The notes beneath the pieces are model-generated. The model made no database searches. It was given only the letters and a program-made list of their open reading frames with translations, and was not told the DNA's origin. Below, piece by piece: positions 1 to 64,000 of a stretch of 64,000 nt of DNA. Position 1 is the first letter of the stretch; every line of letters starts with the position of its first letter. Location: contig OY970219.1 of the NCBI GenBank assembly GCA_963713985.1, forward strand, positions 2,313,700 to 2,377,699. Reading direction: 5' to 3'. The translations under genes and the position numbers were made by a program. Origin of the DNA: an uncultured Solirubrobacterales bacterium. Its GTDB lineage: Bacteria; Actinomycetota; Thermoleophilia; Solirubrobacterales; Solirubrobacteraceae.

Positions 1-528
1 ATGGTAGGAGCAGATGTTGATCGGGTTCCACTTCGGGACGTGCTCGACGGTGTAGGCGATCGTGTCCGCGATCAGCCGCATCGAGGGCGCCGGCGGGAAG
101 GCGTAGGTGCCGCGCGCGAGGAACTCCTTGATGATGTCGTTCTGCGTCGTGCCCTGCAGGTGCTCCTGGGGCACGCCCTGGGCTTCGGCGGCGACGATGT
201 AGAGCGCCAGCAGCCACGCCGCGGTGGCGTTGATCGTCATCGAGGTGTTCATCTCCCCCAGCGGGATGCCCTCCATCAGGGCTTCCATGTCGCCGCGATG
301 GGAGACCGGCACCCCGACCTTGCCCACCTCCCCGCGCGCGAGCTCGTCGTCGGGGTCGTAGCCGGTCTGCGTCGGCAGGTCGAACGCGACCGAGAGCCCC
401 GTCTGGCCCTTGGCGAGGTTGCGCCGGTAGAGCTCGTTGGAGGCCTTCGCGGTCGAGTGCCCGGCGTAGGTGCGCATCATCCACGGGCGGTCCCGCTCGG
501 GCAGGCGATGGGGGGGATCTCTGTCCAT
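1..528 (-). CDS. meaA: Ethylmalonyl-CoA mutase (protein MeaA/Ecm, methylmalonyl-CoA mutase family), 5' part; continues beyond the left edge
   Basis: Manual minus-strand translation from ATG 528: MDRDPPHRLPERDRPWMMRTYAGHSTAKASNELYRRNLAKGQTGLSVAFDLPTQTGYDPD...GEVGKVGV...TTQNDIIKEFLARGTYAFPP. Not in the ORF track because there is no stop in the window. Confidence 0.93.
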   Translation of the reverse strand, partial: MDRDPPHRLPERDRPWMMRTYAGHSTAKASNELYRRNLAKGQTGLSVAFDLPTQTGYDPDDELARGEVGKVGVPVSHRGDMEALMEGIPLGEMNTSMTINATAAWLLALYIVAAEAQGVPQEHLQGTTQNDIIKEFLARGTYAFPPAPSMRLIADTIAYTVEHVPKWNPINICSYH

Positions 529-570
529 GCCGCAATTGTAAGGCCGTGCCCCTGGCTTTATGCTGGCGGC
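529..570. promoter_or_regulatory. Back-to-back -10 elements (probable leaderless promoters) for meaA and clpS
   Basis: TACAAT on the minus strand (540-535) lies 6 nt before the meaA ATG; TATGCT (559-564) lies 6 nt before the clpS ATG; no SD sequence for either gene. Confidence 0.6.
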
Positions 571-858
571 ATGACCGAGACGATCGAGCTTCCGCGCACG
601 GGCGGGCCGGGCAGCGGGCTGGGGGGCGCCTGGCGGGTGATCGTGCGCAACGACGACCACAACACCTTCGATCACGTCGCCCGAACGCTTGCGCGCTTCA
701 TCCCCGGGGTCACGCTGGAGCGGGGCCACCAGCTCGCCAACCAGATCCACAACAGCGGGCAGGCGATCGTCTACAACGGGCACAAGGAGCTCGCCGAGCA
801 CTACTGGGAGCAGCTCAAGGGCGCGGGGCTGACAATGGCGCCGCTAGAACACTGCTAG
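571..858 (+). CDS. clpS: ATP-dependent Clp protease adaptor ClpS
   Basis: WRVIVRNDDHNTFDHV...QIHNSGQAIVYNGHKELAEHYWEQLKGAGLT matches the ClpS fold motif; ATG 571. Confidence 0.88.
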   Translation: MTETIELPRTGGPGSGLGGAWRVIVRNDDHNTFDHVARTLARFIPGVTLERGHQLANQIHNSGQAIVYNGHKELAEHYWEQLKGAGLTMAPLEHC

Positions 859-1280
859 ACGTGGTGCACGCGGGCGCCTGAGCCGGTGCGGGCGGGTGAC
901 CCATTCCCCCCGTTGCCCTCGGGCTCGGGCGGGGCGGGGGTGCTCCACTCGATCTCCTCTGAGATCGCCCCGGAGGCGGTGAGGTCCCACCAGCCGTAGA
1001 GCACCGGCACCTGGTACCAGCTCGAGTGCAGCACGCGGAAGTCGGTCATCTCGGGGCCTTCCCAGTAGCGCTCCCAGTCGACGTAGCGCTCGAAGTGGGC
1101 GAGCTGCTGGAAGCGGTAGCGGTCATCGCGCTGACGGTAGACCGCGTAGGAGCTCGCCCTGTAGCGCAGCGCGACCGCCGCGACCTCGTTCAGTGCGTCC
1201 TCGAAGCCCTCGGCGCGGAAGCCGGTGGCGTACCAGGGCACGATCACCGTGCCGTTGCCAACGCCGGCCATCTCAGGCAC
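855..1280 (-). CDS. Conserved hypothetical protein, possibly dimeric alpha-beta barrel (ABM-like)
   Basis: 141-aa ORF rich in aromatic residues (WYATGFR...FERYVDWERYWEGPEM); overlaps the ccr stop by 8 nt. Confidence 0.7.
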   Translation of the reverse strand: MPEMAGVGNGTVIVPWYATGFRAEGFEDALNEVAAVALRYRASSYAVYRQRDDRYRFQQLAHFERYVDWERYWEGPEMTDFRVLHSSWYQVPVLYGWWDLTASGAISEEIEWSTPAPPEPEGNGGNGSPARTGSGARVHHV

Positions 1281-2529
1281 CCACCTCGGCGCGGATCGCG
1301 CCGGGGCCCTCCGCGGTCTTGCCGAGCCCCTCGGACTCGGCGCCCACGAGGATCGAGATCTTGCCGAGGTGCTTGTTTTCGAGCATCAGCTGGTGGGCCT
1401 CGGCGACGCCCTCGAAGCCCAGCGTGCGCCACAGCACGGGACGGATCTGACCCGATTCGATCAGCTCGTTGGCCTTCATGCACTCATAGGCGTTGGCGAA
1501 GTGCGAGCCGAGGATCTCCTTCTGGCGCATCCACAGGTAGGCGACGTTGAAGTCGAGGTCGATGCCGGTGGTGCCGGCGCAGATCACGATTTTGCCGAAC
1601 GTCTTCGCGGTGAACACCGATGTGGGGAAGGTGGCTTTGCCGACGTGCTCGAAGACGATGTCGGGGGCGTCGCCGAGGAGCTCTTTGACGCGCTTGGCGA
1701 AGGCGCGGGAGACGCCGAAGCGGGCCTTCTCCTCCTCCGCGCTCTCGCCCCCTTTGCGCATCATCCCCGCGAACTCCCCCCGGTCGATGTAGTCCACCGC
1801 GCCGAGGCGCTTGACGAGCTCGCCCTTCTCGGCGGAGGAGACCACGCCGACGCAGTTGGCGCCGGCGGCGGCGCAGAGCTGGGTGGCGAACACGCCGAGG
1901 CCGCCGGCGGCACCCCAGATCAGCACGTTGGCGCCGGCCTGCAGCTTGCAGCGGGTGATCAGCATGCGGTAGGCGGTGAAGTACACGAGGCCGTAGGAGG
2001 CGGCCTCCTCCCAGTTGAGCGCGGGGGGCTTGGGCAGCAGCTGCTGGGCCTGGACCTTCGTGAACTGCGCGAAGGAGCCCCAGGTGGTCTCATAGCCCCA
2101 GATCTTCTGCGAGGGCGCGGCCATCGGGTCCAGGCCGTGGACCTCGAGGTCCTCGTAGGAGGCCTGGTTGCAGTGCACCACCACCTCGTCGCCGGGCTTC
2201 CAGCGGGTCACGCCGGCGCCGACCTTCCACACGACTCCGGAGGCGTCCGAGCCGCCGATGTGGTGACCGTACTGGGGGTGGTCGCCGTATTTCATCACCG
2301 ACACCGGCTCGCCGAGGGCGGCCCAGACGTTGTTGTAGTTGACCCCCGCGGCCATCACGCGCACGATCACCTCGAACGCACCGGGCTCGGGGACCTCGAT
2401 CTCCTCGAGCTGGAAGGCGTCCTTGGGCTCGCCGAAGCGCTCCTCGCGGATCACCCACGCCGCCATCGTCTTGGGCAGCTCGCCCGGCTCGGTGTCGACC
2501 TCTGAGATCTGCTGCAAATCGATTGCCAC
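1273..2529 (-). CDS. ccrA: Crotonyl-CoA carboxylase/reductase
   Basis: MDR family with VMAAGVNYNNVWA, IWGYETTWGSFAQF, WGAAGGLG and GSHFAN motifs typical of Ccr; 418 aa; near meaA. Confidence 0.92.
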   Translation of the reverse strand: MAIDLQQISEVDTEPGELPKTMAAWVIREERFGEPKDAFQLEEIEVPEPGAFEVIVRVMAAGVNYNNVWAALGEPVSVMKYGDHPQYGHHIGGSDASGVVWKVGAGVTRWKPGDEVVVHCNQASYEDLEVHGLDPMAAPSQKIWGYETTWGSFAQFTKVQAQQLLPKPPALNWEEAASYGLVYFTAYRMLITRCKLQAGANVLIWGAAGGLGVFATQLCAAAGANCVGVVSSAEKGELVKRLGAVDYIDRGEFAGMMRKGGESAEEEKARFGVSRAFAKRVKELLGDAPDIVFEHVGKATFPTSVFTAKTFGKIVICAGTTGIDLDFNVAYLWMRQKEILGSHFANAYECMKANELIESGQIRPVLWRTLGFEGVAEAHQLMLENKHLGKISILVGAESEGLGKTAEGPGAIRAEVGA

Positions 2530-2614
2530 GGTATATCTGAACCTCGTGTGGGGGGTGGGAAACGGAGAGCAATCCTACTGCGGCGGGGACCCCCTCGCGC
2601 TACGCTGCACCTCA

Positions 2615-2902
2615 GTGCCCGACGAGAGCCCCCCCGAGGAGTCCCAGCAGGGCCCCAACATCATCATGCCCCCGGAGGAGTTCGCGGGCCGGTGGGCCAA
2701 TGCGGCGTCGATCGCGCGTACCCCGCACGAGTTCACGCTCGACTTCCTGCGCATCGGCCCCCAGGGGCAGCAGGGGATCGTGGTCTCGCGCGTCTCCTTC
2801 TCGCCGCTGCTGGCGAGCCAGCTCGTGGATCTGTTGAACGAGCAGTGGCAGGCGTACACTCATGAATCGGGAGTTCCGACCGAAGACGGTAGTGATGACT
2901 GA
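2615..2902 (+). CDS. DUF3467-like protein
   Basis: GRWANAASIARTPHEFTLDFLRIGP...IVVSRVSFSPLLASQLVDLL matches the DUF3467 pattern; GTG 2615 preceded by TACGCT. Confidence 0.7.
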   Translation: MPDESPPEESQQGPNIIMPPEEFAGRWANAASIARTPHEFTLDFLRIGPQGQQGIVVSRVSFSPLLASQLVDLLNEQWQAYTHESGVPTEDGSDD

Positions 2903-3086
2903 ACGCAATCCCTTCGAGGATGCCCGCAAGAAGCCAGAGCGCACCAAAGTGAGCCTGCGGGGGCCGAACGTGAACAACACCTTCGATACGCCCCCGCGCC
3001 CCGACGCGCTCAGGGTCCAGATGGCCGCGATCCGCAAGCATCTGCACGAGCGCCGCCCCGGCGGGTGGCGCCCGGGCGCCACTTAG
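2895..3086 (+). CDS. Small hypothetical protein (63 aa)
   Basis: ATG 2895 overlaps the DUF3467 stop; MTERNPFEDARKKPERTKVSLRGPNVNNTFD...; GC-rich third codon positions. Confidence 0.55.
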   Translation: MTERNPFEDARKKPERTKVSLRGPNVNNTFDTPPRPDALRVQMAAIRKHLHERRPGGWRPGAT

Positions 3087-4087
3087 GAGAACGGCGGCTC
3101 GAGGAGCGTGGCGCTTACGCCGTGCTCGCCCACGGCGACGGTGTCGCCCGGCGCGGCCTCGCGGCGCACGAGCGCGAGCGCGATGATTCCGAACCGGGGC
3201 GAGTCGACGACGCTCCCGAGGCTCCCCACGGAACGCTCCCCCAGTCGCAGCTCCTCGCCGGGCGAGGCTGGCGCAGACAGCCGCAGGCCCCGCAGGTGGC
3301 GGTTGGGCCGGCCCCTGTAGTGCAGGCGCGCCACTGTCTCCTGTCCCACGTAGCAGCCCTTGGTGAAGCTCACCGCCCGCTCGTTGAGGCCGGCCTCCTG
3401 GGGGATCGTGCTCTCGTCGATGTCCACCCCATAGCGGGGCTGCCCCTGCTCGACGCGCACGATCTCAGCGGCCGCCTCGCCGGCGGGGGTCGCGCCCGCG
3501 TCGATCAGGGCCGCGCGCACCGCGTCGCCGTGGGGGGCGTCGAAGAGCACCTCCACGCCGTCGGCGGTGGCGATCAGCCGCACGGGCGCGCCGCCGATCT
3601 CTGCGGGCACGTGGGTGTGCTCGGCGTCGGGGAGCGGGCTCTGCGCGAGGGGCGCGCGCGCCTCGGGTCCGATCAGCGAGAGCAGGCCGCACTCCACGGT
3701 GCGCTTGTGCAGTTCGACCTCGTAGCCGATCTTGTAGCGGCGGATCATGTCGAACAGCGCCTGCAGCGCCACGCGCTCGGTGTCGAGCAGCAGTTCGGTG
3801 GGGGGCCCGCTCGAATCGGGTCCCCCCGCATCGAGGCCCCCCGCATCGGCCCTCCCGACGGCAAGGATGCGCAGGTCGCCGAGCATCTTGCCCTTGTTGG
3901 TCAGGAAGGCCGCATACCGTCCCTCGCCGGGGCGCAGGTCGGTGAGCTCGTTGGTGACCTGCCCGTTGAGGAACTCGACCGCCCCGGAGCCCCTCAGCGC
4001 GAGCTTGCCGCGTTCGGAGCGGTCCACCAGCCCGCAGTGCCCGGTCAGCGCCTCGTACTCGGCGCGCAGTGTGTCGGTGGCGGCCAT
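3083..4087 (-). CDS. ygfZ: Folate-binding protein YgfZ/GcvT-like
   Basis: FLNGQVTN, FLTNKGKMLGDL and the signature KGCYVGQETVARLHYRG. Confidence 0.9.
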   Translation of the reverse strand: MAATDTLRAEYEALTGHCGLVDRSERGKLALRGSGAVEFLNGQVTNELTDLRPGEGRYAAFLTNKGKMLGDLRILAVGRADAGGLDAGGPDSSGPPTELLLDTERVALQALFDMIRRYKIGYEVELHKRTVECGLLSLIGPEARAPLAQSPLPDAEHTHVPAEIGGAPVRLIATADGVEVLFDAPHGDAVRAALIDAGATPAGEAAAEIVRVEQGQPRYGVDIDESTIPQEAGLNERAVSFTKGCYVGQETVARLHYRGRPNRHLRGLRLSAPASPGEELRLGERSVGSLGSVVDSPRFGIIALALVRREAAPGDTVAVGEHGVSATLLEPPFS

Positions 4088-4138
4088 GGACCGAGGTTAG
4101 AGGGTGGCGCAGCCGGGTCTCCCGCTAGGCTTCCGCCA

Positions 4139-4501
4139 ATGGGCCTGGCCGACACCTTCCAGCAGATCGTGGACTCGCTGCCCGACGACTGGACCGACTT
4201 GGAGCTCGATCTGCGGATCGGGGACGAGTCGCGCTACGTGGAAGCGGCCGTCTACCTGGCGACCTGCAACGCGAGGCCCTACTCCAAGTACGACTGGCAC
4301 TGGCGGCTGCTGGTCGCCCACCGCTTCGGCCACGCCGCCTCGGCGCCGACGGTGCACGGCACGCTGGGTCTCCTCGACGACGCGGGCATCGGGGGGGAGC
4401 TGGCGGTTCGCGAGCTGCGCGCGGGGCGCGCGGAGGTCACGCAGATGTGGGGTCGCCCGTACTCGGCGCGCGAGGAGTTTCGCCGCCTGCGCGCGCAGTA
4501 G
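4139..4501 (+). CDS. Conserved hypothetical protein
   Basis: MGLADTFQQIVDSLPDDWTDLELDLRI...; ATG 4139 lies 7 nt after TAGGCT; coding-like codon usage. Confidence 0.75.
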   Translation: MGLADTFQQIVDSLPDDWTDLELDLRIGDESRYVEAAVYLATCNARPYSKYDWHWRLLVAHRFGHAASAPTVHGTLGLLDDAGIGGELAVRELRAGRAEVTQMWGRPYSAREEFRRLRAQ

Positions 4502-5048
4502 CGTCGAGCGGGACGATCGCCGCGTTGGCGACGCGCACGCCCGCCGCCGCGGGATCTTTGGTGCGCAGGAAGAGGGCGATGCGGATCACCCCGCCGTGGC
4601 AGACCACCAGCGCGGGCTCCTCGGCGCGCTCGATGTCGTGCAGCGCGGCAGCCACGCGCTCCCCCTGCTGGGCGAAGGACTCGCCGCCGGGGAACGCGAA
4701 GGTGGGGTCCCCCGCGGCGAAGCGGGCGAACCCCTCGGGGTCCTCGGCGCGCACCTCGGCGAAGCTGCGATCGGTCCAGGCGCCCGCGTCGGTCTCCATC
4801 AGGCGCGCGTCCTCGCGGGGCGTCAGGCCGATGCGGCGCGCGACCGTGTCGGCGGTTTCGCGGGCGCGCAGCAGGGGGCTGCACCAGAGCGCCGCGAACT
4901 CGTAGGGGAGCGCCCGCTCAGCCAGGGCGGCCGCCTGGGCACGGCCGGTCTCATCGAGCGGCACCGCGCCCTGGCCCTGGAAGCGGCCCTCGGCGTTGTA
5001 CGCGGTCTGGCCGTGGCGGGCGAGGTAGACGCGGGCTGGTGCAGACAC
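4437..5048 (-). CDS. Histidine phosphatase (phosphoglycerate mutase-like) family protein
   Basis: YLARHGQTAYNAEGRFQG, SPLLRARETA, FPGGES, LVVCHGGVIR; GTG 5048 assumed as start. Confidence 0.88.
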   Translation of the reverse strand: MSAPARVYLARHGQTAYNAEGRFQGQGAVPLDETGRAQAAALAERALPYEFAALWCSPLLRARETADTVARRIGLTPREDARLMETDAGAWTDRSFAEVRAEDPEGFARFAAGDPTFAFPGGESFAQQGERVAAALHDIERAEEPALVVCHGGVIRIALFLRTKDPAAAGVRVANAAIVPLDATARAGGETPRAPSTGDPTSA

Positions 5049-5180
5049 GACGGCCCGAGCATATAGCCGCCCCCGACTTCGCTGGACCTCCGCCTGGGAG
5101 GCCGGCATGGGAGCGCCTCGCCGCGCACATCACCGGCGCACGTCGCGAGCGCGGCCTCCTGGCCCTGCTGCTCGTGGCCC

Positions 5181-5906
5181 TCAGGTCGCCTGTGGCTCGG
5201 CCTCGGCCGGGGGCGGTGTGTCGGTCGAGCCCTTGCGCAGATACAGGAACGTGTAGAGACAGGCGGCGACCGTGGCGCCGAGCACTGGCCCGGCATACCA
5301 GACCCAGCCGTTGCTCCAGTGGTCGCCCACGAGCTGGGGGCCGAAGGCGCGCGAGGGGTTCATCGCCGCGCCGGTGAAGGGGCCGCCGAAGAGCACGTCG
5401 ATCGAGATCGTCAGGCCGATCGCCAGGCCGGCGACGGCGTTGAACGGCCCGCGCGTGTCCACCGCCGCGCCGAAGACGACGAACACGAGGAAGAACGTGA
5501 GGACCGCCTCGAGCAGGAAGCCGGAGCTCGCGTCGACCCCGTGCCCGAGCGCGGGCACCCCGAGCTTGACCGCTTCGGTGGTGGCCCGCGGCAGCAGCTC
5601 CTTGACGAACAGCGCCGCCAGCGCGGCGCCGGCGAACTGCGCGACCCAGTAGACGCCGGCGAGCGCGGGCTTGATCTTGCGGGTGATCAGGAACCCGAAG
5701 GTGATCGCCGGGTTGAAGTGCCCGCCGGAGATGTGCCCCAGCGCGCAGACCATCACGCCGATCGCGAGGCCGTTGGCGATCGCGACGCCGATCAGCGAGG
5801 GGTCGGAGATGGCACCGGACGCCGCGGCCGCGCCGGCGCCGATGAAGGTGAGGGTGAACGCGCCGACCATCTCGGCCACCGCGCGACGGAGGGTATCTTC
5901 GGACAT
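5181..5906 (-). CDS. Aquaporin/MIP family channel
   Basis: SGGHFNPAITFG and GAAMNPSRAFGP (NPA/NPS) with six hydrophobic segments; ATG 5906. Confidence 0.92.
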   Translation of the reverse strand: MSEDTLRRAVAEMVGAFTLTFIGAGAAAASGAISDPSLIGVAIANGLAIGVMVCALGHISGGHFNPAITFGFLITRKIKPALAGVYWVAQFAGAALAALFVKELLPRATTEAVKLGVPALGHGVDASSGFLLEAVLTFFLVFVVFGAAVDTRGPFNAVAGLAIGLTISIDVLFGGPFTGAAMNPSRAFGPQLVGDHWSNGWVWYAGPVLGATVAACLYTFLYLRKGSTDTPPPAEAEPQAT

Positions 5907-5942
5907 GCGCGAAAAGTTACGATCCCGGTCGGACGGATTTAG

Positions 5943-6128
5943 GCCCACGTCGCATGCGACGTGGGCGCCAGGGCCGCATGCGGCCCTGGCTGGAACCCGC
6001 ACATGTGCGGGTTCCCCGAGCGGTGCATGCACCGCTCGGCCGACCGATAGGGGATCAGATGCGATCCCCTATCGGCCAGCGCATGCGCCAACCGGAACAG
6101 CATCGGCGCCGGCCGGAACAGCATCGGC
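5943..6128. repeat. Array of four perfect 24-bp palindromes, a 13-bp hairpin, a 10-bp palindrome and a 16-bp direct repeat
   Basis: 5943-5966 GCCCACGTCGCATGCGACGTGGGC; 5967-5990 GCCAGGGCCGCATGCGGCCCTGGC; 5992-6015 GGAACCCGCACATGTGCGGGTTCC; 6016-6039 CCGAGCGGTGCATGCACCGCTCGG; hairpin 6044-6075; GCGCATGCGC 6079-6088; CCGGAACAGCATCGGC at 6092 and 6113. Confidence 0.95.
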
Positions 6129-6148
6129 CGGGGTCATAGACTCATGGC

Positions 6149-8392
6149 ATGCGCCGCCGCGTCACCTTCTCGCGCAACCTGACGCTGTCGCTCTCGCGGA
6201 CGTGCCAGTGCTACTGCAAGTACTGCGCGTTCGCGACACACACGGCGCACCTGTACGCGCCCGAGGAGGTGCTGGGGATCATCGACGGCGCGGCGCGGCG
6301 GGGGATCAAGGAGCTCCTGGTGCTCACCGGCGAGCGCCCCGAGGTCAACGCGGAGGTGGCGCGGCGCCTCACCGAGTACGGGCACGAGGACTTCACCGCC
6401 TACGTGGCGTGGGCCTGCGAGCGGGCGCTGGAGCGGGGGATCCTGCCGCACACCAACCTCGGCGTCCTCTCCCGGGAGGACCTGGGGCGGCTGCGCGAGG
6501 TGAGCGCCTCGCAGGGGCTGATGCTGGAGTCGATCTCCGAGCGGCTGATGGAGACGGTGCACGCGGGCTCACCCACCAAGCATCCGCAGCGGCGCCTGGA
6601 GGCGATCCGCGCGGCGGGGGAGCTGCGGATCCCGTTCACCTCGGGGATCCTTGTGGGGATCGGCGAGAGCGAGGAGGAGCGCGTCGCCTCCCTGGAGGCG
6701 CTTGCGGCGGTGCACGCCGAGTACGGCCACATCCAGGAGGTGATCCTTCAGAACTTCGTGCCCCATCAGCGCTACTACGGCCAGGAGCCGGCGCAGATCG
6801 CCGATGTGGCGGCGCGGGAGTACTGGCGCACGGGAGTTGCGGACAGCCGGCCGCAGCTGCCGCTGCCCGAGTGGGCGTGTCCGGTGAGCATCGAGGACAT
6901 GAAGCGGCTGATCGCGGAGACCCGGCGGCTGATGCCGGACGTGGGCATCCAGGTGCCCCCCAACCTCGCGGACTGGTGGCCGGAGCTGGTGGCCGCGGGA
7001 GCGACCGACCTGGGCGGGCTTTCGGCCAACGGCGACCACATCTCCCCCGAGCACCCCTTCCCCTCGCCGCATCGGGTGCGCAAGGCTCTGCAGCAGGACG
7101 GCGTGGCGCTGACCGAGCGCCTGTGCGTTTACTCCCGCTACATCGACCCCGAGTGGATCTCCCGGGGGGTGATGGACACGATCAAGGTCAAGTACTGGAG
7201 CTTCATCCCGCGGCGGGGCTCCGGTCGCACCGACCCGGCCGCGAGCGGCGCCCCGCCGATCCGCCCGGACCTGGTCGCCGGGGCGACCGAGCGCGGCCGC
7301 GAGGGGCTGGCGCTGAGTGCAGAGGAGCTGACGGCGATGTTCGCCGAGACGCGGCCGGATGCGATCGAGGAGCTGCGCGCGGCCGCGGACGAGCTGCGGG
7401 CGGAGCTCGCGGGGGAGACGGTGACGTTCGTGGTGAACCGCAACATCAACGTCTCCAACGTCTGCACCGTGGGGTGCGCCTTCTGCGGCTTCGGCCAGGG
7501 CAAGCGCTCCCCCGACGCCTACGAGCACGGCGAGGAGGAGTTCGCGCGCCGGGTGCGCGAGGCGGTGGAGTTCGGGGCCACGGAGCTGTGCATCCAGTCG
7601 GGCATCCACCCGGACTGGAGCCTGGAGGACTACCTGGGGTGGCTGCGCTTCGCCAAGCGCACCGCGGCGGGGGAGGGGTGCGACATCCACCTGCACGCCT
7701 ACAGCCCGATGGAGATCGCGCACATGTGCGACATCTCGGGGGAGCCCCCGGCGGAGGTGTTCGCTCGCCTGCGCGACGCCGGCCTCGGCTCGACCCCGGG
7801 GACGGCGGCGGAGGTGCTGCACGACGGGGTGCGCGAACGGATCAGCCCCAACAAGCTCCCCGTGGCGCGCTGGGTGGAGATCATCGAGGCCTCCCATGCG
7901 GCGGGGCTGCGCTCGACGGCGACGGTGATGTTCGGGCACATCGAGGAGCCCTGGGAGCTGGCCGAGCACATGCGCGTGGTGCGCGAGCTGCAGGAGCGCA
8001 CGGGGGGGATCACCGAGTTCGTGCCCCTCTCCTTCATCCCCTTCCAGACGCTGCTGGGACGCACGCACGGCGTGGAGGAGATATCGCGCGAGGAGAACCT
8101 CAAGCACACCGCCGTCTTCCGTCTGGCGCTGGGGCGCAGCGTGCGCAGCGTGCAGGCCTCGTGGGTGAAGATGGGCCTGGAGGCCGCCACGGAGTCGCTG
8201 CGCTGGGGCGTCAACGACTTGGGGGGGACGTTGATGGAGGAGTCGATCAGCCGCCTCGCGGGCTCCTACCACGGCACGCGCCTGGATCCCGAGCAGCTCG
8301 TGGCCGCCGCGCACGCCGCGGGGCGTCCGGCGGCGGAGCGCACGACGCTGTACGGGATCCGCCGGCGCTACGAGCTGCCGGTGGCGGCGTAG
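6149..8392 (+). CDS. fbiC: FO synthase, fused CofG-CofH (two radical SAM domains)
   Basis: VTFSRNLTLSLSRTCQCYCKYCAF (CofG CxxxCxxC) and VTFVVNRNINVSNVCTVGCAFCGF (CofH); QASWVKMG; GVNDLGGTLMEESISR. Confidence 0.95.
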   Translation: MRRRVTFSRNLTLSLSRTCQCYCKYCAFATHTAHLYAPEEVLGIIDGAARRGIKELLVLTGERPEVNAEVARRLTEYGHEDFTAYVAWACERALERGILPHTNLGVLSREDLGRLREVSASQGLMLESISERLMETVHAGSPTKHPQRRLEAIRAAGELRIPFTSGILVGIGESEEERVASLEALAAVHAEYGHIQEVILQNFVPHQRYYGQEPAQIADVAAREYWRTGVADSRPQLPLPEWACPVSIEDMKRLIAETRRLMPDVGIQVPPNLADWWPELVAAGATDLGGLSANGDHISPEHPFPSPHRVRKALQQDGVALTERLCVYSRYIDPEWISRGVMDTIKVKYWSFIPRRGSGRTDPAASGAPPIRPDLVAGATERGREGLALSAEELTAMFAETRPDAIEELRAAADELRAELAGETVTFVVNRNINVSNVCTVGCAFCGFGQGKRSPDAYEHGEEEFARRVREAVEFGATELCIQSGIHPDWSLEDYLGWLRFAKRTAAGEGCDIHLHAYSPMEIAHMCDISGEPPAEVFARLRDAGLGSTPGTAAEVLHDGVRERISPNKLPVARWVEIIEASHAAGLRSTATVMFGHIEEPWELAEHMRVVRELQERTGGITEFVPLSFIPFQTLLGRTHGVEEISREENLKHTAVFRLALGRSVRSVQASWVKMGLEAATESLRWGVNDLGGTLMEESISRLAGSYHGTRLDPEQLVAAAHAAGRPAAERTTLYGIRRRYELPVAA
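8143..8174 (+). repeat. 32-bp direct repeat, copy 1 (inside fbiC)
   Basis: GCGCAGCGTGCAGGCCTCGTGGGTGAAGATGG, identical to 9722-9753. Confidence 0.9.
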
Positions 8393-8480
8393 CGCCTGCA
8401 ACCAATCGCCGGCCGTCGCCGCACGCCGTCGCCCCCCGGCGTGAATGCATGGAATTGTGTCGAGGGGTAGACTTGGGCCT

Positions 8481-9209
8481 ATGTACGGGACGAGCGGCCG
8501 TCTGGTGCGAGTTGGGACGTTGCTGTGCTTGGTGTGCGCGGCATTCGGCCTGCTCGCCGGTGTGGCGCCCCCCGGAGGAGCGGCCGAAGACCCTGCCGGC
8601 GCCGGCGCCGCGACCCAGCAGGCGCACTCCGGCGGCACGTCGATGGCGTCCGCGACCTCGGTGTATTCGTTTCAGGCCTACAGTGGGACGGCGGGCCGGG
8701 CGCCGGTGGAAGCGCTGTGGTACAGGTTCAGCGGCGAGGGCGAGGAACGAGTGCTGTTTGAAATGTCCGGACAGACTCGATCCTGTCCCGTGCGCGCGGC
8801 GGTGCTCGACGCGCGCAGGCGGGTGCTGGGCGAAATCATCGTCGCAGCCGGCGAAACGCTGCCGTTCGCGGCGCCGCTGCCGGCCCATCCGGCGTCCGAA
8901 ACCGACTACCTGCGGATCGACGCCGACCCCTACAGGGCCTGTGCGGCCGCCGCCTACAGCTTCACGCTCTCCTCGCCCTTCGAGCCCGCTCCGTGTGAGC
9001 AGCGCAGGTGTCCCGCCTACGCTCCGGGGCCGCTGCTCGACCCGCGTTTCTGCAACGCCGCCCAGTACGCACTCAGCCACGCGACGGTCGCGCTCGAACG
9101 CGAGCGCGCCCTCGTCAGGCGCCACCGCGCCGGCGCCGCGGCGCTGCGGGCCGCCGAAGCCCGCAAGCGCGCCGCCAGACGCCGCGAGCGCAAGCTCTGC
9201 GAATACTGA
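8481..9209 (+). CDS. Hypothetical secreted protein
   Basis: Signal-peptide-like N-terminus (RLVRVGTLLCLVCAAFGLLAGVA), beta-rich middle and basic helical tail; ATG 8481 lies 7 nt after TAGACT. Confidence 0.65.
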   Translation: MYGTSGRLVRVGTLLCLVCAAFGLLAGVAPPGGAAEDPAGAGAATQQAHSGGTSMASATSVYSFQAYSGTAGRAPVEALWYRFSGEGEERVLFEMSGQTRSCPVRAAVLDARRRVLGEIIVAAGETLPFAAPLPAHPASETDYLRIDADPYRACAAAAYSFTLSSPFEPAPCEQRRCPAYAPGPLLDPRFCNAAQYALSHATVALERERALVRRHRAGAAALRAAEARKRAARRRERKLCEY

Positions 9210-9213
9210 GTCG

Positions 9214-9711
9214 ATGTCGCGCATGGGCGAAGGCATAGCGGTGGCGGTCATCGCGGCCGTCTCGGCGCTCGTGGGCACGGCCGTCGGTGGGGCCATCAGC
9301 TACCTGAGCAACGAACATCTGCAGACCCGCGAGGTGGCCCGCGAAGAAGCGCGGCAGACGACGGCGGCGCGAGCGGTGGCGCGCATCCTGATGGGGGAGT
9401 ACAGGGCCGAGTATGTGCGGCTGGGCGGGATGCTCGCCGAACACGAATACGAACCCGCCAGCTATCACGAGCGGATATTCGTCAGCCAGCTGGGCCTGGA
9501 AGACCGCAAGCTGCTGGCCAGCCGCCTGAGCGAGACCGACTGGGTCGCGGTGGCGAAGGCCTCACGCGGCATCGAAGAAGTCGAGGGCGCCCTGGAAGCC
9601 CACCACGGCGAGGGCTCGATCGACCTCGAAGAACGGGAAACGCTCGCCCGCGTGAGCGGTGCCTGCTCGGTTGCCTACGACGATCTCGCGCCCCTCGCTG
9701 AAGGCGGCTGA
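9214..9711 (+). CDS. Hypothetical protein with N-terminal membrane anchor
   Basis: GIAVAVIAAVSALVGTAVGGAISYLS followed by helical charged sequence; start at 9214 or 9223. Confidence 0.7.
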   Translation: MSRMGEGIAVAVIAAVSALVGTAVGGAISYLSNEHLQTREVAREEARQTTAARAVARILMGEYRAEYVRLGGMLAEHEYEPASYHERIFVSQLGLEDRKLLASRLSETDWVAVAKASRGIEEVEGALEAHHGEGSIDLEERETLARVSGACSVAYDDLAPLAEGG

Positions 9712-9721
9712 CGGCCCCCGG

Positions 9722-9753
9722 GCGCAGCGTGCAGGCCTCGTGGGTGAAGATGG
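9722..9753 (+). repeat. 32-bp direct repeat, copy 2 (intergenic copy of fbiC sequence)
   Basis: Exact match to 8143-8174. Confidence 0.9.
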
Positions 9754-9781
9754 ATCAGGCGGGGCCGCGAGCTGCGCCGCC

Positions 9782-10312
9782 CTACTGCAGCTCCACCACC
9801 AGTGGCACCCCGGTGGCGAACCAGCTGCGGTGCAACTCTTCGATCTTCGCGCGGGTGGGCAGGCCGGAACGGTGGAAGGCGCACTCCATGTAGTCGAAGG
9901 GGTGGACGCTCCCGCAGTAGACGGTCCTCGCCCGCTCGATCTCCGCGGGGTCGTGCAGCTCACGCGCGTGCCCGGCGAAGTTGCCGCCGTGCATGCGCAG
10001 CCGCACCCGCGGTTCGGTGCGGATGTTCAGCAGCCATCCGGCGATGTGGTTTTCGGCGACCGCGGTGGCGGTGGGGCGCAGCATGAGGATGTAGACCTTT
10101 TCGCCGTCGCGCACCGGGTGAACGCATTTGCGCCGCCATTTGCCGGTCTTGCGGCCTTTGGTGGTGAGCACGCCGAAGCTGCGGGGTGCTCGCGCCGCGA
10201 GCGGGAACATCAGCGCGCTGAGCATGCGACCGCCGCCGGCGGATTTCGTGAAGAGGTTGCGCTTGCGCTCGACGCGCTCGATCAGCTCGACCTTCGTCTC
10301 CTCGCCGCTCAT
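9782..10312 (-). CDS. Deazaflavin (F420H2)-dependent oxidoreductase, nitroreductase/FDOR-A-like family
   Basis: GVLTTKGRKTGKWRR...GWLLNIRTEPRVRL...AGHAREL pattern; ATG 10312 overlaps the oxygenase stop (ATGA). Confidence 0.75.
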   Translation of the reverse strand: MSGEETKVELIERVERKRNLFTKSAGGGRMLSALMFPLAARAPRSFGVLTTKGRKTGKWRRKCVHPVRDGEKVYILMLRPTATAVAENHIAGWLLNIRTEPRVRLRMHGGNFAGHARELHDPAEIERARTVYCGSVHPFDYMECAFHRSGLPTRAKIEELHRSWFATGVPLVVELQ

Positions 10313-11793
10313 GAGTCTGTCCGATCCCGCGCGAACTGGCCGTGGAAGCCGAAGGGGATGTGGTGGGGGGCCTGTGCCCGTGCCAGCTCGCTGAGGTCGG
10401 CGGCGTCGAGCACGAGCAGGAAGGAGGTGCCGGCGCGGGCGTCGAGCACGACCGAGAGCAGGACGCCGTCGTCCTCGTTCTCTGCGTCGGGGCGCGCCAC
10501 GAACACGGGCTCTCCCGGGTAGCAGTCGGGCTGCGCCCAGGAGAGCCTCGAGCCCTCGGCGGTGTCCACCTTGGCGATCTGCTCCAACCACCCGTTGCGG
10601 CCGGTGCCGTTGCCCCAGACGTAGCGGTAGGGGCGCTCGTTGCAGCGCCCGTAGTTGATGCGCGGAAGCTCGAGGTCGCCCTCCGCCAGGCGCCGGCGGG
10701 TCACGGAGCGGTCGTGCAGACGCAGGCGAAAACGAGTCAGCGCGGCCTGCGCCATGGGCTTGCCGGCGCGCAGGCGGTCGAGGTAGAGGTCCTCGATCAC
10801 GCTGGCGTCGGGGAAGGCGCACATATCGACGACGACCTCGCCCTCCTCCTCGTAGGCGTTGACGTGGTGGAAGGCGAAGCAGGCCTCGGTCTTGAAGCCC
10901 GCGACCGTCTGGCCGCTGGCGCGGTCGATCAGCGTGAAGCGCGTGCCCAGCTCGGGCTTCCAGCGGTAGTTCTCGATGTAGGGGCGGCCCGACAGCGCCA
11001 GCGCCAGCGGGTTGACGACGAGTGGGAACTCGGCGAGCACGATCCAGCGCTCGGTCAACCCGAAGGAGTGCATGTAGGCGGGGTGCCTCACGGGCAGCGA
11101 GGCGATCACCTGGGCCTCCGTGTCCTGGGGGCCGACGCGGAAGAACCTGTAGCTGCTGCGGGGGCCGAGGTTGGCGGCGTAGTTGAGCATCGAGCCGCTC
11201 GCGCGATCCACGTGCGGGTGGGCGGTCGTGAGCTGTCCCGGCGCCCGGTAGGGGCGCACGTCGACCGCCTCCAGGGTGCGCGCGTCGAACTGAACCGGCA
11301 GCGGGGTCTCGGTCATGGCGATGAAGCGCTCCCCCAGCTTCGTCACGTTGATGTTGGCGTTGTCGGGGAGGGCCTCGCTCAGCGCCTTCTGGGAGAACAG
11401 GGTGTGAACGCGCTTGAAGAGGGAGCGGCAGGGGTCGGTCGCGAACTCGCCGTAGACCATCTTCCCCTGCGCGCGCGCCGCCTTGTAGGAGCGGCTCTCG
11501 AGGAAGCGGCTGCCATATGAGACGCTCCCGCCGTCGATCGTGAAGCGGTGCAGCATCGCGAGTCCGTCGAACCAGTGCCTCATCTGCTGGCCCCCCACCT
11601 CGAACTTCGCGGGGCCGGTGCGCAGCAGCGAGCCCTGAAGCCAGGAGGGCAGCTCGCCGCTCAGCGGGAGCTCATCGACGACCACCTCCCGCTCCAGCGT
11701 GGAGAACCCGAGCGCCGCGGCGCTCGAGAGGTCTGCGGCGGCAGATGGCGGGGTGACGGTCGAGGGGGCGGGGGTGAGGGTCTCTGGCGGCAT
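10309..11793 (-). CDS. Carotenoid oxygenase / lignostilbene dioxygenase (RPE65) family
   Basis: GSLLRTGP, HWFDGLAMLH, TAHPH, YMHSFGLTE, FAFHHVNAYEE, LELPRIN, GEPVFV, HIPFGFHG (four iron-ligand His); SD AGGAGG. Confidence 0.93.
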   Translation of the reverse strand: MPPETLTPAPSTVTPPSAAADLSSAAALGFSTLEREVVVDELPLSGELPSWLQGSLLRTGPAKFEVGGQQMRHWFDGLAMLHRFTIDGGSVSYGSRFLESRSYKAARAQGKMVYGEFATDPCRSLFKRVHTLFSQKALSEALPDNANINVTKLGERFIAMTETPLPVQFDARTLEAVDVRPYRAPGQLTTAHPHVDRASGSMLNYAANLGPRSSYRFFRVGPQDTEAQVIASLPVRHPAYMHSFGLTERWIVLAEFPLVVNPLALALSGRPYIENYRWKPELGTRFTLIDRASGQTVAGFKTEACFAFHHVNAYEEEGEVVVDMCAFPDASVIEDLYLDRLRAGKPMAQAALTRFRLRLHDRSVTRRRLAEGDLELPRINYGRCNERPYRYVWGNGTGRNGWLEQIAKVDTAEGSRLSWAQPDCYPGEPVFVARPDAENEDDGVLLSVVLDARAGTSFLLVLDAADLSELARAQAPHHIPFGFHGQFARDRTDS

Positions 11794-11822
11794 GGTTCCT
11801 CCTGTATGGTTCGAACCGAATG

Positions 11823-11843
11823 ATACGTACCGTAGTATAGTCT
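11823..11843. promoter_or_regulatory. Candidate PadR operator (ATAC-N8-GTAT) overlapping the -10 of padR
   Basis: ATACgtaccgtaGTAT at 11823-11838; TAGTCT at 11838-11843 lies 7 nt before ATG 11851. Confidence 0.5.
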
Positions 11844-11850
11844 GAGGCGC

Positions 11851-12411
11851 ATGTCAAGCCCCCGTCTCACCGAGACCTCCTACATCGTGCTGGGACTGCT
11901 CGAGAAGGCCCAGCCGGCCACCCCCTACGACCTCAAGCAGCTCGCGCAGATGAGCACTGCCAACTTTTGGAGCGTGCCCCACACACAGCTCTACACCGAG
12001 TGCGCGCGGCTCGCCGAGGAGGGCCTGCTCTCAGAGCAACGCGAGCAGACCGGACGGCGGCGGCGGATCTACCGCCTCACCGACGACGGGCGGGAGGCAC
12101 TCGAGCGCTGGCGATCAGAGCCCGCTCGCGACATCTATGAACTGCGCGACGTGGCCACGCTCAAGCTGTTCGTGGGCGCGGACCCGGCCGAGCTCGCCGC
12201 CGCCCAGGTCGAGGTGCACGAACAGCGACTGCAGAGCTGCGAGGCGCTGCTCGCCAATCTCGCCGACGCGCCGCGCGGGTGGCGGCTCACGCTCGAATGC
12301 GGCATCGGCCACGAGCGCGAGTTCATCCGCTTCTGGTCGCAGCTGGCCGAAACGGGGACGCGAGCCGAAGGCGAGTGTCTCCCGGCTTCGGTCGAGGAAG
12401 AAACGGCGTAG
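11851..12411 (+). CDS. PadR family transcriptional regulator
   Basis: YIVLGLL...TPYDLK...WSVPHTQLYTECARLAEEGLL...RRRIYRLTDDGREALERW; Vir_act_alpha_C-type tail. Confidence 0.9.
   Translation: MSSPRLTETSYIVLGLLEKAQPATPYDLKQLAQMSTANFWSVPHTQLYTECARLAEEGLLSEQREQTGRRRRIYRLTDDGREALERWRSEPARDIYELRDVATLKLFVGADPAELAAAQVEVHEQRLQSCEALLANLADAPRGWRLTLECGIGHEREFIRFWSQLAETGTRAEGECLPASVEEETA
12342..12394. repeat. 53-bp hairpin-forming repeat, copy 1 (in the padR 3' end)
   Basis: 49 of 53 nt identical to 13084-13136; ends GGCCGAAACGGGGA and TCTCCCGGCTTCGGTC can pair with G-U wobbles. Confidence 0.85.
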
Positions 12412-12415
12412 GCGA

Positions 12416-13228
12416 TCAGCGAAACAGATCCTCGTCCACGGGACGCAGCAGTGCGCCGGCCCCGGGCCCGTCCTGGGCGGTGACGAAGCGTTCCAGCCCG
12501 CCGAGGATCACGACGGGCTCGCGGGAGTCCTTGGCGCGGGCGAGGTCGGCGGTGGCGGCGATCGTGTCGGCCACCGCGAGCCAAGTGGCGTGCAGCTCGC
12601 GTCCGGCGCTGTCGGTGCGTCCGCGCCAGTCCTCGAGCGGGGCCAGGCCGGCGCAGCCGATCGCGATGTCGCACTGCCCGTGGCGCCAGGCGCGGCCGAA
12701 GCTGTCGCTGATCAGCACCGCGACCCGAGCTCCGGTCAGCTCGCGCAGGCGCGCGCGCAGGTCCCGCGCGGAGGCGTCGGGGTCGGCGGGCAGCACGATC
12801 AGGTCCTCGGCACTGGCGGCGTTGGAGGCATCGACTCCCGCGTTGGCGCAGACGAAGCCGTGGTGGGTGCGGCAGATCAGCACACCGTTGGCCACGCGCA
12901 GGACCTCGCTCGACTGATCGAGCACCACCTGGACGGCGCGGGGGTCCTTGCCCTGCTCGTCCGCGATCTCGCGGGCCCGCGCGGAGGGCTCCACCTCCGC
13001 GAGCGCCACGACGGCGCCCTCGGCCTTGGAGACGACCTTGTGGGCGATCGCCACGATCTCGCCGTCGCGCAGTGGCGAGCGCGGCTGGCCGAAACGGGGA
13101 TGCGCGCCGCAGGCGCGTGTCTCCCGGCTTCGGTCGGCGTCGAGTGCCCCCGCGATCAGCGCGGCCAGGTCGTCCCCGGCGCGCACCTCGGGCAGGCCGC
13201 TCAGGCTGCGAGCGGAGAGCCTCGCCAC
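12416..13228 (-). CDS. cofE: Coenzyme F420-0:L-glutamate ligase (stand-alone CofE, no nitroreductase domain)
   Basis: GLPEVRAGDDLA, IAHKVVSKAEG, HHGFVCANAGVDASN, LPADPDASA, ISDSFGRAWRHGQCDIAIG. Confidence 0.93.
   Translation of the reverse strand: MARLSARSLSGLPEVRAGDDLAALIAGALDADRSRETRACGAHPRFGQPRSPLRDGEIVAIAHKVVSKAEGAVVALAEVEPSARAREIADEQGKDPRAVQVVLDQSSEVLRVANGVLICRTHHGFVCANAGVDASNAASAEDLIVLPADPDASARDLRARLRELTGARVAVLISDSFGRAWRHGQCDIAIGCAGLAPLEDWRGRTDSAGRELHATWLAVADTIAATADLARAKDSREPVVILGGLERFVTAQDGPGAGALLRPVDEDLFR
13084..13136. repeat. 53-bp hairpin-forming repeat, copy 2 (in-frame insertion in cofE)
   Basis: Encodes DRSRETRACGAHPRFGQP in the CofE N-terminal loop. Confidence 0.85.
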
Positions 13229-13322
13229 GGTTCCTCCGCGCCGATTGCGCTCACCGCTGCGGGTACGAGTGCGACGGTCGCGGCGACCGGCCGCGGCCGG
13301 GGCGGCTCCGCGAGCGCGAGGC

Positions 13323-14420
13323 TCACCACTGCAGCAGCATCAGCCCGACGGTGACGCCGGGGCCGATCGTGACCGCGAGGCCGTGCTCGCCCGGCTGGGG
13401 GCGGTAGCGCTCGATGGTGTCCTCGAGGACATAGAAGATCGAGGGGGTGCCCACGTTGCCGTGGTTGGCGAGGGCGTCCCAGCTCGTCGCGGTCTGCTCG
13501 TCGGAGAGCTCCAGGGCGCTCTGCACGTTCTCGATGATGCGCCGCCCGCCGGGGTGAACCATCCAGTGGTCGATCTCCGAGTGCTCCACGCGGTGCTGGC
13601 GCAGGAACTTCTCCGCCACGGCGGGCAGGCCCGCGCCGGCGAGGTCGGGCAGCTCGCGCGCGAGGTGCAGGAAGCTGTCCTGCTCGGCGCAGGAGAGGCT
13701 CACGGCTCCAAGGGTGCCGCCGATCTGGTGGACCTGGGTGGCGAGGATCATCGGCCCCTCGGCCTCGGGATCGGTGGAGAGCAGCGCGGCGGCGCAGCCA
13801 TCCCCGAAGAGCGCGGAGCCGACCGTCTTGGCCCGGGGATCCCCGGGGGTGGCGCGCGTGAGGATGCTGCTCATGCTCTCCGCCGCCACGATCAGGGTGT
13901 CCCTGCCGGGGTGTTGAAGCAGCGTCCCCGCGGCCATCCGCATCAGCGGCACTGCGCTCGCGCAGGCCACTCCGGTGATGTGGTACCTGTCGGTGGTGGG
14001 GTCCATCTCGTAGTGCTCCACGAGCCGGTGGGCGATGGTGGGCAGGCCGAGCGAGTAGAGGCTGGAGCTGACGACGGTGCCGATTTTGTGGGGGTTCTCG
14101 AGCCCAAGCGCGTCCACGGCGCGGATCGAGCGGCGCAGCAGCTCCTCCTCGACCTCGGGGGTGCGCCCTTGGAGGGTGCGCGCCAGGAAGTCGTCCTCCA
14201 GGTTCAGATGGCGCCGCTTGACGCCGCTGTGGGCGAAGATGCGCTCGGCGAACTCGTCGCCCCTGAGCCCCAACCGGTCGAGGACCTCCTCCTGGGAGAG
14301 GACGCTCTCGCTGTCGGAGACCGTGAGCCCGGAGATCCGCGGGCCGGTACGGAGCAGGTGCCCGTCCGCCGGTTGTTCGACCGTCGCCGTGCGTACGGTT
14401 GTGATATCGATTGCGTTCAA
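13323..14420 (-). CDS. Type III polyketide synthase (chalcone/stilbene synthase-like)
   Basis: Catalytic triad motifs GVACASAVP (Cys), WMVHPGGRRI (His), HGNVGTPS (Asn); SALFGDG; GPGVT; TTG start uncertain. Confidence 0.9.
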   Translation of the reverse strand: MNAIDITTVRTATVEQPADGHLLRTGPRISGLTVSDSESVLSQEEVLDRLGLRGDEFAERIFAHSGVKRRHLNLEDDFLARTLQGRTPEVEEELLRRSIRAVDALGLENPHKIGTVVSSSLYSLGLPTIAHRLVEHYEMDPTTDRYHITGVACASAVPLMRMAAGTLLQHPGRDTLIVAAESMSSILTRATPGDPRAKTVGSALFGDGCAAALLSTDPEAEGPMILATQVHQIGGTLGAVSLSCAEQDSFLHLARELPDLAGAGLPAVAEKFLRQHRVEHSEIDHWMVHPGGRRIIENVQSALELSDEQTATSWDALANHGNVGTPSIFYVLEDTIERYRPQPGEHGLAVTIGPGVTVGLMLLQW

Positions 14421-14590
14421 GACAGGGGCTTCGGTGTGAGCGTTAGTGTTGTGTTAGGCCACGTTGGAAATCACAACAGAGCAACAGGATACCGTCAGAA
14501 CCGGCGAGCCATGCGGCAGTTGCGCCAGAGTGCACGCTGCAATGCGGCGCGACCACAAGGCGACTACCACGATGAGGAGCGGATGAGTAT

Positions 14591-15292
14591 ATGAAGCTGA
14601 TCGGAGCGGGACTGCCCCGCACGGGTACCCTGACACAGAAACTGGCGCTCGAACAGCTCGGCTTCTGCCCGTGCTACCACTGGGTCAACGTGCTCGCGGA
14701 CCTCGACCAGGTCGAGCTGTGGGACCGCGCGATGGACGGGGACGGGCCGTGGGAGGAGGTCTTCGCCGGCTGCCAGGCGACCGTGGACTGGCCGGGGGGC
14801 TACTTCTACAAGGAGCTGATCGACGTCTACCCCGACGCCAAGGTGCTGCTGAGCGTGCGCAACCCCGAGTCCTGGGAGCCCAGCTTCCGCGAAACGATCG
14901 TCGGTCTCAGCCACGGCGAGGCGCTGATGCGCCTGCTGGCGAGCGCTCGAGGCGAGATCGACCCCCGCTGGCGGCGCTACCTGAATCTGGTCGATCGCAT
15001 GTTCTGGGGCCCGCAGGGCACCTTCTCCGAAGGCTGGGCCGAGCCGGCGCAGCTGATCGAGCAGTTCGAGCGCCACAACGAGGCCGTCAAGCGCATCGTC
15101 CCCCCAGAGCGGCTGCTCGTCTGGAAGGTGACCGAAGGCTGGGAGCCGCTGTGCGAGTTCCTCGAAGTCGAGGTCCCCTCCGAGCCGCTGCCGCACGAGA
15201 ACGACCGCGAGACCTTCCTCGACCGCGTCATCGGCGGCGCGATCGGGGCCCTGCACGAGTGGCACGAGAGCAGGGCCGCCGCGACTGGCTGA
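14591..15292 (+). CDS. Sulfotransferase-like P-loop protein (Sulfotransfer_4 type)
   Basis: MKLIGAGLPRTGTLTQKLALEQLG.CPCYHW, VDWPG, YPDAKVLLSVRNPESW, VPPERLLVW.V.EGWEPLCEFL, P.PHEN; SD GAGGAG. Confidence 0.85.
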   Translation: MKLIGAGLPRTGTLTQKLALEQLGFCPCYHWVNVLADLDQVELWDRAMDGDGPWEEVFAGCQATVDWPGGYFYKELIDVYPDAKVLLSVRNPESWEPSFRETIVGLSHGEALMRLLASARGEIDPRWRRYLNLVDRMFWGPQGTFSEGWAEPAQLIEQFERHNEAVKRIVPPERLLVWKVTEGWEPLCEFLEVEVPSEPLPHENDRETFLDRVIGGAIGALHEWHESRAAATG

Positions 15293-15295
15293 GGC

Positions 15296-15958
15296 TCAGC
15301 GGGCGCCGAGCACGATGCGGGTGCGGCGCGCTCGGGATGGGGGCCCACCCGCCTCGCCCGCCAGGCGCTCGCGCAGGACGGCGAGATCCTCGCCAGTGTC
15401 GATGTCGAGCAGCAGTGAGGCGAGCCGCTCCACCCTGCACGTGACCCCCGCGGCCTGGGCGAGCCGCCGGTGGCGCTCGCAGCTGTCGGGCCCGAAACTG
15501 GGGGCGATCGCCCCTGGGGGGGTGAGCAGCAGCCCATTGGTGCCAGTCCCGTGGCGGTCGGGCACGATCACCGCTTCGCTCGCCCCGCCGGGCTCTGCCT
15601 CCAGCAGCGCCTGCAGCTCCAGGGGATCGAGCGCGGGGCAGTCCCCGGGGACGCACAGCACCCGCCCGAAACCCTCCGCCACGGCGCGCTCGAGGCCCTC
15701 GGCGACCGCGGCGCTCTGGCTCTCCTCGGCGGTGTCCGGGACGACGAGTGCACCGATGTAGCCGGCCGCGGTGGCGACCGACTCCTCGCTGGTCACGACG
15801 ATCGTGCGCTCGATTGCGGGGCAGTCGCGCAGGGCGCTCAGCACATCCCCCACCATCGCGCGGGCGAGGTCCAGCCGCAGCGGGTCCGCCACGCTCGCCC
15901 CGAGGCGCTGCTTGGCGCGGGAGAAGCGCTTGACGGGGAGTACCGCTGCGGTGCGCAT
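15296..15958 (-). CDS. cofC: 2-phospho-L-lactate/PEP guanylyltransferase
   Basis: AVLPVKRFSRAKQRL, VPGDCPAL, VPDRHGTGTNGLL, FGPDS...H, LDIDTGEDL. Confidence 0.93.
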   Translation of the reverse strand: MRTAAVLPVKRFSRAKQRLGASVADPLRLDLARAMVGDVLSALRDCPAIERTIVVTSEESVATAAGYIGALVVPDTAEESQSAAVAEGLERAVAEGFGRVLCVPGDCPALDPLELQALLEAEPGGASEAVIVPDRHGTGTNGLLLTPPGAIAPSFGPDSCERHRRLAQAAGVTCRVERLASLLLDIDTGEDLAVLRERLAGEAGGPPSRARRTRIVLGAR

Positions 15959-15961
15959 GTC

Positions 15962-16915
15962 TCAGCCCGCGAGCGAGTCCGCGAACGCGAGCGTCTGCTC
16001 GGCCACTAGCGCACGTGAGGGGGCGTCGGCCATGTGCGTGTCGATCTGGAGTGTGGCGAGGCCCGACACGGGTTCGTCGGCGACGATCCCGTGGAGCAGA
16101 TCCCCGTAGAAGTCCGCGACCCCCTTGGCGCTGCACTCCAGCGCCGCGAAGGCCATGAAGGAGGCCGTGGGACCCTTCAGCACCTCCCCGCCCACAATCG
16201 GGCTGACGGCCACCACGGGGGTGTCGGCGGCCGCGAGGGCCTCGCGGATCCCGGGCACAGCGAGGATCGGGGCGATCGAGGCGAGCGGATTGGAGGGCCC
16301 GATCACGATCGCGCGCGCGCTGGCGATGGCGGCCAGCGCGTCAGGGCTCGGCGCGGCCTGCTCGGCGCCCCGGAACTCGAGGCCCTCCACGAGGCCCACG
16401 GCGCCCTGGCGGATCATGAACTCCTGGAAGGAGCGCCACCCGGCCTCTGTTCTGACCCACGTCCGCACGGGATCGTCGCTCGCGGGCAGCACCCGTGCGT
16501 GCACCCCGATTGCGCGGTTCAGACGTTCGAGGGCTGCAGTGGGGGAGAGGCCCTCGGCGAGCAGCCGCGCTCGCTCGGCGCACCAGGCGAGGTCGCGGTC
16601 GCCGAGGTTGAACCACACCTCCACCCCCAGCGCGCGCAGGCCGTCCATCACGTTGAAGGTGTCCCCCTCCAGGCCCCACCCGCGCGCATCGATGAGGTCG
16701 GCCAACCAGAAGGAGACGAGGTCGGGGTCGGGGGAGACGAGGGCGCCGTAGATCTCGATGTCGTCGCCCGGGTTGACGATCACCGCCAGGCGCTCGGGCC
16801 CCACCACGTCGAGCATCCCCCGCGCCAGCTTCGCCCCGCCAGTGCCCCCCGCGAGGACGACCACATCCCCGCGCCCGCCGGCAGCTCGCGGACCACCGCC
16901 GTCCGCTACTCCCAC
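15962..16915 (-). CDS. cofD: Phospholactate/phosphoenolpyruvate transferase
   Basis: VVVLAGGTGGAKLARG, VNPGDD, VSPDPDL, WFNLGDRD, FQEFMI, IVIGPSNPLASIAPIL, VSPIVGGEVLKGP; start GTG 16915 or 16864. Confidence 0.92.
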   Translation of the reverse strand: MGVADGGGPRAAGGRGDVVVLAGGTGGAKLARGMLDVVGPERLAVIVNPGDDIEIYGALVSPDPDLVSFWLADLIDARGWGLEGDTFNVMDGLRALGVEVWFNLGDRDLAWCAERARLLAEGLSPTAALERLNRAIGVHARVLPASDDPVRTWVRTEAGWRSFQEFMIRQGAVGLVEGLEFRGAEQAAPSPDALAAIASARAIVIGPSNPLASIAPILAVPGIREALAAADTPVVAVSPIVGGEVLKGPTASFMAFAALECSAKGVADFYGDLLHGIVADEPVSGLATLQIDTHMADAPSRALVAEQTLAFADSLAG

Positions 16916-17595
16916 AGCTGCTCCGGCAGGCCGGTGAGGCGGATGCCCGTGTGGGCCTTGTAGCGGGAGTTGACAGCGATCAGCAGCGCGGTGAGGGACT
17001 CGGTGATGCGCGCCATCTCCAGGCGCCCGCAGTCCACGCAGCGCAGTCCCTCGATGCGCTCGATCAGCGCCGCGGCCTCGCGCTTGTCCGCGCGGGAGTC
17101 GCCGCAGAGGAGCACGTCCTCGGCCAGCTCGTGCTCGAGGTCGCTCAGCGAGGCGGCGCTGACGGTGTGAAGCGCCGAGACCACCCGCACGCCCTCGCCC
17201 GCCATCTCCTGTGCCTGCTGGGCGGCGGAGCCCTGCCACACGCCCAGCATGCGCGTGGCCTTGCCGCTCACGGCGGCCGCCAGCGGGACGCTCGCGTCGA
17301 GCAGGAGCTGCCCCGCGCGCAGCGCCCCCTTCAGATTGGTCAGGGTCTCCGACTGGTTGCGGAAGGGCACGCTCAGGATCACCGTCCCCGCCTGGGCGAC
17401 CGCCTCCGCGTTGTCATATCCCGCGAAGGACCCCTGTGGGACGAGGGCCCGCGCGCGCTCCACGGTCTCCGCGGCGCGCTCGGCGTCGCGCGAGCCGATC
17501 ACGATGGGGACGCCGGTGCGCCCCAGTCTCAGCGCCAGTCCAAAGCCCAGGGCGCCCGAGGCGCCGATGATGCACACGGGGGCAGGGGTAGGCAC
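16906..17595 (-). CDS. npdG: NADPH-dependent F420 reductase
   Basis: IIGASGALGFGLA, IGSRDAERA, ILSVPF, VVSALHTVSA, VDCGRLEMARITESLTALLI; GTG 17595. Confidence 0.9.
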   Translation of the reverse strand: MPTPAPVCIIGASGALGFGLALRLGRTGVPIVIGSRDAERAAETVERARALVPQGSFAGYDNAEAVAQAGTVILSVPFRNQSETLTNLKGALRAGQLLLDASVPLAAAVSGKATRMLGVWQGSAAQQAQEMAGEGVRVVSALHTVSAASLSDLEHELAEDVLLCGDSRADKREAAALIERIEGLRCVDCGRLEMARITESLTALLIAVNSRYKAHTGIRLTGLPEQLWE

Positions 17596-17657
17596 TGGAG
17601 GTGAGTATATGAGCGGCTCTCCGTCACGCACCAGGACCCACTACGCTTTGCCTCGAG

Positions 17658-18407
17658 ATGCGGCTGGAGAACAAGATCGCGCTCGTCACCGGGGGGGCCT
17701 CGGGGATCGGGGCCGCCACCGTCCGCCGCCTTGCGGCCGAGGGGGCGCGCGTGGCGGTGGGGGATATCAACGAGGAGGGCGCCCGCGCGGTCGCGGGGGA
17801 GCTCGATGGCGTCGGCCTGAGCATGGACGTCACCGACCTCGACTCGATCGCGGCCGCGGTGACCGCCACGGTGCAGCAGCTGGGGCCGATCGACGTGCTC
17901 GTCAACAACGCCGGCACGGACCTCTTCTCATTCTTCGTGAAAACCGACCCCGGCCTGTGGGACTTCGTGCTCGGTGTGAACCTCCGGGGGGTGCTCGCGG
18001 TCACCCACGCGGTGCTCCCGGGGATGCAGGAGCGCGGCAGCGGGGCGATCGTCAACGTGGCCTCCGAGGCGGGCCGCGTGGGCTCGCAGGGCTCCGCGGT
18101 CTACTCCGCGGCGAAGGCGGGGGTGATCGGCTTCACCAAGGCGATCGCCCGCGAGGCGGCGCGCTATCGGGTGCGCGTCAACGCGGTCGCCCCGGGGCCG
18201 ATCGAGACCCCCCTGTTCGACGCCGCCGCGAAGGTCTACGGCGAGATCGGGGAACGCTTGCAGCGGGGCATGATCGACGCCACCCAGCTGCGCCGCGCGG
18301 GCCAGCCCGAGGAGGTCGCGGCGGCGATCGCCTTCCTCGCCTGCGAGGACGCCTCCTACGTCACCGGTCAGACTCTCGGGGTCAGTGGGGGACTGTCGAT
18401 GTGGTGA
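17658..18407 (+). CDS. SDR family oxidoreductase (BadH/FabG-like)
   Basis: TGGASGIG, NNAG, YSAAKAG, NAVAPG, YVTGQTLGVSGG. Confidence 0.92.
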   Translation: MRLENKIALVTGGASGIGAATVRRLAAEGARVAVGDINEEGARAVAGELDGVGLSMDVTDLDSIAAAVTATVQQLGPIDVLVNNAGTDLFSFFVKTDPGLWDFVLGVNLRGVLAVTHAVLPGMQERGSGAIVNVASEAGRVGSQGSAVYSAAKAGVIGFTKAIAREAARYRVRVNAVAPGPIETPLFDAAAKVYGEIGERLQRGMIDATQLRRAGQPEEVAAAIAFLACEDASYVTGQTLGVSGGLSMW

Positions 18408-19324
18408 GCCTGCCGCGGGCGGTGAGGATCAGGGAGGTCGGCCCCCGCGACGGCTTTCAGAACGAGCCCGAGGTGATCCCTACCGAGCGCAAGGTGGAGC
18501 TGATCGACGCGCTCGCCCGCACCGGCCTGCGGCGCCTGGAGGTGACGAGCTTCGTGCGCCCCGACGTGATCCCCCAGCTCGCCGACGCCGGGGAGGTGCT
18601 CGAGCGGGTGGACATCCCCGAGGGGGTCTCGGTGAGCGTGCTGATCCCCAACGAGCGGGGTCTCGAGAATGCGCTGCGCCACCGCGAGCGCTTCCAGGAG
18701 ATCAACGTGATCGTCTCCGCTTCGGAGACCCACAACCGCAAGAACGTGAACCGCTCGATCGCGGAGACCCTCGCGGGCCTCGAGCGCGTGCTCGCGCGGG
18801 CGCGGGCGGAGGGGTTGCGCTGCGAGGCGGTCCTCTCTACCTGCTTCGGCTGCCCCTACGAGGGCCGCGTGGCCCCGGAGCGGGTGCTCGACATCGCCGC
18901 GCGCCTGCGCGACGCGGGCGCGCAGGAGATCGGCTTCGGGGACACCACGGGGATGGCCAACCCCGTTCAGGTGCGCGAGGTCTTCGCCTGCGCGCGCGAG
19001 CAGCTGGGGGAGGTGGAGCTCACCGCCCACTTCCACAACACGCGCGGGCAGGGCCTCGCCAACGTGCTCGCCGCGCTCGAGGTGGGCATCGACAGCTTCG
19101 AGTCCTCCTTCGGCGAGCTGGGCGGCTGCCCCGTCCCGGCTGGGGCCACCGGCAACATCGCCACTGAGGACCTCGTCTCGATGCTGCACGAGATGGGGAT
19201 CGAGACGGGCATCGACCTTCTCGCGCTCATCGCGTGCGCGCGGCGTGTTCAGGAGATCCTTGGCCGGCCCCTGGGCAGCCACACGCTGGTGGCGGGGCCG
19301 GTGGAGTGGCATGGGCGCAGCTGA
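18404..19324 (+). CDS. Hydroxymethylglutaryl-CoA lyase family protein
   Basis: IREVGPRDGFQNE, TSFV, FGCPYEG, GDTTGMANP, HFHNTRGQGLANV, GGCP..GATGNIATEDL; GTGA overlap with the SDR stop. Confidence 0.9.
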   Translation: MSLPRAVRIREVGPRDGFQNEPEVIPTERKVELIDALARTGLRRLEVTSFVRPDVIPQLADAGEVLERVDIPEGVSVSVLIPNERGLENALRHRERFQEINVIVSASETHNRKNVNRSIAETLAGLERVLARARAEGLRCEAVLSTCFGCPYEGRVAPERVLDIAARLRDAGAQEIGFGDTTGMANPVQVREVFACAREQLGEVELTAHFHNTRGQGLANVLAALEVGIDSFESSFGELGGCPVPAGATGNIATEDLVSMLHEMGIETGIDLLALIACARRVQEILGRPLGSHTLVAGPVEWHGRS

Positions 19325-19357
19325 TTGCCTCTCCAGAGGACTGCTAGCATGATTGCA

Positions 19358-19597
19358 ATGATGCAGAGGTTGATGATTCAGGCTGAGCCGGAGCTCGTGG
19401 AGCGAGCCAAGCGCCGTGCGGCTGAGCGCGGGGTATCGGTCGCCCAGGTGGTGCGCGACGCCATGGAGCACGAGCTGGGGCCGACTGTTGAGCGGATCCC
19501 ACCACCCTTGACGTGTATCGGCGCGTTCTCCTCTGCACGCGGCGACCTGTCGCGCCGGGCGAGCGAAGACGAGTACGAGCCCGAGCCATTTCGCTGA
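19358..19597 (+). CDS. Ribbon-helix-helix (CopG-like) antitoxin
   Basis: MQRLMIQAEPELVERAKRRAAERGVSVAQVVRDAME; directly upstream of a PIN gene; TAGCAT lies 7 nt before the ATG. Confidence 0.8.
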   Translation: MMQRLMIQAEPELVERAKRRAAERGVSVAQVVRDAMEHELGPTVERIPPPLTCIGAFSSARGDLSRRASEDEYEPEPFR

Positions 19598-20004
19598 TCA
19601 TCGACACGGGTCCGCTGCTGGCGGCGATTGATAGGAAGGACGAGCAGCATTCGATCTGCGCCGAGCTGCTGGGCCGCGTACGCGAGCCACGAATCGTGCC
19701 GGCGCCGGTGCTGGTCGAGCTCGACTACATGGTTTCGCGGGAGTTGGGCCCCGAGGCGTTTCCCGCGATTCTGGATCAGGTGCGCGCCGGCGCCTTCGAG
19801 GTCGAGGACCTGACCGCGGAAGACTACGAGCGGATTGCCGAACTGCTCCGCACCTACGCCGACCTGCGCGTCGGCTTCGTCGACGCCGCCGTGCTTGCCG
19901 TCGTCGAGCGTCTGCGCGAGCCCAAGCTGGCCACGCTCGACCATCGACACTTCCCGGTAATGCGCCCTCGCCATGTGGAGGCGCTGGAGTTGCTGCCTGC
20001 GTAG
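19588..20004 (+). CDS. vapC: PIN-domain toxin (VapC)
   Basis: LIIDTGPL, PAPVLVELDY, YADLRVGFVDAAVLAVVERL, ATLDHRHF; start codon unclear (ATT 19588 or CTG 19594). Confidence 0.88.
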   Translation: MSLIIDTGPLLAAIDRKDEQHSICAELLGRVREPRIVPAPVLVELDYMVSRELGPEAFPAILDQVRAGAFEVEDLTAEDYERIAELLRTYADLRVGFVDAAVLAVVERLREPKLATLDHRHFPVMRPRHVEALELLPA

Positions 20005-20049
20005 GACAGTCCGGGTGGGCCAGTCCGGGTGGCAGCGCGAGCCGCGGGG

Positions 20050-20817
20050 TCAGACGGCCAATGCCTCCTGCGCCTCGCCCTGCATCCGCGCCGCCTCGCG
20101 CGCCGCGGCCACGCAGTACTCCTGCACGGAGACCTCCATCTCGAGCGTCGCCGCGAGGGCGGGGCGGGCGGAGGCGTCGATCACGCGCTTGGCGCGGCCG
20201 ACGGCCACGTGGGAGTTGGCGAGCAGTTCATCCACCAGCGCCCCGACGGCCTCCTCGAGCTCCTCGGGGGCGACGACGCGGTTGAGCAGTCCGATGCGCT
20301 CGGCCTCCGCGGCGTCGATCGTGCGGGCGGTCATGATCAGCTCCTTGGCGCGGCCGAGGCCAACGACGGCGGGCAGGCGGCTGGAGCCGCCGACGTCGGG
20401 GATGATCCCGAACTTCACCTCCGGCAGCCCGAGCTGGGCGTCGCTGGAGGCGATCCGCAGGTCGCAGCCGAGCGCGACCTCCAGGGCGCCCCCCACGCAG
20501 GTGCGGTGAATCTGGCAGATGACCGGCTTGGCCATCTCTTCGCAGAGGTTGGCGCACTCCAGGAAGGTCTCCCGGAAGGGGCGCAGGCGACCAGGGGTGC
20601 CCGCGGAGGCGCCCAACTCGACCAGGTCGACCCCCGCCGAGAACACCGGGCCCTCGCCGCGCAGCACCACGCAGTGGACGGACTCCTCGGCGGCCGCCTC
20701 GCGCAGCTCGTGGGCGAGCGCGCGCAGCAGCTCCTGGCTCATCGCGTTGCGCTTCTCGGGGCGGTTCAGGACGACGTGGCGGACGGCGCCGCGGTCTTCG
20801 GTGGTGACGATGCTCAT
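20050..20817 (-). CDS. Enoyl-CoA hydratase/isomerase family protein
   Basis: LNRPEKRNAM, FSAGVDL, GGALEVALGCDLRIA, GLPEVKFGIIPDVGG. Confidence 0.92.
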   Translation of the reverse strand: MSIVTTEDRGAVRHVVLNRPEKRNAMSQELLRALAHELREAAAEESVHCVVLRGEGPVFSAGVDLVELGASAGTPGRLRPFRETFLECANLCEEMAKPVICQIHRTCVGGALEVALGCDLRIASSDAQLGLPEVKFGIIPDVGGSSRLPAVVGLGRAKELIMTARTIDAAEAERIGLLNRVVAPEELEEAVGALVDELLANSHVAVGRAKRVIDASARPALAATLEMEVSVQEYCVAAAREAARMQGEAQEALAV

Positions 20818-20826
20818 GGTGGCTCC

Positions 20827-21657
20827 TTAGCTCAGATCAAGGACCGGCGTGGGCGGCTCGATCGTCTCGTCGTGGCCCTCGCGCGCCACGATCGCGGTGC
20901 CGACGGCGAAGAACTCGATCGTGTGGCTGCCCCAGCCGTGGCTCTTCTCCTGCAGGTCCACCCCCACGATCCCCTCGGCGGTGAGCGTCTGCGCCTCGAT
21001 CTGCATGCGCTCCATCGCGAGCTCGCGCGCGTCGTAGAGCGCCTGGGTGAAGTTGGGCAGCTCTACGTTGCGCCCGGTCTGGGCCATCGACTGGAGCATC
21101 CCGCGGTGGGCGACGTGGTAGACGCAGCTGCCCATCACCATCCCCACGGGGCGGTGCCCGGTGCGCAGCAGCGTCCAGAAGTCCTGCCCGGAGAGGTCGC
21201 TGGTGAAGGGGCGCCCGTTGGGGGCGCGGTGCAGCTCCCCCTCGCGGTGCTTGACGGCGGTGCCGATCGCGATGAACTCCGCCATGTCCTGGCCCCACTC
21301 GTAGCGCCCGATGTCCAGGCGCACTCCCACGACGCCGTCGGCGCCGAGCTGGTCTGCCTCCTCCTCCATGCGCGTCATCGCGAGCTGGCGCGCCCCATAC
21401 ATCGCCTCGGAGAGCACTTTGAGCTCCTGGCTTTTCTTCCACCCCGCCATCTGGATGCCGATGTGGTAGATCGAGCTCCCCACCACCAGCCCCACGGGGT
21501 CGAAGCCGGCCTGCTTGATCAGCAGGAACTCGTTGACGCTCAGGTCGGAGGTGAAGAGCCCCGCACGGTTCTGCTGTAGGCGGGCGCGGCCCGCCTCGGG
21601 GACGCCCTCCAGGGAGGAGGGGTCGTAGGTCTCTGTCTGCTGCTCGCTGTCGCTCAT
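20827..21657 (-). CDS. Tandem YbjQ/UPF0145 (heavy-metal-binding-like) domain protein
   Basis: Two FTSDLS repeats, each followed by P.GLV.GS...H and L..A.Y.AR.LA..RM..EA..L.ADGVVGV. Confidence 0.85.
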   Translation of the reverse strand: MSDSEQQTETYDPSSLEGVPEAGRARLQQNRAGLFTSDLSVNEFLLIKQAGFDPVGLVVGSSIYHIGIQMAGWKKSQELKVLSEAMYGARQLAMTRMEEEADQLGADGVVGVRLDIGRYEWGQDMAEFIAIGTAVKHREGELHRAPNGRPFTSDLSGQDFWTLLRTGHRPVGMVMGSCVYHVAHRGMLQSMAQTGRNVELPNFTQALYDARELAMERMQIEAQTLTAEGIVGVDLQEKSHGWGSHTIEFFAVGTAIVAREGHDETIEPPTPVLDLS

Positions 21658-21684
21658 TCGCTTTTTGGCTCCCGGGCTCGTGTT

Positions 21685-22701
21685 TCAGGCTGTCAGATCG
21701 ATCGTCGTCTCGGGCGGGTACAGGGTGGCCTCACCGGTTTGGCGGATCGCGGTGCCGATCGCGTTGAACGTGACCATCAGGCCTCTGCGCTCGCGTGTGC
21801 CCATCCCGCCCTGCAGTGTGTGGGGAACCGCGCGATGGCCGATCCGCACGCCGACGATTCCCGAGGCGCCGATCGCGGAGGCCTGCGCGTTCAGCTCGCC
21901 CATCACGCTCTCGCGCGCGTTGTAGAAGGCCCGCGTGAACTCGCTCAGCTCGAAGTTCTGCATCCCTCCGACCGACAACATGCCGCCGCCGACCATCCCG
22001 GGGCCATAGTTGTAGCTGGCGAAGAAGACCGAGCTCCAGGCGACGATCCCGAGCGGCTCGAAGCCGCCCCGCACCAGCTTTGAGAAGTCGGCCACCGACA
22101 GCTCGGTTATCACTGGCCGCCCGTTGCCGTGCTGGCTGCCCTCGTGTGGGGCCTCGCGCCTGACGGCGGTGCCGAAGACGGTGTGTTCGAGTGAGACCGA
22201 CCCGGTTTCCAGGCTGCTTTCGCCGGAGCGCGTGTCCACTTCCACGACCGCGTCGGCGCCGACGTGCATCGCCTCCTCGGCCAGCCGCCCGAGCGCGCGC
22301 GTGCGCACCTCGTTGAGCGCACGCGAGAGCGTGTTCAGCTCGACCATGTAAGTCTGGGCGAGACCCATCCCGCCGGCACCACCCCATTCGCCACCCCACG
22401 CGCCCTGGTAGCCCATCTGGTAGATCGAGCTGCCCATCACCTGCGAGAGCGGGCGCAGCCCCAGCTGGTGGGCGAGCGCCCACCCATTGACCGAGAGGTC
22501 GGAGGTGAAGAGGCCGCCCTTCTCGCGCAGCTCGCTCAGGCGCCGCTCGGCCGCGACCGTGATCCCGCCCCGTTCGATCCGCTCCAGCGACTCCTGCTGC
22601 TCGGCGGCCGTGGCCCCGGGGTCGGCCATTTCGGCGCTGGCGGCCTCGTCGACTTCTTCTCCTTCGGCCCCCTCCGCCCCGGTGTCCCGCCGCCGCGGCA
22701 T
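21685..22701 (-). CDS. Tandem YbjQ/UPF0145 domain protein (second paralog, Gly-rich)
   Basis: FTSDLSVNGW...QVMGSSIY...ALGRLAEEAMHVGADAVVEV and second repeat AFYNARESVM...GASGIVGVRI; start 22701 or 22629. Confidence 0.8.
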   Translation of the reverse strand: MPRRRDTGAEGAEGEEVDEAASAEMADPGATAAEQQESLERIERGGITVAAERRLSELREKGGLFTSDLSVNGWALAHQLGLRPLSQVMGSSIYQMGYQGAWGGEWGGAGGMGLAQTYMVELNTLSRALNEVRTRALGRLAEEAMHVGADAVVEVDTRSGESSLETGSVSLEHTVFGTAVRREAPHEGSQHGNGRPVITELSVADFSKLVRGGFEPLGIVAWSSVFFASYNYGPGMVGGGMLSVGGMQNFELSEFTRAFYNARESVMGELNAQASAIGASGIVGVRIGHRAVPHTLQGGMGTRERRGLMVTFNAIGTAIRQTGEATLYPPETTIDLTA

Positions 22702-22702
22702 C

Positions 22703-23089
22703 TCAGCCCAGCAGCCTCTCGAGTGCCGTGCGCGCCTCGGCGCTGCGCTCGGCCTCCGCCCGCAGGTCGGCGGTCAGCGCGGCGACCCACTCGTCGGGGG
22801 GGAGCGTCTCGCGCTTGATCGAAATGCCGCCGACCTGGCGCTCGCGGAAGCCCTCGACGCGCTCCTCGGAGACCGCCAGACGGTAGTCGTTGCCGCCCAG
22901 CTCGATCCGCACCTCGCGCACGCGCTTGGGCCCGCGCCCCAGCAGGCCGCCGCCGCGGCGCTCCACGCGCGCGCGTCCGGGGAGGGACTCTTCGAGCTTG
23001 CTCGCCAGCACCTCCACCGAGATCCGAAGATCGGTACCGTCCGCGCGCAGGCCTGCCGCGGAGAGGTCGAAGTCCTGCTCGGTGGGCAT
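22703..23089 (-). CDS. Conserved hypothetical protein heading the YbjQ-pair operon
   Basis: MPTEQDFDLSAAGLRADGTDL..SVEVLASKLEESLP...VGGISIKRETL..DEWV; stop 1 nt from the next start. Confidence 0.75.
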   Translation of the reverse strand: MPTEQDFDLSAAGLRADGTDLRISVEVLASKLEESLPGRARVERRGGGLLGRGPKRVREVRIELGGNDYRLAVSEERVEGFRERQVGGISIKRETLPPDEWVAALTADLRAEAERSAEARTALERLLG

Positions 23090-23238
23090 CCTCGGAAGCG
23101 TACTCCCACCGGCCGGGCTCCGCCGCGATCGCCTCGGTGCGCAAGTGCCTTTGCGCCGGGCGCCGGAGGGCAGCGGACACCGGGGCGGCGGGGTGCAGGC
23201 GCCGATGGGCCCCACCCCGCCGCTCTGGGCCTGGACGC

Positions 23239-24366
23239 TCAGTGCAGGAGGTCCAGCGTGTTGTTGGAGTCGTTCACGAACAGCACCCCCTGGTCGTGGG
23301 GCGCCACGGTGAGCCCGAACAGCCCACCTTCGCCGGCGCCTGTGTCGAGGGGCTGGAACTCCGCGCCGACGGGGGTCGTCTCAACGATGTTCCCGTCGGC
23401 GGCGTTGGCGGTGAGGATGTCCCCGTTGGGGGCGATCGCGAGCCCCAGCGGGCTGTTGAGGTAGCCCCCCTCCGCGACCGTGGTCCCGCCTTCGCCGAGT
23501 GGCGTCTGGCGGAACAGGGCGTCGGGGATCGCGGCGATCCGGTTGCCCTGGGTGTCGGCCACGTACAGCGTGTCTTCTTCGCCGAGCCCCACGCCGGTCG
23601 GGCCGACCACGAGTGCGGCGGGGTCGGTGCGCTCGGGGAAGCCGGTGGCGATCACTTCCATGGGGCCGACCTGAAGGCCGTGGCGAAAGCGGGGGCGCAC
23701 GCGGATACGCACGACTGTGCCTTCGTCGATCGGGGTTTCGCCCGAGGCGACGGTCCCGTTCAGGACGTTGGTGACGAACAGCGTCGCGCCGTCGCCCGCC
23801 CCGACCGCGGTCATGTCCCAGGGGCCGTCGATCGGCGGGCCGGAGATCGTCTGGACCACCTGTCCGGAGCTGTCGAGCACGATCAGGCAGCCCGGCTGCG
23901 CGGTCGCGGCCGAGCCGTTGGTTGTGGGCAGGCTACCCACGACCACGAACCCCTGCGGGAGTACGGCTAGAGCGGTCGTCAGGCCCACTCCGCCTGGGCA
24001 GGGGCCGGGGAGCGAGGATGCCTTGATCCGGGCGAACAGCGAGAGGCTGCCCGATGGGGCTATCTGCACGATCGTGGTGCCGGTCCCCTGGAGGTTTTCT
24101 CTGTCGTTGAAGTTGCTGACGAGGGTGTCGCCGCGTACCAGCGCTCCCTCGCTGAAGGGCACCACCGCGATCCCGTAGGGGTTCACGTCCCCGTTGGCGG
24201 GCACTGTTTCGCCCAGTGAGGCGATCGTGTGGAACTGTCCAATGAAGGGATGGTCGAAGGCCGAGGCCAGGCCCGGCGAGAAGGCCAGGCATGCGAGCGC
24301 GGCGGCGATGGCGCTCAGCAGGCGTTTGAGATCGAGGGGGGTCGGTGTTCGTGTGATGTTGCGCAT
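23239..24366 (-). CDS. Secreted NHL/beta-propeller-like protein
   Basis: Signal peptide (LLSAIAAALACLAFSPGLASA), NGDVNPYGIAV, IDGPWDM, GPTGVGL, LNSPLGLAIAPNGD repeats. Confidence 0.75.
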   Translation of the reverse strand: MRNITRTPTPLDLKRLLSAIAAALACLAFSPGLASAFDHPFIGQFHTIASLGETVPANGDVNPYGIAVVPFSEGALVRGDTLVSNFNDRENLQGTGTTIVQIAPSGSLSLFARIKASSLPGPCPGGVGLTTALAVLPQGFVVVGSLPTTNGSAATAQPGCLIVLDSSGQVVQTISGPPIDGPWDMTAVGAGDGATLFVTNVLNGTVASGETPIDEGTVVRIRVRPRFRHGLQVGPMEVIATGFPERTDPAALVVGPTGVGLGEEDTLYVADTQGNRIAAIPDALFRQTPLGEGGTTVAEGGYLNSPLGLAIAPNGDILTANAADGNIVETTPVGAEFQPLDTGAGEGGLFGLTVAPHDQGVLFVNDSNNTLDLLH

Positions 24367-24543
24367 GGAGCTGGGTCTCCTCGTGTCGGGGCTTTACATA
24401 AAAAAGACCCCCTTATGGGGATGAACCTTCCCGCTGGTGCGCCCACGCAGGCGCGAGCTCGAGTCCTCGCCGGCGCCCGCGGCGCAGCTCATTCCCGGTA
24501 GGCTTCCGCCCCCTCAAACTGGAAAACGGAGCGGAGGTTCGCG

Positions 24544-25431
24544 ATGGCGCAGCAGATCGAGAAGGTGGGCGTGCTCGGAGCCGGGCTGATGGGCCACGGC
24601 ATCGCGCAGGTCGCTGCGCAGGCCGGCTACGAGGTGGTGGTGCGCGAGGTCGACGAGCCCACGCTCGCGAAGGGGCTCGCCAAAATCGAGAAGCAGCTCG
24701 CGCGGGCGGTGGAGAAGGGCAAGAGCTCCCAGGAGGACGCCGACGCGGTGAGAGGCCGCATCCAGGGGACGGTCCAATACCGCGACCTCGCCGACTGCGA
24801 CCTGGTGATCGAGGCGATCACGGAGAGCCTCGAGCTGAAGCTCGCGATGTGGCGCGAGGTCGATGAGATCGTCAAGCCGCAGGCGCTGTTCGCGACCAAC
24901 ACCTCCTCATTGGCGGTGATCGACCAGGCCGCCTGCACCTCGCGCTCCTCGCAGTTCGTGGGGCTGCACTACTTCAACCCCGCCCAGGTCATGAAGCTGG
25001 TGGAGGTGGTGCGCTGCGTGACCACCTCGGGGGAGACGCTCGACACGGCCCTGCAGTTCGTCCGCTCGCAGGGCAAGCTCGCGATCCCCACACGCGACAA
25101 AGCGGGGTTCATCGTCAACCGCCTGCTCGTCCCCTACCTGCTCGACGCGATCCGTGCCCTGGAAGAGCAGGTGGGCTCGGTGGCGGAGATCGACGAGGCG
25201 ATGAAGGGCGGGGCGGGGCACCCCATGGGGCCGCTGCTGCTCTCGGACCTCGTCGGCCTGGACACCCTCGGCGCGATCTGCGACGTGCTGCTCCAGGAGT
25301 TCGGCGAACGGCGCTTCGCGTGCCCGCCGACACTGCGCAGGATGCTCTCTGCGGGCTGGCTGGGGCGCAAGTCGGGAACGGGCTTCTATGACTACTCGGG
25401 AGAGGAGCCCCGCCCGAACCCGGCGCTGTAG
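24544..25431 (+). CDS. 3-hydroxybutyryl-CoA (3-hydroxyacyl-CoA) dehydrogenase
   Basis: VGVLGAGLMGHGIA, VIEAITE, FATNTSSL, GLHYFNP, GFIVNRLL, HPMGPL..SDLVGLD, GRKSGTGFYDY. Confidence 0.93.
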   Translation: MAQQIEKVGVLGAGLMGHGIAQVAAQAGYEVVVREVDEPTLAKGLAKIEKQLARAVEKGKSSQEDADAVRGRIQGTVQYRDLADCDLVIEAITESLELKLAMWREVDEIVKPQALFATNTSSLAVIDQAACTSRSSQFVGLHYFNPAQVMKLVEVVRCVTTSGETLDTALQFVRSQGKLAIPTRDKAGFIVNRLLVPYLLDAIRALEEQVGSVAEIDEAMKGGAGHPMGPLLLSDLVGLDTLGAICDVLLQEFGERRFACPPTLRRMLSAGWLGRKSGTGFYDYSGEEPRPNPAL

Positions 25432-25551
25432 GCGCTCGCCGGTCGGTTGGGGGTCGCGGTGGGCGGGAGCGCGACCGGCCGGCAAAGAGCTCCGGGTGGC
25501 CAGATCCGCGTCAGGCTGGGAGGAGCGGGAGGGTGTCGTAACCTTCCTGCA

Positions 25552-26046
25552 ATGGGTGACCTCTCGAGTCTGCGCGTCGCTGACGCCGACCGCGAGCAGC
25601 TGATCGATGAGCTGCGCGAGCACGCGGGGGCTGGCAGGCTCACCTCGGAGGAGCTCGAGGATCGCATCGGGGATGCCTACCGGGCGTCCACGCGCGCGGA
25701 CCTCGACGCGGTGCGGGCGGACCTGCCGGTCAGCTCGACCTCGGTGAAGCGGGCTCTGACCAAGCGCAAGGCCCACCTGCGACGCCGCCTCCTCCAGGAG
25801 GCCGGCGGGTCGGTGGGCGTCTCGCTGCTGAGCGTGGGCGTCTGGGTCGCCAGCGGGCCGCCCGGGGACTTCTGGCCGGGCTGGGTGATCGGCGTGACGC
25901 TCCTGCCGGTGGTGCGCGACGCCTGGCGCCTGCTCGGGCCGGCCTCGGACCTCGAGCTGGTGGAAGCGCGGCTGCAGGCCCGCCACGAACGCCAGCTTGC
26001 GCGGGGCCGCCGGCGCCACCGCTACCGGGGGCTCCCGCGTCCGTGA
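25552..26046 (+). CDS. DUF1707 (SHOCT-like) domain protein with C-terminal transmembrane segments
   Basis: LRVADADREQLIDELREHAGAGRLTSEELEDRI.DAYRASTRADLDAVRADLP. Confidence 0.85.
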   Translation: MGDLSSLRVADADREQLIDELREHAGAGRLTSEELEDRIGDAYRASTRADLDAVRADLPVSSTSVKRALTKRKAHLRRRLLQEAGGSVGVSLLSVGVWVASGPPGDFWPGWVIGVTLLPVVRDAWRLLGPASDLELVEARLQARHERQLARGRRRHRYRGLPRP

Positions 26047-26113
26047 GCCCGGTGCTCGCCCCTCGCGGGGGGTCCGGTCGCGCGTCCGTGAGCCCGGGCC
26101 TCGCCCCTCGCGG
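26036..26113. repeat. 33-bp direct repeat with 45-bp period spanning the DUF1707 stop codon
   Basis: CGCGTCCGTGAGCCCGG(TG/GC)CTCGCCCCTCGCGG at 26036 and 26081. Confidence 0.85.
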
Positions 26114-26161
26114 AGGGCCCGGTTGTGGAGGGCCCCCTCGTCATGGGGGGCGCCCCCGCCT

Positions 26162-27772
26162 GTGAGCGCCCTGAGCGGCGCCACCGAGCGTGCCCTGCGG
26201 GGCGGTCCCGAGCGCCACCACGAGAAGGCCAGGGAGCAGAGCAAGCTGCCGGTGCGCGAGCGCGTGGGGCTGCTGCTCGACCCGGGCTCCTTCGCGGAGG
26301 AGGCGCTGCTGGCGAACTGGCAGGAGGAGAGCCTCGGCGCGGACGGGGTGGTCACGGGCCTCGGGCGGATCGGCGCCCGCCCCGTGGCGCTGATGGCCAA
26401 CGACCCCACCGTGAAGGCGGGCTCGTGGGGGCCGAAGACGGTGGAGAAGATCCTCCGCGTCCAGGAGCGTGCCCTGCAGCTGCGGATACCGATGGTCTAC
26501 CTCGTGGACTCCGCGGGCGCGCGCATCACCGAGCAGGTGCAGATGTTCCCCGGCCGGCGGGGGGCGGGAAGGATCTTCTACAACCAGGTGAAGCTCTCCG
26601 GTCTCGTGCCCCAGGTGTGCGTGCTGTTCGGTCCCTCCGCCGCCGGCGGCGCGTACATCCCGGCGTTCTGCGACATCGTGATCATGCGCGAGGGCAACGC
26701 CTCGATGTACCTGGGCTCGCCACGGATGGCCCAGATGGTGATCGGGGAGGACGTGACCCTGGAGGAGATGGGCGGAGCGCGGATGCACACCGGCGTCTCC
26801 GGCTGCGCTCACACGCTGGTGGGAAGCGACGAGGAGGGGATCGAGGAGGCCAGGCGCTACCTCTCCTACCTGCCGGGCAACTGCGAGGAGGACCCGCCGG
26901 TCCACTCGCCCGCGGAGGATCGACCTGCTCCTGTGCCCGCCGCCGCCCCGGGCGCTTCTGGGCCCTCGAATGGGCACGCCACCGAGCCAGCCGCACCTCC
27001 CTTCGCCCCAGCCTCCCAGACACCGATCGGCGAGCTGATCCCGGCCGACGAGAACAAGCCCTTCGACATGAAGCTGCTGCTCGACGCACTCCTGGACGGG
27101 GGCTCTTTCATGGAGATCCACGCGCGCTGGGCGAAGGAGCTGATCGTCGGCTTCGCGCGCCTGGAGGGGCGGGCTGTGGGGATTGTGGCCAACCAGCCGA
27201 AGTTCAAGGGCGGCGTGCTGTTCGGCGACTCCGCCGACAAGGCCGCGCGGTTCATCTGGACGTGCAACGCCTTCAACGTCCCCCTGCTGTTCCTCGCCGA
27301 CGTGCCCGGCTTCATGATCGGCACCCAGGTGGAGCGCCAGGGCATCATCCGCCACGGCGCGAAGATGATCAGCGCGGTCTCCGAGGCCACGGTCCCGAAG
27401 ATCTCGGTGATCGTACGCAAGGCCTATGGCGCGGGCCTCTACGCGATGGCGGGGCCGGCGTTCGACCCCGACTGCTGCCTGGCGCTGCCGAGCGCCTCGA
27501 TCGCGGTGATGGGCCCCCAGGCGGCGATCAATGCGGTCTACTACAACCAGCTGCAGGCGATCGAGGACGAGGCCGAGCGCCTGGCGGAGACCGAGCGCCT
27601 GCGCGGGGAGTACGCCGCGGACATCGACATCCTGCACCTCGCCTCGGAGCTGGTGGTGGACGCGGTGATCCAGCCCGGGGACCTGCGCTCCGAGCTGATT
27701 CGCCGCTTCGCGCTCGCCGCCGGCCGCCGCCGGGAGTGGCCGGCCAAGCACAACCCGATAACGCCGGTTTAG
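26162..27772 (+). CDS. Acyl-CoA carboxylase carboxyltransferase (beta) subunit
   Basis: KLPVRERVGLLLDPGSF, ADGVVTG, DSAGARI, GPSAAGGAYIP, EEMGGA, DVPGFMIG, RKAYGAG, AVMGP; GTG 26162. Confidence 0.93.
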   Translation: MSALSGATERALRGGPERHHEKAREQSKLPVRERVGLLLDPGSFAEEALLANWQEESLGADGVVTGLGRIGARPVALMANDPTVKAGSWGPKTVEKILRVQERALQLRIPMVYLVDSAGARITEQVQMFPGRRGAGRIFYNQVKLSGLVPQVCVLFGPSAAGGAYIPAFCDIVIMREGNASMYLGSPRMAQMVIGEDVTLEEMGGARMHTGVSGCAHTLVGSDEEGIEEARRYLSYLPGNCEEDPPVHSPAEDRPAPVPAAAPGASGPSNGHATEPAAPPFAPASQTPIGELIPADENKPFDMKLLLDALLDGGSFMEIHARWAKELIVGFARLEGRAVGIVANQPKFKGGVLFGDSADKAARFIWTCNAFNVPLLFLADVPGFMIGTQVERQGIIRHGAKMISAVSEATVPKISVIVRKAYGAGLYAMAGPAFDPDCCLALPSASIAVMGPQAAINAVYYNQLQAIEDEAERLAETERLRGEYAADIDILHLASELVVDAVIQPGDLRSELIRRFALAAGRRREWPAKHNPITPV

Positions 27773-27797
27773 AGCCCAAGCTGCTTAGCTCTGAGGC

Positions 27798-28541
27798 GTG
27801 CTTGGCGTGCCCATCGGTATGACCGCGTGCCTATTCGACCTCGACGGAGTGCTGACGCAGACAGCCAAGGTGCATGCCGCCGCTTGGAAGCAGATGTTCG
27901 ACGACTACTTGCGCAAGCGCGCCCGCCGCTCCGACGAAGCCTTCGTTCCCTTCGATCCGATCCGCGAGTACGACCAATACGTCGACGGCAAGCCTCGCTA
28001 CGACGGTGTGCGAGCGTTTCTTGCCTCGCGCGGGGTGGAGCTGCCAGAGGGCGATCCGAGTGACACGCCGGATACCGAGACGATCGACGGTCTCGGCAAC
28101 CGCAAGAACGAGATCGTGCTCAGACTCATCCGCGAGCAGGGTGTGCAGCCTTATGAGGGCTCGGTCCGCTACGTCAAAGCGGTCCAGGCGGCCGGGTTGC
28201 GACGCGCCGTTGTCTCCTCCAGCACCAACTGCCGCGACGTTCTCGCCGCGGCTGGCATTCAGGACCTGTTCGAAGAGATCATCGACGGAGTCGTGGCCGA
28301 GCGCGAGCACCTCAAGGGCAAGCCTGCGCCGGACACATTCCTCGCAGGGGCGCGGGCCTTGGGCGTCGAACCCGCTGAGGCGATCGTGTTCGAGGACGCG
28401 CTGGCGGGTGTCGAGGCCGGTCGAGCGGGGCGCTTCGGCTTCGTGGTCGGCGTCGACCGAGTCGGCCAGGCAGAGGCGTTGAGGACCCACGGCGCTGACC
28501 TCGTCGTAGACGATCTGGCCGAGCTGTTGCCGCCGCCATGA
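27798..28541 (+). CDS. Beta-phosphoglucomutase family HAD hydrolase
   Basis: LFDLDGVLTQTAKVHAAAWK, YVDGKPRYDGV, VSSS, GKPAPD, FEDALAGVEAG. Confidence 0.92.
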   Translation: MLGVPIGMTACLFDLDGVLTQTAKVHAAAWKQMFDDYLRKRARRSDEAFVPFDPIREYDQYVDGKPRYDGVRAFLASRGVELPEGDPSDTPDTETIDGLGNRKNEIVLRLIREQGVQPYEGSVRYVKAVQAAGLRRAVVSSSTNCRDVLAAAGIQDLFEEIIDGVVAEREHLKGKPAPDTFLAGARALGVEPAEAIVFEDALAGVEAGRAGRFGFVVGVDRVGQAEALRTHGADLVVDDLAELLPPP

Positions 28542-30895
28542 TCCAGCATCCGGACTTCGCGGTCGAGCCCTGGGCAGTGCACGAGACCCACCTCGACCTC
28601 GACAGGCTCGCGCAGACGGAGTCGGTGTTTGCGCTTGCCAACGGTCACATCGGCCTGCGCGGGAACCTCGACGAGGGAGAGCCTTACGGCTTGCCGGGCA
28701 CCTACCTGGCCGGTGTCTACGAGGTGCGGCCCCTTCCCTACGCTGAGGCTGGCTATGGCGATCCGGAGGCCGGCCAGACCGTCATCAACGTCACCAACGG
28801 CAAGATCATTCGCCTGCTGGTGGAGGACGAGCCGTTCGACATCCGCTACGGCGAGCTGCGCCGCCACGAACGGGTGCTCGACCTTCGCGCCGGAGTGCTG
28901 CGCCGCACGGTCGAGTGGGTGTCTCCGACCGGACGTTCCGTGCGGGTGACCTCCACGCGCCTCGTGTCGTTCACGCAGCGGGCGGTCGCAGCGATCCTTT
29001 ACGAGGTCGAGACACTCGACGGTCAGACACCGGTGGTCGTGCAGTCTGAGCTCGTCGCCAATGAGAAGCTGCCGGTCGCCGAGCGCGATCCCCGCGCCGC
29101 GTCGGCGCTCTCCTCACCATTGCAATCCGAGCTCTTTGCCGCGCATGACACCCGCGTGATCCTGGAGCATTCCACGCGCGCAAGCGGCCTGACGATGGCC
29201 GCTGCGATGGATCACGTCATCGACGGGCCGGCGGACATGACAGCCACCTCGGAAAGCTTCGAGGACCTCGGTCGCCTGCTCGTGACGGCCGACCTCGTGC
29301 CCAAAAAGCCTCTTCGAATCGTCAAGCTCATCAGCTACGGATGGTCGCGCAAGCGCTCGGCGCCGGCGATCGTCGACCAGGTTGCAGCCGCGCTGGCGGA
29401 GGCGCGACACCGTGGCTGGGACGGTCTCCTCGCCGACCAACGCGCTTACCTGGACGACTTCTGGGATCGGGCCGACGTCGAGATCGAGGGTGACGCCGAG
29501 CTGCAGTTGGCGGTTCGCTTCGGCCTCTTCCACACGCTTCAGGCCGGCGCCAGGGCCGAGCGGCGGGCGATCGCGGCCAAGGGGCTGACCGGACCGGGCT
29601 ACGACGGACACGCGTTCTGGGATACGGAGACCTTCGTCCTGCCGGTCCTGACATATACGGCTGCGCACGCCGCGCGCGATGCCCTGCGCTGGCGCCATCT
29701 CACGCTCGGTCTCGCGCGGGAGCGAGCGACCTCGCTGGGACTGGAGGGCGCCGCGTTTCCCTGGCGGACGATCCGGGGGCAGGAGTGCTCGGGGTACTGG
29801 CCAGCAGGGACAGCGGCGTTCCATATCAATGCCGACATCGCCGATGCTGTCGTCCGCTACGAGGCGGCCAGCGATCACGACGAGGAGTTCGCGCGCGGCG
29901 TCGGCCTGGAGCTGCTCGTCGAGACGGCCCGGCTGTGGCGCTCGCTGGGGCACCACGATGCTGCCGGCCACTTCCGGATCGACGGCGTGACTGGTCCCGA
30001 CGAGTACAGCGCAATCGCCGACAACAACCTCTACACGAACCTGATGGCCGAGCGCAACCTGCGCGAGGCCTTCGAGCGCGCGAAGCGCTATCCCCAGCGA
30101 GCCGCTGAGCTCGGAGTCGATGACGAGGAGGCGTCCGCCTGGCGTGACGCCGCTCAGGCGATGCTCATCCCCTACGACAAGGAGCTGGGAGTCCACCCTC
30201 AAGCGGAGGCGTTCACGGAGCACGAGATCTGGGACTTCGACGCAACCGCCCCCGAGCAGTATCCGCTGCTGCTGCATTTCCCCTACTTCGACCTATATCG
30301 CAAGCAGGTCGTCAAGCAGGCCGACCTGGTGCTCGCGCTGCATATACGCGGTGACGCCTTCAGCGACGAGGAGAAGGCGCGCGATTTCGCCTACTACGAG
30401 CGACTGACGGTTCGCGACTCCTCGCTGTCGGCCTGCACCCAGGCGGTCATTGCCGCGGAGGTCGGACACCTCGAGCTTGCCTACGACTACCTCAGTGAGG
30501 CCGCCCTCATCGATCTCGACGACCTCCAGCACAACACGCGCGACGGCCTGCACATCGCCTCGCTGGCAGGGACATGGATCGCCGCCGTCGCGGGATTTGG
30601 AGGTATGCGAGACCACAACGGGATCCTGAGCTTCGGCCCCCGCCTCCCGCAGGCGCTCACCCGGCTCGCGTTCCGCCTCTGCTTCCGTGGGCGCAGGCTG
30701 CTGGTGGAGGTCGGTCCCGAGCAGGCGACGTACTCGCTACTTCACGGCCCCCCGCTCGAGATCGTCCATCATGGCAAGAAGGTGACGGTTGACCCGCGAG
30801 CGCCGCAGGCCTGTCCCATCCCTCCGGCACCCCCGCGCGAGACCCCTCGACAGCCTCCCGGGCGCGCACCGCAGCGGCGAGGAGCGCCGTCATGA
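28538..30895 (+). CDS. Glycoside hydrolase family 65 (trehalose/maltose-type phosphorylase)
   Basis: ESVFALANGHIGLRG, AKGLTGPGYDGHAFWDTE, PWRTIRG, IDGVTGPDEY, QVVKQAD, DSSLS, GLHIASLAG. Confidence 0.95.
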   Translation: MIQHPDFAVEPWAVHETHLDLDRLAQTESVFALANGHIGLRGNLDEGEPYGLPGTYLAGVYEVRPLPYAEAGYGDPEAGQTVINVTNGKIIRLLVEDEPFDIRYGELRRHERVLDLRAGVLRRTVEWVSPTGRSVRVTSTRLVSFTQRAVAAILYEVETLDGQTPVVVQSELVANEKLPVAERDPRAASALSSPLQSELFAAHDTRVILEHSTRASGLTMAAAMDHVIDGPADMTATSESFEDLGRLLVTADLVPKKPLRIVKLISYGWSRKRSAPAIVDQVAAALAEARHRGWDGLLADQRAYLDDFWDRADVEIEGDAELQLAVRFGLFHTLQAGARAERRAIAAKGLTGPGYDGHAFWDTETFVLPVLTYTAAHAARDALRWRHLTLGLARERATSLGLEGAAFPWRTIRGQECSGYWPAGTAAFHINADIADAVVRYEAASDHDEEFARGVGLELLVETARLWRSLGHHDAAGHFRIDGVTGPDEYSAIADNNLYTNLMAERNLREAFERAKRYPQRAAELGVDDEEASAWRDAAQAMLIPYDKELGVHPQAEAFTEHEIWDFDATAPEQYPLLLHFPYFDLYRKQVVKQADLVLALHIRGDAFSDEEKARDFAYYERLTVRDSSLSACTQAVIAAEVGHLELAYDYLSEAALIDLDDLQHNTRDGLHIASLAGTWIAAVAGFGGMRDHNGILSFGPRLPQALTRLAFRLCFRGRRLLVEVGPEQATYSLLHGPPLEIVHHGKKVTVDPRAPQACPIPPAPPRETPRQPPGRAPQRRGAPS

Positions 30896-30931
30896 AGGAC
30901 CACGCCCCGCTCGTTGGTCCACGCGTGTGGA

Positions 30932-31162
30932 TCAGGCGTCTGCGAGCGCCTCGACGACGGCTTCCAGGGCATGCTCCCCGGCACCTGTCCGGGAGGACTC
31001 GCCGGTACTGGCGTCGATTGTCTCGCCGGGCCACTCTGCATGACTTGCCGGCGCCAGCTTCCGCGCGTCCTTCTTGGCCTGCTTGTCCAGCCGGCGCTCG
31101 CGGAGCCGGCTTTCACGGGTGAGCTTTGCCATCGTGGTCTTCTTCTTGCCGCTTGAGGCCAT
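30932..31162 (-). CDS. Small basic hypothetical protein
   Basis: MASSGKKKTTMAKLTRESRLRERRLDKQAKKDARK...; SD AAGGAG upstream of ATG 31162. Confidence 0.7.
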   Translation of the reverse strand: MASSGKKKTTMAKLTRESRLRERRLDKQAKKDARKLAPASHAEWPGETIDASTGESSRTGAGEHALEAVVEALADA

Positions 31163-31207
31163 GTCTGTCGGCTCCTTGTTGTGAGTACCTAGCGTGTCCG
31201 TGGCAGG

Positions 31208-31272
31208 GTCATCCGGTGTGATGAAACCCGAAGACCGAGTTGCCGTTGAACCAGCTTCACGTTTCCTGAGGC
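31208..31272 (-). pseudogene. Cold-shock protein (Csp) N-terminal remnant
   Basis: gcc tca gga aac gtg aag [c] tgg ttc aac ... ggt ttc atc aca ccg gat gac = ASGNVK-WFN-...GFITPDD after allowing two single-base shifts. Confidence 0.65.
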
Positions 31273-31286
31273 CTGCAGACGAGCGC

Positions 31287-31574
31287 TCAGGCCAGTGCCC
31301 CGGCTGGCAGTACGAAGCGCAGCGGGGTCCGCGACTCGGTGCCGCCTGAGAGGCCGAGGCGCTGGCCGTGCAGGCCTCGTCTGGGAGCTTTGGGAGCCAC
31401 CGCCTCGGCCACCCCGGCATGATCGACGATCCACGCCATCACGGCCGGGAAGTCGCTTCCCGACGCGAGCAGGGCCGCGCGCTCGACGACATCTCCGCCG
31501 GAGGAGTGGGGGCGTGCCAGGCGCTTCACGATGGCGCGGATCTCGGCGTCGCCTGCCGCTTTCTCTGCACTCAC
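31287..31574 (-). CDS. Conserved hypothetical protein
   Basis: VSAEKAAGDAEIRAIVKRLARPHSSGGDVVERAALLASG...RGLHG...RFVLP; GTGA overlap with the upstream gene. Confidence 0.65.
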   Translation of the reverse strand: MSAEKAAGDAEIRAIVKRLARPHSSGGDVVERAALLASGSDFPAVMAWIVDHAGVAEAVAPKAPRRGLHGQRLGLSGGTESRTPLRFVLPAGALA

Positions 31575-31888
31575 GAGAACTCCGTCACCGAGTAGACGGG
31601 GTGACTGACGCGAGCGGGCGCGCTCTCGCTGCGGTCGTCGGTATGCACGCAGAAGTCCTCCAAGCGCCCGTGGTCGAGGATCGCAACCACGACATTGCTG
31701 CCCCTGGACAGCGGCCTGCCGACCTCGATCTCCTGGTCCTGCCCATCGAAGCGACAGCTCAACTTGAAGATCCGCCGAGCTCGCGCAGGGCAACCGACTG
31801 CGAGCAGCGAACGCTCGCGCAGCTCGCCGTAGACCTCCTCGGCGCGCGCTCCGTCCGACTCGATGCCACCGACGAAGAAGCTCGTCAC
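31571..31888 (-). CDS. Conserved hypothetical protein
   Basis: MTSFFVGG...RRIFKLSCRFDGQDQEIEVGRP...VVVAILDHGR...VYSVTEFS. Confidence 0.7.
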   Translation of the reverse strand: MTSFFVGGIESDGARAEEVYGELRERSLLAVGCPARARRIFKLSCRFDGQDQEIEVGRPLSRGSNVVVAILDHGRLEDFCVHTDDRSESAPARVSHPVYSVTEFS

Positions 31889-32099
31889 TTGCGCCGAGCC
31901 TTGGCCAGCACGGCGGGATCACGCCAGCGCCCCTCGGGCGTCATCTCGAGGATCCCCCCAGCGAGCCGTCCTGGACCGGGCGCTGGAACCCCCCCAGCTT
32001 CACGCGTCGGCGCTCGGCCGCGCGATCTGCCTGAATAAGCATCACTCTACGCTAGCGCAGCCGCGAGCCGTTGCCGGAGAATCGGCCGCTGAGGGACGA

Positions 32100-33728
32100 T
32101 CACGAGGTGGCCTGCGGTGATGGGATTTCAATCGTGTCCGAGCGTCGATGCTGGCGAGCATGGACGAGTTCTTGGCTGGCTCCGCAGAGCGCCCCGGCTG
32201 GGCACAGCTCGGCGGCCACGGAGCGACGGGGATTGCGGATCCCGGCGAACGCAATGAGACCTCCGCTCGCGACGAGTACGGCTGCGATTGCGTCCGCGAC
32301 GCGGAAGGCGTGCACCGACGCATCGTCAAAGGCCGCCCTGAGGAGAAGTCGCTCGCCGGGGCGTACTCCCACCAAGCTCGCTGCGCCGAGAGGCTGTCGC
32401 TTGGCTCGGCTGATCGCCGAGCGGCCAGCGGGATCGATCGCGGACCGTCGCAGCGTCGCGTCGACGCGACTGGCAAAAGCTAGAGAGACGACGGCTCCCA
32501 GCACAGCGACCGCGAACAGCTGCGCGACGCGTGAGAGCGTCGTGTTCACCGCTGCGGCGACCCCCGCGTGATCTTCCTCCACTCCCCCGAGGACCGTGGC
32601 AGTCAAGGGCGCGACAAGCATCGCGAGTCCCAGCCCGAACACGATCAGCGCCGGGAGGACATCGGTGACGTAATCGCCGCGCATATCGATCCGCGTCAAC
32701 AGCCCTACGCCGCAGCCGGCAACCAGAGGCCCGAGGCTCAGCAGCGCCCGCGACCCGATGCGGTCGGCAAGCGCGCCGAAGCGGGGGGAGAGCAGGATCA
32801 TCAGCGAGGTGACCGGAAGAAGCGCCAACCCTGCCTGAACGGGGCTGTAGCCGCTGACCTCCTGCAGAAACACAGGCAGCAGAAAGATCACTCCCCCCAG
32901 CCCAAGGTAGCTGGTCAATGTCGCCAGGTTTCCGACCGTGAAGTTGCGCTCGCGGAACAAGCTCAGCGGGAGCATCGGCGCCCGGGCTCGTGCCTCGTGC
33001 GCAACAAACGCGATCGCTGCGAGAACCCCCGCCGCGAGCGAGCCGACCACGACGCCGCTCCATCCGCGCAGCGGCTCCTCGGTGACAGCGAACACCGGGC
33101 CGGCGAGCGCGACCGCCGCCAAGAGGGCTCCAAGGAAGTCCAGACGTCCGGCTGCCGGCACGCCAGTGTCCTCAGGCACACCGCGAGCAATCAGCGTCAG
33201 GGTGACGAGGACGAGCGGTGCATTGAGCACAAAAATCAGGCGCCACGAGCCGGCAGCGATCAATACTCCCCCGATGAACGGCCCGATCAGCCCGACGATC
33301 GAGCTGAGTGCGGTCCATGTCCCGATCGCCTTGGCCCGCTCGTCTTCGGGAAACACGTGGACGATCACCGCCAAGGTGGTGGGCGTCACCAGCGCCGCGC
33401 ACGCCCCTTGCAGCGAACGGAATGCGCACAGCTCGGGGATCGACGATGCGACCGCGCAGAGAGCCGAAGTGAGGCCGAACCCGCCAACGCCGACCAGGAA
33501 CACACGCTTCTGACCGAATAGATCTCCGAGCGAGCCGCCGATCAACAACAGCGACCCCAGCGTCAGCAGATACGCGTTCGTCACCCACTGCTGGCCCGCC
33601 AGACCGCCGCCGAGGTCGCCTCGAATCGCCGGCAGCGCGACACTGGTGACGGTCGCGTCGAGGAACACGACGCTCGTACCGAGAACGGCTGCGAGCAGGG
33701 TCAGCTGCTTCTCGCGCGGTGTGGCCAC
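32100..33728 (-). CDS. MFS drug-efflux transporter (DHA2, EmrB/QacA-like)
   Basis: FLDATVTSVALPAIRGDLG, QWVTNAYLLTLGSLLLIGGSLGDLFG, WRLIFVLN; about 14 TM segments. Confidence 0.92.
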   Translation of the reverse strand: MATPREKQLTLLAAVLGTSVVFLDATVTSVALPAIRGDLGGGLAGQQWVTNAYLLTLGSLLLIGGSLGDLFGQKRVFLVGVGGFGLTSALCAVASSIPELCAFRSLQGACAALVTPTTLAVIVHVFPEDERAKAIGTWTALSSIVGLIGPFIGGVLIAAGSWRLIFVLNAPLVLVTLTLIARGVPEDTGVPAAGRLDFLGALLAAVALAGPVFAVTEEPLRGWSGVVVGSLAAGVLAAIAFVAHEARARAPMLPLSLFRERNFTVGNLATLTSYLGLGGVIFLLPVFLQEVSGYSPVQAGLALLPVTSLMILLSPRFGALADRIGSRALLSLGPLVAGCGVGLLTRIDMRGDYVTDVLPALIVFGLGLAMLVAPLTATVLGGVEEDHAGVAAAVNTTLSRVAQLFAVAVLGAVVSLAFASRVDATLRRSAIDPAGRSAISRAKRQPLGAASLVGVRPGERLLLRAAFDDASVHAFRVADAIAAVLVASGGLIAFAGIRNPRRSVAAELCPAGALCGASQELVHARQHRRSDTIEIPSPQATS

Positions 33729-33807
33729 TCCTCGGACGTATGGCACATGCGCAGATTGGCACGTCGCGGGCGCCACTCGCCTCGCGACCGCACCTTGGAC
33801 GAATGAG

Positions 33808-34734
33808 TTACGCCACCTGCGTGGTGGCCGACAGCCGGTCGACCTCTGCGGGCGTCAGTTTCAGCGTCGCGGCGGGCAGGATCTGGTCGAGCTGCTCTGT
33901 TGTCCGCGCGCTGGCGATCGGGGCGAGGACCCGGGGCTGGGCGAGCAACCAGGCGAGCGAGACGGCGGCCACCGTCGTCTCGTGGGCTGCCGCGACCTCG
34001 TCGAGTGCCTCCAGTACAGCCGCCCCTCCGCTGTCGAGGTAAGCACGGGCGGCCTCGGCGCGCTCGGACTTCACGGCCTCGCCGCCAGGCCGGTACTTGC
34101 CGCTCAGAAAGCCCTTGGCCAGCGCGAAGTAAGGCAACACGGCAAGGTCCCAGGCCTCGGCGACGGGCAGCAGCGTGCGCTCGAAGTCGCGCTCGAGGAG
34201 GTTGTAGTGCGGCTGCAGGACCGTGAACTCTGCAAGCCCATGCGTGCGCTGGAAATCGAGTGCTGTGGCGAGTCGCTGCGGCGTGTAGTTGGAGGCGCCG
34301 ATGTGGCGAACCGTGCCCGCCTTGACGAGTGCGTCGAAGGCGCTCAGCGACTCTTCCAGCGCCGTCTCCTGATCGTCGAAGTGCGCGTAGTAGAGGTCGA
34401 TGTGGTCGGTCTGCAGGCGCTCGAGCGAGGCGTGCGCCTCGCGCTCGATCGTGTCGGCCCGTAGGTTGCGGAGTGCTCCGTGGCCGCCGCCGACCTTTGT
34501 GGCCAGGACGATCTGCTCACGGTTCCCGCGAGCGGCGATCCAGCGCCCGATGATCGTCTCCGAGCGGCCGTGCTCGACCAGGTAGGAGTTCGCGGTGTCG
34601 ATGAAGTTGCCGCCCGCGCCGGTGTACGCGTCGAGGATGGCGTGAGACTGCGGCTCCTCGGCGGTCCAGCCGAACACGTTGCCGCCGAGGCAGATGGGGA
34701 ACACGTCGAGGTCGGTACGTCCGAGAGCGGTCAT
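33808..34734 (-). CDS. Aldo/keto reductase
   Basis: LGGNVFGW, FIDTANSY, LATKVG, SLERLQTDHIDLYYAH, IGASNY, QPHYNLLER, PIASAR. Confidence 0.93.
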   Translation of the reverse strand: MTALGRTDLDVFPICLGGNVFGWTAEEPQSHAILDAYTGAGGNFIDTANSYLVEHGRSETIIGRWIAARGNREQIVLATKVGGGHGALRNLRADTIEREAHASLERLQTDHIDLYYAHFDDQETALEESLSAFDALVKAGTVRHIGASNYTPQRLATALDFQRTHGLAEFTVLQPHYNLLERDFERTLLPVAEAWDLAVLPYFALAKGFLSGKYRPGGEAVKSERAEAARAYLDSGGAAVLEALDEVAAAHETTVAAVSLAWLLAQPRVLAPIASARTTEQLDQILPAATLKLTPAEVDRLSATTQVA

Positions 34735-34980
34735 GCTCCCACGGTAGCCGTCGCCGTGGCGCGGCGATGCTCGGACCTCGGCCGGACCACCACCCAAGCC
34801 AGCGTCCGTCCTGGCGCGATGCCCTTGCCCGCGGCTTCATCGCGTCACAAACCTTGGGCCTGCACGATGTACTGGTTGTGGGCGTCGATGATGACCATGC
34901 CGATGAGGCGCTGCTTGTTGCGGATGACGGCGCCGCCGACACTCCGGCGGATGAATCGCGCGACGCGGGCGCTATTGCCG

Positions 34981-35595
34981 TCAAGTCTGTGGGTAGGCCT
35001 CCCCGGGCATGCCCGCGGCGCGGGTCTGCTCATCCTGGAAGGGCGGGTAGGTCTCGCTCAGCAGGTAGATGTAGGCGTCGCTGCGCGCCATGTAGGAGTT
35101 GGCCAGCACCATCACATCGAACAGCCCACGCGGCATCTTTCCGATCACGAGGATCACCACCCAAGCTGCGAACGCGCCGATTTTGAGCAGCAGTTCCATC
35201 ACGTAGCGCAGGATCAGGATCGGGATCACGAGGACGATGCGAAAGAGCGTCTTCAGGCGGCTGTAGCGCTCCAGGGGACCGGCGAACTCCAGGCGCACCG
35301 GGTAGGAGGCATCGTCGGAGCCGCCGAAGGCGGGGTAGGGGTCGCAGAGCAGCGAGATGTACGCGGTGAAGCGCGTGATGAAGCGGGTGTACCCCGCCAC
35401 GAAGTCGTACAGGCCCCGCGGGTAGCGGGCGGTGAAGACGATCGCGAACCACGCGATCAGGAGCGCCACGGAGGCGACGATCGCGTACAGGTACAGCCAG
35501 ATCGCGAGCGGGATGGCGAGGATGAGGCGGAAGAACGTCGTCAGCCGGTTGCGCCGCTCGGCGTAGTCGGCTTCGAAGGTGACGGGATAGGGCAC
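34981..35595 (-). CDS. DUF4389 domain membrane protein
   Basis: Two repeats: RNRLTTFFRLILAIP...FTARYPRGLYDF...YPAF and RLKTLFRIVLVIP...GKMPRGLFD...ETYPPF. Confidence 0.85.
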   Translation of the reverse strand: MPYPVTFEADYAERRNRLTTFFRLILAIPLAIWLYLYAIVASVALLIAWFAIVFTARYPRGLYDFVAGYTRFITRFTAYISLLCDPYPAFGGSDDASYPVRLEFAGPLERYSRLKTLFRIVLVIPILILRYVMELLLKIGAFAAWVVILVIGKMPRGLFDVMVLANSYMARSDAYIYLLSETYPPFQDEQTRAAGMPGEAYPQT

Positions 35596-35846
35596 GGATG
35601 CTCCCCTTTCGTGATCGCTGCGGGTTCCTCCGAGAGCGCCATTTGAGCGCTTTGCAACAAGCTTACGGTCTCCGTCGGCGGCGCCGAGGACGCGGTGAGC
35701 GGAGGAGCTGCTGGAGGGCACCCGGCCACGCGCTTCGGGAACGGGGCGTTGAGAGGCATGCGCCTACGCCGGAAAATACGCATCTGCACCGGCACCCAGG
35801 TACTCTGCGACCGGTCGACGCACACACATCCGGTAGCGTTGCGCCG

Positions 35847-37247
35847 ATGGACCCCGCCGATCTCGCCTACGCCGGAATCGCCAGGCAGGCTGAGCTGATC
35901 GCCTCCGGGGATCTCTCGGCGCGGGATCTGCTCGAGGTCTACCTGGAGCGCATCCAGCGCCTGGACTCGAAGCTGAACGCCTTCCGCGTGGTCTATCGCG
36001 AGCGCGCTCGCATGGAAGCCGATCAGGCTGACGCGCGCCAGCGGGCCGGGGATCGACGGCCGCTGCTCGGGGTGCCGATCGCGATCAAGGACGACACCGA
36101 CGTGGCCGGCGACGTCACCTGCTACGGAACGCGTGCGGCTGAGCGGGTCGCGAGCGCCGATCAGGAGGTGGTGCGCCGCATGCGCGAGGCCGGCGCGGTC
36201 ATCCTCGGCAAGACCAACGTGCCCGAGCTCACGCTGTGGCCGTTCACCGAGACCCCCACCTTCGGCATCACGCGCAACCCCTGGAACCTCGAGCACACGC
36301 CGGGGGGCTCCTCGGGTGGGTCGGGCGCCGCGGTCGCCGCGGGCCTGGTCGGCGCCGCGCTGGGCTCCGACGGCCTCGGCTCGATTCGCATCCCCTCGAG
36401 CTTCTGCGGCCTGTTCGGGATCAAGCCCCAGCGCCACCGCATCTCGCTCGCTCCCCACACCGAGCAGCTCTACGGTTGGCACGGCCTCGCCGTGTACGGG
36501 CCGATCGCCCGCAGCGTCCGCGACGCCGCCCTGTTCCTCGACCTCACCGCGCAGACACCCCCTGCGCAGGGCAGCTTCAGCGAGGCCGCCGCGCGCGCGC
36601 CCGGTCGCCTGCGGATCGCGTTCTCCACCAAGCCGATCCTGCCGCAGCCGATCGACGCGCGGGTGCTGCGCGCGCACCAGCAGGCGGTCGAGCTGCTGCG
36701 CTCGCTCGGCCACGAGCTCGTCGAGTGCAACCCCGACTATCCCCCGTGGCTGGGTCCCCATCTCGTGGCGCGCTATCTGCGCGGCGCCTATGAGTCGGCG
36801 AGCGACATCGGCCACGTCGAGCGCATGGAGTTGCGCAGCCGCCATATCGTCCGCGGCGGGGAGCTCGTGGGGGAGAGAGGTATCGCGCGCGCGATCGCCT
36901 CCGAAGCGACTCTGAACGCGCGCGTGGGGAGGGTGTTCGCCGACCACGACGCGCTGCTGCTGCCCTGCACCGCCCGACCAGCGCTGCGCATCGGCGAGTA
37001 CGAGGGGCGCGGGATGCTGCGGACGATGAACGGCGGCACGCGCCTGATTCCCTTCCTCGGCACCTGGAACGCGACCGGTCAGCCCGCGGCGTCGATCCCC
37101 GTGGGCCTCACTGAGGACAGCGACGGGCTGCCGCTCGCCGTGCAGCTCGTCGGCCGGCCCGACGACGAGGCGACGCTGCTCTCGCTCGCGGGGCAGATCG
37201 AGGCCGAGCGCCCCTGGGCGCAGCACCGCCCGCCCGAGTTCGCGTGA
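35847..37247 (+). CDS. Amidase (amidase signature family)
   Basis: LLGVPIAIKDD, GKTNVPE, TPGGSSGGSGAAVAAG, GSDGLGSIRIPSS; ATG 35847. Confidence 0.93.
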   Translation: MDPADLAYAGIARQAELIASGDLSARDLLEVYLERIQRLDSKLNAFRVVYRERARMEADQADARQRAGDRRPLLGVPIAIKDDTDVAGDVTCYGTRAAERVASADQEVVRRMREAGAVILGKTNVPELTLWPFTETPTFGITRNPWNLEHTPGGSSGGSGAAVAAGLVGAALGSDGLGSIRIPSSFCGLFGIKPQRHRISLAPHTEQLYGWHGLAVYGPIARSVRDAALFLDLTAQTPPAQGSFSEAAARAPGRLRIAFSTKPILPQPIDARVLRAHQQAVELLRSLGHELVECNPDYPPWLGPHLVARYLRGAYESASDIGHVERMELRSRHIVRGGELVGERGIARAIASEATLNARVGRVFADHDALLLPCTARPALRIGEYEGRGMLRTMNGGTRLIPFLGTWNATGQPAASIPVGLTEDSDGLPLAVQLVGRPDDEATLLSLAGQIEAERPWAQHRPPEFA

Positions 37248-38167
37248 GCGAGCCCTCCGGGAGCGACCCTGGCCGAGGCGCCATGGGCGCGAGCGCGCGC
37301 TCCGGAGGGGATCCCCTGGTGGGCGACTCCGGTGAGGAGCTGTTGGGCCTGGCGGCCGACCTGGCCCTCGCGGCGGGGCTGCTGCTGCGTGAGCGCTTCC
37401 TGCACGGCGAGGAGCGGGAGGTCGAGAGCAAGAGCACCCCCACGGACCTGGTGAGCGAGGCCGACCGCGCCTCCCAGCGGCACATCCGCGAGGAGATCGC
37501 GCTGCGCCGCCCGCGGGACGGGTTTCTGGGGGAGGAGGACGACGATGAGGAGGAGACCGGCACGAGCGGGCTCTGCTGGGTGGTGGACCCGCTCGACGGG
37601 ACGGTCAACTTCCTCTTCGGGATACCCCAGTGGTGCGTCAGCGTCGCCGCTCGGGACGAGCGGGGCACGCTGGTGGGCGCGATCTACGACCCGATTCGAG
37701 AGGAGCTCTTCGAAGCTGCGCGTGGGGGGGAGGCGCGGATGAGGTCCCCGGCGAGTCACCCCATGAGCCAGTCTCGGCCGGAGAGCGGAGAGCGGGAGTA
37801 CGAGCAGCTGACCCTGAGGGGCTCGGCGCGCGCGCAGGAGCTCCCGAGCGCGATGGTCGCGACCGGCTTCGCCTACGACGCCCGCGTGCGGGCCGCCCAG
37901 GCGAAGGTGTTCGCCCGCGCGATCCCCCTGGTGCGCGACATCCGCCGCTTCGGCAGCGCCGCGCTCGACCTCGCGTGGACCGCGGCGGGCCGTTACGACG
38001 CCTACTACGAGCGCACCGTCAAGCCGTGGGACATCGCCGCTGGAGCGCTGCTCTGCGAAGCGGCCGGACTGCGGGTCGTGGAGCTGCCCGTGCACGAGGA
38101 TCTCCCCTGGGGCATCCTCGTCGCAGCGCCCGAGCTGTGTGGGCCGCTGCTGGAGCTGGTGGGGTAG
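37244..38167 (+). CDS. Inositol monophosphatase family protein
   Basis: DLVSEAD, FLGEE, WVVDPLDGTVNF, RRFGSAALDLAWTAAGRYDAYYE, PWDIAAG. Confidence 0.92.
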   Translation: MSEPSGSDPGRGAMGASARSGGDPLVGDSGEELLGLAADLALAAGLLLRERFLHGEEREVESKSTPTDLVSEADRASQRHIREEIALRRPRDGFLGEEDDDEEETGTSGLCWVVDPLDGTVNFLFGIPQWCVSVAARDERGTLVGAIYDPIREELFEAARGGEARMRSPASHPMSQSRPESGEREYEQLTLRGSARAQELPSAMVATGFAYDARVRAAQAKVFARAIPLVRDIRRFGSAALDLAWTAAGRYDAYYERTVKPWDIAAGALLCEAAGLRVVELPVHEDLPWGILVAAPELCGPLLELVG

Positions 38168-38170
38168 GGC

Positions 38171-38277
38171 GCGACTTCGGCGGGGGTAGGGCCGCGACTT
38201 CGGCTGGGGGTAGGCGCACCGGCTTGGGGTCGGACGGCGACTTCGGCTGGGGGTAGGCGCACCTGCTGGGGGTCGGA
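38171..38277. repeat. G-rich intergenic tandem repeats
   Basis: GCGACTTCGGC(T)GGGGGTAGG at 38171, 38194 and 38237; a 41-nt unit repeated with 43-bp period (38194-38234, 38237-38277). Confidence 0.85.
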
Positions 38278-38347
38278 GGGCACTCTGGCCGGTGGTACGG
38301 CACAACTCCGGCTGGTGGGGTGAGACCACATTCGCCTCTGCCAAGAT

Positions 38348-39754
38348 GTGGGGGTGGCTGTCGCGGCGCCCACCGCACCGATCCTCCGTCCCAGCTTGCC
38401 GCCCGGCCCGCGTCTGCCGCGGCTGGCGCAGTCGGCCCTGTGGGCGCTCAACCCCGGCGCCCTCTCCCGCTACTGCCAGCGCCGCTTCGGGGAGGTTTTC
38501 ACGCTGCGACCGCTCGGCATCGGCGACGTGGTGGTGCTCACTCGCCCGGAGGCGATCCGGGAGGTGTTCACCGGTGACCGCGAGGTGTTCCGCGCGGGGG
38601 AGGCGAACGCGGTGATGGGACCGATGGTGGGCAGGCACTCGCTGCTGCTGCTCGACGGGGAGCGCCACCTGCGCCACCGGCGGATGCTGAGCGCTCCATT
38701 TCACGGCGAGGCCGTGCGCGCCTACGGCGAGCGGATCGAGGAGATCGCCGCACGGGAGGTCGAGCGCTGGCCGGCGGGTGAGGAGTTCGCGATCCGCCCG
38801 CGGATGCAGGCGATCACGCTGGAGGTGATCCTGCGGACGGTGATCGGGGTCAGCGACGAGCGGCGCCTGCAGCGCCTGCGGGTGCTGTTGCGCAGGCTGA
38901 CGCGCGTGGGCCTCGGGGAGATGTGGCTGGTGTGGGCCTACCCCCAGCTGCTGGACAGCCGCGCGGTGCGCCGGCTCTCGACGCTGCGGGTCCTGCCCGA
39001 GGTCGATCGGCTGCTCTACGAGGAGATTGCCGCCCACCGCACTGGGGTGGCGGAGGGTTCGATGCATCGCGAGGACGTGCTCAAGCTGCTGCTGGCCGCG
39101 CGCGATGAGCAGGGTGAGGGGCTCAGCGACGAGGAGCTGCGCGACCACCTGCTCACGCTGCTGGTGGCAGGCCACGAGACGACCACCACGGCGCTTGCCT
39201 GGTGCTTCGAGCGGCTGTTGCGCCACCCCGCGGCGCTGGTGCGTCTGGAGCGGGAGATCGCCGACGGGGAGGAGGAGGTCTACCTGGAGGCGGTGCTCAA
39301 CGAGACCCTGCGGGTGAGGCCGGTGATCGACGCGGTGTGGCGCAAGCTCTCGGCACCGACCGAGGTCGCGGGCCGGCTGCTGCCGGCAGGAGCGACGGTG
39401 ATGCCCTCGATCATGCTCGTGCAGGACTCCGAGGTGTTCCCGGATGCCCAGGCGTTTCGCCCGGAGCGCTTCCTGGAGGGGAGCGCGCCGCCGTACACCT
39501 TCATCCCCTTCGGCGGCGGCCCCCGGCGCTGCATCGGGGCGAGCTTCGCGATGATGGAGATGCGGGCGATTGTGCGCACCGTGCTCGAACGGGTGCAACT
39601 GCGCGCCCCCAACGCGAGGGACGAGCGGGTGAAGGTGCACCACATCACGCTGGTCCCCGCGCGCGGCGCGCGGGTGACCGTCACGGGCAGGCGCCCGGTG
39701 CCCAGCCGCGAGGGCGCCGGCATGCGCCGTCCCGCGCTCGCCCATGGGAGTTGA
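38348..39754 (+). CDS. Cytochrome P450
   Basis: LLVAGHETTT, ETLRVRP, FRPERF and heme motif PFGGGPRRCIGASF. Confidence 0.95.
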   Translation: MGVAVAAPTAPILRPSLPPGPRLPRLAQSALWALNPGALSRYCQRRFGEVFTLRPLGIGDVVVLTRPEAIREVFTGDREVFRAGEANAVMGPMVGRHSLLLLDGERHLRHRRMLSAPFHGEAVRAYGERIEEIAAREVERWPAGEEFAIRPRMQAITLEVILRTVIGVSDERRLQRLRVLLRRLTRVGLGEMWLVWAYPQLLDSRAVRRLSTLRVLPEVDRLLYEEIAAHRTGVAEGSMHREDVLKLLLAARDEQGEGLSDEELRDHLLTLLVAGHETTTTALAWCFERLLRHPAALVRLEREIADGEEEVYLEAVLNETLRVRPVIDAVWRKLSAPTEVAGRLLPAGATVMPSIMLVQDSEVFPDAQAFRPERFLEGSAPPYTFIPFGGGPRRCIGASFAMMEMRAIVRTVLERVQLRAPNARDERVKVHHITLVPARGARVTVTGRRPVPSREGAGMRRPALAHGS

Positions 39755-39784
39755 GGGTTCTCGCCCTCTCCTGCGCTCTCACCT

Positions 39785-39903
39785 CTTCTTCTTCTTCTTC
39801 CTCCTCCTCCTCCTCCTATTGCTTTCGCTCTCGCCCCGGCGGCGCCGGGCGGGTAGTCTGAGCCGCCACGCCCGTCCGCCATACGCCACGCCCGTCCGCC
39901 ATA
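39785..39903. repeat. (CTT)5(CCT)6 pyrimidine tract and a 20-bp tandem duplication
   Basis: Triplet run at 39785-39817; CGCCACGCCCGTCCGCCATA twice at 39864-39903. Confidence 0.9.
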
Positions 39904-39923
39904 CGACTTGGAGGATCACCGCC

Positions 39924-40778
39924 ATGGAGTTCGAGACCATCCGCTACGAGGTCGCCGATCGCGTGCTCACGATCACGCTGGACCGACCCGAGCGCCTGAA
40001 TGCGTTCACCGCCGGGATGGGGGTGGAGTTGATCGAGGCGTTCGAGCGCGCGGATCGCGACGACGAGGTGCGCGCGATCATCGTGACCGGCGAGGGCCGG
40101 GGGTTCTGCGCCGGATCGGACCTCGTGGAGGGTGGCAGCACGTTCGACCGGGGCGAGGGGCTGGCGGAGGGCGAGATCCCGCGCGACGGCGGTGGGCAGC
40201 TGGTGCTGCGGATCTTTGCCTCCACCAAGCCGGTGATCGCGGCGATCAACGGCCCGGCGGTGGGGGTGGGCATCACGATGACGTTGCCCATGGACATCCG
40301 CCTGGCCGCGGAGGGGGCGCGCATGGGCTTCGTGTTCACCCGTCGCGGGATCGTGCCGGAGGCGTGCTCGAGCTGGTTCCTGCCGCGCATCGTGGGGATC
40401 AGCCAGGCGATGGAGTGGGTGGCGAGCGGGCGGGTGTTCTCCGCGGAGGAGGCCCTGCGGGGCGGCCTCGTGCGCAGCGTGCACCCGCCGGAGGAGCTGC
40501 TCGGCGCGGCGCAGACGCTGGCACAGGAGATCGTGCAGAACACCGCCCCCGTCTCGGTGGCGCTGGCGCGCCGGCTGATGTGGGGGATGCTGGGCGCGGA
40601 GCACCCCATGGAGGCCCACCGCGCGGACTCGCGCGCGATGTTTGCCCTCGGGCGCTCGCAGGATGCGCACGAGGGGATCACCTCGTTTCTCGAGAAGCGC
40701 GAGCCGCAGTTCCCCGACCGCGTGAGCGAGGACCTGCCCGACCTGTTCCCCGGGCGCGAGGAGCCGCGGTACGCATGA
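39924..40778 (+). CDS. Enoyl-CoA hydratase/isomerase (crotonase) family protein
   Basis: LDRPERLNAF, FCAGSDL, AINGPAVGVGITMTLPMDIR, RRGIVPEACSSWFLPR. Confidence 0.92.
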   Translation: MEFETIRYEVADRVLTITLDRPERLNAFTAGMGVELIEAFERADRDDEVRAIIVTGEGRGFCAGSDLVEGGSTFDRGEGLAEGEIPRDGGGQLVLRIFASTKPVIAAINGPAVGVGITMTLPMDIRLAAEGARMGFVFTRRGIVPEACSSWFLPRIVGISQAMEWVASGRVFSAEEALRGGLVRSVHPPEELLGAAQTLAQEIVQNTAPVSVALARRLMWGMLGAEHPMEAHRADSRAMFALGRSQDAHEGITSFLEKREPQFPDRVSEDLPDLFPGREEPRYA

Positions 40779-40863
40779 GCGGGCGCACCCCCGAGGGACA
40801 CACGGAGTCCTCCCAGCCTTGCCCGCGCCCACGACGCCAACGCCAACGCCTGGAGGCACGCAG

Positions 40864-41886
40864 ATGAGCCCGCTCAACCATCAGGTGCGACTGGCCGCCC
40901 GCCCGTCCGGCCTGCCTAAGGACTCCGACTGGAGCCTGGTCGAGGAGCCGACGCCCACGCCAGGCGCGGGGGAGTTCCTCGTGGCGATCTCCCACATCTC
41001 GCTCGACCCCGCGATGCGGGGCTGGATGAACGAGGGTGCCTCCTACATCGATCCGGTCGAGGTCGGCGCGGTGATGCGCGCGGGCGCGGTGGGGCGCGTG
41101 GTCGCCTCCGAGCACCCCGGCTTCGCCGTCGGCGAGCACGTGTACGGCGCCCTCGGGGTCCAGGAGTACGCGCTCTCCGAGGGCCACGGAGTGCTCAAGG
41201 TCGATCCCTCGCTGGCGCCGCTGCCGACCTACCTCGGCGCGCTGGGGATGACCGGCATGACCGCCTACTTCGGACTGCTCGACGTGGCCAAGCTCGGCGA
41301 GGGGGACACGGTCGTCGTCTCGGGTGCCGCGGGTGCGGTGGGCAGCGTGGCGGGACAGATCGCCAAGATCCGCACCCGCTCCCCCGCCCGCGTGATCGGC
41401 ATCGCCGGCGGCGAGGAGAAGTGCCGCTGGATCGTCGAGGACCTCGGCTTCGACGCGGCGATCGACTACAAGACGCAGGATGTTCGCCGAGCGCTGCGCG
41501 AGGCGGCGCCCAGCGGCGTCGACGTGTACTTCGACAATGTCGGCGGCGAGATCCTCGACGCGGTGCTGACCCGCCTGGCGCGCGGGGCACGGATCGTGAT
41601 CTGTGGGGCGATCTCGCAGTACAACGCCACCGAGGGCGTGCGCGGTCCGGCGAACTACCTCTCGCTGCTGGTCACTCGCGCGTCGATGACCGGGATGGTC
41701 GTCTTCGACTACGCCGCGCGCTTCGGGGAGGCCGCCGCGGAGATCGGCGGATGGATGCGCGAAGGGCGGTTGATATCCCGCGAGGAGGTGCTGGAGGGTG
41801 GCGTGAGTGCCTTCCCCGAGGCCCTGCTCAAGCTGTTCGCCGGTGAAAACACGGGCAAGCTCGTGCTGCGCATCGGCTCGGACTGA
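40864..41886 (+). CDS. NADP-dependent oxidoreductase (prostaglandin reductase/YncB-CurA type)
   Basis: SLDPAMRGWM, GMTGMTAYFGL, SGAAGAVGS, YFDNVGG, CGAISQYN, GENTGKLV. Confidence 0.93.
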   Translation: MSPLNHQVRLAARPSGLPKDSDWSLVEEPTPTPGAGEFLVAISHISLDPAMRGWMNEGASYIDPVEVGAVMRAGAVGRVVASEHPGFAVGEHVYGALGVQEYALSEGHGVLKVDPSLAPLPTYLGALGMTGMTAYFGLLDVAKLGEGDTVVVSGAAGAVGSVAGQIAKIRTRSPARVIGIAGGEEKCRWIVEDLGFDAAIDYKTQDVRRALREAAPSGVDVYFDNVGGEILDAVLTRLARGARIVICGAISQYNATEGVRGPANYLSLLVTRASMTGMVVFDYAARFGEAAAEIGGWMREGRLISREEVLEGGVSAFPEALLKLFAGENTGKLVLRIGSD

Positions 41887-41904
41887 CGCGCAGGCTCCGC
41901 TCCG

Positions 41905-42642
41905 TCAGCCCACGCCGGCCCGTCGCAGCCTCATCCCTCCGAGCTCGATCGTCTCCTGCCCGCCGGGCAGCTCGTGCGGGAGCTCCAAGGCGATCTCCAC
42001 GAGCCCCTCCGTGCGCTCGCTCGGGGCCGTCTCGAAGCGAACCTCGCCGCCGTCCAGGCGCAGCAGGGGCTGTTGGGTCTCGCCATCCACCTCGAGACCC
42101 AGCACTGCTCCCCACCGTGCTGCCACCACGGGCGGATCGGCCACCGCGAGTGTCACTCCCGCGAGGCGCCCGGGCGCGCCGGTGCCGATCTGCCCGGTCC
42201 ACTGGGGCCCGCCCCAGCGCCATGTGCCGTAGGGCTTCGAGCGGTCGAGCGAGACGATCGCCGCACGCATGTCCGCCGGGTGCAGGTGGATGGTGGAGAT
42301 GTCGGGCAGGTCTATCTCCCAGGCCACCCGCACCCCCAGTTCCCGCGTGCGCTCGCGTGCGCCCTCCAGATCCTCGAGGTCGAAGATCACCATGTATCCG
42401 CCGTCGCCGTGACGCTCCAGATAGCGCCCGGCGGTGGTATCCGGCTGAATCGGCGAGACCACCTCCAGGAAGCAGTCCCCCAGCGCGAACACCACGTTCG
42501 CGAGGCCGAAGGCGCCCACCCCCGGGTCACGGAAGGGCTCCTCCAGGTTCAGCGTCGAGCGCAGCGCCGCCGCCGCGGGCTCGAGCGCCGCCGCCGCGAG
42601 CACCGCCTGGCGCAGCCTCACCCTCGGTTTGGTCGTGGCCAC
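41905..42642 (-). CDS. VOC/glyoxalase-like family protein
   Basis: RLRQAVLAA, FGLANVVFALGDCFLEVVSP, GDGGYMVI, HLHPADM. Confidence 0.75.
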   Translation of the reverse strand: MATTKPRVRLRQAVLAAAALEPAAAALRSTLNLEEPFRDPGVGAFGLANVVFALGDCFLEVVSPIQPDTTAGRYLERHGDGGYMVIFDLEDLEGARERTRELGVRVAWEIDLPDISTIHLHPADMRAAIVSLDRSKPYGTWRWGGPQWTGQIGTGAPGRLAGVTLAVADPPVVAARWGAVLGLEVDGETQQPLLRLDGGEVRFETAPSERTEGLVEIALELPHELPGGQETIELGGMRLRRAGVG

Positions 42643-42832
42643 GGGGCCAACAGTAGCGGCAAAACCGACGCCCGTGCATGCTCACGGCGGCTCTCCCGTG
42701 GGCTCCCCTGCGCATACCTCCTGCGATCGCGAGGACCGCCATTTGATCGCTACGTTGTGCGAGTCGGAAACATGGACTACACGAATCAGCGGAGTATGTA
42801 TGATCATCTGAAATATGAGGAGGGAGCGAACA

Positions 42833-44503
42833 ATGCGAGTGATCAAACGCAGCAGGATCGGCGTTGTCTTGGCAGTCATGCTGGCGCCGCTGGTGATCTG
42901 CCTGCCACAGGCGGCTGCCAACTCGCAGGTGATGAGCTTCGGCGAAAACATCTGGGGTCAGCTCGGAAACGAGGGCCTCGCGGAGGACAACCCGACTCCC
43001 ACCGTGGCGACGCTCACTGGCGCCACGGGGTCGCCCGTGCAGGTCGCCGTGGGTGAGGATCACAGCATCGTGTTGACCTCGGGCGGGCAGATCTACACCT
43101 TTGGCACCGGCGGCCTCGGAAGCGGGAATCGCTTCTCCGAATTCCGGACTCCCGTGGCGATCGAACTCCCCGGCGCCACGGGAGCGCCGGTGCAGGCCGC
43201 CGCCGGGGTCTCCTTCAGCCTGGTGGTGACCGCGAGCGGGCAGCTCTTCACATTCGGCTACGACGCCACCGGCCAGCTCGGGGACGGCAAACGGAGCTAT
43301 GAAGAAAACCCGACCCCCGAAGCGATCACGCTGCCCGGCGCCACGGGAGCGCCCGCGCAGGTCGCCGCTGGGCGCGAATTCAGCCTCGTCCTGACCTCGA
43401 CCGGACAGCTCTACTCATTTGGCGGCAACAGCCAGGGCGAAAACGGGAATGGCGAAGAGAACTACGAAGGTGTCTTGACTCCTGAATTGATCACACTCCC
43501 GGACGCCACAGGACCGGCCGTGCAGATCGCCGCGGGCGAGTATCACAGCCTCGTGGTGACCTCGACCGGTCAGCTTTACACCTTCGGCAACAACCACTCT
43601 GGGCAGCTCGGGAAAGGCACGAGCGACAACTCCGCGCACCCCACGCCCGAAGCGATCACGCTCCCCGGCGCCACGGGGCCGGTCGTCCAGGTCGCCGCGG
43701 GCTGGGAATTCAGCCTGGCGTTGACCTCGACCGGTCAGCTCTACTCCTTCGGCAACGACGAAGACGGCCAGCTCGGCAATGGTGAAGCCAGCACTGCGCC
43801 GCACCCAACCCCCGAGGCGATCACGATCCCGGGACTCACGGGATCGATCGTGCAGATCGCCGCCGGTAAGAACCACAGCTTGGTGCTGACCTCCAGTGGC
43901 CAGCTCTACGGGTTCGGCAGTGACCAGTACGGGCAGCTTGGGAACGGCAAAACCGAAGAAACGCCATACACGACCCCCACGCTTGTGCCCCTAGCAAACG
44001 TGACGAGCGTGGCCGTGGGGTCATCTGCGAATCACGTGCTGGCGCTTGTTCCAGCTCCCCCGCCGCCGCTGGACGTGACTACGACAACCCTGCCCGAAGG
44101 CAAGCAGGGCACCGCCTACTCCGCCACGGCCACCGCGACGGGGGGCAACCCGCCGCTGAAATGGAGCGCCACCGGCCTGCCCAGTGGGTTGTCGATCGAA
44201 ACCTCCAGCGGGCAGATCAGCGGCACCCCAACCGCGTCCGGCAGCTCGACGGTGACGCTGATCGCCACCGACGCCGAAGGTGTCAGGGCCGAAAGCGCTC
44301 CGATCACGCTTGTGATCGCCGCTGCGGCGTGCACCCCGCATGGGGATCACGGCTGCGGCCGCTGCTCATCTGGACGGCGCCGCTGCTGCGGGCGGGGGCA
44401 CGCCGGGAGGGGTTCCAGGTGTTGCTGTAACCGCGATCGCCGGGCGTGCTCTCGACACCCCGGTAGGGATTGGGGTTGGAGCCGCCGTACTCACAGCCGC
44501 TAG
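42833..44503 (+). CDS. Secreted RCC1-repeat protein with a putative Ig (He_PIG) domain; atypical C-terminal tail
   Basis: Signal peptide; about six repeats QVAAGx.FSLVLTSTGQLYSFG..x.GQLGNG; TTTLPEGKQG...GLPSGLSIETSSGQISGTPT; SD AGGAGGG. Confidence 0.85.
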   Translation: MRVIKRSRIGVVLAVMLAPLVICLPQAAANSQVMSFGENIWGQLGNEGLAEDNPTPTVATLTGATGSPVQVAVGEDHSIVLTSGGQIYTFGTGGLGSGNRFSEFRTPVAIELPGATGAPVQAAAGVSFSLVVTASGQLFTFGYDATGQLGDGKRSYEENPTPEAITLPGATGAPAQVAAGREFSLVLTSTGQLYSFGGNSQGENGNGEENYEGVLTPELITLPDATGPAVQIAAGEYHSLVVTSTGQLYTFGNNHSGQLGKGTSDNSAHPTPEAITLPGATGPVVQVAAGWEFSLALTSTGQLYSFGNDEDGQLGNGEASTAPHPTPEAITIPGLTGSIVQIAAGKNHSLVLTSSGQLYGFGSDQYGQLGNGKTEETPYTTPTLVPLANVTSVAVGSSANHVLALVPAPPPPLDVTTTTLPEGKQGTAYSATATATGGNPPLKWSATGLPSGLSIETSSGQISGTPTASGSSTVTLIATDAEGVRAESAPITLVIAAAACTPHGDHGCGRCSSGRRRCCGRGHAGRGSRCCCNRDRRACSRHPGRDWGWSRRTHSR

Positions 44504-45402
44504 CGCGGTGGCGGGAATGCCAGGGGGAGGGCGACATCAGGTGTGTCGGGGACGACCTCGGGGTGCAGGATGTGAGCGAGCAGCTCCAGCCCGTCAACCA
44601 GGCGCGGGCCGGGCCGGGAGAAGTACGCGGAGGCGTTGACAGCGACGACCTGTCGGGCGCCAAGGGCAGCGAGCTCGCCTGCATGAGCCAGGGCCTCGGT
44701 GTGTGCGCGTGCGGCGTCGTAGCCGCAGGGCATCGCCACCACGATCTCGGGCTTCGCCGCGGCAACCACCTCCCAGGAGACCCTGACCGAGGGCCCGCCG
44801 GAGGAGCCCAGCACGTCCTGTCCGCCGGCCAGCTCGATGAGCTCCGGTGTCCAGTGTCCGGCGATGTAGACCGGGTCGAGCCACTCCAGGGCCGCCACGC
44901 GCGGGCGCGGGCGACCGCGCACCGCGAGCTGTATGCGATCAATCCGTGCGGTCAGCTCCCCCACCAGCTCGGCGCCCCGTTCGGGGCGATCGGTGGCTTC
45001 AGCGAGCGTGTGAACATCCTCCAGAATCTCGCCCAGAGTGTGCGGGTCCAGTGAGACGACCGGGGGCCGGGATGGGATCTCCTGCGCAAGCTTCGCCACC
45101 TCGGTGTAGGAGACCGCGCACACCGGGCACAGCGCCTGCGTGACGATCAGGTCGGGGTGCAGAGCGGCGAGGGCCTCCCGGTCGAGCTCGTAGATGGCCT
45201 CGCCCCGCTGCGTGCGCTCACGCACCGCGGCGTCAATCTCCGCGGCGCTGAGACCAGCCGGCAGCACATCGCGCGTGATCCGCTGGGCCGCTCGGGCGGC
45301 CGGCGGGTGGTCGCACTCGTGCGTGACCGCGACCACCTCGGGGCCAAGCTCGAGGGCGAACAGCAGCTCGGTGGCGTGGGGGACGAGGCTGACGATGCGC
45401 AT
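44500..45402 (-). CDS. Cobalamin/iron-siderophore periplasmic-binding-like protein (BtuF-like)
   Basis: MRIVSLVPHATELLFAL, VTHECDHP, PDLIVTQALCPVCAV, ALEWLDP, GHWTPE, PCGYD, FSRPGPRL. Confidence 0.85.
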   Translation of the reverse strand: MRIVSLVPHATELLFALELGPEVVAVTHECDHPPAARAAQRITRDVLPAGLSAAEIDAAVRERTQRGEAIYELDREALAALHPDLIVTQALCPVCAVSYTEVAKLAQEIPSRPPVVSLDPHTLGEILEDVHTLAEATDRPERGAELVGELTARIDRIQLAVRGRPRPRVAALEWLDPVYIAGHWTPELIELAGGQDVLGSSGGPSVRVSWEVVAAAKPEIVVAMPCGYDAARAHTEALAHAGELAALGARQVVAVNASAYFSRPGPRLVDGLELLAHILHPEVVPDTPDVALPLAFPPPR

Positions 45403-45460
45403 GACCGTGACTGTAGGCGCAACCCAGCGGAAGGGCCAGGGCGAGCCCGAATCGGGCGTG

Positions 45461-45988
45461 TCAATCGCTCCACCACATCTCGCCATCCTCGTCGGCCGCC
45501 TGCTCGATCTGCTCGAGGGCGAGGTCGGTGCGACGATCCTCGACCATCGTCTGCAGCGCCCCGCCGATCGTCGGGGCCCACACCCGTCGGGCTATCACGA
45601 CATGTCCGAACTCCTCATCGAACTGCTTCCACTCGAGCTCCACCAGCGGCACACGCGAGGGAGGTGCATCGGCGGGCACCGGCGCACCCCATCCATACAG
45701 CGTGATCTGAGCCTGCCAGCCATGCGGGCACAGCTCGCCCATGACCGCCAGGGCCGACCACTGGTCGACCACCGGCTTGGGCCGGCGGGAGCGCCGGCGC
45801 AGGTGCATCCAGATCAGCGTGGTCGCCCCCACCAATGCTGCGATCACCAACAGGACCACGAGCGTTTCGTGTCCGGGCGCATGGGCATTGCCTCCCTGCA
45901 CGCCGCTGGCCATCACCAACCCACCGCCCACGGTACTCATGGCATCCGCATCGATCCGCCGGATCTCGGCCGAGGAAGCAGATGCCAC
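45461..45988 (-). CDS. Hypothetical membrane-anchored protein
   Basis: Hydrophobic segment LVVLLVIAALVGATTLIW followed by MGELCPHGWQAQITLYG...VELEW; start uncertain. Confidence 0.6.
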   Translation of the reverse strand: MASASSAEIRRIDADAMSTVGGGLVMASGVQGGNAHAPGHETLVVLLVIAALVGATTLIWMHLRRRSRRPKPVVDQWSALAVMGELCPHGWQAQITLYGWGAPVPADAPPSRVPLVELEWKQFDEEFGHVVIARRVWAPTIGGALQTMVEDRRTDLALEQIEQAADEDGEMWWSD

Positions 45989-46185
45989 CCGCTTGCGCTC
46001 ATTGTTCTCTCACGGTAGCCGCTCGGCGTGCGCCGCCCGGAGCCACGTCCCCACGCGAAAGCTGCGCCCAATGGCCGAGGCGGCCGGACTCCGGCTCGTG
46101 CGCCGCTTCGGTCTCCCCTGCGCCTGTCACGCGCAATTCCCCGCCGCCTGACTGGGTCCGGGCGAGGTGCCCTAACGTTCTCGAT

Positions 46186-46422
46186 GTGGCAGAGCAGGTC
46201 CCCGCGGTGAGCGATGTGCTCGATGCGATCGAGCGCCGCAACTGGACGCGTCTGCGGCGGCTGCTTCATCCCGAAGTTCACTGGACCACCGCCGTCGAGG
46301 AGCATCTATACGGCGCCGGCGAGGTGATCGCGCGGCTCTCCAACGACCCCCCTCCAGCCCCTCCCTCCTACCACGAGGTACGCGACGGGCTGATGTACCG
46401 CTGGATCGACTGCCCCGGCTGA
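46186..46422 (+). CDS. Small hypothetical protein (SnoaL/NTF2-like start)
   Basis: VAEQVPAVSDVLDAIERRNWTRLRRLLHPEVHW...; GTG lies 7 nt after TAACGT. Confidence 0.6.
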   Translation: MAEQVPAVSDVLDAIERRNWTRLRRLLHPEVHWTTAVEEHLYGAGEVIARLSNDPPPAPPSYHEVRDGLMYRWIDCPG

Positions 46423-46520
46423 GGCCACGCTGGGGAAGCGCAGGACAATGCTGGAGCGCCCCGCCTCGGTCTTTGCAGGGCCTCGTCCTTGGCGCAGCTC
46501 TCGACCTCAGGGTAGGCCTC

Positions 46521-46571
46521 TTGACATGCAGCTAGTTGGTTGCATATAGTTAGGCAACCAAACGGCTGCAT
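46521..46571 (+). promoter_or_regulatory. Sigma70-type promoter with two ArsR-type operators
   Basis: TTGACA (46521)-18 nt-TATAGT (46545); ATGCAGCT-agtt-GGTTGCAT (46526-46545) and AGGCAACC-aaac-GGCTGCAT (46552-46571). Confidence 0.75.
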
Positions 46572-46582
46572 TTTTCAAGGCG

Positions 46583-47449
46583 ATGCTTCTCATCCAGGAC
46601 GACAACACGGACAAGGTCTTCAGAGCGCTGGCCGACCCAAGTCGCCGTCGGCTGCTGGACAGCTTGAACGCCCACGATGGACAGAGTCTGCGTGAGCTTT
46701 GCGCTGAGATGGAGATGGCCCGGCAGTCTGTCAGCAAGCACCTGGCCGTTCTGGAAGCCGCCAACCTCGTGACCGCGGTTTGGCGTGGCCGGGAGAAGCT
46801 TCACCACCTCAACGCCGAGCCGATCAACGCCATCGGCGAGCGCTGGATCAGGCAGTACGACCGTGGGCGAGTGCACGCGCTCGCCGACCTCAAGAGAGCA
46901 CTGGAGGAAACCCCCATGCAGAGACCCGAGTTCGTCTACACGACCTACATCAAGACCACGCCCGAGAAGCTCTGGCAGGCACTGACCGACCCGGCGTTCA
47001 CGCGACGCTACTGGGGCGCCACCTTCGTTTCGGATTGGAAGGCCGGCTCGCCGATGATCTGGGAGTACGGCGGCGTAAGCATTGCCGACCCCGCCCAGGT
47101 CGTGCTCGAGTCAGACCCCTACAGAAGGTTGGCGTACACCTGGCAGACCGTCACACCGGAGTTCGCCAAGACTGTTGGCTTCAGCGACGAGTACTTCGCC
47201 AAGGTGGCCGCCGAGCCTCGATCCAAGGTCAGCTTCGAGATCGAGCCGCATGGAGAAGCGGTGAAGCTGACCGTGATCCATGAGGATTTCGAGCCCGACA
47301 GCGCGATGCTGGAGAGCATCAGCGGAGGCTGGCCGATGATCCTCGCGAGCCTCAAGACCCTGCTGGAGAGCGGCCAGACGCTGTCAGACGGTCCAGAGGT
47401 GCCGCGCAGGCGCGGGCAGGCCGCCCCCAGATCCCGACAAAAATCGTGA
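46583..47449 (+). CDS. ArsR-family regulator fused to an SRPBCC/AHSA1 domain
   Basis: VFRALADPSRRRLLDSL...MARQSVSKHLAVLE.ANLV; then FVYTTYIKTTPEKLWQALTDP...GGWPMILASLKTLLE. Confidence 0.92.
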   Translation: MLLIQDDNTDKVFRALADPSRRRLLDSLNAHDGQSLRELCAEMEMARQSVSKHLAVLEAANLVTAVWRGREKLHHLNAEPINAIGERWIRQYDRGRVHALADLKRALEETPMQRPEFVYTTYIKTTPEKLWQALTDPAFTRRYWGATFVSDWKAGSPMIWEYGGVSIADPAQVVLESDPYRRLAYTWQTVTPEFAKTVGFSDEYFAKVAAEPRSKVSFEIEPHGEAVKLTVIHEDFEPDSAMLESISGGWPMILASLKTLLESGQTLSDGPEVPRRRGQAAPRSRQKS

Positions 47450-47513
47450 AGATCCAGGGGTTCGCCGCGCCGTGCCGGCCGAGTTCGCTTGGCCCAGCAT
47501 CTGCTCCGCAGAA

Positions 47514-47933
47514 TCATCCGCCGCCGCGCAGCACGATCTGTGACTGCGTGACGCGCGCGGCGAGGCGCTGCTCGGCGTCGGTCACGTCGGTCTCGACGAC
47601 GATCACGGAGCGTCCCCTGTGCAGCGGTCGCGAGACGGCCTCGATCGTCCCGGAGCGGATCGCGCGGAGGAAGTTGGTCTTCGACTCGATCGTGGTGGTG
47701 CCCGTGGCGCCAGCGGGCAGGTTGAGCGCGGCGCAGATCCCACCGCCGGTGTCGGCGAGGCCCATGATCGCTCCGCCGTGCAAACCGACTCCCGCGCCTT
47801 CGAGGCCCTCCGACCACTGCAGGCGACAGTGGACCCGATCGGGCGTAGCTGCGAGCAGCTCGATCCCGAGCCTCCTCGCGAAGGGCATCAGCTGGTGCAG
47901 GCTCGGCGTGGTGAGGCCGGTCTCATCGGGCAC
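47514..47933 (-). CDS. PaaI family thioesterase
   Basis: LHGGAIMGLADTGGG, TTIESKTNFLRA, LHRGRSVIVVETDV. Confidence 0.88.
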   Translation of the reverse strand: MPDETGLTTPSLHQLMPFARRLGIELLAATPDRVHCRLQWSEGLEGAGVGLHGGAIMGLADTGGGICAALNLPAGATGTTTIESKTNFLRAIRSGTIEAVSRPLHRGRSVIVVETDVTDAEQRLAARVTQSQIVLRGGG

Positions 47934-47985
47934 CGAAGCAGCATAACCGATAACCGAACGATCTCTATGTAACATTGACTCTGCT

Positions 47986-48675
47986 ATGTCGATGTCCCAG
48001 CCTCCCCCTCCCCCTCCCCCTCAACCGGGGCCGGCGTCCCAGCCTCTGCCGGCGCGTTCGCGGCGCGAGGAGCGAAAGCAGGAGACGCGCGCCGAGCTGA
48101 TCGCGGCGGCGGCCCGGGTGTTCGCTCGGCGTGGCTTTCAGGGCGCCTCGCTGGTGGAGATCGCCCGTGAGGCGGGCTACTCCACCGGCGCCGTCTACTG
48201 GCACTTCCGCGGCAAGGACGACCTCTTCCTCGCGGTCTACGAGGCCGAGGCGGCAGCGAGGGTGCGCGAGATCGAGGGCCTTCGCGAGCGCGCGCACGGC
48301 GAGCTCCCACAGCGTGCCCGTTCCTACGCCGACCAGTTCATGGTGCGTCTGGCGCGCGATCCCGAGTTCCTGGTTCTCTCGCTCGAGTTCCTCGTGCACG
48401 CCTGGCGTAACCCGCCGCTGCGCGAAGCGTTCTCCGATCGCATCGCCTGGGGGCGGCTCGCGGCGACCCGCCTGCTCGAGGATGCGGCGCACGCCGAGGG
48501 GTACGAGCTGCCGATGCCCGCCGAGGATCTCGCGAGTGTGTTGCGGGAGCTGGGCACGGGGTTGGGGATCGCGGTGCTCGCCGACCCCGACGCGATCCCA
48601 GAGCGGCTCTACGGCGACTTCGTGGAGCTCTTCTTCGATCTTCTCGCTCGACGTGGCAGTGAGCGTCCTCAGTGA
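47986..48675 (+). CDS. TetR/AcrR family regulator
   Basis: TRAELIAAAARVFARRGFQGASLVEIAREAGYSTGAVYWHFRGKDDL. Confidence 0.93.
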   Translation: MSMSQPPPPPPPQPGPASQPLPARSRREERKQETRAELIAAAARVFARRGFQGASLVEIAREAGYSTGAVYWHFRGKDDLFLAVYEAEAAARVREIEGLRERAHGELPQRARSYADQFMVRLARDPEFLVLSLEFLVHAWRNPPLREAFSDRIAWGRLAATRLLEDAAHAEGYELPMPAEDLASVLRELGTGLGIAVLADPDAIPERLYGDFVELFFDLLARRGSERPQ

Positions 48676-49391
48676 GCGCGACTGATCAGAGCGTGGCGGC
48701 GGGCGACCCCTACACCGCGCCGGACTTCCGCACGGCGGCGCTCATCACGATCGACGTGCAGCGCGACGTGCTCGACGGCGGCACGTTCGAGATCCCGGGC
48801 ACCTCTGCGGCGCTCGGGTCGATGCGCATGCTCCTGCGCGCGTTTCGCGATGCAGGGCGCCCGGTCGTGCACGTCGTGCGTCTCTATCGACCCGATGGGA
48901 CCAACGCCGACCTGTGCCGCCGCCGGGCGGTGGAGAGCGGGATGCGGGCGCTGACCGCAGATGCTCCCGGTTCGCAGCTCGCGCGTGAGCTGTTGCCGGA
49001 GCCCGGGCTCGAACTGGACGCGGGGCTGCTGCTCCATGGGGGCGTCCAGCGTCTCGGCCCGGGTGAGGTTGTGATCTACAAGGCGCGCTGGGGCGCGTTC
49101 TATGTCACGCCGCTCGAGGATCACCTGCGCGGGCAGGAGGTCACAACGCTCGTCTTCTGTGGCTGCAACTTCCCCAACTGCCCGCGCACGTCGATCTATG
49201 AGGCCAGCGAGCGCGACTTCAGGATTGTGCTCGCGACCGACGCGATCTCCGGGTTGTACGAGCGTGGGGAGCGCGAGCTCGCCGCGATCGGAGTCAACCT
49301 GATGCGCGCCCACGATGTAGTCGACGCGCTCGCCCGCGCCGACACGGCCACTCTGGCCGAGCGGCACGAGCGGGAGAACACGGACAGATGA
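48672..49391 (+). CDS. Isochorismatase-like cysteine hydrolase
   Basis: ALITIDVQRD, IYKARWGAFY.TPL, GCNFPNCPRTSIYEASERDF; GTGA overlap with the TetR stop. Confidence 0.9.
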   Translation: MSATDQSVAAGDPYTAPDFRTAALITIDVQRDVLDGGTFEIPGTSAALGSMRMLLRAFRDAGRPVVHVVRLYRPDGTNADLCRRRAVESGMRALTADAPGSQLARELLPEPGLELDAGLLLHGGVQRLGPGEVVIYKARWGAFYVTPLEDHLRGQEVTTLVFCGCNFPNCPRTSIYEASERDFRIVLATDAISGLYERGERELAAIGVNLMRAHDVVDALARADTATLAERHERENTDR

Positions 49392-49510
49392 GTCTCACGG
49401 ACACACGGCCGATCGGCAGATCCATGAGCCAATCAGGGGCATAACGAAGCATCGAGCCGCTCTCGGGTTGACATCGTGCTGCTCCTGGCCGTCAGTCAAC
49501 AGCCGGTCGT

Positions 49511-50377
49511 TTATCCCATCGCTTTCATGGTGGTCATCGAGCTGGGCGAGCCTGGAACGACGAACCCCGGCACGTCGTGCGGCACGACGAGGATCGCGAG
49601 TGCGAGCACAACGAGGCAACCAGCCGTCGCCACCTTTGCCGCGCGTCCCCACGGTCCGACCTTTTCGAGCGCCACGAGCCCCGCGATCAGCGCCATCCAG
49701 GTGAGGCTCATAACGCCGAGCGCGAACAGCGCGGCCATCAGCGCCCATGAGCATCCCAAGCACCAGCCGCCATTGCGCAGGCCCATCACAAATGCCCCCA
49801 ACCGGTCCTCTCGCCACGTCGCGTGCAGGAACCGCAACGGGCTTCGGCACCGCGTGAGGAAAGCGCGCTTGAACGGCGTCAGCTGATACAGCGCAGCGAG
49901 CACCAGCACACCCGCTGCAAGCCAGCGCCCGCCGCTGTGCCACGCCAGGGCGCCTGAGAACAGACCCTTGCCGAGCTCGAACAGCCCGTAGGCCGCGACT
50001 CCCGCGGCGCTCCAGACGAGCAGGTAGCCGGCGGCGAACAAGACCACCCGGCTGGGCTCACGACGCACCAACGCCGTATAAACGGCGGCCGTCGGCGCAA
50101 GCGAAGGCAGCATCATCGCCGCCATCATCACCGCCCACACCCCCGTGAACCAGCCGAGCGCGCCGAGGGAGCTCCCCGGCCCAGCGTCCATCCCCGCCAT
50201 CCGGTCGACCGTCGAGAACCACGCCAGGCCAGCCACGGCCAGCAACACCGCGACGATCCCCAGCTCGGTGCGCATCACCGTGAGCGAGGCGGCGAGCCCG
50301 TCTTGCTCAGAATCGCCCCTGAAGCTCTGGATGGCGCCAACGACGACAGTCTTCCTTCCCGAGAAGTCACTCATCAT
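49511..50377 (-). CDS. DUF2182 predicted metal-binding membrane protein
   Basis: WAVMMAAMMLPS, YQLTPFKRAFLTRCRSP, CLGCSWALM, GVMSLTWM...EK. Confidence 0.88.
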   Translation of the reverse strand: MMSDFSGRKTVVVGAIQSFRGDSEQDGLAASLTVMRTELGIVAVLLAVAGLAWFSTVDRMAGMDAGPGSSLGALGWFTGVWAVMMAAMMLPSLAPTAAVYTALVRREPSRVVLFAAGYLLVWSAAGVAAYGLFELGKGLFSGALAWHSGGRWLAAGVLVLAALYQLTPFKRAFLTRCRSPLRFLHATWREDRLGAFVMGLRNGGWCLGCSWALMAALFALGVMSLTWMALIAGLVALEKVGPWGRAAKVATAGCLVVLALAILVVPHDVPGFVVPGSPSSMTTMKAMG

Positions 50378-50409
50378 TGTCCCCTTTTCTCTGGGTCGCC
50401 GACCTTTCA

Positions 50410-51141
50410 CTAACTGTCGTACTCGTCATGGCGGCGGATCCACATCGGCTCCGAGCCCTGCTCGTCGCGGCCTCGTGGCGTGCGGTCGAGCAGGCCGTAG
50501 TAGGTCATCGCGGGCTCGAGGCCGCGCGCACTCGTCACGTACGTCCGGTAGACGACGCCATCCGACAGCGCGTACACGCTCAGACCCGGCCCCTCGGCGA
50601 CGTAACCGCCCGCATCGGTCCCGCACATGCGCGCGTTCTGCTCGACGGTGACCGGGATATCCCCTTCCAGGAACGGTTTCAGCTCCTCCCGCGTGTTCAG
50701 GAAGCCGATGTCGCGGTTGAAGTCGCTGCCGGCGCTCGAGACCCAGTCGATACCCCAGCCCATCCGCTCTTTGAAGGCGAGCAGCTGCCCGATCGGCGCG
50801 CGCGAGGCGAGCAGCAGCGCGGTGTCCTTGGCCTTCAGATGGGCGACCTGGGGATCGAGCGTGTCCGCGATCGAGGAGCACACCGGGCAGCCCGCCGACC
50901 AGTCCGGCCCGAACATGAAGTGGTAGACAAGAAGCTGGGCGTGGCCGTCGAACAGGTCGGCGAGGGTCTTCGTGCCGCCGCTGGTCTCGAACAGGTAGTC
51001 CTGCTCGACCGGGACCCACGGCAGCTCGCGCCGCTTCCTGGCCAGCTCGTCGCTGCGGCGGGTGAGCTCCTTCTCCTGTGCCAGCAACTCATTGCGCTGT
51101 GCCTGCCACTCCTCCTGCGTGCCGATCCGGTGCTCTGTCAT
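50410..51141 (-). CDS. DUF899 thioredoxin-like protein
   Basis: EKELTRRSDELARKRRELPW, LADLFDG, HFMFGP, GCPVCS, SRAP, WVSS, RTYVTSARG, LLDRTPRGR. Confidence 0.9.
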   Translation of the reverse strand: MTEHRIGTQEEWQAQRNELLAQEKELTRRSDELARKRRELPWVPVEQDYLFETSGGTKTLADLFDGHAQLLVYHFMFGPDWSAGCPVCSSIADTLDPQVAHLKAKDTALLLASRAPIGQLLAFKERMGWGIDWVSSAGSDFNRDIGFLNTREELKPFLEGDIPVTVEQNARMCGTDAGGYVAEGPGLSVYALSDGVVYRTYVTSARGLEPAMTYYGLLDRTPRGRDEQGSEPMWIRRHDEYDS

Positions 51142-51191
51142 CGCCCGTCTCCTTCTCGTGGTTGTGAATGTCGTTTGCCGTGAACAGTCTC

Positions 51192-51238
51192 GTGTGCTCG
51201 CGCCAGCGATGAGGTCTCCTTCGGTGGCGCGAGCACGC
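51192..51238. other. Strong stem-loop upstream of the DUF899 gene
   Basis: GTGCTCGCGCCA (51194-51205) pairs perfectly with TGGCGCGAGCAC (51225-51236); 19-nt loop. Confidence 0.6.
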
Positions 51239-51476
51239 AATCAACGAGGACCCGGAGAGGTTGTCATGTCCTCCTTGACTCACACGCCGACGGGCTCTGG
51301 CAGGAGCGCTGTGTTCTGGCGCTCAAACGCCTTGGCGAAGCCACTGCGCCAGCCGTCGGCCATCGAGGGGAAACTCCTCCAGAGCGCCAGATGGGCGCAA
51401 CTTGTCGGCGCGCAAACTGTGTGCTGATGGCGGCGCCAGCCGTTGCGATCGACTGAGAGAACCGAATCATCTTTGT

Positions 51477-51498
51477 GTAGCACGTTTTGTGCTACGCT
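51477..51498 (+). promoter_or_regulatory. TA autoregulatory operator overlapping the -10
   Basis: GTAGCAC-gtttt-GTGCTAC inverted repeat (51477-51495); TACGCT (51493-51498) lies 7 nt before ATG 51506. Confidence 0.7.
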
Positions 51499-51505
51499 AG
51501 GCCGC

Positions 51506-51751
51506 ATGAGCCGCTCCCTTCATGTGCGTTTGGACGACAGCTCGGCCGCAGCACTAAGCATCATCCGCAATGACGGTCTCAGCGATTCCGAGGCGGTGCG
51601 TACTGCGCTGCGCGAGACTGCGGCAAGGCGGCGAGCTCGCTCCGTCATTGCAGCTGAGGTTAGACGGCTTGCAGGTGATGAGGACGATCGAGCGGAGATG
51701 CGAGCGATCCGCGAGCAGATGGCGGAATTGGCGCCCGAGCCCACTGACTGA
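51506..51751 (+). CDS. Antitoxin (RHH-like) of a MazEF-type pair
   Basis: MSRSLHVRLDDSSAAALSII...SDSEAVRTAL; directly upstream of a PemK/MazF gene. Confidence 0.8.
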   Translation: MSRSLHVRLDDSSAAALSIIRNDGLSDSEAVRTALRETAARRRARSVIAAEVRRLAGDEDDRAEMRAIREQMAELAPEPTD

Positions 51752-51755
51752 GGTG

Positions 51756-52070
51756 GTGCGTGGCGAGATATTTCGCTTGCCCGCGCTACGAGGGACGCGC
51801 GGCAGGGAGCAGCGAGGCGCGCGGTACGCGGTGGTCGTTCAAGCTGACGAGTTCCTGACGCTGAGCACCGTCCTCGTTTCACCGACCTCGACGAGTGCGC
51901 AACCGGCGAGCTTTCGGCCGAGGATCACCGTGGATGGTGCTCACACGCGCATCCTTGTCGAGCAGACGACTGTCGTGGATCCCCAGCGCCTGGGGCGCTC
52001 AGCAGGCCGCCTCGATCCAGATGAGCTGAGCGCTGTGGATGAAGCGCTCGCGCTTGTCTTGGGTCTCTAG
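51756..52070 (+). CDS. mazF: PemK/MazF family toxin
   Basis: RGEIFRL...GREQRGARYAVVVQAD...VLVSPTST...ILVEQTTVVDPQRLG...VDEALALVLGL. Confidence 0.9.
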   Translation: MRGEIFRLPALRGTRGREQRGARYAVVVQADEFLTLSTVLVSPTSTSAQPASFRPRITVDGAHTRILVEQTTVVDPQRLGRSAGRLDPDELSAVDEALALVLGL

Positions 52071-52328
52071 ATCCCGCCGCCGGTGAGTTCTACATCGACT
52101 GGGACCGTGTCGCCGACGAACTCGTCGCGCAAGACATCGTCTGCCAGGGAGAGATGGGACTCGATGCAGTCAACAACTCGTCGGGTCAAGGGCCGTCAGG
52201 AAGGCTTCGATCGGACCCTTGATCGCACGTGCTTTCGGCATCGTCGTGCCAACCTGTTGTTCGTCCCGACGGGTGCTGTGAAGCGTCGTGGCCGAGGCCA
52301 CGCGCTACCCCAGTGCCGGCTAGCCTCG

Positions 52329-53330
52329 CTACTCGGCGGCCGCCATCGTCAACCCAAGCTTGTCCTGTGCCTCGACTAGCAACGCGCCAGCGGCGCGCCC
52401 TAGAGCGGGGTCGCTCTGGTTGCCGAGCTTCTCGCTCGCGGTGAACTGGCCGATCGACGCAAACGTTCCTGCTGCTTTCCAGGGTGCCACGGGCCACGTC
52501 GGGACTTCGCTAGCGACTTGCATGAAGAAGAAGGCGCGTCGCAACCGCCTCCAACGTTCTCGTCGGCCCGCGATCTTTCGTAGCTCGCTCACCTGACTCG
52601 CCATGCTCTCGACGGCGCCTCTCACCGAATCGAAATCCGTCTTGCCGCCGGCGCCAAACTCAAGCAGGCCTGCGTGATAGGCCCGCCGGGCCGACCTCCA
52701 GTCCTCTTGCTGGACAAGGTCGACAGCTTCGCGTAGCAGGTCGAGCTCGCTGAGGGCGGGATCGACTGGCATGAGGAACTCACGACCGACGACTGCGCTC
52801 ACGACGTTTTTAGGGAGGTGGGAGCTTGCCCGCTGCCGTTCCACCAGGTCGGACTTCTCGGTGATTCCCAAGTCGCGCTTCAAGTTATCTAGCGAGGTAT
52901 ACGGACAGACGGCTACCGCTCCAGCGGCCTTGGCTGGCAAGTCAGCCAGAAGTTGCTGGCCGGTCAGGTGGCCAGCGAGGGCTTGCCCGATCAAGTTACC
53001 AGCCACGGCACCGCCCTGCTCATATTGGTCGAATTGCCACGCCCATTCTTCGTGGTGCTCGCGGTCCCATTCAACGGGCTCGGCGACTGGGCGGAGGACC
53101 TCGACGAGCTCCATCAAACGCTGAGGATCCCATTTGTTGCGCTCCCATCGCTCCCATTGCCTCAGGGCAAAGTCGAGATCCTTCCCGGGCGCAGCGCGAT
53201 TGGGGTCTGGCGGTACGGGAATTACGAGCGTGTCGTAAAGGATAACCTCTGCAAGAAACGCTCCTGGACGTGTGTGATCCCACACCGAGAATGTGCCCCA
53301 GAGCTCGTACTTCTGGTCGTGTCCCATCAT
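52329..53330 (-). CDS. Hypothetical protein, lower GC, unknown family
   Basis: 333-aa ORF ELWGTFSVWDH...EVILYDTLVIPVPP; atypical codon usage; no competing gene. Confidence 0.75.
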   Translation of the reverse strand: MMGHDQKYELWGTFSVWDHTRPGAFLAEVILYDTLVIPVPPDPNRAAPGKDLDFALRQWERWERNKWDPQRLMELVEVLRPVAEPVEWDREHHEEWAWQFDQYEQGGAVAGNLIGQALAGHLTGQQLLADLPAKAAGAVAVCPYTSLDNLKRDLGITEKSDLVERQRASSHLPKNVVSAVVGREFLMPVDPALSELDLLREAVDLVQQEDWRSARRAYHAGLLEFGAGGKTDFDSVRGAVESMASQVSELRKIAGRRERWRRLRRAFFFMQVASEVPTWPVAPWKAAGTFASIGQFTASEKLGNQSDPALGRAAGALLVEAQDKLGLTMAAAE

Positions 53331-53599
53331 GATTCGCCGCTCGCAGACGGTGGTGCTCAGCTTCCCAGCCCCAGCGACCAAGCGTACCGCTGTGCGCCCA
53401 TCGACCGGCCTGGCAAGCCTCAGTGAGCGAAGCCTACCCCGCCATCCGGCGGGCGCTGCGGCCGCGCCTACGACAGGCGGTGACGCGCGTCGGTGAAGGC
53501 TCGATCATATATCGAAAGCAAGGGCGGCCGCGCGGCCCGTGCCCCGCTCCAGCATTGGTGGTGGGGCAAAGGCGCAAGGCTGGGCCTCGCCGTCAATTC

Positions 53600-54436
53600 C
53601 TAGCTGCCGTTCCACTCGATCTCAGCTGCCCATTCTGCGAAGGTCATCCAGGTGACCTCGGGGTAGCGCGCTCGTAGCGCGTGCACGTCGATGCTATAGC
53701 CATCGGCGGCGAGGAACGCATACAGTGCGGCGAGGTCTGGACTGCGCTCGCGCAGCTCATCCAGGGGAGTCTCCACGGCGCGAGCGCCGAGGGCGGCGGC
53801 CATCTCTCGTGGGGTCGGAGCATCACCTGCGACCTCGACGCGTCCTGACAGATGCTCCTCGCGGCGATCAAGGATCGCCGCCACGACAGCGCCGACGTCG
53901 CGCAAGCCAACCTGATGCAGAGGCTTCTCCACCGGCAGCGGCAAGGGAAGCAGGCCTTGGAGAATCGCCGCGCGAGACCCGATCACGTTCTCATAGAAGT
54001 AACTGGGTGCCACAACCGTCCAGGGGACGGGAGCGTCGCGTAGTCGCTCCTCGATTCGCGCCTTGCTTTGAAAATGCGGAACATCAGCGCGAGTGGCCGC
54101 GGCCACCGAAGCAAAGATCAGCCACGGAAGGCGCGCCTCGACAGCTGCTCCTATGATCGCCTGACCCTGACGGGCCTCCGCGTCGGCGCCCTCCTCGAAC
54201 GGCGTGGTGATCGCATATGCCACGGCCGCGCCGGACATCGCTCGAGCGAGGGACTGCTGGTCGCGAAGGTCACCGACCACCAGGTGTGCCCCGTTCTTGG
54301 CGAGCGCCTGCGCTCGCTCAGAGTGCGGGTCACGGACCAATACCTGAACGGGAACCGCTCTTGCGAGCAGCTCCTTCGCGACGGCGCCACCGTGAGTACC
54401 GGTCGCACCGAACACAAGTACTGGACCCGGAGTCAC
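53600..54436 (-). CDS. NmrA-like NAD(P)-binding protein
   Basis: VLVFGATGTHGG, VLVRDP, GDLRD, VPHFQSKARIE, VAPSYFYEN. Confidence 0.88.
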   Translation of the reverse strand: MTPGPVLVFGATGTHGGAVAKELLARAVPVQVLVRDPHSERAQALAKNGAHLVVGDLRDQQSLARAMSGAAVAYAITTPFEEGADAEARQGQAIIGAAVEARLPWLIFASVAAATRADVPHFQSKARIEERLRDAPVPWTVVAPSYFYENVIGSRAAILQGLLPLPLPVEKPLHQVGLRDVGAVVAAILDRREEHLSGRVEVAGDAPTPREMAAALGARAVETPLDELRERSPDLAALYAFLAADGYSIDVHALRARYPEVTWMTFAEWAAEIEWNGS

Positions 54437-54687
54437 CTGGCCGCGCCCTGCTCGAGCCAGCGCTCGAACAGCGACACCTGCCCGCTGGGCCACGCACCAT
54501 CACAGGGCATGCTCCCATCCTTCAGTCGTCCCGCGATCGCCTGGCCGTGAGCCACGACGTCGTCGTAGGACCAGAGGTCAAAGGCGCGGCGCATGGCCGC
54601 GCGGTCGCTTTCGCGAAACAGCGGCCTGATGTCCGAGGCAAATCCAACTGGTGAGCCCTCTGCTTGGGAGACCGGTTCGTCTGACAT
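54433..54687 (-). CDS. Small conserved protein (F..DIRPLF...MPCDGAWP motif)
   Basis: 84 aa: GFASDIRPLFRESDRAAMRRAFDLWSYDDV...RLKDGSMPCDGAWP...FERW; cytochrome-c-like helical pattern without CxxCH. Confidence 0.75.
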   Translation of the reverse strand: MSDEPVSQAEGSPVGFASDIRPLFRESDRAAMRRAFDLWSYDDVVAHGQAIAGRLKDGSMPCDGAWPSGQVSLFERWLEQGAAR

Positions 54688-54729
54688 CGATAGACCTCCT
54701 GACCCGCGGCTGACGCCGCGGAACGATGA

Positions 54730-55113
54730 TTATTTGGTGATCGTTCGCGAGCTGATTCTCCACCCGGAGGAAGTGCGGCGAACGCGCTGGCGCACCTCTG
54801 CAGTGCCAGCTACAGGAGAGGAGGACAGCGGTGTGATGAGCAGCAAGATACTAACTACGGAGGGCTCGGGAACGGACTCCTCGATGATGGCGTTGAGCGT
54901 GAGGTGCAGTGTCCCCGGCGCCTCGCCGTCCCAGACGCGGGCGACCGCCCAGGCCAGCGCATCGCGCCCGTTGGCGCTGCCCATGGCGCCCTCCATGACG
55001 GCGTCCTCCGTGAACAGAGCGGCGTAGCCCTCGGCATCTCTGGCCGTTGCGCGAGCGTCCGCTCGCGCAATCAGCTGAAGGATCTCCAGCGAGTCCGATG
55101 CCTCGAGGGTCAC
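54730..55113 (-). CDS. SnoaL/NTF2-like protein
   Basis: LEILQLIARAD...DAEGYAALFTEDAV...GRDAL...HLTLN...GWRISSRTI; GTG 55113. Confidence 0.8.
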   Translation of the reverse strand: MTLEASDSLEILQLIARADARATARDAEGYAALFTEDAVMEGAMGSANGRDALAWAVARVWDGEAPGTLHLTLNAIIEESVPEPSVVSILLLITPLSSSPVAGTAEVRQRVRRTSSGWRISSRTITK

Positions 55114-56123
55114 GATCCTCCGCGCATAGAGCGCTCGATCCGAGCGAGCAGCTGCTCGCCGAGCACGTCCTTGGGGATCATCGCGTGGATCGTCCTGGGC
55201 GGGATCGACGTGTACACCGACCCGGTTTGGTCGGCGAACTGGGTGACCCGGAAGGAGACCGCCATGCTGCACAGCGCGTATGCGTCACGTCTGTCCAGGC
55301 CGGCATGCTTGCTCAGCCAATCGATCGCCGTTCGCACGCACCCGGGCAGGGCGCTGTCCAGCGAGCCAGAGAACGCCATCACGATCCAGTGCGTGGGGGT
55401 CTCGACGGTGGGGCCGGCGAGCGCCACCTGCTTGTGCAGGTGGTACTGAACCTTCAGTTCCTCCATGGCGGTCTCGATCGAGGTCTGGTCGACGACGCCG
55501 TCACCCTGAGCGGCGTTCGCATCGCCCGTCCACACGCGAGCTCCGGACTTGAACACGGGCAGAAACAGTGACGTCCCGGCGACGAGCTCCGCCAGGTCGA
55601 GGTTGCCACCATAGGGTCCGGCGAGGATGGCACTGACGGGCTCCCCGCCCTCGGGCTCCACGGCAAAGACGCCCATCGACGGGGCCAGCGGTATGCGGAT
55701 GCCCTCGACGAAGTCGGCGTGCTGACGCTGCTCATCGAAGCGGAAGTAGTGCACGTAGGGTTCCTCGAAGTCGGACGGCAATGCGCCGACCCCGAGCGGG
55801 AAGGAGTTCCATCCCCAGTCGATCGTGCGCAGGCTGAGCATGCTGCACTCGAGCACGTCACCGGGCTCGGCGCCGCGGACCTCCACCGGACCGAGGTTCG
55901 AGTACGGCCCCGAGGGGAACCGGCGCCGCAGCGGCTCGCGATCGGCAAAGGACATCCCGAACTTCGCCTGGTTGCCCCACTGGGTCCAGGTGTTCGGGTA
56001 GGACACGATGTCGCCGGCGTCGATCGTCAGGGCCGCGGGGCGTGAAGGGTCCAGCACGCCGGAGCTGACCGACGCGGGCGTCGACTCGAGTATGTGCGTT
56101 GTGGGCTTCGTGATCTCGCTCAT
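55110..56123 (-). CDS. Acetamidase/formamidase family protein
   Basis: GPVEVRGAEPGDVLE, GWNSF, GPYGGNLD, LFLPVF, GDANAAQGDGVVDQTSIET. Confidence 0.85.
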   Translation of the reverse strand: MSEITKPTTHILESTPASVSSGVLDPSRPAALTIDAGDIVSYPNTWTQWGNQAKFGMSFADREPLRRRFPSGPYSNLGPVEVRGAEPGDVLECSMLSLRTIDWGWNSFPLGVGALPSDFEEPYVHYFRFDEQRQHADFVEGIRIPLAPSMGVFAVEPEGGEPVSAILAGPYGGNLDLAELVAGTSLFLPVFKSGARVWTGDANAAQGDGVVDQTSIETAMEELKVQYHLHKQVALAGPTVETPTHWIVMAFSGSLDSALPGCVRTAIDWLSKHAGLDRRDAYALCSMAVSFRVTQFADQTGSVYTSIPPRTIHAMIPKDVLGEQLLARIERSMRGGS

Positions 56124-56947
56124 CAGGTCTGCAGCCAGGCCAGCAGGTCTGCGTTGATCGTCTCTGCCTGGGTGGTCGGCATGCCGTGCGGGAATCCCTC
56201 GTAGGACTTCAGCGTCCCGTTCTGCACGAGCGCCGCGGACAATGGTCCGGAGTCGGCGTAGGGAACGATCTGGTCGTCTTCGCCGTGCTGCACGAGGACC
56301 GGCACCGTGATCCCCTCGAGGTCCTCGGTGAAATCGGTCTGGGAGAAGGCCACGATGCCGTCGTAGTGCGCCTTCGCTCCGCCCGTCATTCCCTGGCGCC
56401 ACCAGTTCTCGATGATCGCCTCCGAGGATTCCACGCCGGTCCGGTTGAAGCCGTAGAAGGGCCCTGAGGGCAGCGCCCGGTAGAACACGGAGCGGTTGGC
56501 GGCGAGTTCGGCCTGGAGGCCGTCGAACACGCTCTTCGGCAGCCCGCCGGGGTTGGCCTCGGTCTGCACCATCAGCGGCGGCACCGAACTGATCAGTACC
56601 GCCCTCGCCACACGGTCCTCGCCGTGGCGGGCGATGTAGCGCACGACCTCCCCGCCACCGGTTGAGTGCCCGACGTGGATCGCGTCCTTGAGATCGAGAT
56701 GGGCGGTCACCGCCGCCAGGTCGTCGGCGTAGTGGTCCATGTCGTGACCGCCGCTGGTCTGCGTGGAGCGTCCGTGGCCGCGCCGGTCATGGGCGACGAC
56801 GCGGTAGCCGTGCGCCAGGAAGAACAGCATCTGGGTGTCCCAGTCGTCTGCCGATAGCGGCCAGCCGTGGCTGAAGACGATCGGCTGTCCCGAACCCCAG
56901 TCCTTGTAGAAGATCTCCGTGCCGTCCTGAGTGGTGATCGTGCCCAT
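56123..56947 (-). CDS. cpo: Non-heme chloroperoxidase-type alpha/beta hydrolase
   Basis: [60 protein letters not shown]. Confidence 0.93.
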
Positions 56948-57179
56948 TGCCTACTTCCTCCTTTGTTCTCGCCGTTTGAGCTCGCGGATCGCCGGGCGAT
57001 CAGCCTGCTCGGCGGGTGTGAGCTCAGTGTGGATCATCTCTTTGCCGTTCGTGCCGGAACCCGATTTCTTATCTCTGGCCGTCCTCAAGACGGCTCGAGG
57101 TCAGCTCGGATCTTCTGCGACATCGCTTCTGCATCGCTGTGCGTGGCCGTAAGAGGGGGCTGCTGGGCCAAGTAGAGCA

Positions 57180-57400
57180 CTCCGCGAGGGTCTCGCCTCG
57201 ACGATGACCGTTCCTGCGCTCGACTCCTGCAGCGGGGCGTGCTCGGCGAGGAAGTGCTCACCCTCGACGATGTAGCCGCCTGGGACGGGGGCGTCCAAGA
57301 GCCCTGACCCCGTTTTCAGACCGTCTTGATGCAGACAGATGTTGCAGTCGGACCGGTGGTAATACGGACCGATCTCCACGGAACCTTCGCCGCTTGTGGG
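57180..57400 (-). pseudogene. HIT-family-like gene fragment
   Basis: DCNICLHQDG...PVPGGYIVEGEHFLAEHAP...AGTVIVEAR, joined directly to the truncated hydrolase with no start codon. Confidence 0.4.
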
Positions 57401-57405
57401 CGCCT

Positions 57406-58312
57406 GTGCCCGCACTCGGGCACCACCACCCGTGTAGCCCGCGGTATGTCGTGAGCCGCCGCGGCTGAGAGCTCCACGAAGTCGCCCAGCCGGGCAGCCT
57501 CCTTCGGCGGGGCGTATTGGCCCAGCGGCACCACGTGATCCTCGGCTCCGACAATCAGCAATGTCGGAGGCTTGATGAGGTGGTACTCGTAGCGGACGGG
57601 CTGCTGGTAGATCATCTGGAAGGTGAGCGCGGCGGCGCGCGCCCATTTGGGATAATCCGGGCTGAGGGTGACCCGGACAAGTACGTCCGCGAGTGGTTCG
57701 TAAATGGCGGGGTCGGGGTGCACGAAATATCCGGCGACGTATGCCCGGATGACCGCCGGGTCCCGTCCAGTTCAGCTCGTGCTCATAGAGCGTCTCCTCG
57801 GATTGGGGCGGAATCCCGATGCGGTAATCAGCCAAGCCGAGCGAATCCTCCAGCACGAGGTGCGTGACGCGGTCAGGGTTCATCAGCGTGAAACGGGTTG
57901 CCGTCATGCCACCGGTCGAGTGGCCGAGGACGGCTACCTTCCCGACGCCGAGGTGATCGAGCAGGGCCGCGGTGTTGGCGGCAAAGAGGTGGAAGCTGTA
58001 GTGGATCTCCGGCTTCGGAGACTTGCCCCAGCCGATCTGGTCCGGGACGACTACCCGGTAGCCGGCTGCGGTGAGCGCCTCGATGACGTGCTCGAAGTAG
58101 TAGCCGCCGAAGGCCTTGCCGTGCATCAGGACGACTGTCTTACCGTTCGGCTTCGATTCCGGCGGCACATCCATATATGCCATGGCCAGCGTCTGCAGGT
58201 CGTTCTGCACGTGCATGAATCTCACGGGGTGCGGGTAGGCGTACTCCTCGAAGCAGATTCCGAGGGCCGGGAGTTCGTTCTCGCTCCGGCCGGTCGTCGC
58301 GTCGTCGGTCAT
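57406..58312 (-). pseudogene. Alpha/beta hydrolase, frameshifted and 3'-truncated
   Basis: VLMHGKAF, VPDQIGWGKS, GHSTGG in one frame; an extra G near 57763 (NWT-g-DPAVIRAYV) shifts to HPDPAIYEP...PTLLIVGAED...PECGH, then homology stops. Confidence 0.8.
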
Positions 58313-58324
58313 CGGTGGTCCTTC

Positions 58325-58790
58325 CTACGCGAGCAGGGCATTGTCGGTGATCGTGTCGATGACGTCATCGATGTACGGCGGAAGGCTCAGCGCGTGACGA
58401 TCAACGACCGCATCGAGCAGCGCCGGACCGGGCGTCGCCGGGAGCTGCTCGACTGTGTCTCGCACGTCGGCGGGCTTCTCGAGTCGCAGTCCGGTAATGC
58501 CGATCGCCTCGGCGACCTTGGCGAAGTCCGGGTCAGGGTTGGTCATTGACGTGCCAAACGGCTCGAGTCCGGCCTCCATCTGCTCTATGTGGACGAAGTC
58601 CAGCGCCGAGTGATCGTAAACAACGACGGGGAGCTGCGCTCGGCGATCGTCAACAACTCGCCCATCAGCATCGCCATGCCGCCATCGCCGCAAATCGCGA
58701 TCGCCTAGCGTTGAGGATCCGAAATAGCGACACCCATCGCTTGCGGCATCGCGTTGGCCATAGACGCTCAACTGAACGACCCGATGATGT
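58325..58790 (-). pseudogene. Pyruvate oxidase (PoxB-like, TPP-binding) C-terminal fragment
   Basis: GSFS*ASMANAMPQA...QR*AIAICGDGGMAMLMGELLT then QLPVVVYDHSALDFV...PDFAKVAEAIG...PGPALLDAVVD; internal stops and a frameshift. Confidence 0.8.
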
Positions 58791-59002
58791 CGCTCCGTGC
58801 GAATAGCGAGCGTCCGGCGAACTTCGCTCCAGACGCCCGCTCGGGACGAGCTCGGGGTCTGGAGCCGCGGTCAGGCGCGCGCTTCCACTTCGCCCGGCGC
58901 AAGCGCGCGTGTGCCGGCCCTCGTTCGAACGCGCTGAAGGTCGTCCGGAGCGACACTGAGCGCCATCGCTATCCGTGCGTCTGCTTGCTCGTGAAAGCGG
59001 TA

Positions 59003-59206
59003 CTAAGGCTCGTGCGCGTAGCGCTCGCGCATCCGCTCACGGATATCGGAGGAGTCGGCGCCCTTGCCGGCGGAGCATTTACAGTCCTCGCTGTGGCTTG
59101 GGTCGCAGCACTCGGCCTTGGCGTTGGGTTCGCAGCAGGTCGCCTGCGCCTCGGGTGCGCAACAGGCGCTCGCGGTCGTCTCAGTGGTGGTGGTCAGCTC
59201 AGCCAT
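59003..59206 (-). pseudogene. Truncated arsenite methyltransferase (ArsM)-like N-terminus with Cys-rich leader
   Basis: ACCAPEAQATCCEPNAKAECCDPSHSEDCKCS...DIRERMRERYA then stop; overlaps the arsR 3' end. Confidence 0.65.
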
Positions 59207-59547
59207 GCCGATAGCTCCTCCAGGGCGTCGGGGATCACGTAGTAGTAGGCCCACAGTCCTTGGCGCTCGGAGTTCACGATCCCGGCGTCGCGGAGCTTCT
59301 TCAGATGGTGGGAGAGCGTTGGCTGTGAGATGTCGAACAGCGGCACCAGCTCGCAGACGCAGACCCTGCCGGCGTGCTTGCGCAGCACGTCCACGAGCTG
59401 CAGGCGGATCGGGTCGCCGAGGGCCTTGGCGACCTCGGCCATCCGCAGTGCTTCCTCGCGTTGCACTTCGGGGTAGACGACGGGCTCGCAGCAAGGCGAG
59501 CCGTTGGCGCGCTTCTGCTTGGGGGATAGCTCCAAATCGACAGGCAT
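59194..59547 (-). CDS. arsR: ArsR family arsenic-responsive repressor
   Basis: PCCEP, AKALGDPIRLQL, VCVCELV, ISQPTLSHHLKKLRDAG, ERQGLWAYY. Confidence 0.92.
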   Translation of the reverse strand: MPVDLELSPKQKRANGSPCCEPVVYPEVQREEALRMAEVAKALGDPIRLQLVDVLRKHAGRVCVCELVPLFDISQPTLSHHLKKLRDAGIVNSERQGLWAYYYVIPDALEELSAWLS

Positions 59548-59602
59548 CGATCTACTTATATCAATAACACTCACGACTGTCGATGTAATACGATCGGCCG
59601 CG

Positions 59603-60325
59603 ATGAACACGCCTCCGATCGCTCGCCGTCTGCTCGCCGAGCTGTTGGGCTCTGCGTTCCTCGCCGCTGTCGTGATCGGCTCGGGCATCGCGGCGCAGAC
59701 GCTCTCCCCGAACGAGGTTGGCCTGGAGCTGTTCGAGAACGCCGCCGCGACGGCCGCAGGGCTTTACACGATCATCCTCATGTTCGGCCCTGTGTCCGGC
59801 GGGCACTTCAACCCGGTTGTTTCGCTCGCCGACGCGAGCTTTGGCGGCATCCGCTGGCGTGAGGCAATCTTCTATATCCCCGCTCAGGTAGCCGGATGCG
59901 TGCTCGGCGCCGTAGTCGCGAACGGCATGTTCTCGCTGGCCGCCATCAGCATCTCCACGCATCACCGGGCCTCGCCCGCGCACCTGTTCTCCGAGATGAT
60001 CGCCACCGCAGGGCTGCTGCTCGTGATCTTCTCGCTCGCACGCACCAAACACGCAAACACGATTCCCGCCGCGGTCGGCGCATACATCGGCGCCGCCTAC
60101 TTCTTCACCAGCTCAGCCAGCTTCGCCAACCCGGCGATCACCGCTGGGCGCACGTTCTCCAACACGTTCGCCGGGATCGCCCCCGCATCCGTGCCCGGGT
60201 ACGTGATCGCGCAGCTCCTCGGGGGCTTAGCGGCGCTCGCATTGCTGCGAGTCCTCTACCCCGACGTGACAGCGGCCGAGGCAGAAGAGATCCTCCTGCC
60301 ACACCACCAGGAGCTCACCGGCTGA
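59603..60325 (+). CDS. MIP-family arsenite channel (AqpS-like)
   Basis: AELLGSAFL, GPVSGGHFNPVVS, AYFFTSSASFANPAIT; coupled to arsC. Confidence 0.88.
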   Translation: MNTPPIARRLLAELLGSAFLAAVVIGSGIAAQTLSPNEVGLELFENAAATAAGLYTIILMFGPVSGGHFNPVVSLADASFGGIRWREAIFYIPAQVAGCVLGAVVANGMFSLAAISISTHHRASPAHLFSEMIATAGLLLVIFSLARTKHANTIPAAVGAYIGAAYFFTSSASFANPAITAGRTFSNTFAGIAPASVPGYVIAQLLGGLAALALLRVLYPDVTAAEAEEILLPHHQELTG

Positions 60326-60723
60326 TGGCGAGCGTCCTGTTCGTGTGCCTGCACAACGCCGGGCGCTCGCAGATGAGTCAAGCGCTGTTCGAGCGCGCGG
60401 CAGATGGACGCCACACCGCTCTCTCCGCCGGCACCACCCCGGCCGAGCACGTCCATCCCGAGGTCATCGAGGTAATGCGTGAGCTCGGCATCGACCTGGC
60501 CGGCCGGAGCCCACAACTGCTCACCCGCGAGCTTGCCGAGCAGGCCGACGTGGTCGTGACGATGGGCTGCGGCGATGCCTGCCCCTACATCCCCGGCGAG
60601 CGCTACATCGACTGGGACATCCCCGACCCCAAGGGCCGTCCGCTCGCCGAGGTCCGCGCTACCCGCGACGACATCGCGCGACGGGTCACAGCACTAGCGG
60701 CCGCACTCGACACAGGGTCGTAG
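60325..60723 (+). CDS. arsC: Arsenate reductase (LMW-PTP fold)
   Basis: VLFVCLHNAGRSQMS, SAGT, VTMGCGDACP, DWDIPDPKG, RDDIARRV. Confidence 0.93.
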   Translation: MASVLFVCLHNAGRSQMSQALFERAADGRHTALSAGTTPAEHVHPEVIEVMRELGIDLAGRSPQLLTRELAEQADVVVTMGCGDACPYIPGERYIDWDIPDPKGRPLAEVRATRDDIARRVTALAAALDTGS

Positions 60724-60747
60724 TCCGCAACCCACAGGCCCCCTGGC

Positions 60748-61095
60748 ATGAGCGGCCTTACTTGCGATCCAGCGGACGCCCATGTGTGCGCACTGGTCGT
60801 GGCCGCGCACGCCGACTACCTCTTTACGCACGACCGCGGCTACCTGCGTGACGGTCTCAGCCGCCACGGGGTACAGGTCCTCGCTCCGGATGAGTTCCTC
60901 GCCGACGTGCTGGATTCCGAGACCCGTGGGGTGCTCGAGATCCTGGGGCTGCAGGCAGACACCTGGGCCGGCGGGCGTGCGATCGGGGAGCTGCTCGACG
61001 CTCTCGAGCGCGCTGGCGCGGCGACCTTCGCGTGCAAGGCGCGCGAACTCATCGGAGCGCCGAATGGACCTAATCGGAGTTCTATCGAACCATGA
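60748..61095 (+). pseudogene. C-terminal fragment of a PIN-domain protein
   Basis: DPADAHVCALVVAAHADYLFTHDRG...VLAPDEFL; lacks the N-terminal PIN strand and runs into the downstream repeat. Confidence 0.65.
61063..61092. other. tRNA-3'-end-like putative att site, copy 1
   Basis: AATGGACCTAATCGGAGTTCTATCGAACCA; reverse complement contains GGTTCGAT-AGAAC-TCCGAT-TAGGTCC-A. Confidence 0.5.
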
Positions 61096-61403
61096 TCTAC
61101 AGGGGTCGTTGGGCCGTTTGGTCAAGACTGGCCGTCGTGCGGGCCAGCGGCGAGCCTCGACGGCAGGCTGTGGCTTGCCGGCAACGGCCTCGCCGACCAG
61201 GCTGGGTGTTGAAGGCTGTCGTCCAAGTGCTCGGCGATCGGTGCGAACCGATGCGAGCCAAGGACATCCATGCGGCCGTTGAGGCGTCGCTGGGGGCGCC
61301 GGTGGCGTGGTCTTCGGTCGAGGCTACCCTGGCTGCCAACGTCTCGGGTACCTCGCCCCGCTTCGTGCGAGTGGCGAGAGGCCGGTACGTGCTGGCGGGC
61401 TGA
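61064..61403 (+). pseudogene. Winged-helix (HARE-HTH-like) ORF, copy 1, frameshifted
   Basis: 340 nt versus 342 nt in copy 2; a 2-nt deletion near 61125 separates MDLIGVLSNHDLQGSLGRL from ...RPGWVLKAVVQVL...RFVRVARGRY. Confidence 0.8.
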
Positions 61404-61516
61404 CAGCGAGCCATTGAATCGGCCGAAGCGTCGATATGGACGTGTTTGGTTGTGGTGGGCCACTGTTGATCGCCTATGCGGGCTTGGGGTCCGGGGCTTG
61501 CCGTACCATCTTTTGC

Positions 61517-61768
61517 GTGTTGACTGTCGCTGAGGCTGCTGATCGGCTGGGTAGGAACCCCGAGACTGTCCGCCGGTGGATTCGGTCGGGGCGTCTGCCG
61601 GCGCGACGCGTCGGCGCCCGACACGCGATCGATGACCGCGACCTGCGCGTGATCGAGGACGAGCTGCACCCGATGTCAGAGCTGCCCGAGGCGTGGCGCG
61701 TCGGGGATGACGGCACCCCGGCGCTCAATTGGGTCGCCGCGCTTCATCGCTCACGCAGCGGCCATTGA
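61517..61768 (+). CDS. Excisionase-type HTH (HTH_17) antitoxin
   Basis: LTVAEAADRLGRNPETVRRWIRSGRLPARRVG; GTG lies 7 nt after TACCAT; stop overlaps the PIN start (TTGA). Confidence 0.85.
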   Translation: MLTVAEAADRLGRNPETVRRWIRSGRLPARRVGARHAIDDRDLRVIEDELHPMSELPEAWRVGDDGTPALNWVAALHRSRSGH

Positions 61769-62166
61769 CGAAGATTCTGGTTGTTGACGCGTCGGTGGCG
61801 GTCGCCGCGTGCCATACGCCTGTCGGCTTCGCCAGCCTGCGCGGGCACAAGCTCCTCGCACCGCCGCTCATGGTCACGGAGGCGAGTTCGGCGCTGCACG
61901 AGATGGCCTGGCGGAGAGAGATCACCAAGCCTCGCGCCAAGACGATGCTGGAGCGCCTTCTCAAGGCTCCGGTGGAGATCCGCACGCCCGATGGTCTGGT
62001 TCAGGCTGCGTGGAACGTCGCCGACGAACTTGGGTGGGCGAAGACCTACGACGCTCATTACGTCGCGCTCGCGCGGCTGCTGAAGTGCCGGCTGGTCACG
62101 ATCGACGAGCGACTGCTCCGAGGAGTCGCCCGGCTGAAGATCGCCGTGAGACCCCGCGAACTCTGA
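61765..62166 (+). CDS. vapC: PIN-domain toxin (VapC)
   Basis: LVVDASVAV, APPLMVTEA, TYDAHYVALA, LVTIDERL. Confidence 0.9.
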   Translation: MTKILVVDASVAVAACHTPVGFASLRGHKLLAPPLMVTEASSALHEMAWRREITKPRAKTMLERLLKAPVEIRTPDGLVQAAWNVADELGWAKTYDAHYVALARLLKCRLVTIDERLLRGVARLKIAVRPREL

Positions 62167-62195
62167 TTCTCCGAGCCCGCGGCTACGGTTATGCG

Positions 62196-63179
62196 ATGGT
62201 GGCTTCCCGATCGACCCCGCCCGCGCTCAAGGAGCAGCTTCGGGAGGAAGCGAGTGGCAAGTGTGCAAACCCCGGTTGCCCGACGCAGCGGACCCACATC
62301 CACCACATCGCTGAATGGGCCGTTTACGAAACGCATGACGGCGACGACATGGTCGCCGTCTGTCCGACTTGTCACGACGCGATTCATCACGGAAAGCTTC
62401 CGATCGACGATGAGACGATCCGTCGCTGGAAGGCGATACCGCGGAGCGGTGGGGTTCAGCGAGCCCACTTGTACGTCGAGCCTCCCGAGAGCGAGTGGCC
62501 GACGTTCCTCTTCGGTCAGATCGCGATTACTGGGGCAAGCGGCGTGACGGTGTTCGACATCGGATCCTCTGCCCACCTCGGTTTCGAACTCGCTGACGGC
62601 GAGTTGATGCTCACGGACCTAGCGGTCGCCACACGAGACGGGGAAGAGATTCTCCGAGTCGTGGCCAACCACATGCGATACCCACCCAAAGCTGGCGTCG
62701 AGTTCGAGGCACAGCCCGGGCACATCCGCGCGACGGCGCCCGTTACCGAGAGATTCCTGCCAGCGGGCGCGATCGAGCACCTGCGTGTTGGCGAGCCCGG
62801 CTTCGCGCAGGACGGGAGGTTGGTCTTGCTGGACCTTGAGGTGGTTGAGCCTGGGCGCGTGCGTGTGCAAGGGATCTGGAGCGGCCCAGGGGGTGCGGTT
62901 ATTGCCACCACCAGGGCCCTGTATTTGGTTTGTCGGACCCGAGATGATCGTCGTGGCCTTGCGGGGGGACAAGGGAGCCGAGTTGTTCCATGCCGGGCTT
63001 GCCACGACTCCACTCTTCGGGTTCGGCGGTGCGCCGGCCATGATTTGTGCCCGACCGCATGTCGAGCCAATGGACCTAATCGGAGTTCTATCGAACCACG
63101 ATCTACAGGGGTCGTTGGGCCGTCTGGCCGAGAAACTGGCCGCTGTAAGGGCCAGCGGCGGGCCTCGGCGGCAGCCTGA
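62196..63179 (+). CDS. HNH endonuclease with uncharacterised C-terminal domain; probable frameshift near 62920
   Basis: CANPGC...HIHHIAEW...DMVAVCPTCHDAIH; after ...ATTRAL the coding-like sequence continues in another frame (IWFVGPEMIVVALRG...PLFGFGG). Confidence 0.75.
   Translation: MVASRSTPPALKEQLREEASGKCANPGCPTQRTHIHHIAEWAVYETHDGDDMVAVCPTCHDAIHHGKLPIDDETIRRWKAIPRSGGVQRAHLYVEPPESEWPTFLFGQIAITGASGVTVFDIGSSAHLGFELADGELMLTDLAVATRDGEEILRVVANHMRYPPKAGVEFEAQPGHIRATAPVTERFLPAGAIEHLRVGEPGFAQDGRLVLLDLEVVEPGRVRVQGIWSGPGGAVIATTRALYLVCRTRDDRRGLAGGQGSRVVPCRACHDSTLRVRRCAGHDLCPTACRANGPNRSSIEPRSTGVVGPSGRETGRCKGQRRASAAA
63069..63098. other. tRNA-3'-end-like putative att site, copy 2
   Basis: 30 of 30 nt identical to 61063-61092. 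Confidence 0.5.
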
Positions 63180-63411
63180 GAGCCGTCGGCAGCGGTTTCG
63201 CCGGCCGGGCTGGGTGCTGAAGGCCGTCGCCCAAGTGCTCGGCAACCGGGGCGAACCGATGCGAGTCAAGGACATCCATGCCGCCGTTGAGAGGTCGCTG
63301 GGGACGCCGGTGGCGCGGTCTTCGGTCAAGGCTTGCCTGGCTGCCAACGTCTCGGGTACATTGCCCCGCTTCGTGCGACTGGCGAGAGGCCGGTACATGC
63401 TGGCGGGCTGA
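63070..63411 (+). CDS. Winged-helix (HARE-HTH-like) protein, copy 2, intact
   Basis: MDLIGVLSNHDLQGSLGRL...RPGWVLKAVAQVLGNRGEPMRVKDIHAAVE...SSVKACLA...RFVRLARGRYML. Confidence 0.75.
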   Translation: MDLIGVLSNHDLQGSLGRLAEKLAAVRASGGPRRQPESRRQRFRRPGWVLKAVAQVLGNRGEPMRVKDIHAAVERSLGTPVARSSVKACLAANVSGTLPRFVRLARGRYMLAG

Positions 63412-63604
63412 TGGTGCCACTCGGCGAAAGTTCGTTGACTGATCCCCATAGGAGTTCCGCCATGACGTCCAAAAAGCTCGCAGCTCCGAGCGCTCCCCCA
63501 GTCGGCAGCGGGGGCGCAGTGCGCCTCGGCTTCGCACTGGTAGGCCGGGTTCCGACTTCTGGTGCATTAGCCATCTTTTGTCGGCGGCCGATCGGGATGG
63601 GGCA

Positions 63605-64000
63605 ATGAGGTGCAGGAGACGACGCGCGCTGTGCCTGTTCGGGGTGCTCGCCGCCGGTACGCTGTGGCTCTGCGGCGCCGGGACGGCCGCGGCCTACGGC
63701 CCGGTCGCGTGGGGCGACGAGAATTACGGGCAGCTCGGCAACGGCGAATTCGAAGGCTTCCGCATCGCTCCCGTCGCAGTCGGCAGGCTCGACGAAGAAG
63801 TCGCCGTCAACGGCGAAGTCGCGGTGGGTGAAGAAAGCGTCGCGCTCGCGGCCGGCTTTGAGCATGCGCTGGCGCTGCTGCGCAACGGCAAGGTCGTCGC
63901 GTGGGGTGAAAACGGACAGGGGCAGCTCGGCGACGGCACCAGCCTCGGCCCCGAAACGTGCGTGTACTTCTCGGTGTGCAGCACGGTCCCGGTCGAAGTC
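63605..64000 (+). CDS. Secreted RCC1-repeat protein, 5' part; continues beyond the right edge
   Basis: Manual translation from ATG 63605: MRCRRRRALCLFGVLAAGTLWLCGAGTAAAYGPVAWGDENYGQLGNG...LAAGFEHALALLRNGKVVAWGENGQGQLGDG. Confidence 0.88.
   Translation, partial: MRCRRRRALCLFGVLAAGTLWLCGAGTAAAYGPVAWGDENYGQLGNGEFEGFRIAPVAVGRLDEEVAVNGEVAVGEESVALAAGFEHALALLRNGKVVAWGENGQGQLGDGTSLGPETCVYFSVCSTVPVEV

Follow-up and report, generated by a model that had tools for sequence, protein, structure and literature searches.

The window, a stretch of 64,000 nucleotides from the chromosome of an uncultured Solirubrobacterales bacterium, contains an aquaporin gene and fbiC in divergent orientation. The spacer between them holds an array of perfect palindromes and several smaller features, as follows.

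5181-5906, minus strand: aquaporin, MIP family, start codon at 5906-5904
5914-5919, minus strand: putative -10-like box TAACTT, 7 nt upstream of the aquaporin ATG (context, outside the element)
5943-5966: unit 1, perfect 24-bp palindrome GCCCACGTCG-CATG-CGACGTGGGC, core CGCATGCG
5967-5990: unit 2, perfect 24-bp palindrome GCCAGGGCCG-CATG-CGGCCCTGGC, alpha-type
5992-6015: unit 3, perfect 24-bp palindrome GGAACCCGCA-CATG-TGCGGGTTCC, core CACATGTG, preceded by the 1-nt spacer T5991
6016-6039: unit 4, perfect 24-bp palindrome CCGAGCGGTG-CATG-CACCGCTCGG, core TGCATGCA
6044-6075: companion hairpin, 13-bp stem (6044-6056 with 6063-6075), loop AGATGC
6072-6095: degenerate terminal (omega-type) unit TCGGCCAGCG-CATG-CGCCAACCGG, 6 of 10 arm pairs left, containing GCGCATGCGC at 6079-6088
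6096-6127, plus strand: polar end motif AACAGCATCGG in two copies (6096-6106 and 6117-6127), via a 21-nt tandem duplication
6137-6142, plus strand: putative -10-like box TAGACT, 6 nt upstream of the fbiC ATG at 6149 (context, outside the element)
6149-8392, plus strand: fbiC, fused radical-SAM FbiC

The four palindromes between 5943 and 6039 abut with gaps of 0, 1 and 0 nt, and their centres are GCATGC in three cases and ACATGT in one. An earlier note on this DNA had described them as equal in length, shared in centre and fully compensated in their arms, and was right on all three points, as it was about the 13-bp hairpin and the GCGCATGCGC that follows it. The direct repeat that it gave as 16 bp does exist, but is 21 nt long (6085-6105 and 6106-6126, 90% identity, with CCGGAACAGCATCGG twice inside). 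Folded as single-stranded DNA or RNA, the region yields four 10-bp hairpins and the 13-bp hairpin, with z-scores of -8.7 (DNA) and -8.4 (RNA).

Both -10-like boxes were read from the sequence, and a consensus sigma-70 promoter scan of the spacer gave no match; relatives with an array conserve the string catagactc upstream of fbiC. The two genes are probably leaderless, in agreement with the earlier note. Since the array lies between the two boxes, it would occupy the -35 regions of two divergent promoters and is probably part of neither mRNA. No tie was found between the element and F420 synthesis or water transport, and at this site the array probably regulates neither aquaporin nor fbiC and is tolerated as a passenger. 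An intrinsic terminator was rejected, as no terminator-like site occurs within 5850-6200 and the array stands between divergent genes. So was a known RNA family: the best Rfam 15 score for the array was 27 bits against a 92-bit threshold, for an unrelated miRNA model. The array is not a CRISPR either, as already noted earlier, because its units are not identical and follow each other within 0-1 nt, leaving no spacers.

The aquaporin-fbiC spacer was compared across relatives, as the earlier note had proposed. The same four units are present, base for base, in an independent genome from another sample (G042/L013). In L030 the array is nearly identical, with one mirrored change in four units; the companion hairpin is missing there, and a perfect fifth CATG unit directly next to the others takes the place of that hairpin and the degenerate terminal unit. 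Unit 1 is identical in both relatives. The orthologues of unit 2 (GTCAGGGCCG, GCCATGGCCG and GCCAGGACCG) are all compensated, and those of unit 3 (GGAGCCCGCA in L030, TGAACCCGCA in L019) and unit 4 (CCGAGCGATG, CCGGGCGGTG and CCGGACGGTG) likewise each have the matching 3' arm. The companion hairpin is a different, small hairpin type that also occurs beside arrays A2 and L092, and the degenerate terminal unit has intact counterparts at other loci (CCNNCCGGCG-CATG-CGCCGGNNGG before AACAGC). Overall, the spacer contains an array in about 13 of 80 relatives and lacks one in about 67; it is short and empty in L086 and L020. In some other relatives, the same spacer carries an unrelated, non-palindromic tandem repeat.

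The array at fbiC is one of ten. The home genome (G000; a single contig of 3.76 Mb, 69% G+C) contains 10 dispersed arrays with 41 units in total, 3-5 or more units each, all of them intergenic. A scan of genomes and relatives, which the earlier note had suggested, was run with a pattern of three RCATGY cores at 23-25-nt spacing, using the reversed pattern as control. Within the genus (home genome and 24 congeners), 19 of 25 genomes were positive, with up to 158 matches and about 0 for the control; the highest counts were 158 (G023) and 100 (G003). In the order, 42 of 401 genomes were positive, representing three genera of one family and one genome of a neighbouring family. In a phylum-wide scan of 401 genomes, the family was found in the home genome and in none of the other 400, nine of which had a single non-palindromic chance match each. 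Viral carriage was rejected, as 94 viral contigs match a pattern of four in-phase RCATGY cores and none has palindromic units. Literature searches on Solirubrobacter palindromic repeats, on perfect palindromes in Actinobacteria and on CACATGTG returned nothing relevant. Insertable hairpin arrays of this kind, found in soil Solirubrobacteraceae, thus appear to be a family not described before, and that they are a dispersed, insertable repeat family we regard as close to certain.

Neighbouring genes at independent loci are co-directional in about 17 cases, convergent in about 8 and divergent in about 4, and at about 25 of 29 loci at least one gene reads into the array. The divergent-promoter setting of the copy in the window is therefore the minority case. 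Arrays occur in either orientation relative to transcription.

The palindromes greatly exceed chance, and they do so only around particular centres. Among 8877 genomic CATG sites, half-palindromes of 8 nt occur 5 times, of 9 nt never, and of exactly 12 nt 31 times. When all 256 palindromic 8-mers were tested for eight further perfect pairs, these were found at 18 of 136 sites for CGCATGCG, 14 of 26 for CACATGTG and 2 of 14 for TGCATGCA. The remaining 8-mers had such pairs at two sites or fewer, even the commoner GCGCGCGC (1407 sites, at most 1-2). These three 8-mers are the cores in use. Core statistics were derived from 186 distinct array units, gathered on CATG and pairing alone. All 186 have a purine at position -3 and a pyrimidine at -4, and about 95% have G or C at positions -5 and -6; the outer arm positions hold only 0.1-0.5 bit. 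The conserved core is thus an 8-bp alternating pyrimidine-purine palindrome, YRCATGYR, and the roughly 8 outer bp per arm are nearly free. The arms had earlier been called unrelated, which is correct for the outer positions, not for -3 to -6. Unit centres are spaced by 24 nt in 94 cases, 23 nt in 20 and 25 nt in 23, and some units overrun their neighbours, with half lengths of 16 and 19. Outside arrays, about 1000 RCATGY and about 140 YRCATGYR sites show no symmetry. The pattern is reversed in a second hairpin family of the home genome, where the arms are conserved and the loop varies.

Each array is a polar string in which 2 to 6 or more 24-bp hairpin modules abut. One end consists of the terminal unit CCNNCCGGCG-CATG-CGCCGGNNGG followed by AAC(A/G)GCAY; this ending follows arrays A1, A7, A8, A10, L002, L011, L012, L071, L100, L108 and L111. 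In the window, the polar end is represented by the degenerate unit at 6072-6095 and the duplicated AACAGCATCGG. Left ends are heterogeneous, often of the form ...ATCnnnTGGAA or TTGGAA. Some copies only (A10, A1) have 6-bp ends resembling terminal inverted repeats, GCTGTT...AACAGC. The AACAGC strand is leading in 9 of 11 orientable arrays, too few to decide on a replication-strand bias, and local GC skew was too noisy for a strand test in G023 (71% correct at 20 kb).

Unit types recur across loci in a fixed order. An alpha-type unit (GGCAGGGCCG and variants) is found in many arrays, alpha-beta pairs occur in A8, A9 and A10, and the order GGCAGSGCC - CGGGGCCGC - CCGGTCGGCG followed by AAC is found in both A7 and A1. 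Local tandem duplication was rejected as the source of units, because adjacent units are no more alike (3.16 of 8 positions) than units from different arrays (3.21 of 8). As unit order recurs and units within an array are no more alike, whole multi-unit elements have been copied between loci, and arrays have not grown by recent local duplication. Acquisition of arms from elsewhere in the genome, in the manner of tags or spacers, was also rejected: 14-mers of arm plus CATG had no surplus of genomic matches over a reversed control.

Arms change in a mirrored fashion. The home genome has 34 CATG-centred units without arm mismatch; its roughly 400 stem pairs include no internal mismatch and no G.T pair, and one-mismatch units inside arrays are affected at the outermost pair only, with nothing between them and the random background. 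A wider set of about 194 in-phase units, drawn from many genomes, has about 5 mismatches in about 1900 stem pairs (about 0.3%). Eight units have a mutated centre (CACG, CGTG, CTTG, CCTG or CAAG), always in the middle two bases; six of the eight have perfect arms and two have one mismatch each, one of these at the outermost pair. The central AT is kept in 96% of units. Minimum-spanning counts over the arrays give dozens of mirrored pair changes. For the fbiC locus the count is 26 transitions and 18 transversions, which is an upper estimate since some non-orthologous units were linked. Compensated transversions cannot pass through a wobble intermediate. At a background divergence of about 3-4%, independent double hits predict far fewer than one compensated pair, and neutral single hits predict tens of mismatches. 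The arms show the reverse, with many compensated pairs and few mismatches. Mirrored change that includes transversions and multi-base changes and leaves few single-arm intermediates is the pattern expected of a repeat maintained by template switching, and the CATG arms show it.

Change is also unevenly distributed. The closest relative of the home genome, G042 (about 96% identity, flanks 94-99% identical), shares nine arrays with it. In five of these, 0 of 409 nt have changed, versus 16 of 494 in the adjacent intergenic flank (3.2%), a rate at which 13 changes would be expected (P about 2e-6). The other four differ by whole-unit gains or losses and by several mirrored changes each. Array change is thus over-dispersed, with five arrays frozen and four heavily changed.

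Presence and absence at orthologous sites provide evidence for insertion. Six arrays are found in G042 only, and array A8 of the home genome has no counterpart at the syntenic hisA-hisF site of G042. The atpD-atpC spacer has a 3-unit array in 7 of 30 genomes of the genus, and in most genomes it is empty and compact, reading aaataATGgcc. Two insertion sites have clean junctions. At L111, the sequence cacggcggcg-tcatcc of the home genome is broken at the hyphen in G042 by about 210 bp ending in ...GAACAGCAGCC, and at L115 attga-aacc is similarly broken in G042 by GCTGTT and six units. There is no target duplication at either of these filled/empty junctions; both have possible microhomology of 3-4 nt at one side. 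Because clean junctions number only two, the ends of the element and its target are weakly defined. A8 was not used as a filled/empty pair, as hisA there is a recombined allele (85% identity, versus 98% for hisF). The boundary of the A8 array coincides with this identity switch, so homologous recombination of the flanks also carries arrays from one strain to another. In distant relatives, allele transfer may account for some arrays at shared sites, in place of insertion.

A mobilising enzyme was searched for with several families. Y1 transposases (PF01797) are missing from the home genome and 24 of 25 congeners (25 of 26 genus genomes), including all those with high copy numbers, and six known control genomes were matched. 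TnpB was not found in the genus with positive controls. PF04986 (the IS91-type Y2 HUH transposase) gave no match, the control genomes likewise being without one. The only multi-copy genes of the home genome are IS701-like and IS630-like transposases, which were rejected as partners because their ends are unrelated to the arrays. IS110 was rejected since it is uncorrelated with the arrays, being missing from the array-rich G012, G013 and G017 and abundant in the array-free G014 and G024. An autonomous copy, that is, a gene between two arrays, was not found in the home genome, in G042 or in the first 2.2 Mb of G023. A link to restriction-modification was also rejected: outside arrays RCATGY is not avoided (observed/expected 0.81-0.84, mid-range of the 64 hexamer palindromes), which makes a cognate restriction system unlikely.

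Among known systems, the closest in genomic behaviour are the REP/BIME clusters that RAYT (TnpA-REP) mobilises in Enterobacteria, Pseudomonas and Stenotrophomonas (PMC2817692, PMC3333891). A REP unit combines a GT(A/G)G head with an imperfect palindrome that has a conserved stem and is oriented, alternating in BIMEs (PMC2817692). Like these, the CATG arrays are short, GC-rich hairpin repeats in intergenic head-to-tail clusters of regular spacing, spread over the chromosome, often located just past the end of a gene or within an operon, variably present at orthologous sites, and lineage-specific with a copy number that varies widely between relatives; the ten arrays of the home genome, the spacing of 24 ± 1 nt and the restriction to Solirubrobacteraceae all follow the REP pattern. 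Unlike REPs, the CATG units are perfect, non-oriented and headless, with free stems and with conservation confined to the 8-bp tip; unlike REP/BIME-RAYT systems, no Y1 enzyme accompanies them and no array pair flanks a gene in the genomes searched. The arrays are therefore REP-like in genomic behaviour, but lack two defining REP features, a cognate RAYT and a headed, imperfect, oriented unit. The view that they are unlike REP arrays, put forward in the earlier note, holds for the perfect palindromes, the missing GTAG head and the missing RAYT, and fails for their intergenic, dispersed, lineage-restricted and present/absent distribution.

MITEs and other non-autonomous hairpin elements (Correia/NEMIS, RUP, ERIC) are similarly small, non-coding, insertable, intergenic and occasionally co-transcribed, and the short terminal inverted repeats of A10 and A1 add to the likeness. 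They differ from the CATG arrays in that these have no target-site duplication at the two clean junctions, no related autonomous IS and a body of modular tandem palindromes, and in that the multi-copy transposases present (IS701-like, IS630-like, IS110) either end in unrelated sequence or fail to co-vary with the arrays. The combination of terminal inverted repeat, target-site duplication and autonomous IS was thus not found, nor was the TnpA(Y1) or TnpB expected of IS200/IS605-derived (PATE) elements. In attC sites and the origin hairpins of HUH enzymes, a small conserved part is recognised on a folded single strand and the stem is free to co-vary, a principle that the CATG units would share. 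However, attC sites are imperfect, have extrahelical bases and flank gene cassettes, HUH origins are single sites beside a rep gene, neither is arranged in tandem without spacers, and no gene for a matching enzyme turned up here.

With moderate confidence, we favour a composite explanation, namely a lineage-restricted, non-coding, insertable REP/BIME-like DNA hairpin element whose arms are kept by templated copying and whose core is read by a factor. As for the first of these processes, we lean slightly towards hairpin-templated copying as the source of arm symmetry. With the DNA folded into a hairpin, one arm would serve again and again as template for the other (replication template switching, or quasipalindrome correction), and a mutation in a single arm would be either erased or mirrored in one step. 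Such copying would leave no intermediates and no wobble pairs, would produce compensated transversions, and would not correct mutations of the centre, which is unpaired in the hairpin. Of the three options offered in the earlier note, an unknown palindrome-generating or templated fold-back process comes closest to the evidence. Template switching is known to make quasipalindromes perfect (PMC7202029), and by multibase compensatory changes it can both give rise to stems and preserve them (PMC8794818). The likeness to quasipalindrome correction (the Ripley model; E. coli thyA and lacZ QP reporters, PMC7202029; rRNA stems, PMC8794818) lies in the one-step conversion of an imperfect into a perfect repeat and in multibase "compensatory" changes without wobble intermediates, as in the CATG arms. 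The process is known, however, as a sporadic event at single sites and not as the standing upkeep of a repeat family.

Generic template switching also leaves it unexplained why perfection is restricted to YRCATGYR-centred palindromes, and neutral mutation with symmetrisation predicts a steady rate of compensated change, with which the over-dispersed data disagree. The core and the intact hairpins would hence be held by selection, since only YRCATGYR-centred units are mirrored and intact arrays are better conserved than the neighbouring spacer. Selection on the tip would imply recognition by some factor or a structural role. Most simply, a trans-acting factor or a DNA-structural transition may read the hairpin tip, the structural option being nucleation of a hairpin or cruciform at a flexible CATG centre. 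DNA is at its most flexible at CA/TG steps, and tracts of alternating pyrimidine and purine favour non-B transitions. Spread would proceed without a REP-type Y1 transposase, through another enzyme or through copying-in by a repair or template-switch route, as target duplication is lacking at the clean junctions and possible microhomology of 3-4 nt is seen at one side of each.

A more specific possibility, which we hold only tentatively and consider unlikely, is that an enzyme other than Y1/RAYT recognises the YR-CATG-YR tip of a folded DNA hairpin, templates arm from arm and copies whole module strings to new sites without target duplication.

Two further explanations are, in our judgement, improbable. 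The first is that the units are functional RNA hairpins (mRNA 3'-end protectors, terminators, intercistronic processing or stability elements, or a YR-CAUG-YR protein sponge), with pairing selected on the RNA. Many copies do lie in operons or just after stop codons (atpD-atpC, hisA-hisF, A1, A3, A9), a gene reads into most independent loci, and a palindromic unit gives the same hairpin from either direction of transcription. A conserved tip on a free stem is typical of protein-recognised RNA hairpins, and both the constraint on intact arrays (0/409 versus 16/494) and the RNA folding z-score would be in line with an RNA function. However, G.U-compatible pairs are lacking among the stem pairs of the home genome, mismatches amount to about 0.3% overall, and compensated transversions are common; the copy in the window and those at three other loci lie between divergent genes, the former between two -10 boxes; there is no U-tract and no Rfam match, and presence at any one locus is patchy. 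The absence of wobble pairs could itself be a by-product of DNA-level symmetrisation, so that it weakens this explanation without disproving it. The locus-specific form proposed in the earlier note, a multi-hairpin sRNA or protein sponge, found no support: the array is one of 10 dispersed copies, most relatives lack it in this spacer, arrays lie in either orientation to transcription, and their symmetry is strictly Watson-Crick without G.T pairs.

The second, to which we give similarly little credence, is a protein-binding DNA array, in which a dimeric protein reads the duplex YRCATGYR every 24 bp and palindromes grow outward by template switching until they reach a neighbour. Such growth would account for half lengths of 12 nt and for units that abut exactly, and the units that overrun their neighbours, the 24 ± 1 nt spacing and the 0-1 nt gaps fit with it; conservation of the core is moreover that of a duplex palindrome and extends to the central AT, which would be unpaired in a hairpin (96% of units). 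Template switching has been reported to homogenise and expand inverted repeats (PMC13100816). Outward growth is difficult to reconcile with the RCATGY and YRCATGYR sites outside arrays, which have no symmetry, and with arms that have been inherited across loci as homologous unit types and did not arise anew at each site. Arrays are also found in all intergenic contexts without a link to particular genes, and no candidate protein was identified.

A classical REP/BIME mobilised by RAYT (a Y1 HUH transposase), or a PATE/MITE derived from IS200/IS605, is very improbable: the intergenic, GC-rich, clustered, lineage-specific hairpins and the range from 0 to more than 150 pattern matches between related genomes would suit it, but PF01797 and TnpB are missing, the palindromes are perfect and have neither the GT(A/G)G head nor the orientation of REPs (PMC2817692), and no gene flanked by two arrays was seen in the genomes searched. 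An assembly or sequencing artefact (fold-back chimeras, or long-read errors at a methylated CATG motif) has a negligible probability even though the genome is a long-read metagenome assembly, since the four-unit array recurs unchanged in the independent genome, several projects, some with short-read k141 assemblies, have between them yielded dozens of genomes with the family, and orthologous arrays differ in evolutionarily sensible, compensated ways.

The composite explanation has several implications. Next to any gene, the arrays resemble regulatory palindromes of that gene, which makes them a hazard for annotation, and as they are hypervariable between strains at about 96% identity, they are possible strain markers. 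They also show the mirrored (concerted) evolution of palindrome arms with unusual clarity in a natural setting: the stems number in the hundreds, intermediates are all but absent and compensated transversions are frequent. The case is relevant to the old question of how stems keep pairing, and to how much of apparent RNA covariation template switching can produce at the DNA level in the absence of RNA selection; a tool that takes covariation as proof of RNA function would be misled by CATG arrays. If a tip-recognising enzyme does act on them, Thermoleophilia would have an undescribed pathway of single-strand DNA transposition or repair, with the arrays as its footprint. For this deep-branching, mostly uncultured actinobacterial lineage, the arrays would constitute a REP/BIME-like class without the enzyme credited with making REPs, so there would have to be another route to such elements.

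The aquaporin and fbiC genes, which diverge from the spacer holding the window's array of four abutting 24-bp CATG-centred palindromes, both look leaderless. The motifs ahead of their start codons are as follows:

TAACTT, window 5904-5919 region, 7 nt ahead of the aquaporin ATG
TAGACT, window 6137-6151 region, 6 nt ahead of the fbiC ATG

Upstream of fbiC, array-free relatives have TACACT instead of TAGACT. At four loci in relatives (L014, L015, L016 and L018), fbiC is preceded by a GATCGGCGGCYGCCCCTYGRAC-like tandem repeat of about 25 nt that is not palindromic (locus coordinates about 2330-2490). This repeat occupies the same aquaporin-fbiC spacer as the CATG array of other relatives. The spacer looks like a hot spot of small-repeat insertion.

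CATG arrays are also accompanied by hairpins of other types. The hairpin beside the window array belongs to a small CGATCGG/CGATAGG-type family adjoining arrays, with these members:

window 6044-6075, hairpin with a 13-bp stem, 3' of unit 4
genome about 896545-896583, left of array A2
locus L092 of a relative

The 13-bp-stem hairpin is absent from locus L030, which has a fifth CATG unit in its place. A longer hairpin module, CCGAAGCCGG...CCCCGTTTCGGCCAG, moves together with CATG arrays and is also found alone. Its sites are as follows:

genome about 3473400-3473560, at array A10
loci L111 and L112 of relatives
locus L133, the atpD-atpC spacer of genome G009

The A10 composite of CATG array and module is bordered by GCTGTT...AACAGC, resembling short terminal inverted repeats.

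A second dispersed hairpin family, of about 15 copies, was observed in the same genome outside the window. Its design is opposite to that of the CATG arrays, as the arms are conserved (GGGGGAGGG / CCCTCCCCC) and the 4-nt loop is variable (CCTG, CAGG, CTTG, CTGG). Genome coordinates of copies, besides others, are:

840952/841044/841136
1119821
1354661
1485346/1485423
1776976
2098207
3423180

At 1354661 the hairpin is accompanied by a 28-bp duplication of the end of the upstream gene, and the matching site of the closest relative, G042, holds a six-unit CATG array.

Transposase genes and a small gene pair, probably mobile, were also seen in the genome. The pair is encoded by a 2.1-kb segment beyond the window (2066716-2068832), which stands in place of a spacer that has a CATG array in G042. 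One product is a DUF5131 protein (Pfam E = 5e-98); the other, of 455 aa, has no Pfam match. A composite of two transposase genes, IS701-like (DDE_5) and IS630-like (DDE_3 plus HTH), is present in 100% identical copies:

571214-573815
712450-715050
2480466-2483066
2747930-2753456, tandemly reiterated

The ends of this composite are unrelated to CATG arrays.

In the phylum scan, the control with the pattern reversed (YGTACR, spaced at 23-25 nt) gave 3-10 matches per genome in genus g130, with genomes of 7-10 Mb (for example G615, G713 and G469), and about 0 elsewhere. The g130 matches could be a different periodic repeat.

In the window's genome, dnaA and the skew minimum place the replication origin near 1.18 Mb, and the terminus lies near 3.05 Mb. 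The strand bearing the polar-end AACAGC motif is the leading strand in 9 of 11 orientable arrays, a weak hint, from one genome, of a strand bias of CATG arrays.

Directly left of array A8, at the hisA-hisF site, lies a decayed fifth unit, GACGATGCC-ATGT-GGCATCGTC. Comparison of genome positions 2962172-2962549 with locus L146 of G042 gave an identity of only 85% for hisA and of 98% for the adjacent hisF. Since this switch falls at A8, the array either marks a recombination tract or travelled with one.

Follow-up and report, generated by a model that had tools for sequence, protein, structure and literature searches.

Near the right end of the DNA analysed here, two related small open reading frames begin with practically the same nucleotides, and the question they raise is why the start of a winged-helix gene should be preserved as DNA and resemble the 3′ end of a tRNA. 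The stretch, hereafter the window, comprises 64,000 nt from an uncultured Solirubrobacterales bacterium (GCA_963713985.1, contig OY970219.1, positions 2,313,700–2,377,699 of the forward strand). Its two direct repeats lie on the plus strand at 61063–61403 (copy 1) and 63069–63411 (copy 2); they end at the TGA stop codon, as the preliminary description had it, but begin one base ahead of the ATG it took for their start (AATGG; ATGs at 61064 and 63070). As likewise described, 54 of the first 55 nt are identical, while the remaining 277 nt agree at 87 %; at 13 % divergence about 7 mismatches would be expected in 55 nt, and at most one has a Poisson probability of about 0.006 by hand calculation. 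Although two winged-helix ORFs had been reported, only copy 2 (63070–63411, 113 aa) is intact. In copy 1 (61064–61403) 2 nt are missing between 61126 and 61127 (AAGACTGG vs AAGAAACTGG in copy 2), the frame from ATG 61064 departs from the winged-helix frame and stops at 61282, and the winged-helix frame opens no earlier than ATG 61092; owing to this deletion, copy 1 is a probable pseudogene. We call both ORFs orphan tails, for reasons given below. Copy 1 is nearer to the tail of the related locus L011 (88.6 %) than to copy 2 (87 %), which argues for independent acquisition rather than duplication in place.

In the intact tail, an N-terminal helix leads through a basic linker into a HARE-HTH-like winged helix. 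Matches to PF05066 (HARE-HTH) score 23.0 and 21.1 bits, below the gathering cut-off of 25.9, with E = 1e-4 for copy 2, and some tail homologues carry a precomputed match to the same family. A structure model of copy 2 places the winged helix at residues 47–111 with a pLDDT of about 88; its top PDB matches, both weak, are the DNA-binding domain of Rok (E = 2.7e-3) and the RNA polymerase delta subunit (8x6g_E). Tail ORFs are mostly intact, and their dN/dS of about 0.33 indicates purifying selection.

That the 5′ end is constrained as DNA had been proposed from the two copies, and across genomes the case becomes stronger in both codon choice and pairwise identity. Among 48 homologues, A/T-ending codons are kept at codons 3, 5, 6, 7, 11 and 12 (CTA, GGA, GTT, CTA, GAT, CTA), with a GC3 of 0.04–0.38 at these six codons vs 0.78 in the remaining gene. 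Mean pairwise identity of 31 class-1 copies falls from 96 % at nt 4–28 to 88 % at nt 29–54 and 78 % at nt 55–339. The likeness to a tRNA 3′ end, also claimed earlier, holds in its geometry and fails as plain alignment: when the site is aligned locally to each of the 54 source-genome tRNAs, tRNA-Ala(GGC) ranks third with a score of 21 and reverse-strand controls reach 22, so that we discarded simple similarity as evidence. Neither ARAGORN in the window nor Rfam across the array calls the site, the real tRNA alone being detected, and the site is therefore not an RNA gene. What is regular is the spacing. The 28-nt site of copy 2 (63070–63097, ATGGACCTAATCGGAGTTCTATCGAACC), identical to that of copy 1 (61064–61091), imitates, in reverse complement, the acceptor strand and T-arm of a tRNA, except that its TCGAACC motif stands 5 bp farther from the crossover; in all pairs, the end of the motif falls at +28 in each full site of this kind but at +23 in the tRNA. 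Since P arms encoded by recombinase genes carry GGTTCRC-type motifs at −21 to −22, the spacings define sites centred on nt 3–4, 50 bp long for attP and 40 bp for the tRNA, and the 28 nt form the P′ half of attP. In serine integrases, attB (about 40 bp) is shorter than attP (about 50 bp), and its zinc-ribbon-domain motif is 5 bp nearer the centre (PMC3783163); both the 5-bp shift and the size difference of about 10 bp found here agree with this rule.

Two elements of the preliminary description have to be given up on these grounds. The 28-mer is not a displaced tRNA 3′ fragment but an element-borne P′ half-site, the same beside different tRNAs and carrying a 5-bp insertion relative to any of them, and the crossover is not placed in the T-arm but probably at about nt 2–4 of the ORF, which correspond to the last tRNA bases. 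In every comparable pair these nucleotides equal the bases of the linked tRNA: TGG for Ala, Val, Met, Lys, Phe and tmRNA, TCG for Pro, and TGC for Arg-CCT and Leu-CAG. Placement at nt 2–4 fits all data, the variants ATGGAGCTAATCGG (L033) and ATGGGCCTAACCGG (L024) being readable as tRNA-derived bases or as adapted P′ sites; against it, a central dinucleotide at nt 3–4 would make the Pro (CG) and Arg/Leu (GC) sites palindromic, which is awkward for polarity. Most tRNA-side arms are furthermore of a 'long' type with GGTTCGATTAGC at −31 instead of −22, outside any recombinase ORF, and they are not accounted for by the 50-bp model. Dyad symmetry in the long arms gave a mixed picture: type I has an inner repeat (TTAGGTC...GACCTAA), type II has none.

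The origin of the ORFs becomes apparent from 76 related loci and about 120 congeneric genomes. At five loci (L014, L028, L031, L064 and L083), which are rare cases, the ORF continues in frame from a large serine recombinase (LSR), bearing out the suggestion that it is a displaced recombinase tail. Four of these genes encode proteins of 608–694 aa with Resolvase, Recombinase and Zn_ribbon_recom domains, whose last ~113 aa are the tail and whose join reads ...GVCATSGK|VDLIGVLSNHDLQGSL..., whereas L083 is a 5′-truncated recombinase ORF with the tail joined in the same frame. All five junctions seen are thus in frame, and the protein database holds 7 further full-length recombinase–tail proteins. 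In the attP state all three recombinase domains are contiguous with the site; this arrangement is found in relatives and not in the window. The counterpart consists of recombinase N-parts ending in ...ATS(G/E)K and running on into antisense tRNA-Lys(CTT) (L086, L088) or antisense tmRNA (L087, L090, L091), all 88–92 % identical to the N-part of L014. The N-part of L094 is more distant (65 % identity to that of L014) and runs into a complete tRNA-Ala(GGC), and in the source genome the recombinases at 1305396–1307180 and 1133540–1135309 run into a tRNA-Ala(TGC) fragment and tRNA-Lys(CTT), respectively. From the in-frame tails and the N-parts ending in tRNA or tmRNA we conclude that attP lies inside the LSR gene, which is split by integration at tRNA 3′ ends. 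The start codon of the tail is located on the crossover, as expected if the att site creates it, which had been proposed as well.

The view that the ORF starts are junctions of elements integrated serially at a tRNA gene is supported by tRNA linkage and by two empty-site comparisons. At 28 of 77 tail loci the nearest tRNA or tmRNA gene to the right lies on the minus strand within 8 kb (binomial p = 8e-16). L024 contains a 1.44-kb insert of tail, cargo and P arm exactly at the 3′ end of tRNA-Met, an insert that the source genome lacks and that has an 11-nt overlap; L007 carries a 4.2-kb insert at tRNA-Ala(TGC) when compared with the source-genome locus. Tail-led elements are hence precise insertions at tRNA 3′ ends in two relatives, with overlaps of about 11–14 nt at the joints and no long terminal direct repeats. 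Tails occur in 70 of 121 congeneric genomes, in up to 19 copies per genome, and in none of 400 other genomes of the phylum, a distribution that gives them the character of a mobile lineage. Most orphan tails are located in cassette arrays that have no integrase.

Beyond the right edge of the window, a minus-strand tRNA flanked by a plus-strand recombinase had been predicted. The Ala-type tRNA is there: tRNA-Ala(GGC) lies on the minus strand at genome positions 2383116–2383188 (window-equivalent 69417–69489), 6.3 kb to the right of copy 2. The recombinase is absent, and only a 32-nt P arm (GGTTCGATTAGCGAGGTTCAGGTCTCCGAGAA) adjoins the tRNA at the end of the array, which also contains a third tail fragment at genome positions 2382227–2382307. 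Neither PF00589 nor PF00239 has a match between genome positions 2285634 and 2423591, and in tblastn searches of the array with recombinases the tails are the sole matches. The predicted arrangement does exist in the congeneric genome with L094, where the recombinase running into tRNA-Ala(GGC) is intact. An empty tRNA-Ala(GGC) site for comparison with the window array was not found.

Around the two copies, the cargo is diverse. To the left of copy 1, on its B-arm side, a plus-strand ORF with only the C-terminal end of a PIN_3 domain (60748–61095) stops within the P′ site. The copy 1 cassette carries an HTH_17 antitoxin-like ORF (61436–61768) and a PIN toxin-like ORF (61729–62166), both on the plus strand and identified by domain matches; this module directly precedes a tail in the tRNA-Ala(GGC) array of L021 (88.9 % identity). 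An HNH-domain ORF (62196–63179, plus strand), either more cargo or a later insertion, crosses the P′ site of copy 2 in another frame, and an in-frame fusion of it to the tail was ruled out by the coordinates. The copy 2 cassette holds the start of a secreted 1644-aa protein with RCC1 repeats and a trypsin-like domain (63578–64000, plus strand), extending past the window. Farther left, a MazF-like toxin–antitoxin region (51477–52063, plus strand), which in L033 and L015 is located 26 nt before the first tail, probably represents the native left flank, so that about 52.07–69.4 kb in window-equivalent coordinates would be island DNA. Across the 76 tail loci the cargo varies (ImmA/DUF4411-like, DUF2442-like, PIN, IS3, IS256), and clustering of all their ORFs revealed no conserved partner gene of the tail. 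The arrays of small, promoter-poor cassettes are the sole feature reminiscent of integrons; an integron cassette array (IntI, attI, attC) was rejected, there being no tyrosine recombinase at the array and serine-integrase geometry at the junctions.

Taking these observations together, we consider it probable (roughly 80 %) that both ORFs are attL-type left-end junctions of small elements that entered serially at the 3′ end of tRNA-Ala(GGC), and that they are the tails of LSR genes split by their own integration. The lineage would be confined to one genus of Solirubrobacterales, its LSR gene holding its own attP in the order catalytic domain, recombinase domain, zinc ribbon, coiled coil, P arm, crossover, P′ arm and 113-aa winged-helix tail. 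The LSR gene would be cut by recombination at the 3′ end of a tRNA or tmRNA gene, leaving the N-part beside the tRNA with a new C-terminal peptide read from the antisense tRNA, while the tail, which begins with the 28-nt P′ half-site and has its start codon on the crossover, would move to the far end of the element. P′ would imitate the tRNA half-site (B′), the TCGAACC motif 5 bp farther out telling attP from attB. With the crossover at the last tRNA bases the tRNA half-site would survive, and the downstream arm seemingly needs little specific sequence, which together would permit new elements to enter and arrays to grow. In the source-genome array the recombinase N-parts would have been lost, leaving the two window tails, the third tail fragment, variable cargo and the 32-nt P arm. 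We infer an order of element arrival at the array, and recombinase-less cassettes were presumably mobilised in trans.

Several observations count against a split integrase. Conservation reaches nt ~54, past the 25-bp half-site; no P arm is recognisable upstream of either window copy; and for each full gene there are at least 20 orphan tails. A complete recombinase N-part beside the tRNA is missing from all 28 tail loci with tRNA linkage (remnants are present in L008, L037, L063, L007 and L079), and among the congeneric N-parts checked, no intact tRNA-joined N-part forms a clean pair with a HARE-HTH tail on the same contig and strand, so that a complete element with both halves is never seen. 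Canonical serine integrases, moreover, do not recombine attP with attL or attR, and the arrays are for this reason not accounted for by the model. A more elaborate version is conceivable, though we think it doubtful: the split would be a working switch, in which the full enzyme integrates and loss of the tail alters or locks the direction, the orphan tail would act in trans, and the arrays would be a cassette-capture system. The orphan tail, keeping its start codon and under purifying selection, might then serve for instance as a directionality or immunity factor binding tRNA-like sites, and recombinase-less cassettes of tail, cargo and 32-nt P arm could be mobilised in trans and accumulate in stacks at tRNA genes, in an integron-like manner built on a serine integrase.

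A different origin of the tails, which we judge unlikely, would make them independent genes for small winged-helix regulators that belong to recombinase-less cassettes, with 5′ ends serving as tRNA decoys (pseudo-attB). The fusions would then stem from recombinase elements that inserted beside a tail gene just as they do beside a tRNA, and their junctions would be attR-like rather than attP. It would suit the abundance of tails over fused genes, the lack of tails near tRNA-joined N-parts, the mostly intact ORFs under selection, and the short non-coding P arms in which tail-headed cassettes end. Every tail family, however, has the P-type spacing (+28) and not that of tRNAs (+23), and the tail site combines with the recombinase-encoded arms at −22 to a symmetric 50-bp site; that 5 of 5 fusions are in frame and that the empty sites place the tail at the left end of the insert, adjoining the native tRNA flank, also speaks for a displaced tail.

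Two further explanations leave the serine integrase out altogether. One attributes the 5′ conservation to protein constraint on the N-terminal helix or to an mRNA structure controlling translation, with a coincidental tRNA and copies arising by local duplication. S8, N9, L12, Q13, G14, S15 and L16 are indeed nearly invariant, and the insignificant plain tRNA alignment and the conservation beyond the half-site would be expected on its terms. Yet it meets rare A/T-ending codons kept at synonymous sites, the absence of any Rfam family match, a copy 1 nearer to another genome's tail than to copy 2, and +28 geometry that recurs in unrelated tail families and in a tail-less recombinase clade; together with precise insertion at empty sites, the tRNA linkage and the fusions largely refute it, and we hold it to be highly improbable. 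The other supposes the ends of a classical tyrosine-integrase island with decayed displaced tRNA-Ala 3′ fragments. The source genome does offer a precedent, since tyrosine integrases adjoin tRNAs elsewhere in it and it contains many true displaced tRNA 3′ fragments (tRNA-Val(CAC) at 874206 and 877228, tRNA-Arg(CCT) at 1082274, tRNA-Pro at 2439597). The 28-mer, however, is unchanged whichever tRNA is linked and keeps a fixed 5-nt insertion against every one, its 96 % conservation across genomes is unlike a decaying relic, and the tails continue in frame from serine, not tyrosine, recombinases. We regard this explanation as refuted by the invariance of the site across tRNA targets, with next to no probability left.

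If the self-split serine integrase is correct, it accounts for a family of small winged-helix genes, over 150 in number and labelled 'hypothetical', and offers a route by which toxin–antitoxin and defence-like cargo accumulates beside tRNA genes. The sites are a natural illustration of the 5-bp attP-vs-attB rule and point to enzymes that recognise a shape common to the 3′ ends of many tRNAs, a matter of interest for integrase engineering and for how such enzymes choose their targets; the detachable DNA-binding tail may be a candidate for built-in directionality control. In the searchable literature we found self-splitting described only for tyrosine integrases, and no report of a serine integrase whose own attP divides its gene. 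Self-cutting integrases have so far been treated as a peculiarity of archaeal tyrosine recombinases, and here they would be serine integrases of a genus of soil actinobacteria.

Among known systems, phage-type large serine integrases (Listeria A118/LI, Bxb1, phiC31, SPbeta SprA) share the Resolvase, Recombinase, zinc-ribbon and coiled-coil architecture, an attP of ~50 bp, an attB of ~40 bp, the 5-bp motif shift and the lack of a long terminal direct repeat. Unlike in these, attP here lies inside the integrase gene, integration strips off a 113-aa winged-helix domain, the targets are the 3′ ends of many tRNA genes and of tmRNA rather than one specific site, and the elements are often 1–7 kb in size, recombinase-less and arranged in arrays. 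A large catalogue of large serine recombinases makes no mention of tRNA targets (PMC10083194).

The partitioning of the gene recalls the SSV1-type ('suicidal', type I) integrases of archaeal viruses and plasmids, in which attP lies in the ORF and integration at a tRNA gives int(N) and int(C) at the element ends, the att site is translated within the protein, target specificity is variable, and tandem integration is expected to give hybrid genes; as of 2020 these tyrosine recombinases were 'so far restricted to archaea' (PMC7253208). Our elements likewise have attP within the integrase ORF and a gene partitioned upon tRNA integration. They differ in being bacterial and in encoding serine recombinases, with no tyrosine catalytic domain found, in a crossover at the extreme tRNA 3′ end with a half-site mimic in place of a long identity segment, and in a C-terminal piece that folds as a domain by itself and has a start codon of its own. 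A bacterial case of attP inside the int coding sequence is IntP of the myxophage Mx8, where integration creates a new 3′ end and alters the enzyme properties (PMC6070905). IntP is, in contrast to the enzymes considered here, a tyrosine recombinase, and it has neither a separate domain gene at the other prophage end nor cassette arrays. In staphylococcal SCC elements, the serine recombinases CcrAB and CcrC insert cassettes at the 3′ end of rlmH/orfX, and tandem composite arrays include recombinase-less cassettes, presumably moved in trans. SCC targets a protein gene, has an unsplit recombinase gene and lacks a tRNA-mimicking half-site, whereas in the Solirubrobacterales elements the recombinase gene itself would carry the tRNA-like half-site at which it is divided.

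The window carries two direct repeats, 61063-61403 and 63069-63411, whose similarity runs from one base 5' of an ATG (61064 and 63070, respectively) up to the TGA. Copies 1 and 2 are identical at 54 of 55 positions at the 5' end and show 87% identity over the other 277 nt, which confirms the repeated winged-helix ORFs with a near-invariant 5' end noted in the preliminary description. Copy 2 is an undamaged ORF of 113 amino acids, while 2 nt are missing after 61126 in copy 1, where the frame from the ATG departs from the winged-helix frame and the latter is open from the ATG at 61092 only. Matches to HARE-HTH are weak in both copies (E = 1e-4 and 4e-4, under the Pfam cut-off). An AlphaFold model built with 32 homologues as input predicts an N-terminal helix over residues 9-28 that a basic linker connects to a winged helix at 47-111 (pLDDT ~88). 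Among solved structures it most resembles, though weakly, the DNA-binding domain of Rok and the delta subunit of RNA polymerase.

At least 155 homologues of this ORF, hereafter called the tail, were found at 60-83% full-length identity. Of 121 congeneric genomes, 70 carry tails, the highest number being 19 copies in one genome, whereas a phylum-wide sample of 400 other genomes yielded none. Outside the window, the same genome has a third intact tail gene, which is of a divergent class (2753471-2753818, starting VDLIGVLSNPVGPLKTLLEG..., site GTGGACCTTATAGGGGTGCTCTCCAACC). A serine recombinase on the plus strand (2763469-2765310) follows 10 kb to its right, and the 3' end of this recombinase runs into no recognisable tRNA.

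A probable origin of the tail is indicated by homologous loci in congeneric genomes. In L014, L028, L031 and L064, the tail is the in-frame continuation of a complete large serine recombinase with Resolvase, Recombinase and zinc ribbon domains, as in ...GVCATSGK|VDLIGVLSNHDLQGSL..., and L083 has a 5'-truncated recombinase ORF fused to it in the same frame. Seven further full-length recombinase-tail proteins were retrieved from a collection of 5.8 billion proteins. Recombinase genes lacking the tail (N-parts) that share 88-92% identity with the L014 N-part finish in ...ATS(G/E)K and then meet antisense tRNA-Lys(CTT) (L086, L088) or tmRNA (L087, L090, L091), and the recombinase of L094, 65% identical to the L014 N-part, runs into a complete tRNA-Ala(GGC). 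The genome under study itself encodes recombinases running into tRNA-Lys(CTT) (1133540-1135309) and into a tRNA-Ala(TGC) fragment (1305396-1307180). We are therefore dealing with one enzyme gene that has two 3' ends, either the winged-helix tail or a tRNA-encoded peptide, which is the outcome expected of a recombination site within the gene.

Tail loci are linked to tRNA genes in a strongly oriented manner. In 28 of 77 loci the nearest right-hand tRNA or tmRNA within 8 kb lies on the minus strand (p = 8e-16), and only five have any left-hand tRNA. The linked genes comprise Ala-GGC, Ala-TGC, Val-CAC, Met, Pro, Arg-CCT, Leu-CAG, Lys and Phe tRNAs as well as tmRNA. Comparison of L024 with the tRNA-Met locus of our genome reveals a 1.44-kb insert, consisting of tail, cargo and left attP half-site (P arm), exactly at the tRNA 3' end, with flanks conserved on both sides and joints sharing just 11 nt; L007 likewise carries a 4.2-kb insert relative to the tRNA-Ala(TGC) locus. 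These comparisons prove insertion at tRNA ends. Together with the fusions and the tRNA linkage, they support the earlier reading of the window copies as att junctions carrying a recombinase tail, which nevertheless needs two corrections.

The tRNA-like start of the ORF had been taken for a displaced piece of tRNA. The 28-nt ORF start, however, is constant across the linked tRNAs except for nt 2-4, which always equal the matching bases of the linked tRNA (TGG; TCG for Pro; TGC for Arg-CCT and Leu-CAG). As the 28-mer is otherwise the same beside any linked tRNA, it is element-borne and represents a half-site (P', the right attP half-site) that mimics a tRNA end. An Rfam search of the array detects the real tRNA only, and the tRNA likeness of the site is not significant by plain alignment.

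Displaced tRNA 3' fragments not called by ARAGORN do occur in series outside the window, in the regions of genome positions 874206, 877228 and 886560, 1082274/1096852 and 2439597/2440089/2451661. They include two of tRNA-Val(CAC) left of the real gene, one of tRNA-Arg(CCT) elsewhere and several of tRNA-Pro, a pattern typical of stacked tyrosine-integrase islands. At 1305396-1314368, a serine recombinase and a tRNA-Ala(TGC) 3' fragment are directly followed by a tyrosine integrase gene, with the complete tRNA-Ala(TGC) 7 kb further on; this tRNA was apparently used first by one integrase class and then by another.

The geometry of the sites explains the "few extra bases" previously noticed in the tRNA-like sequence, which correspond to a 5-bp offset. 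Counted from the A of the tail ATG, TCGAACC ends at +28 in all full sites versus +23 in tRNAs. The +28 end is shared by the second allele class, by the third class, which has TCCAACC instead, and also by an unrelated tail family and a tail-less recombinase clade. Left arms encoded by recombinases contain GGTTCRC-type motifs at -21 to -22. Taken together, these positions give a predicted, roughly symmetric attP of ~50 bp and a 40-bp tRNA site, each centred on ORF nt 3-4. The same rule is obeyed by the Listeria integrase and others, where attB is ~10 bp shorter and has its zinc-ribbon-domain motif 5 bp closer to the centre (PMC3783163). The unrelated tail family begins with ATGGAGCCAACCGAAGTCAATGCGAACC (MEPTEVNANRFA...) and was located, with positions counted from the tail ATG, in L015 (+5081), L026 (+2776) and L045 (+1630), and further in L093, where it is in frame with a preceding recombinase of the '...PVVCA.(N/T)SS' subclade. 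An apparently intact, near-palindromic 49-bp candidate attP, GGTTCGATTAGCAACGTTATGGTGGGCTCAAGCGGAGCGTAATCGAACC, lies at -4938 to -4881 of L014 at the 3' end of a recombinase of the tail-less clade, with a second GGTTCGATTAGC motif immediately after it.

The tail protein is conserved along its whole length (dN/dS ~0.33), and the proposed constraint on its 5' part as DNA holds as well, given the A/T-ending codons at positions 3, 5, 6, 7, 11 and 12 (GC3 0.04-0.38 versus 0.78). Class-1 tails (n=31) agree pairwise at 96% of positions within nt 4-28, at 88% within nt 29-54 and at 78% further on; conservation thus reaches nt 54, which is longer than the half-site and does not fit the model. Neither does the 50-bp attP account for all positions of GGTTCGATTAGC, a motif found in the tRNA-proximal arms of many loci at two fixed crossover distances, ~-21 and ~-31. 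Recombinase genes contain it in two different frames, and non-coding ends of cassettes have it too; it is the -31 class that the model fails to cover.

Full recombinase-tail genes are rare and orphan tails common, often arrayed 1-4 kb apart with P arm joined to P'. A complete recombinase adjoins the tRNA in not one of the 28 tRNA-linked tail loci, and no tail was found near the tRNA-joined N-parts checked in congeneric genomes. Most tRNA-linked tail loci end in a "long" arm of 31-35 nt with GGTTCGATTAGC at -31. Since its boundary to the variable cargo is sharp, the sequences look more like non-autonomous cassettes than like products of random deletion. Canonical serine integrases are not known to accept attL or attR as partners. 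We suggest that the tRNA arm alone may be specifically read, so that an occupied tRNA would still be a target, which is consistent with the diversity of the downstream flanks used.

The window, bases 2313700-2377699 of a single 3.76-Mb contig (69% G+C), contains no tRNA gene. As predicted, a minus-strand tRNA lies to its right, namely tRNA-Ala(GGC) at genome 2383116-2383188 (window-equivalent 69417-69489), 6.3 kb right of copy 2 and abutted by GGTTCGATTAGCGAGGTTCAGGTCTCCGAGAA. The recombinase expected with it has been lost from this locus; no tyrosine or serine recombinase is encoded within ~40 kb of the array. The interval between copies 1 and 2 contains an HTH_17/PIN toxin-antitoxin pair as well as an HNH-domain ORF that runs through the copy 2 start in a different frame. 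Cargo between two tail copies, from window 63578-64000 on to genome ~2382211, encodes a predicted secreted RCC1/trypsin-type protein of 1644 amino acids, in which RCC1-type repeats at the N-terminus are combined with repeated beta-rich modules and a protease domain resembling trypsin. A third tail-gene fragment of 27 codons (genome 2382227-2382307) and a minus-strand ORF of 164 amino acids are located between copy 2 and the tRNA. Copy 1 resembles the L011 tail (88.6%) more than it does copy 2, and its toxin-antitoxin cargo is found again in L021, at the same tRNA and ahead of a tail, indicating that both copies arrived separately. Left of copy 1, a PIN_3 gene remnant retaining only the C-terminal end of the domain (60748-61095) directly follows the ars operon. 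The sequence directly left of the first tail in L033 and L015 matches window 51473-52063, a MazF-like toxin-antitoxin pair, from which we infer that window-equivalent ~52.07 to 69.4 kb is accreted island DNA. An arsenic-resistance cluster (59194-60723) within this inferred island comprises a minus-strand ArsR-like regulator, an aquaporin/GlpF-type channel and a low-molecular-weight-phosphatase-type ArsC.

We class the window copies as belonging to a serine-integrase element type that combines a self-splitting gene with tRNA-end mimicry. No published account of a self-splitting serine integrase was found in the literature searched, and a large catalogue of serine recombinases leaves tRNA targets unmentioned (PMC10083194). 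SSV-type "suicidal" tyrosine integrases are defined by an attP inside the integrase gene, which is split on tRNA integration; in 2020 they were described as confined to archaea (PMC7253208). Myxophage Mx8 offers a bacterial tyrosine-integrase case (PMC6070905). The elements described here share with the SSV type both the attP within the gene and the splitting at a tRNA end, but employ serine instead of tyrosine enzymes.
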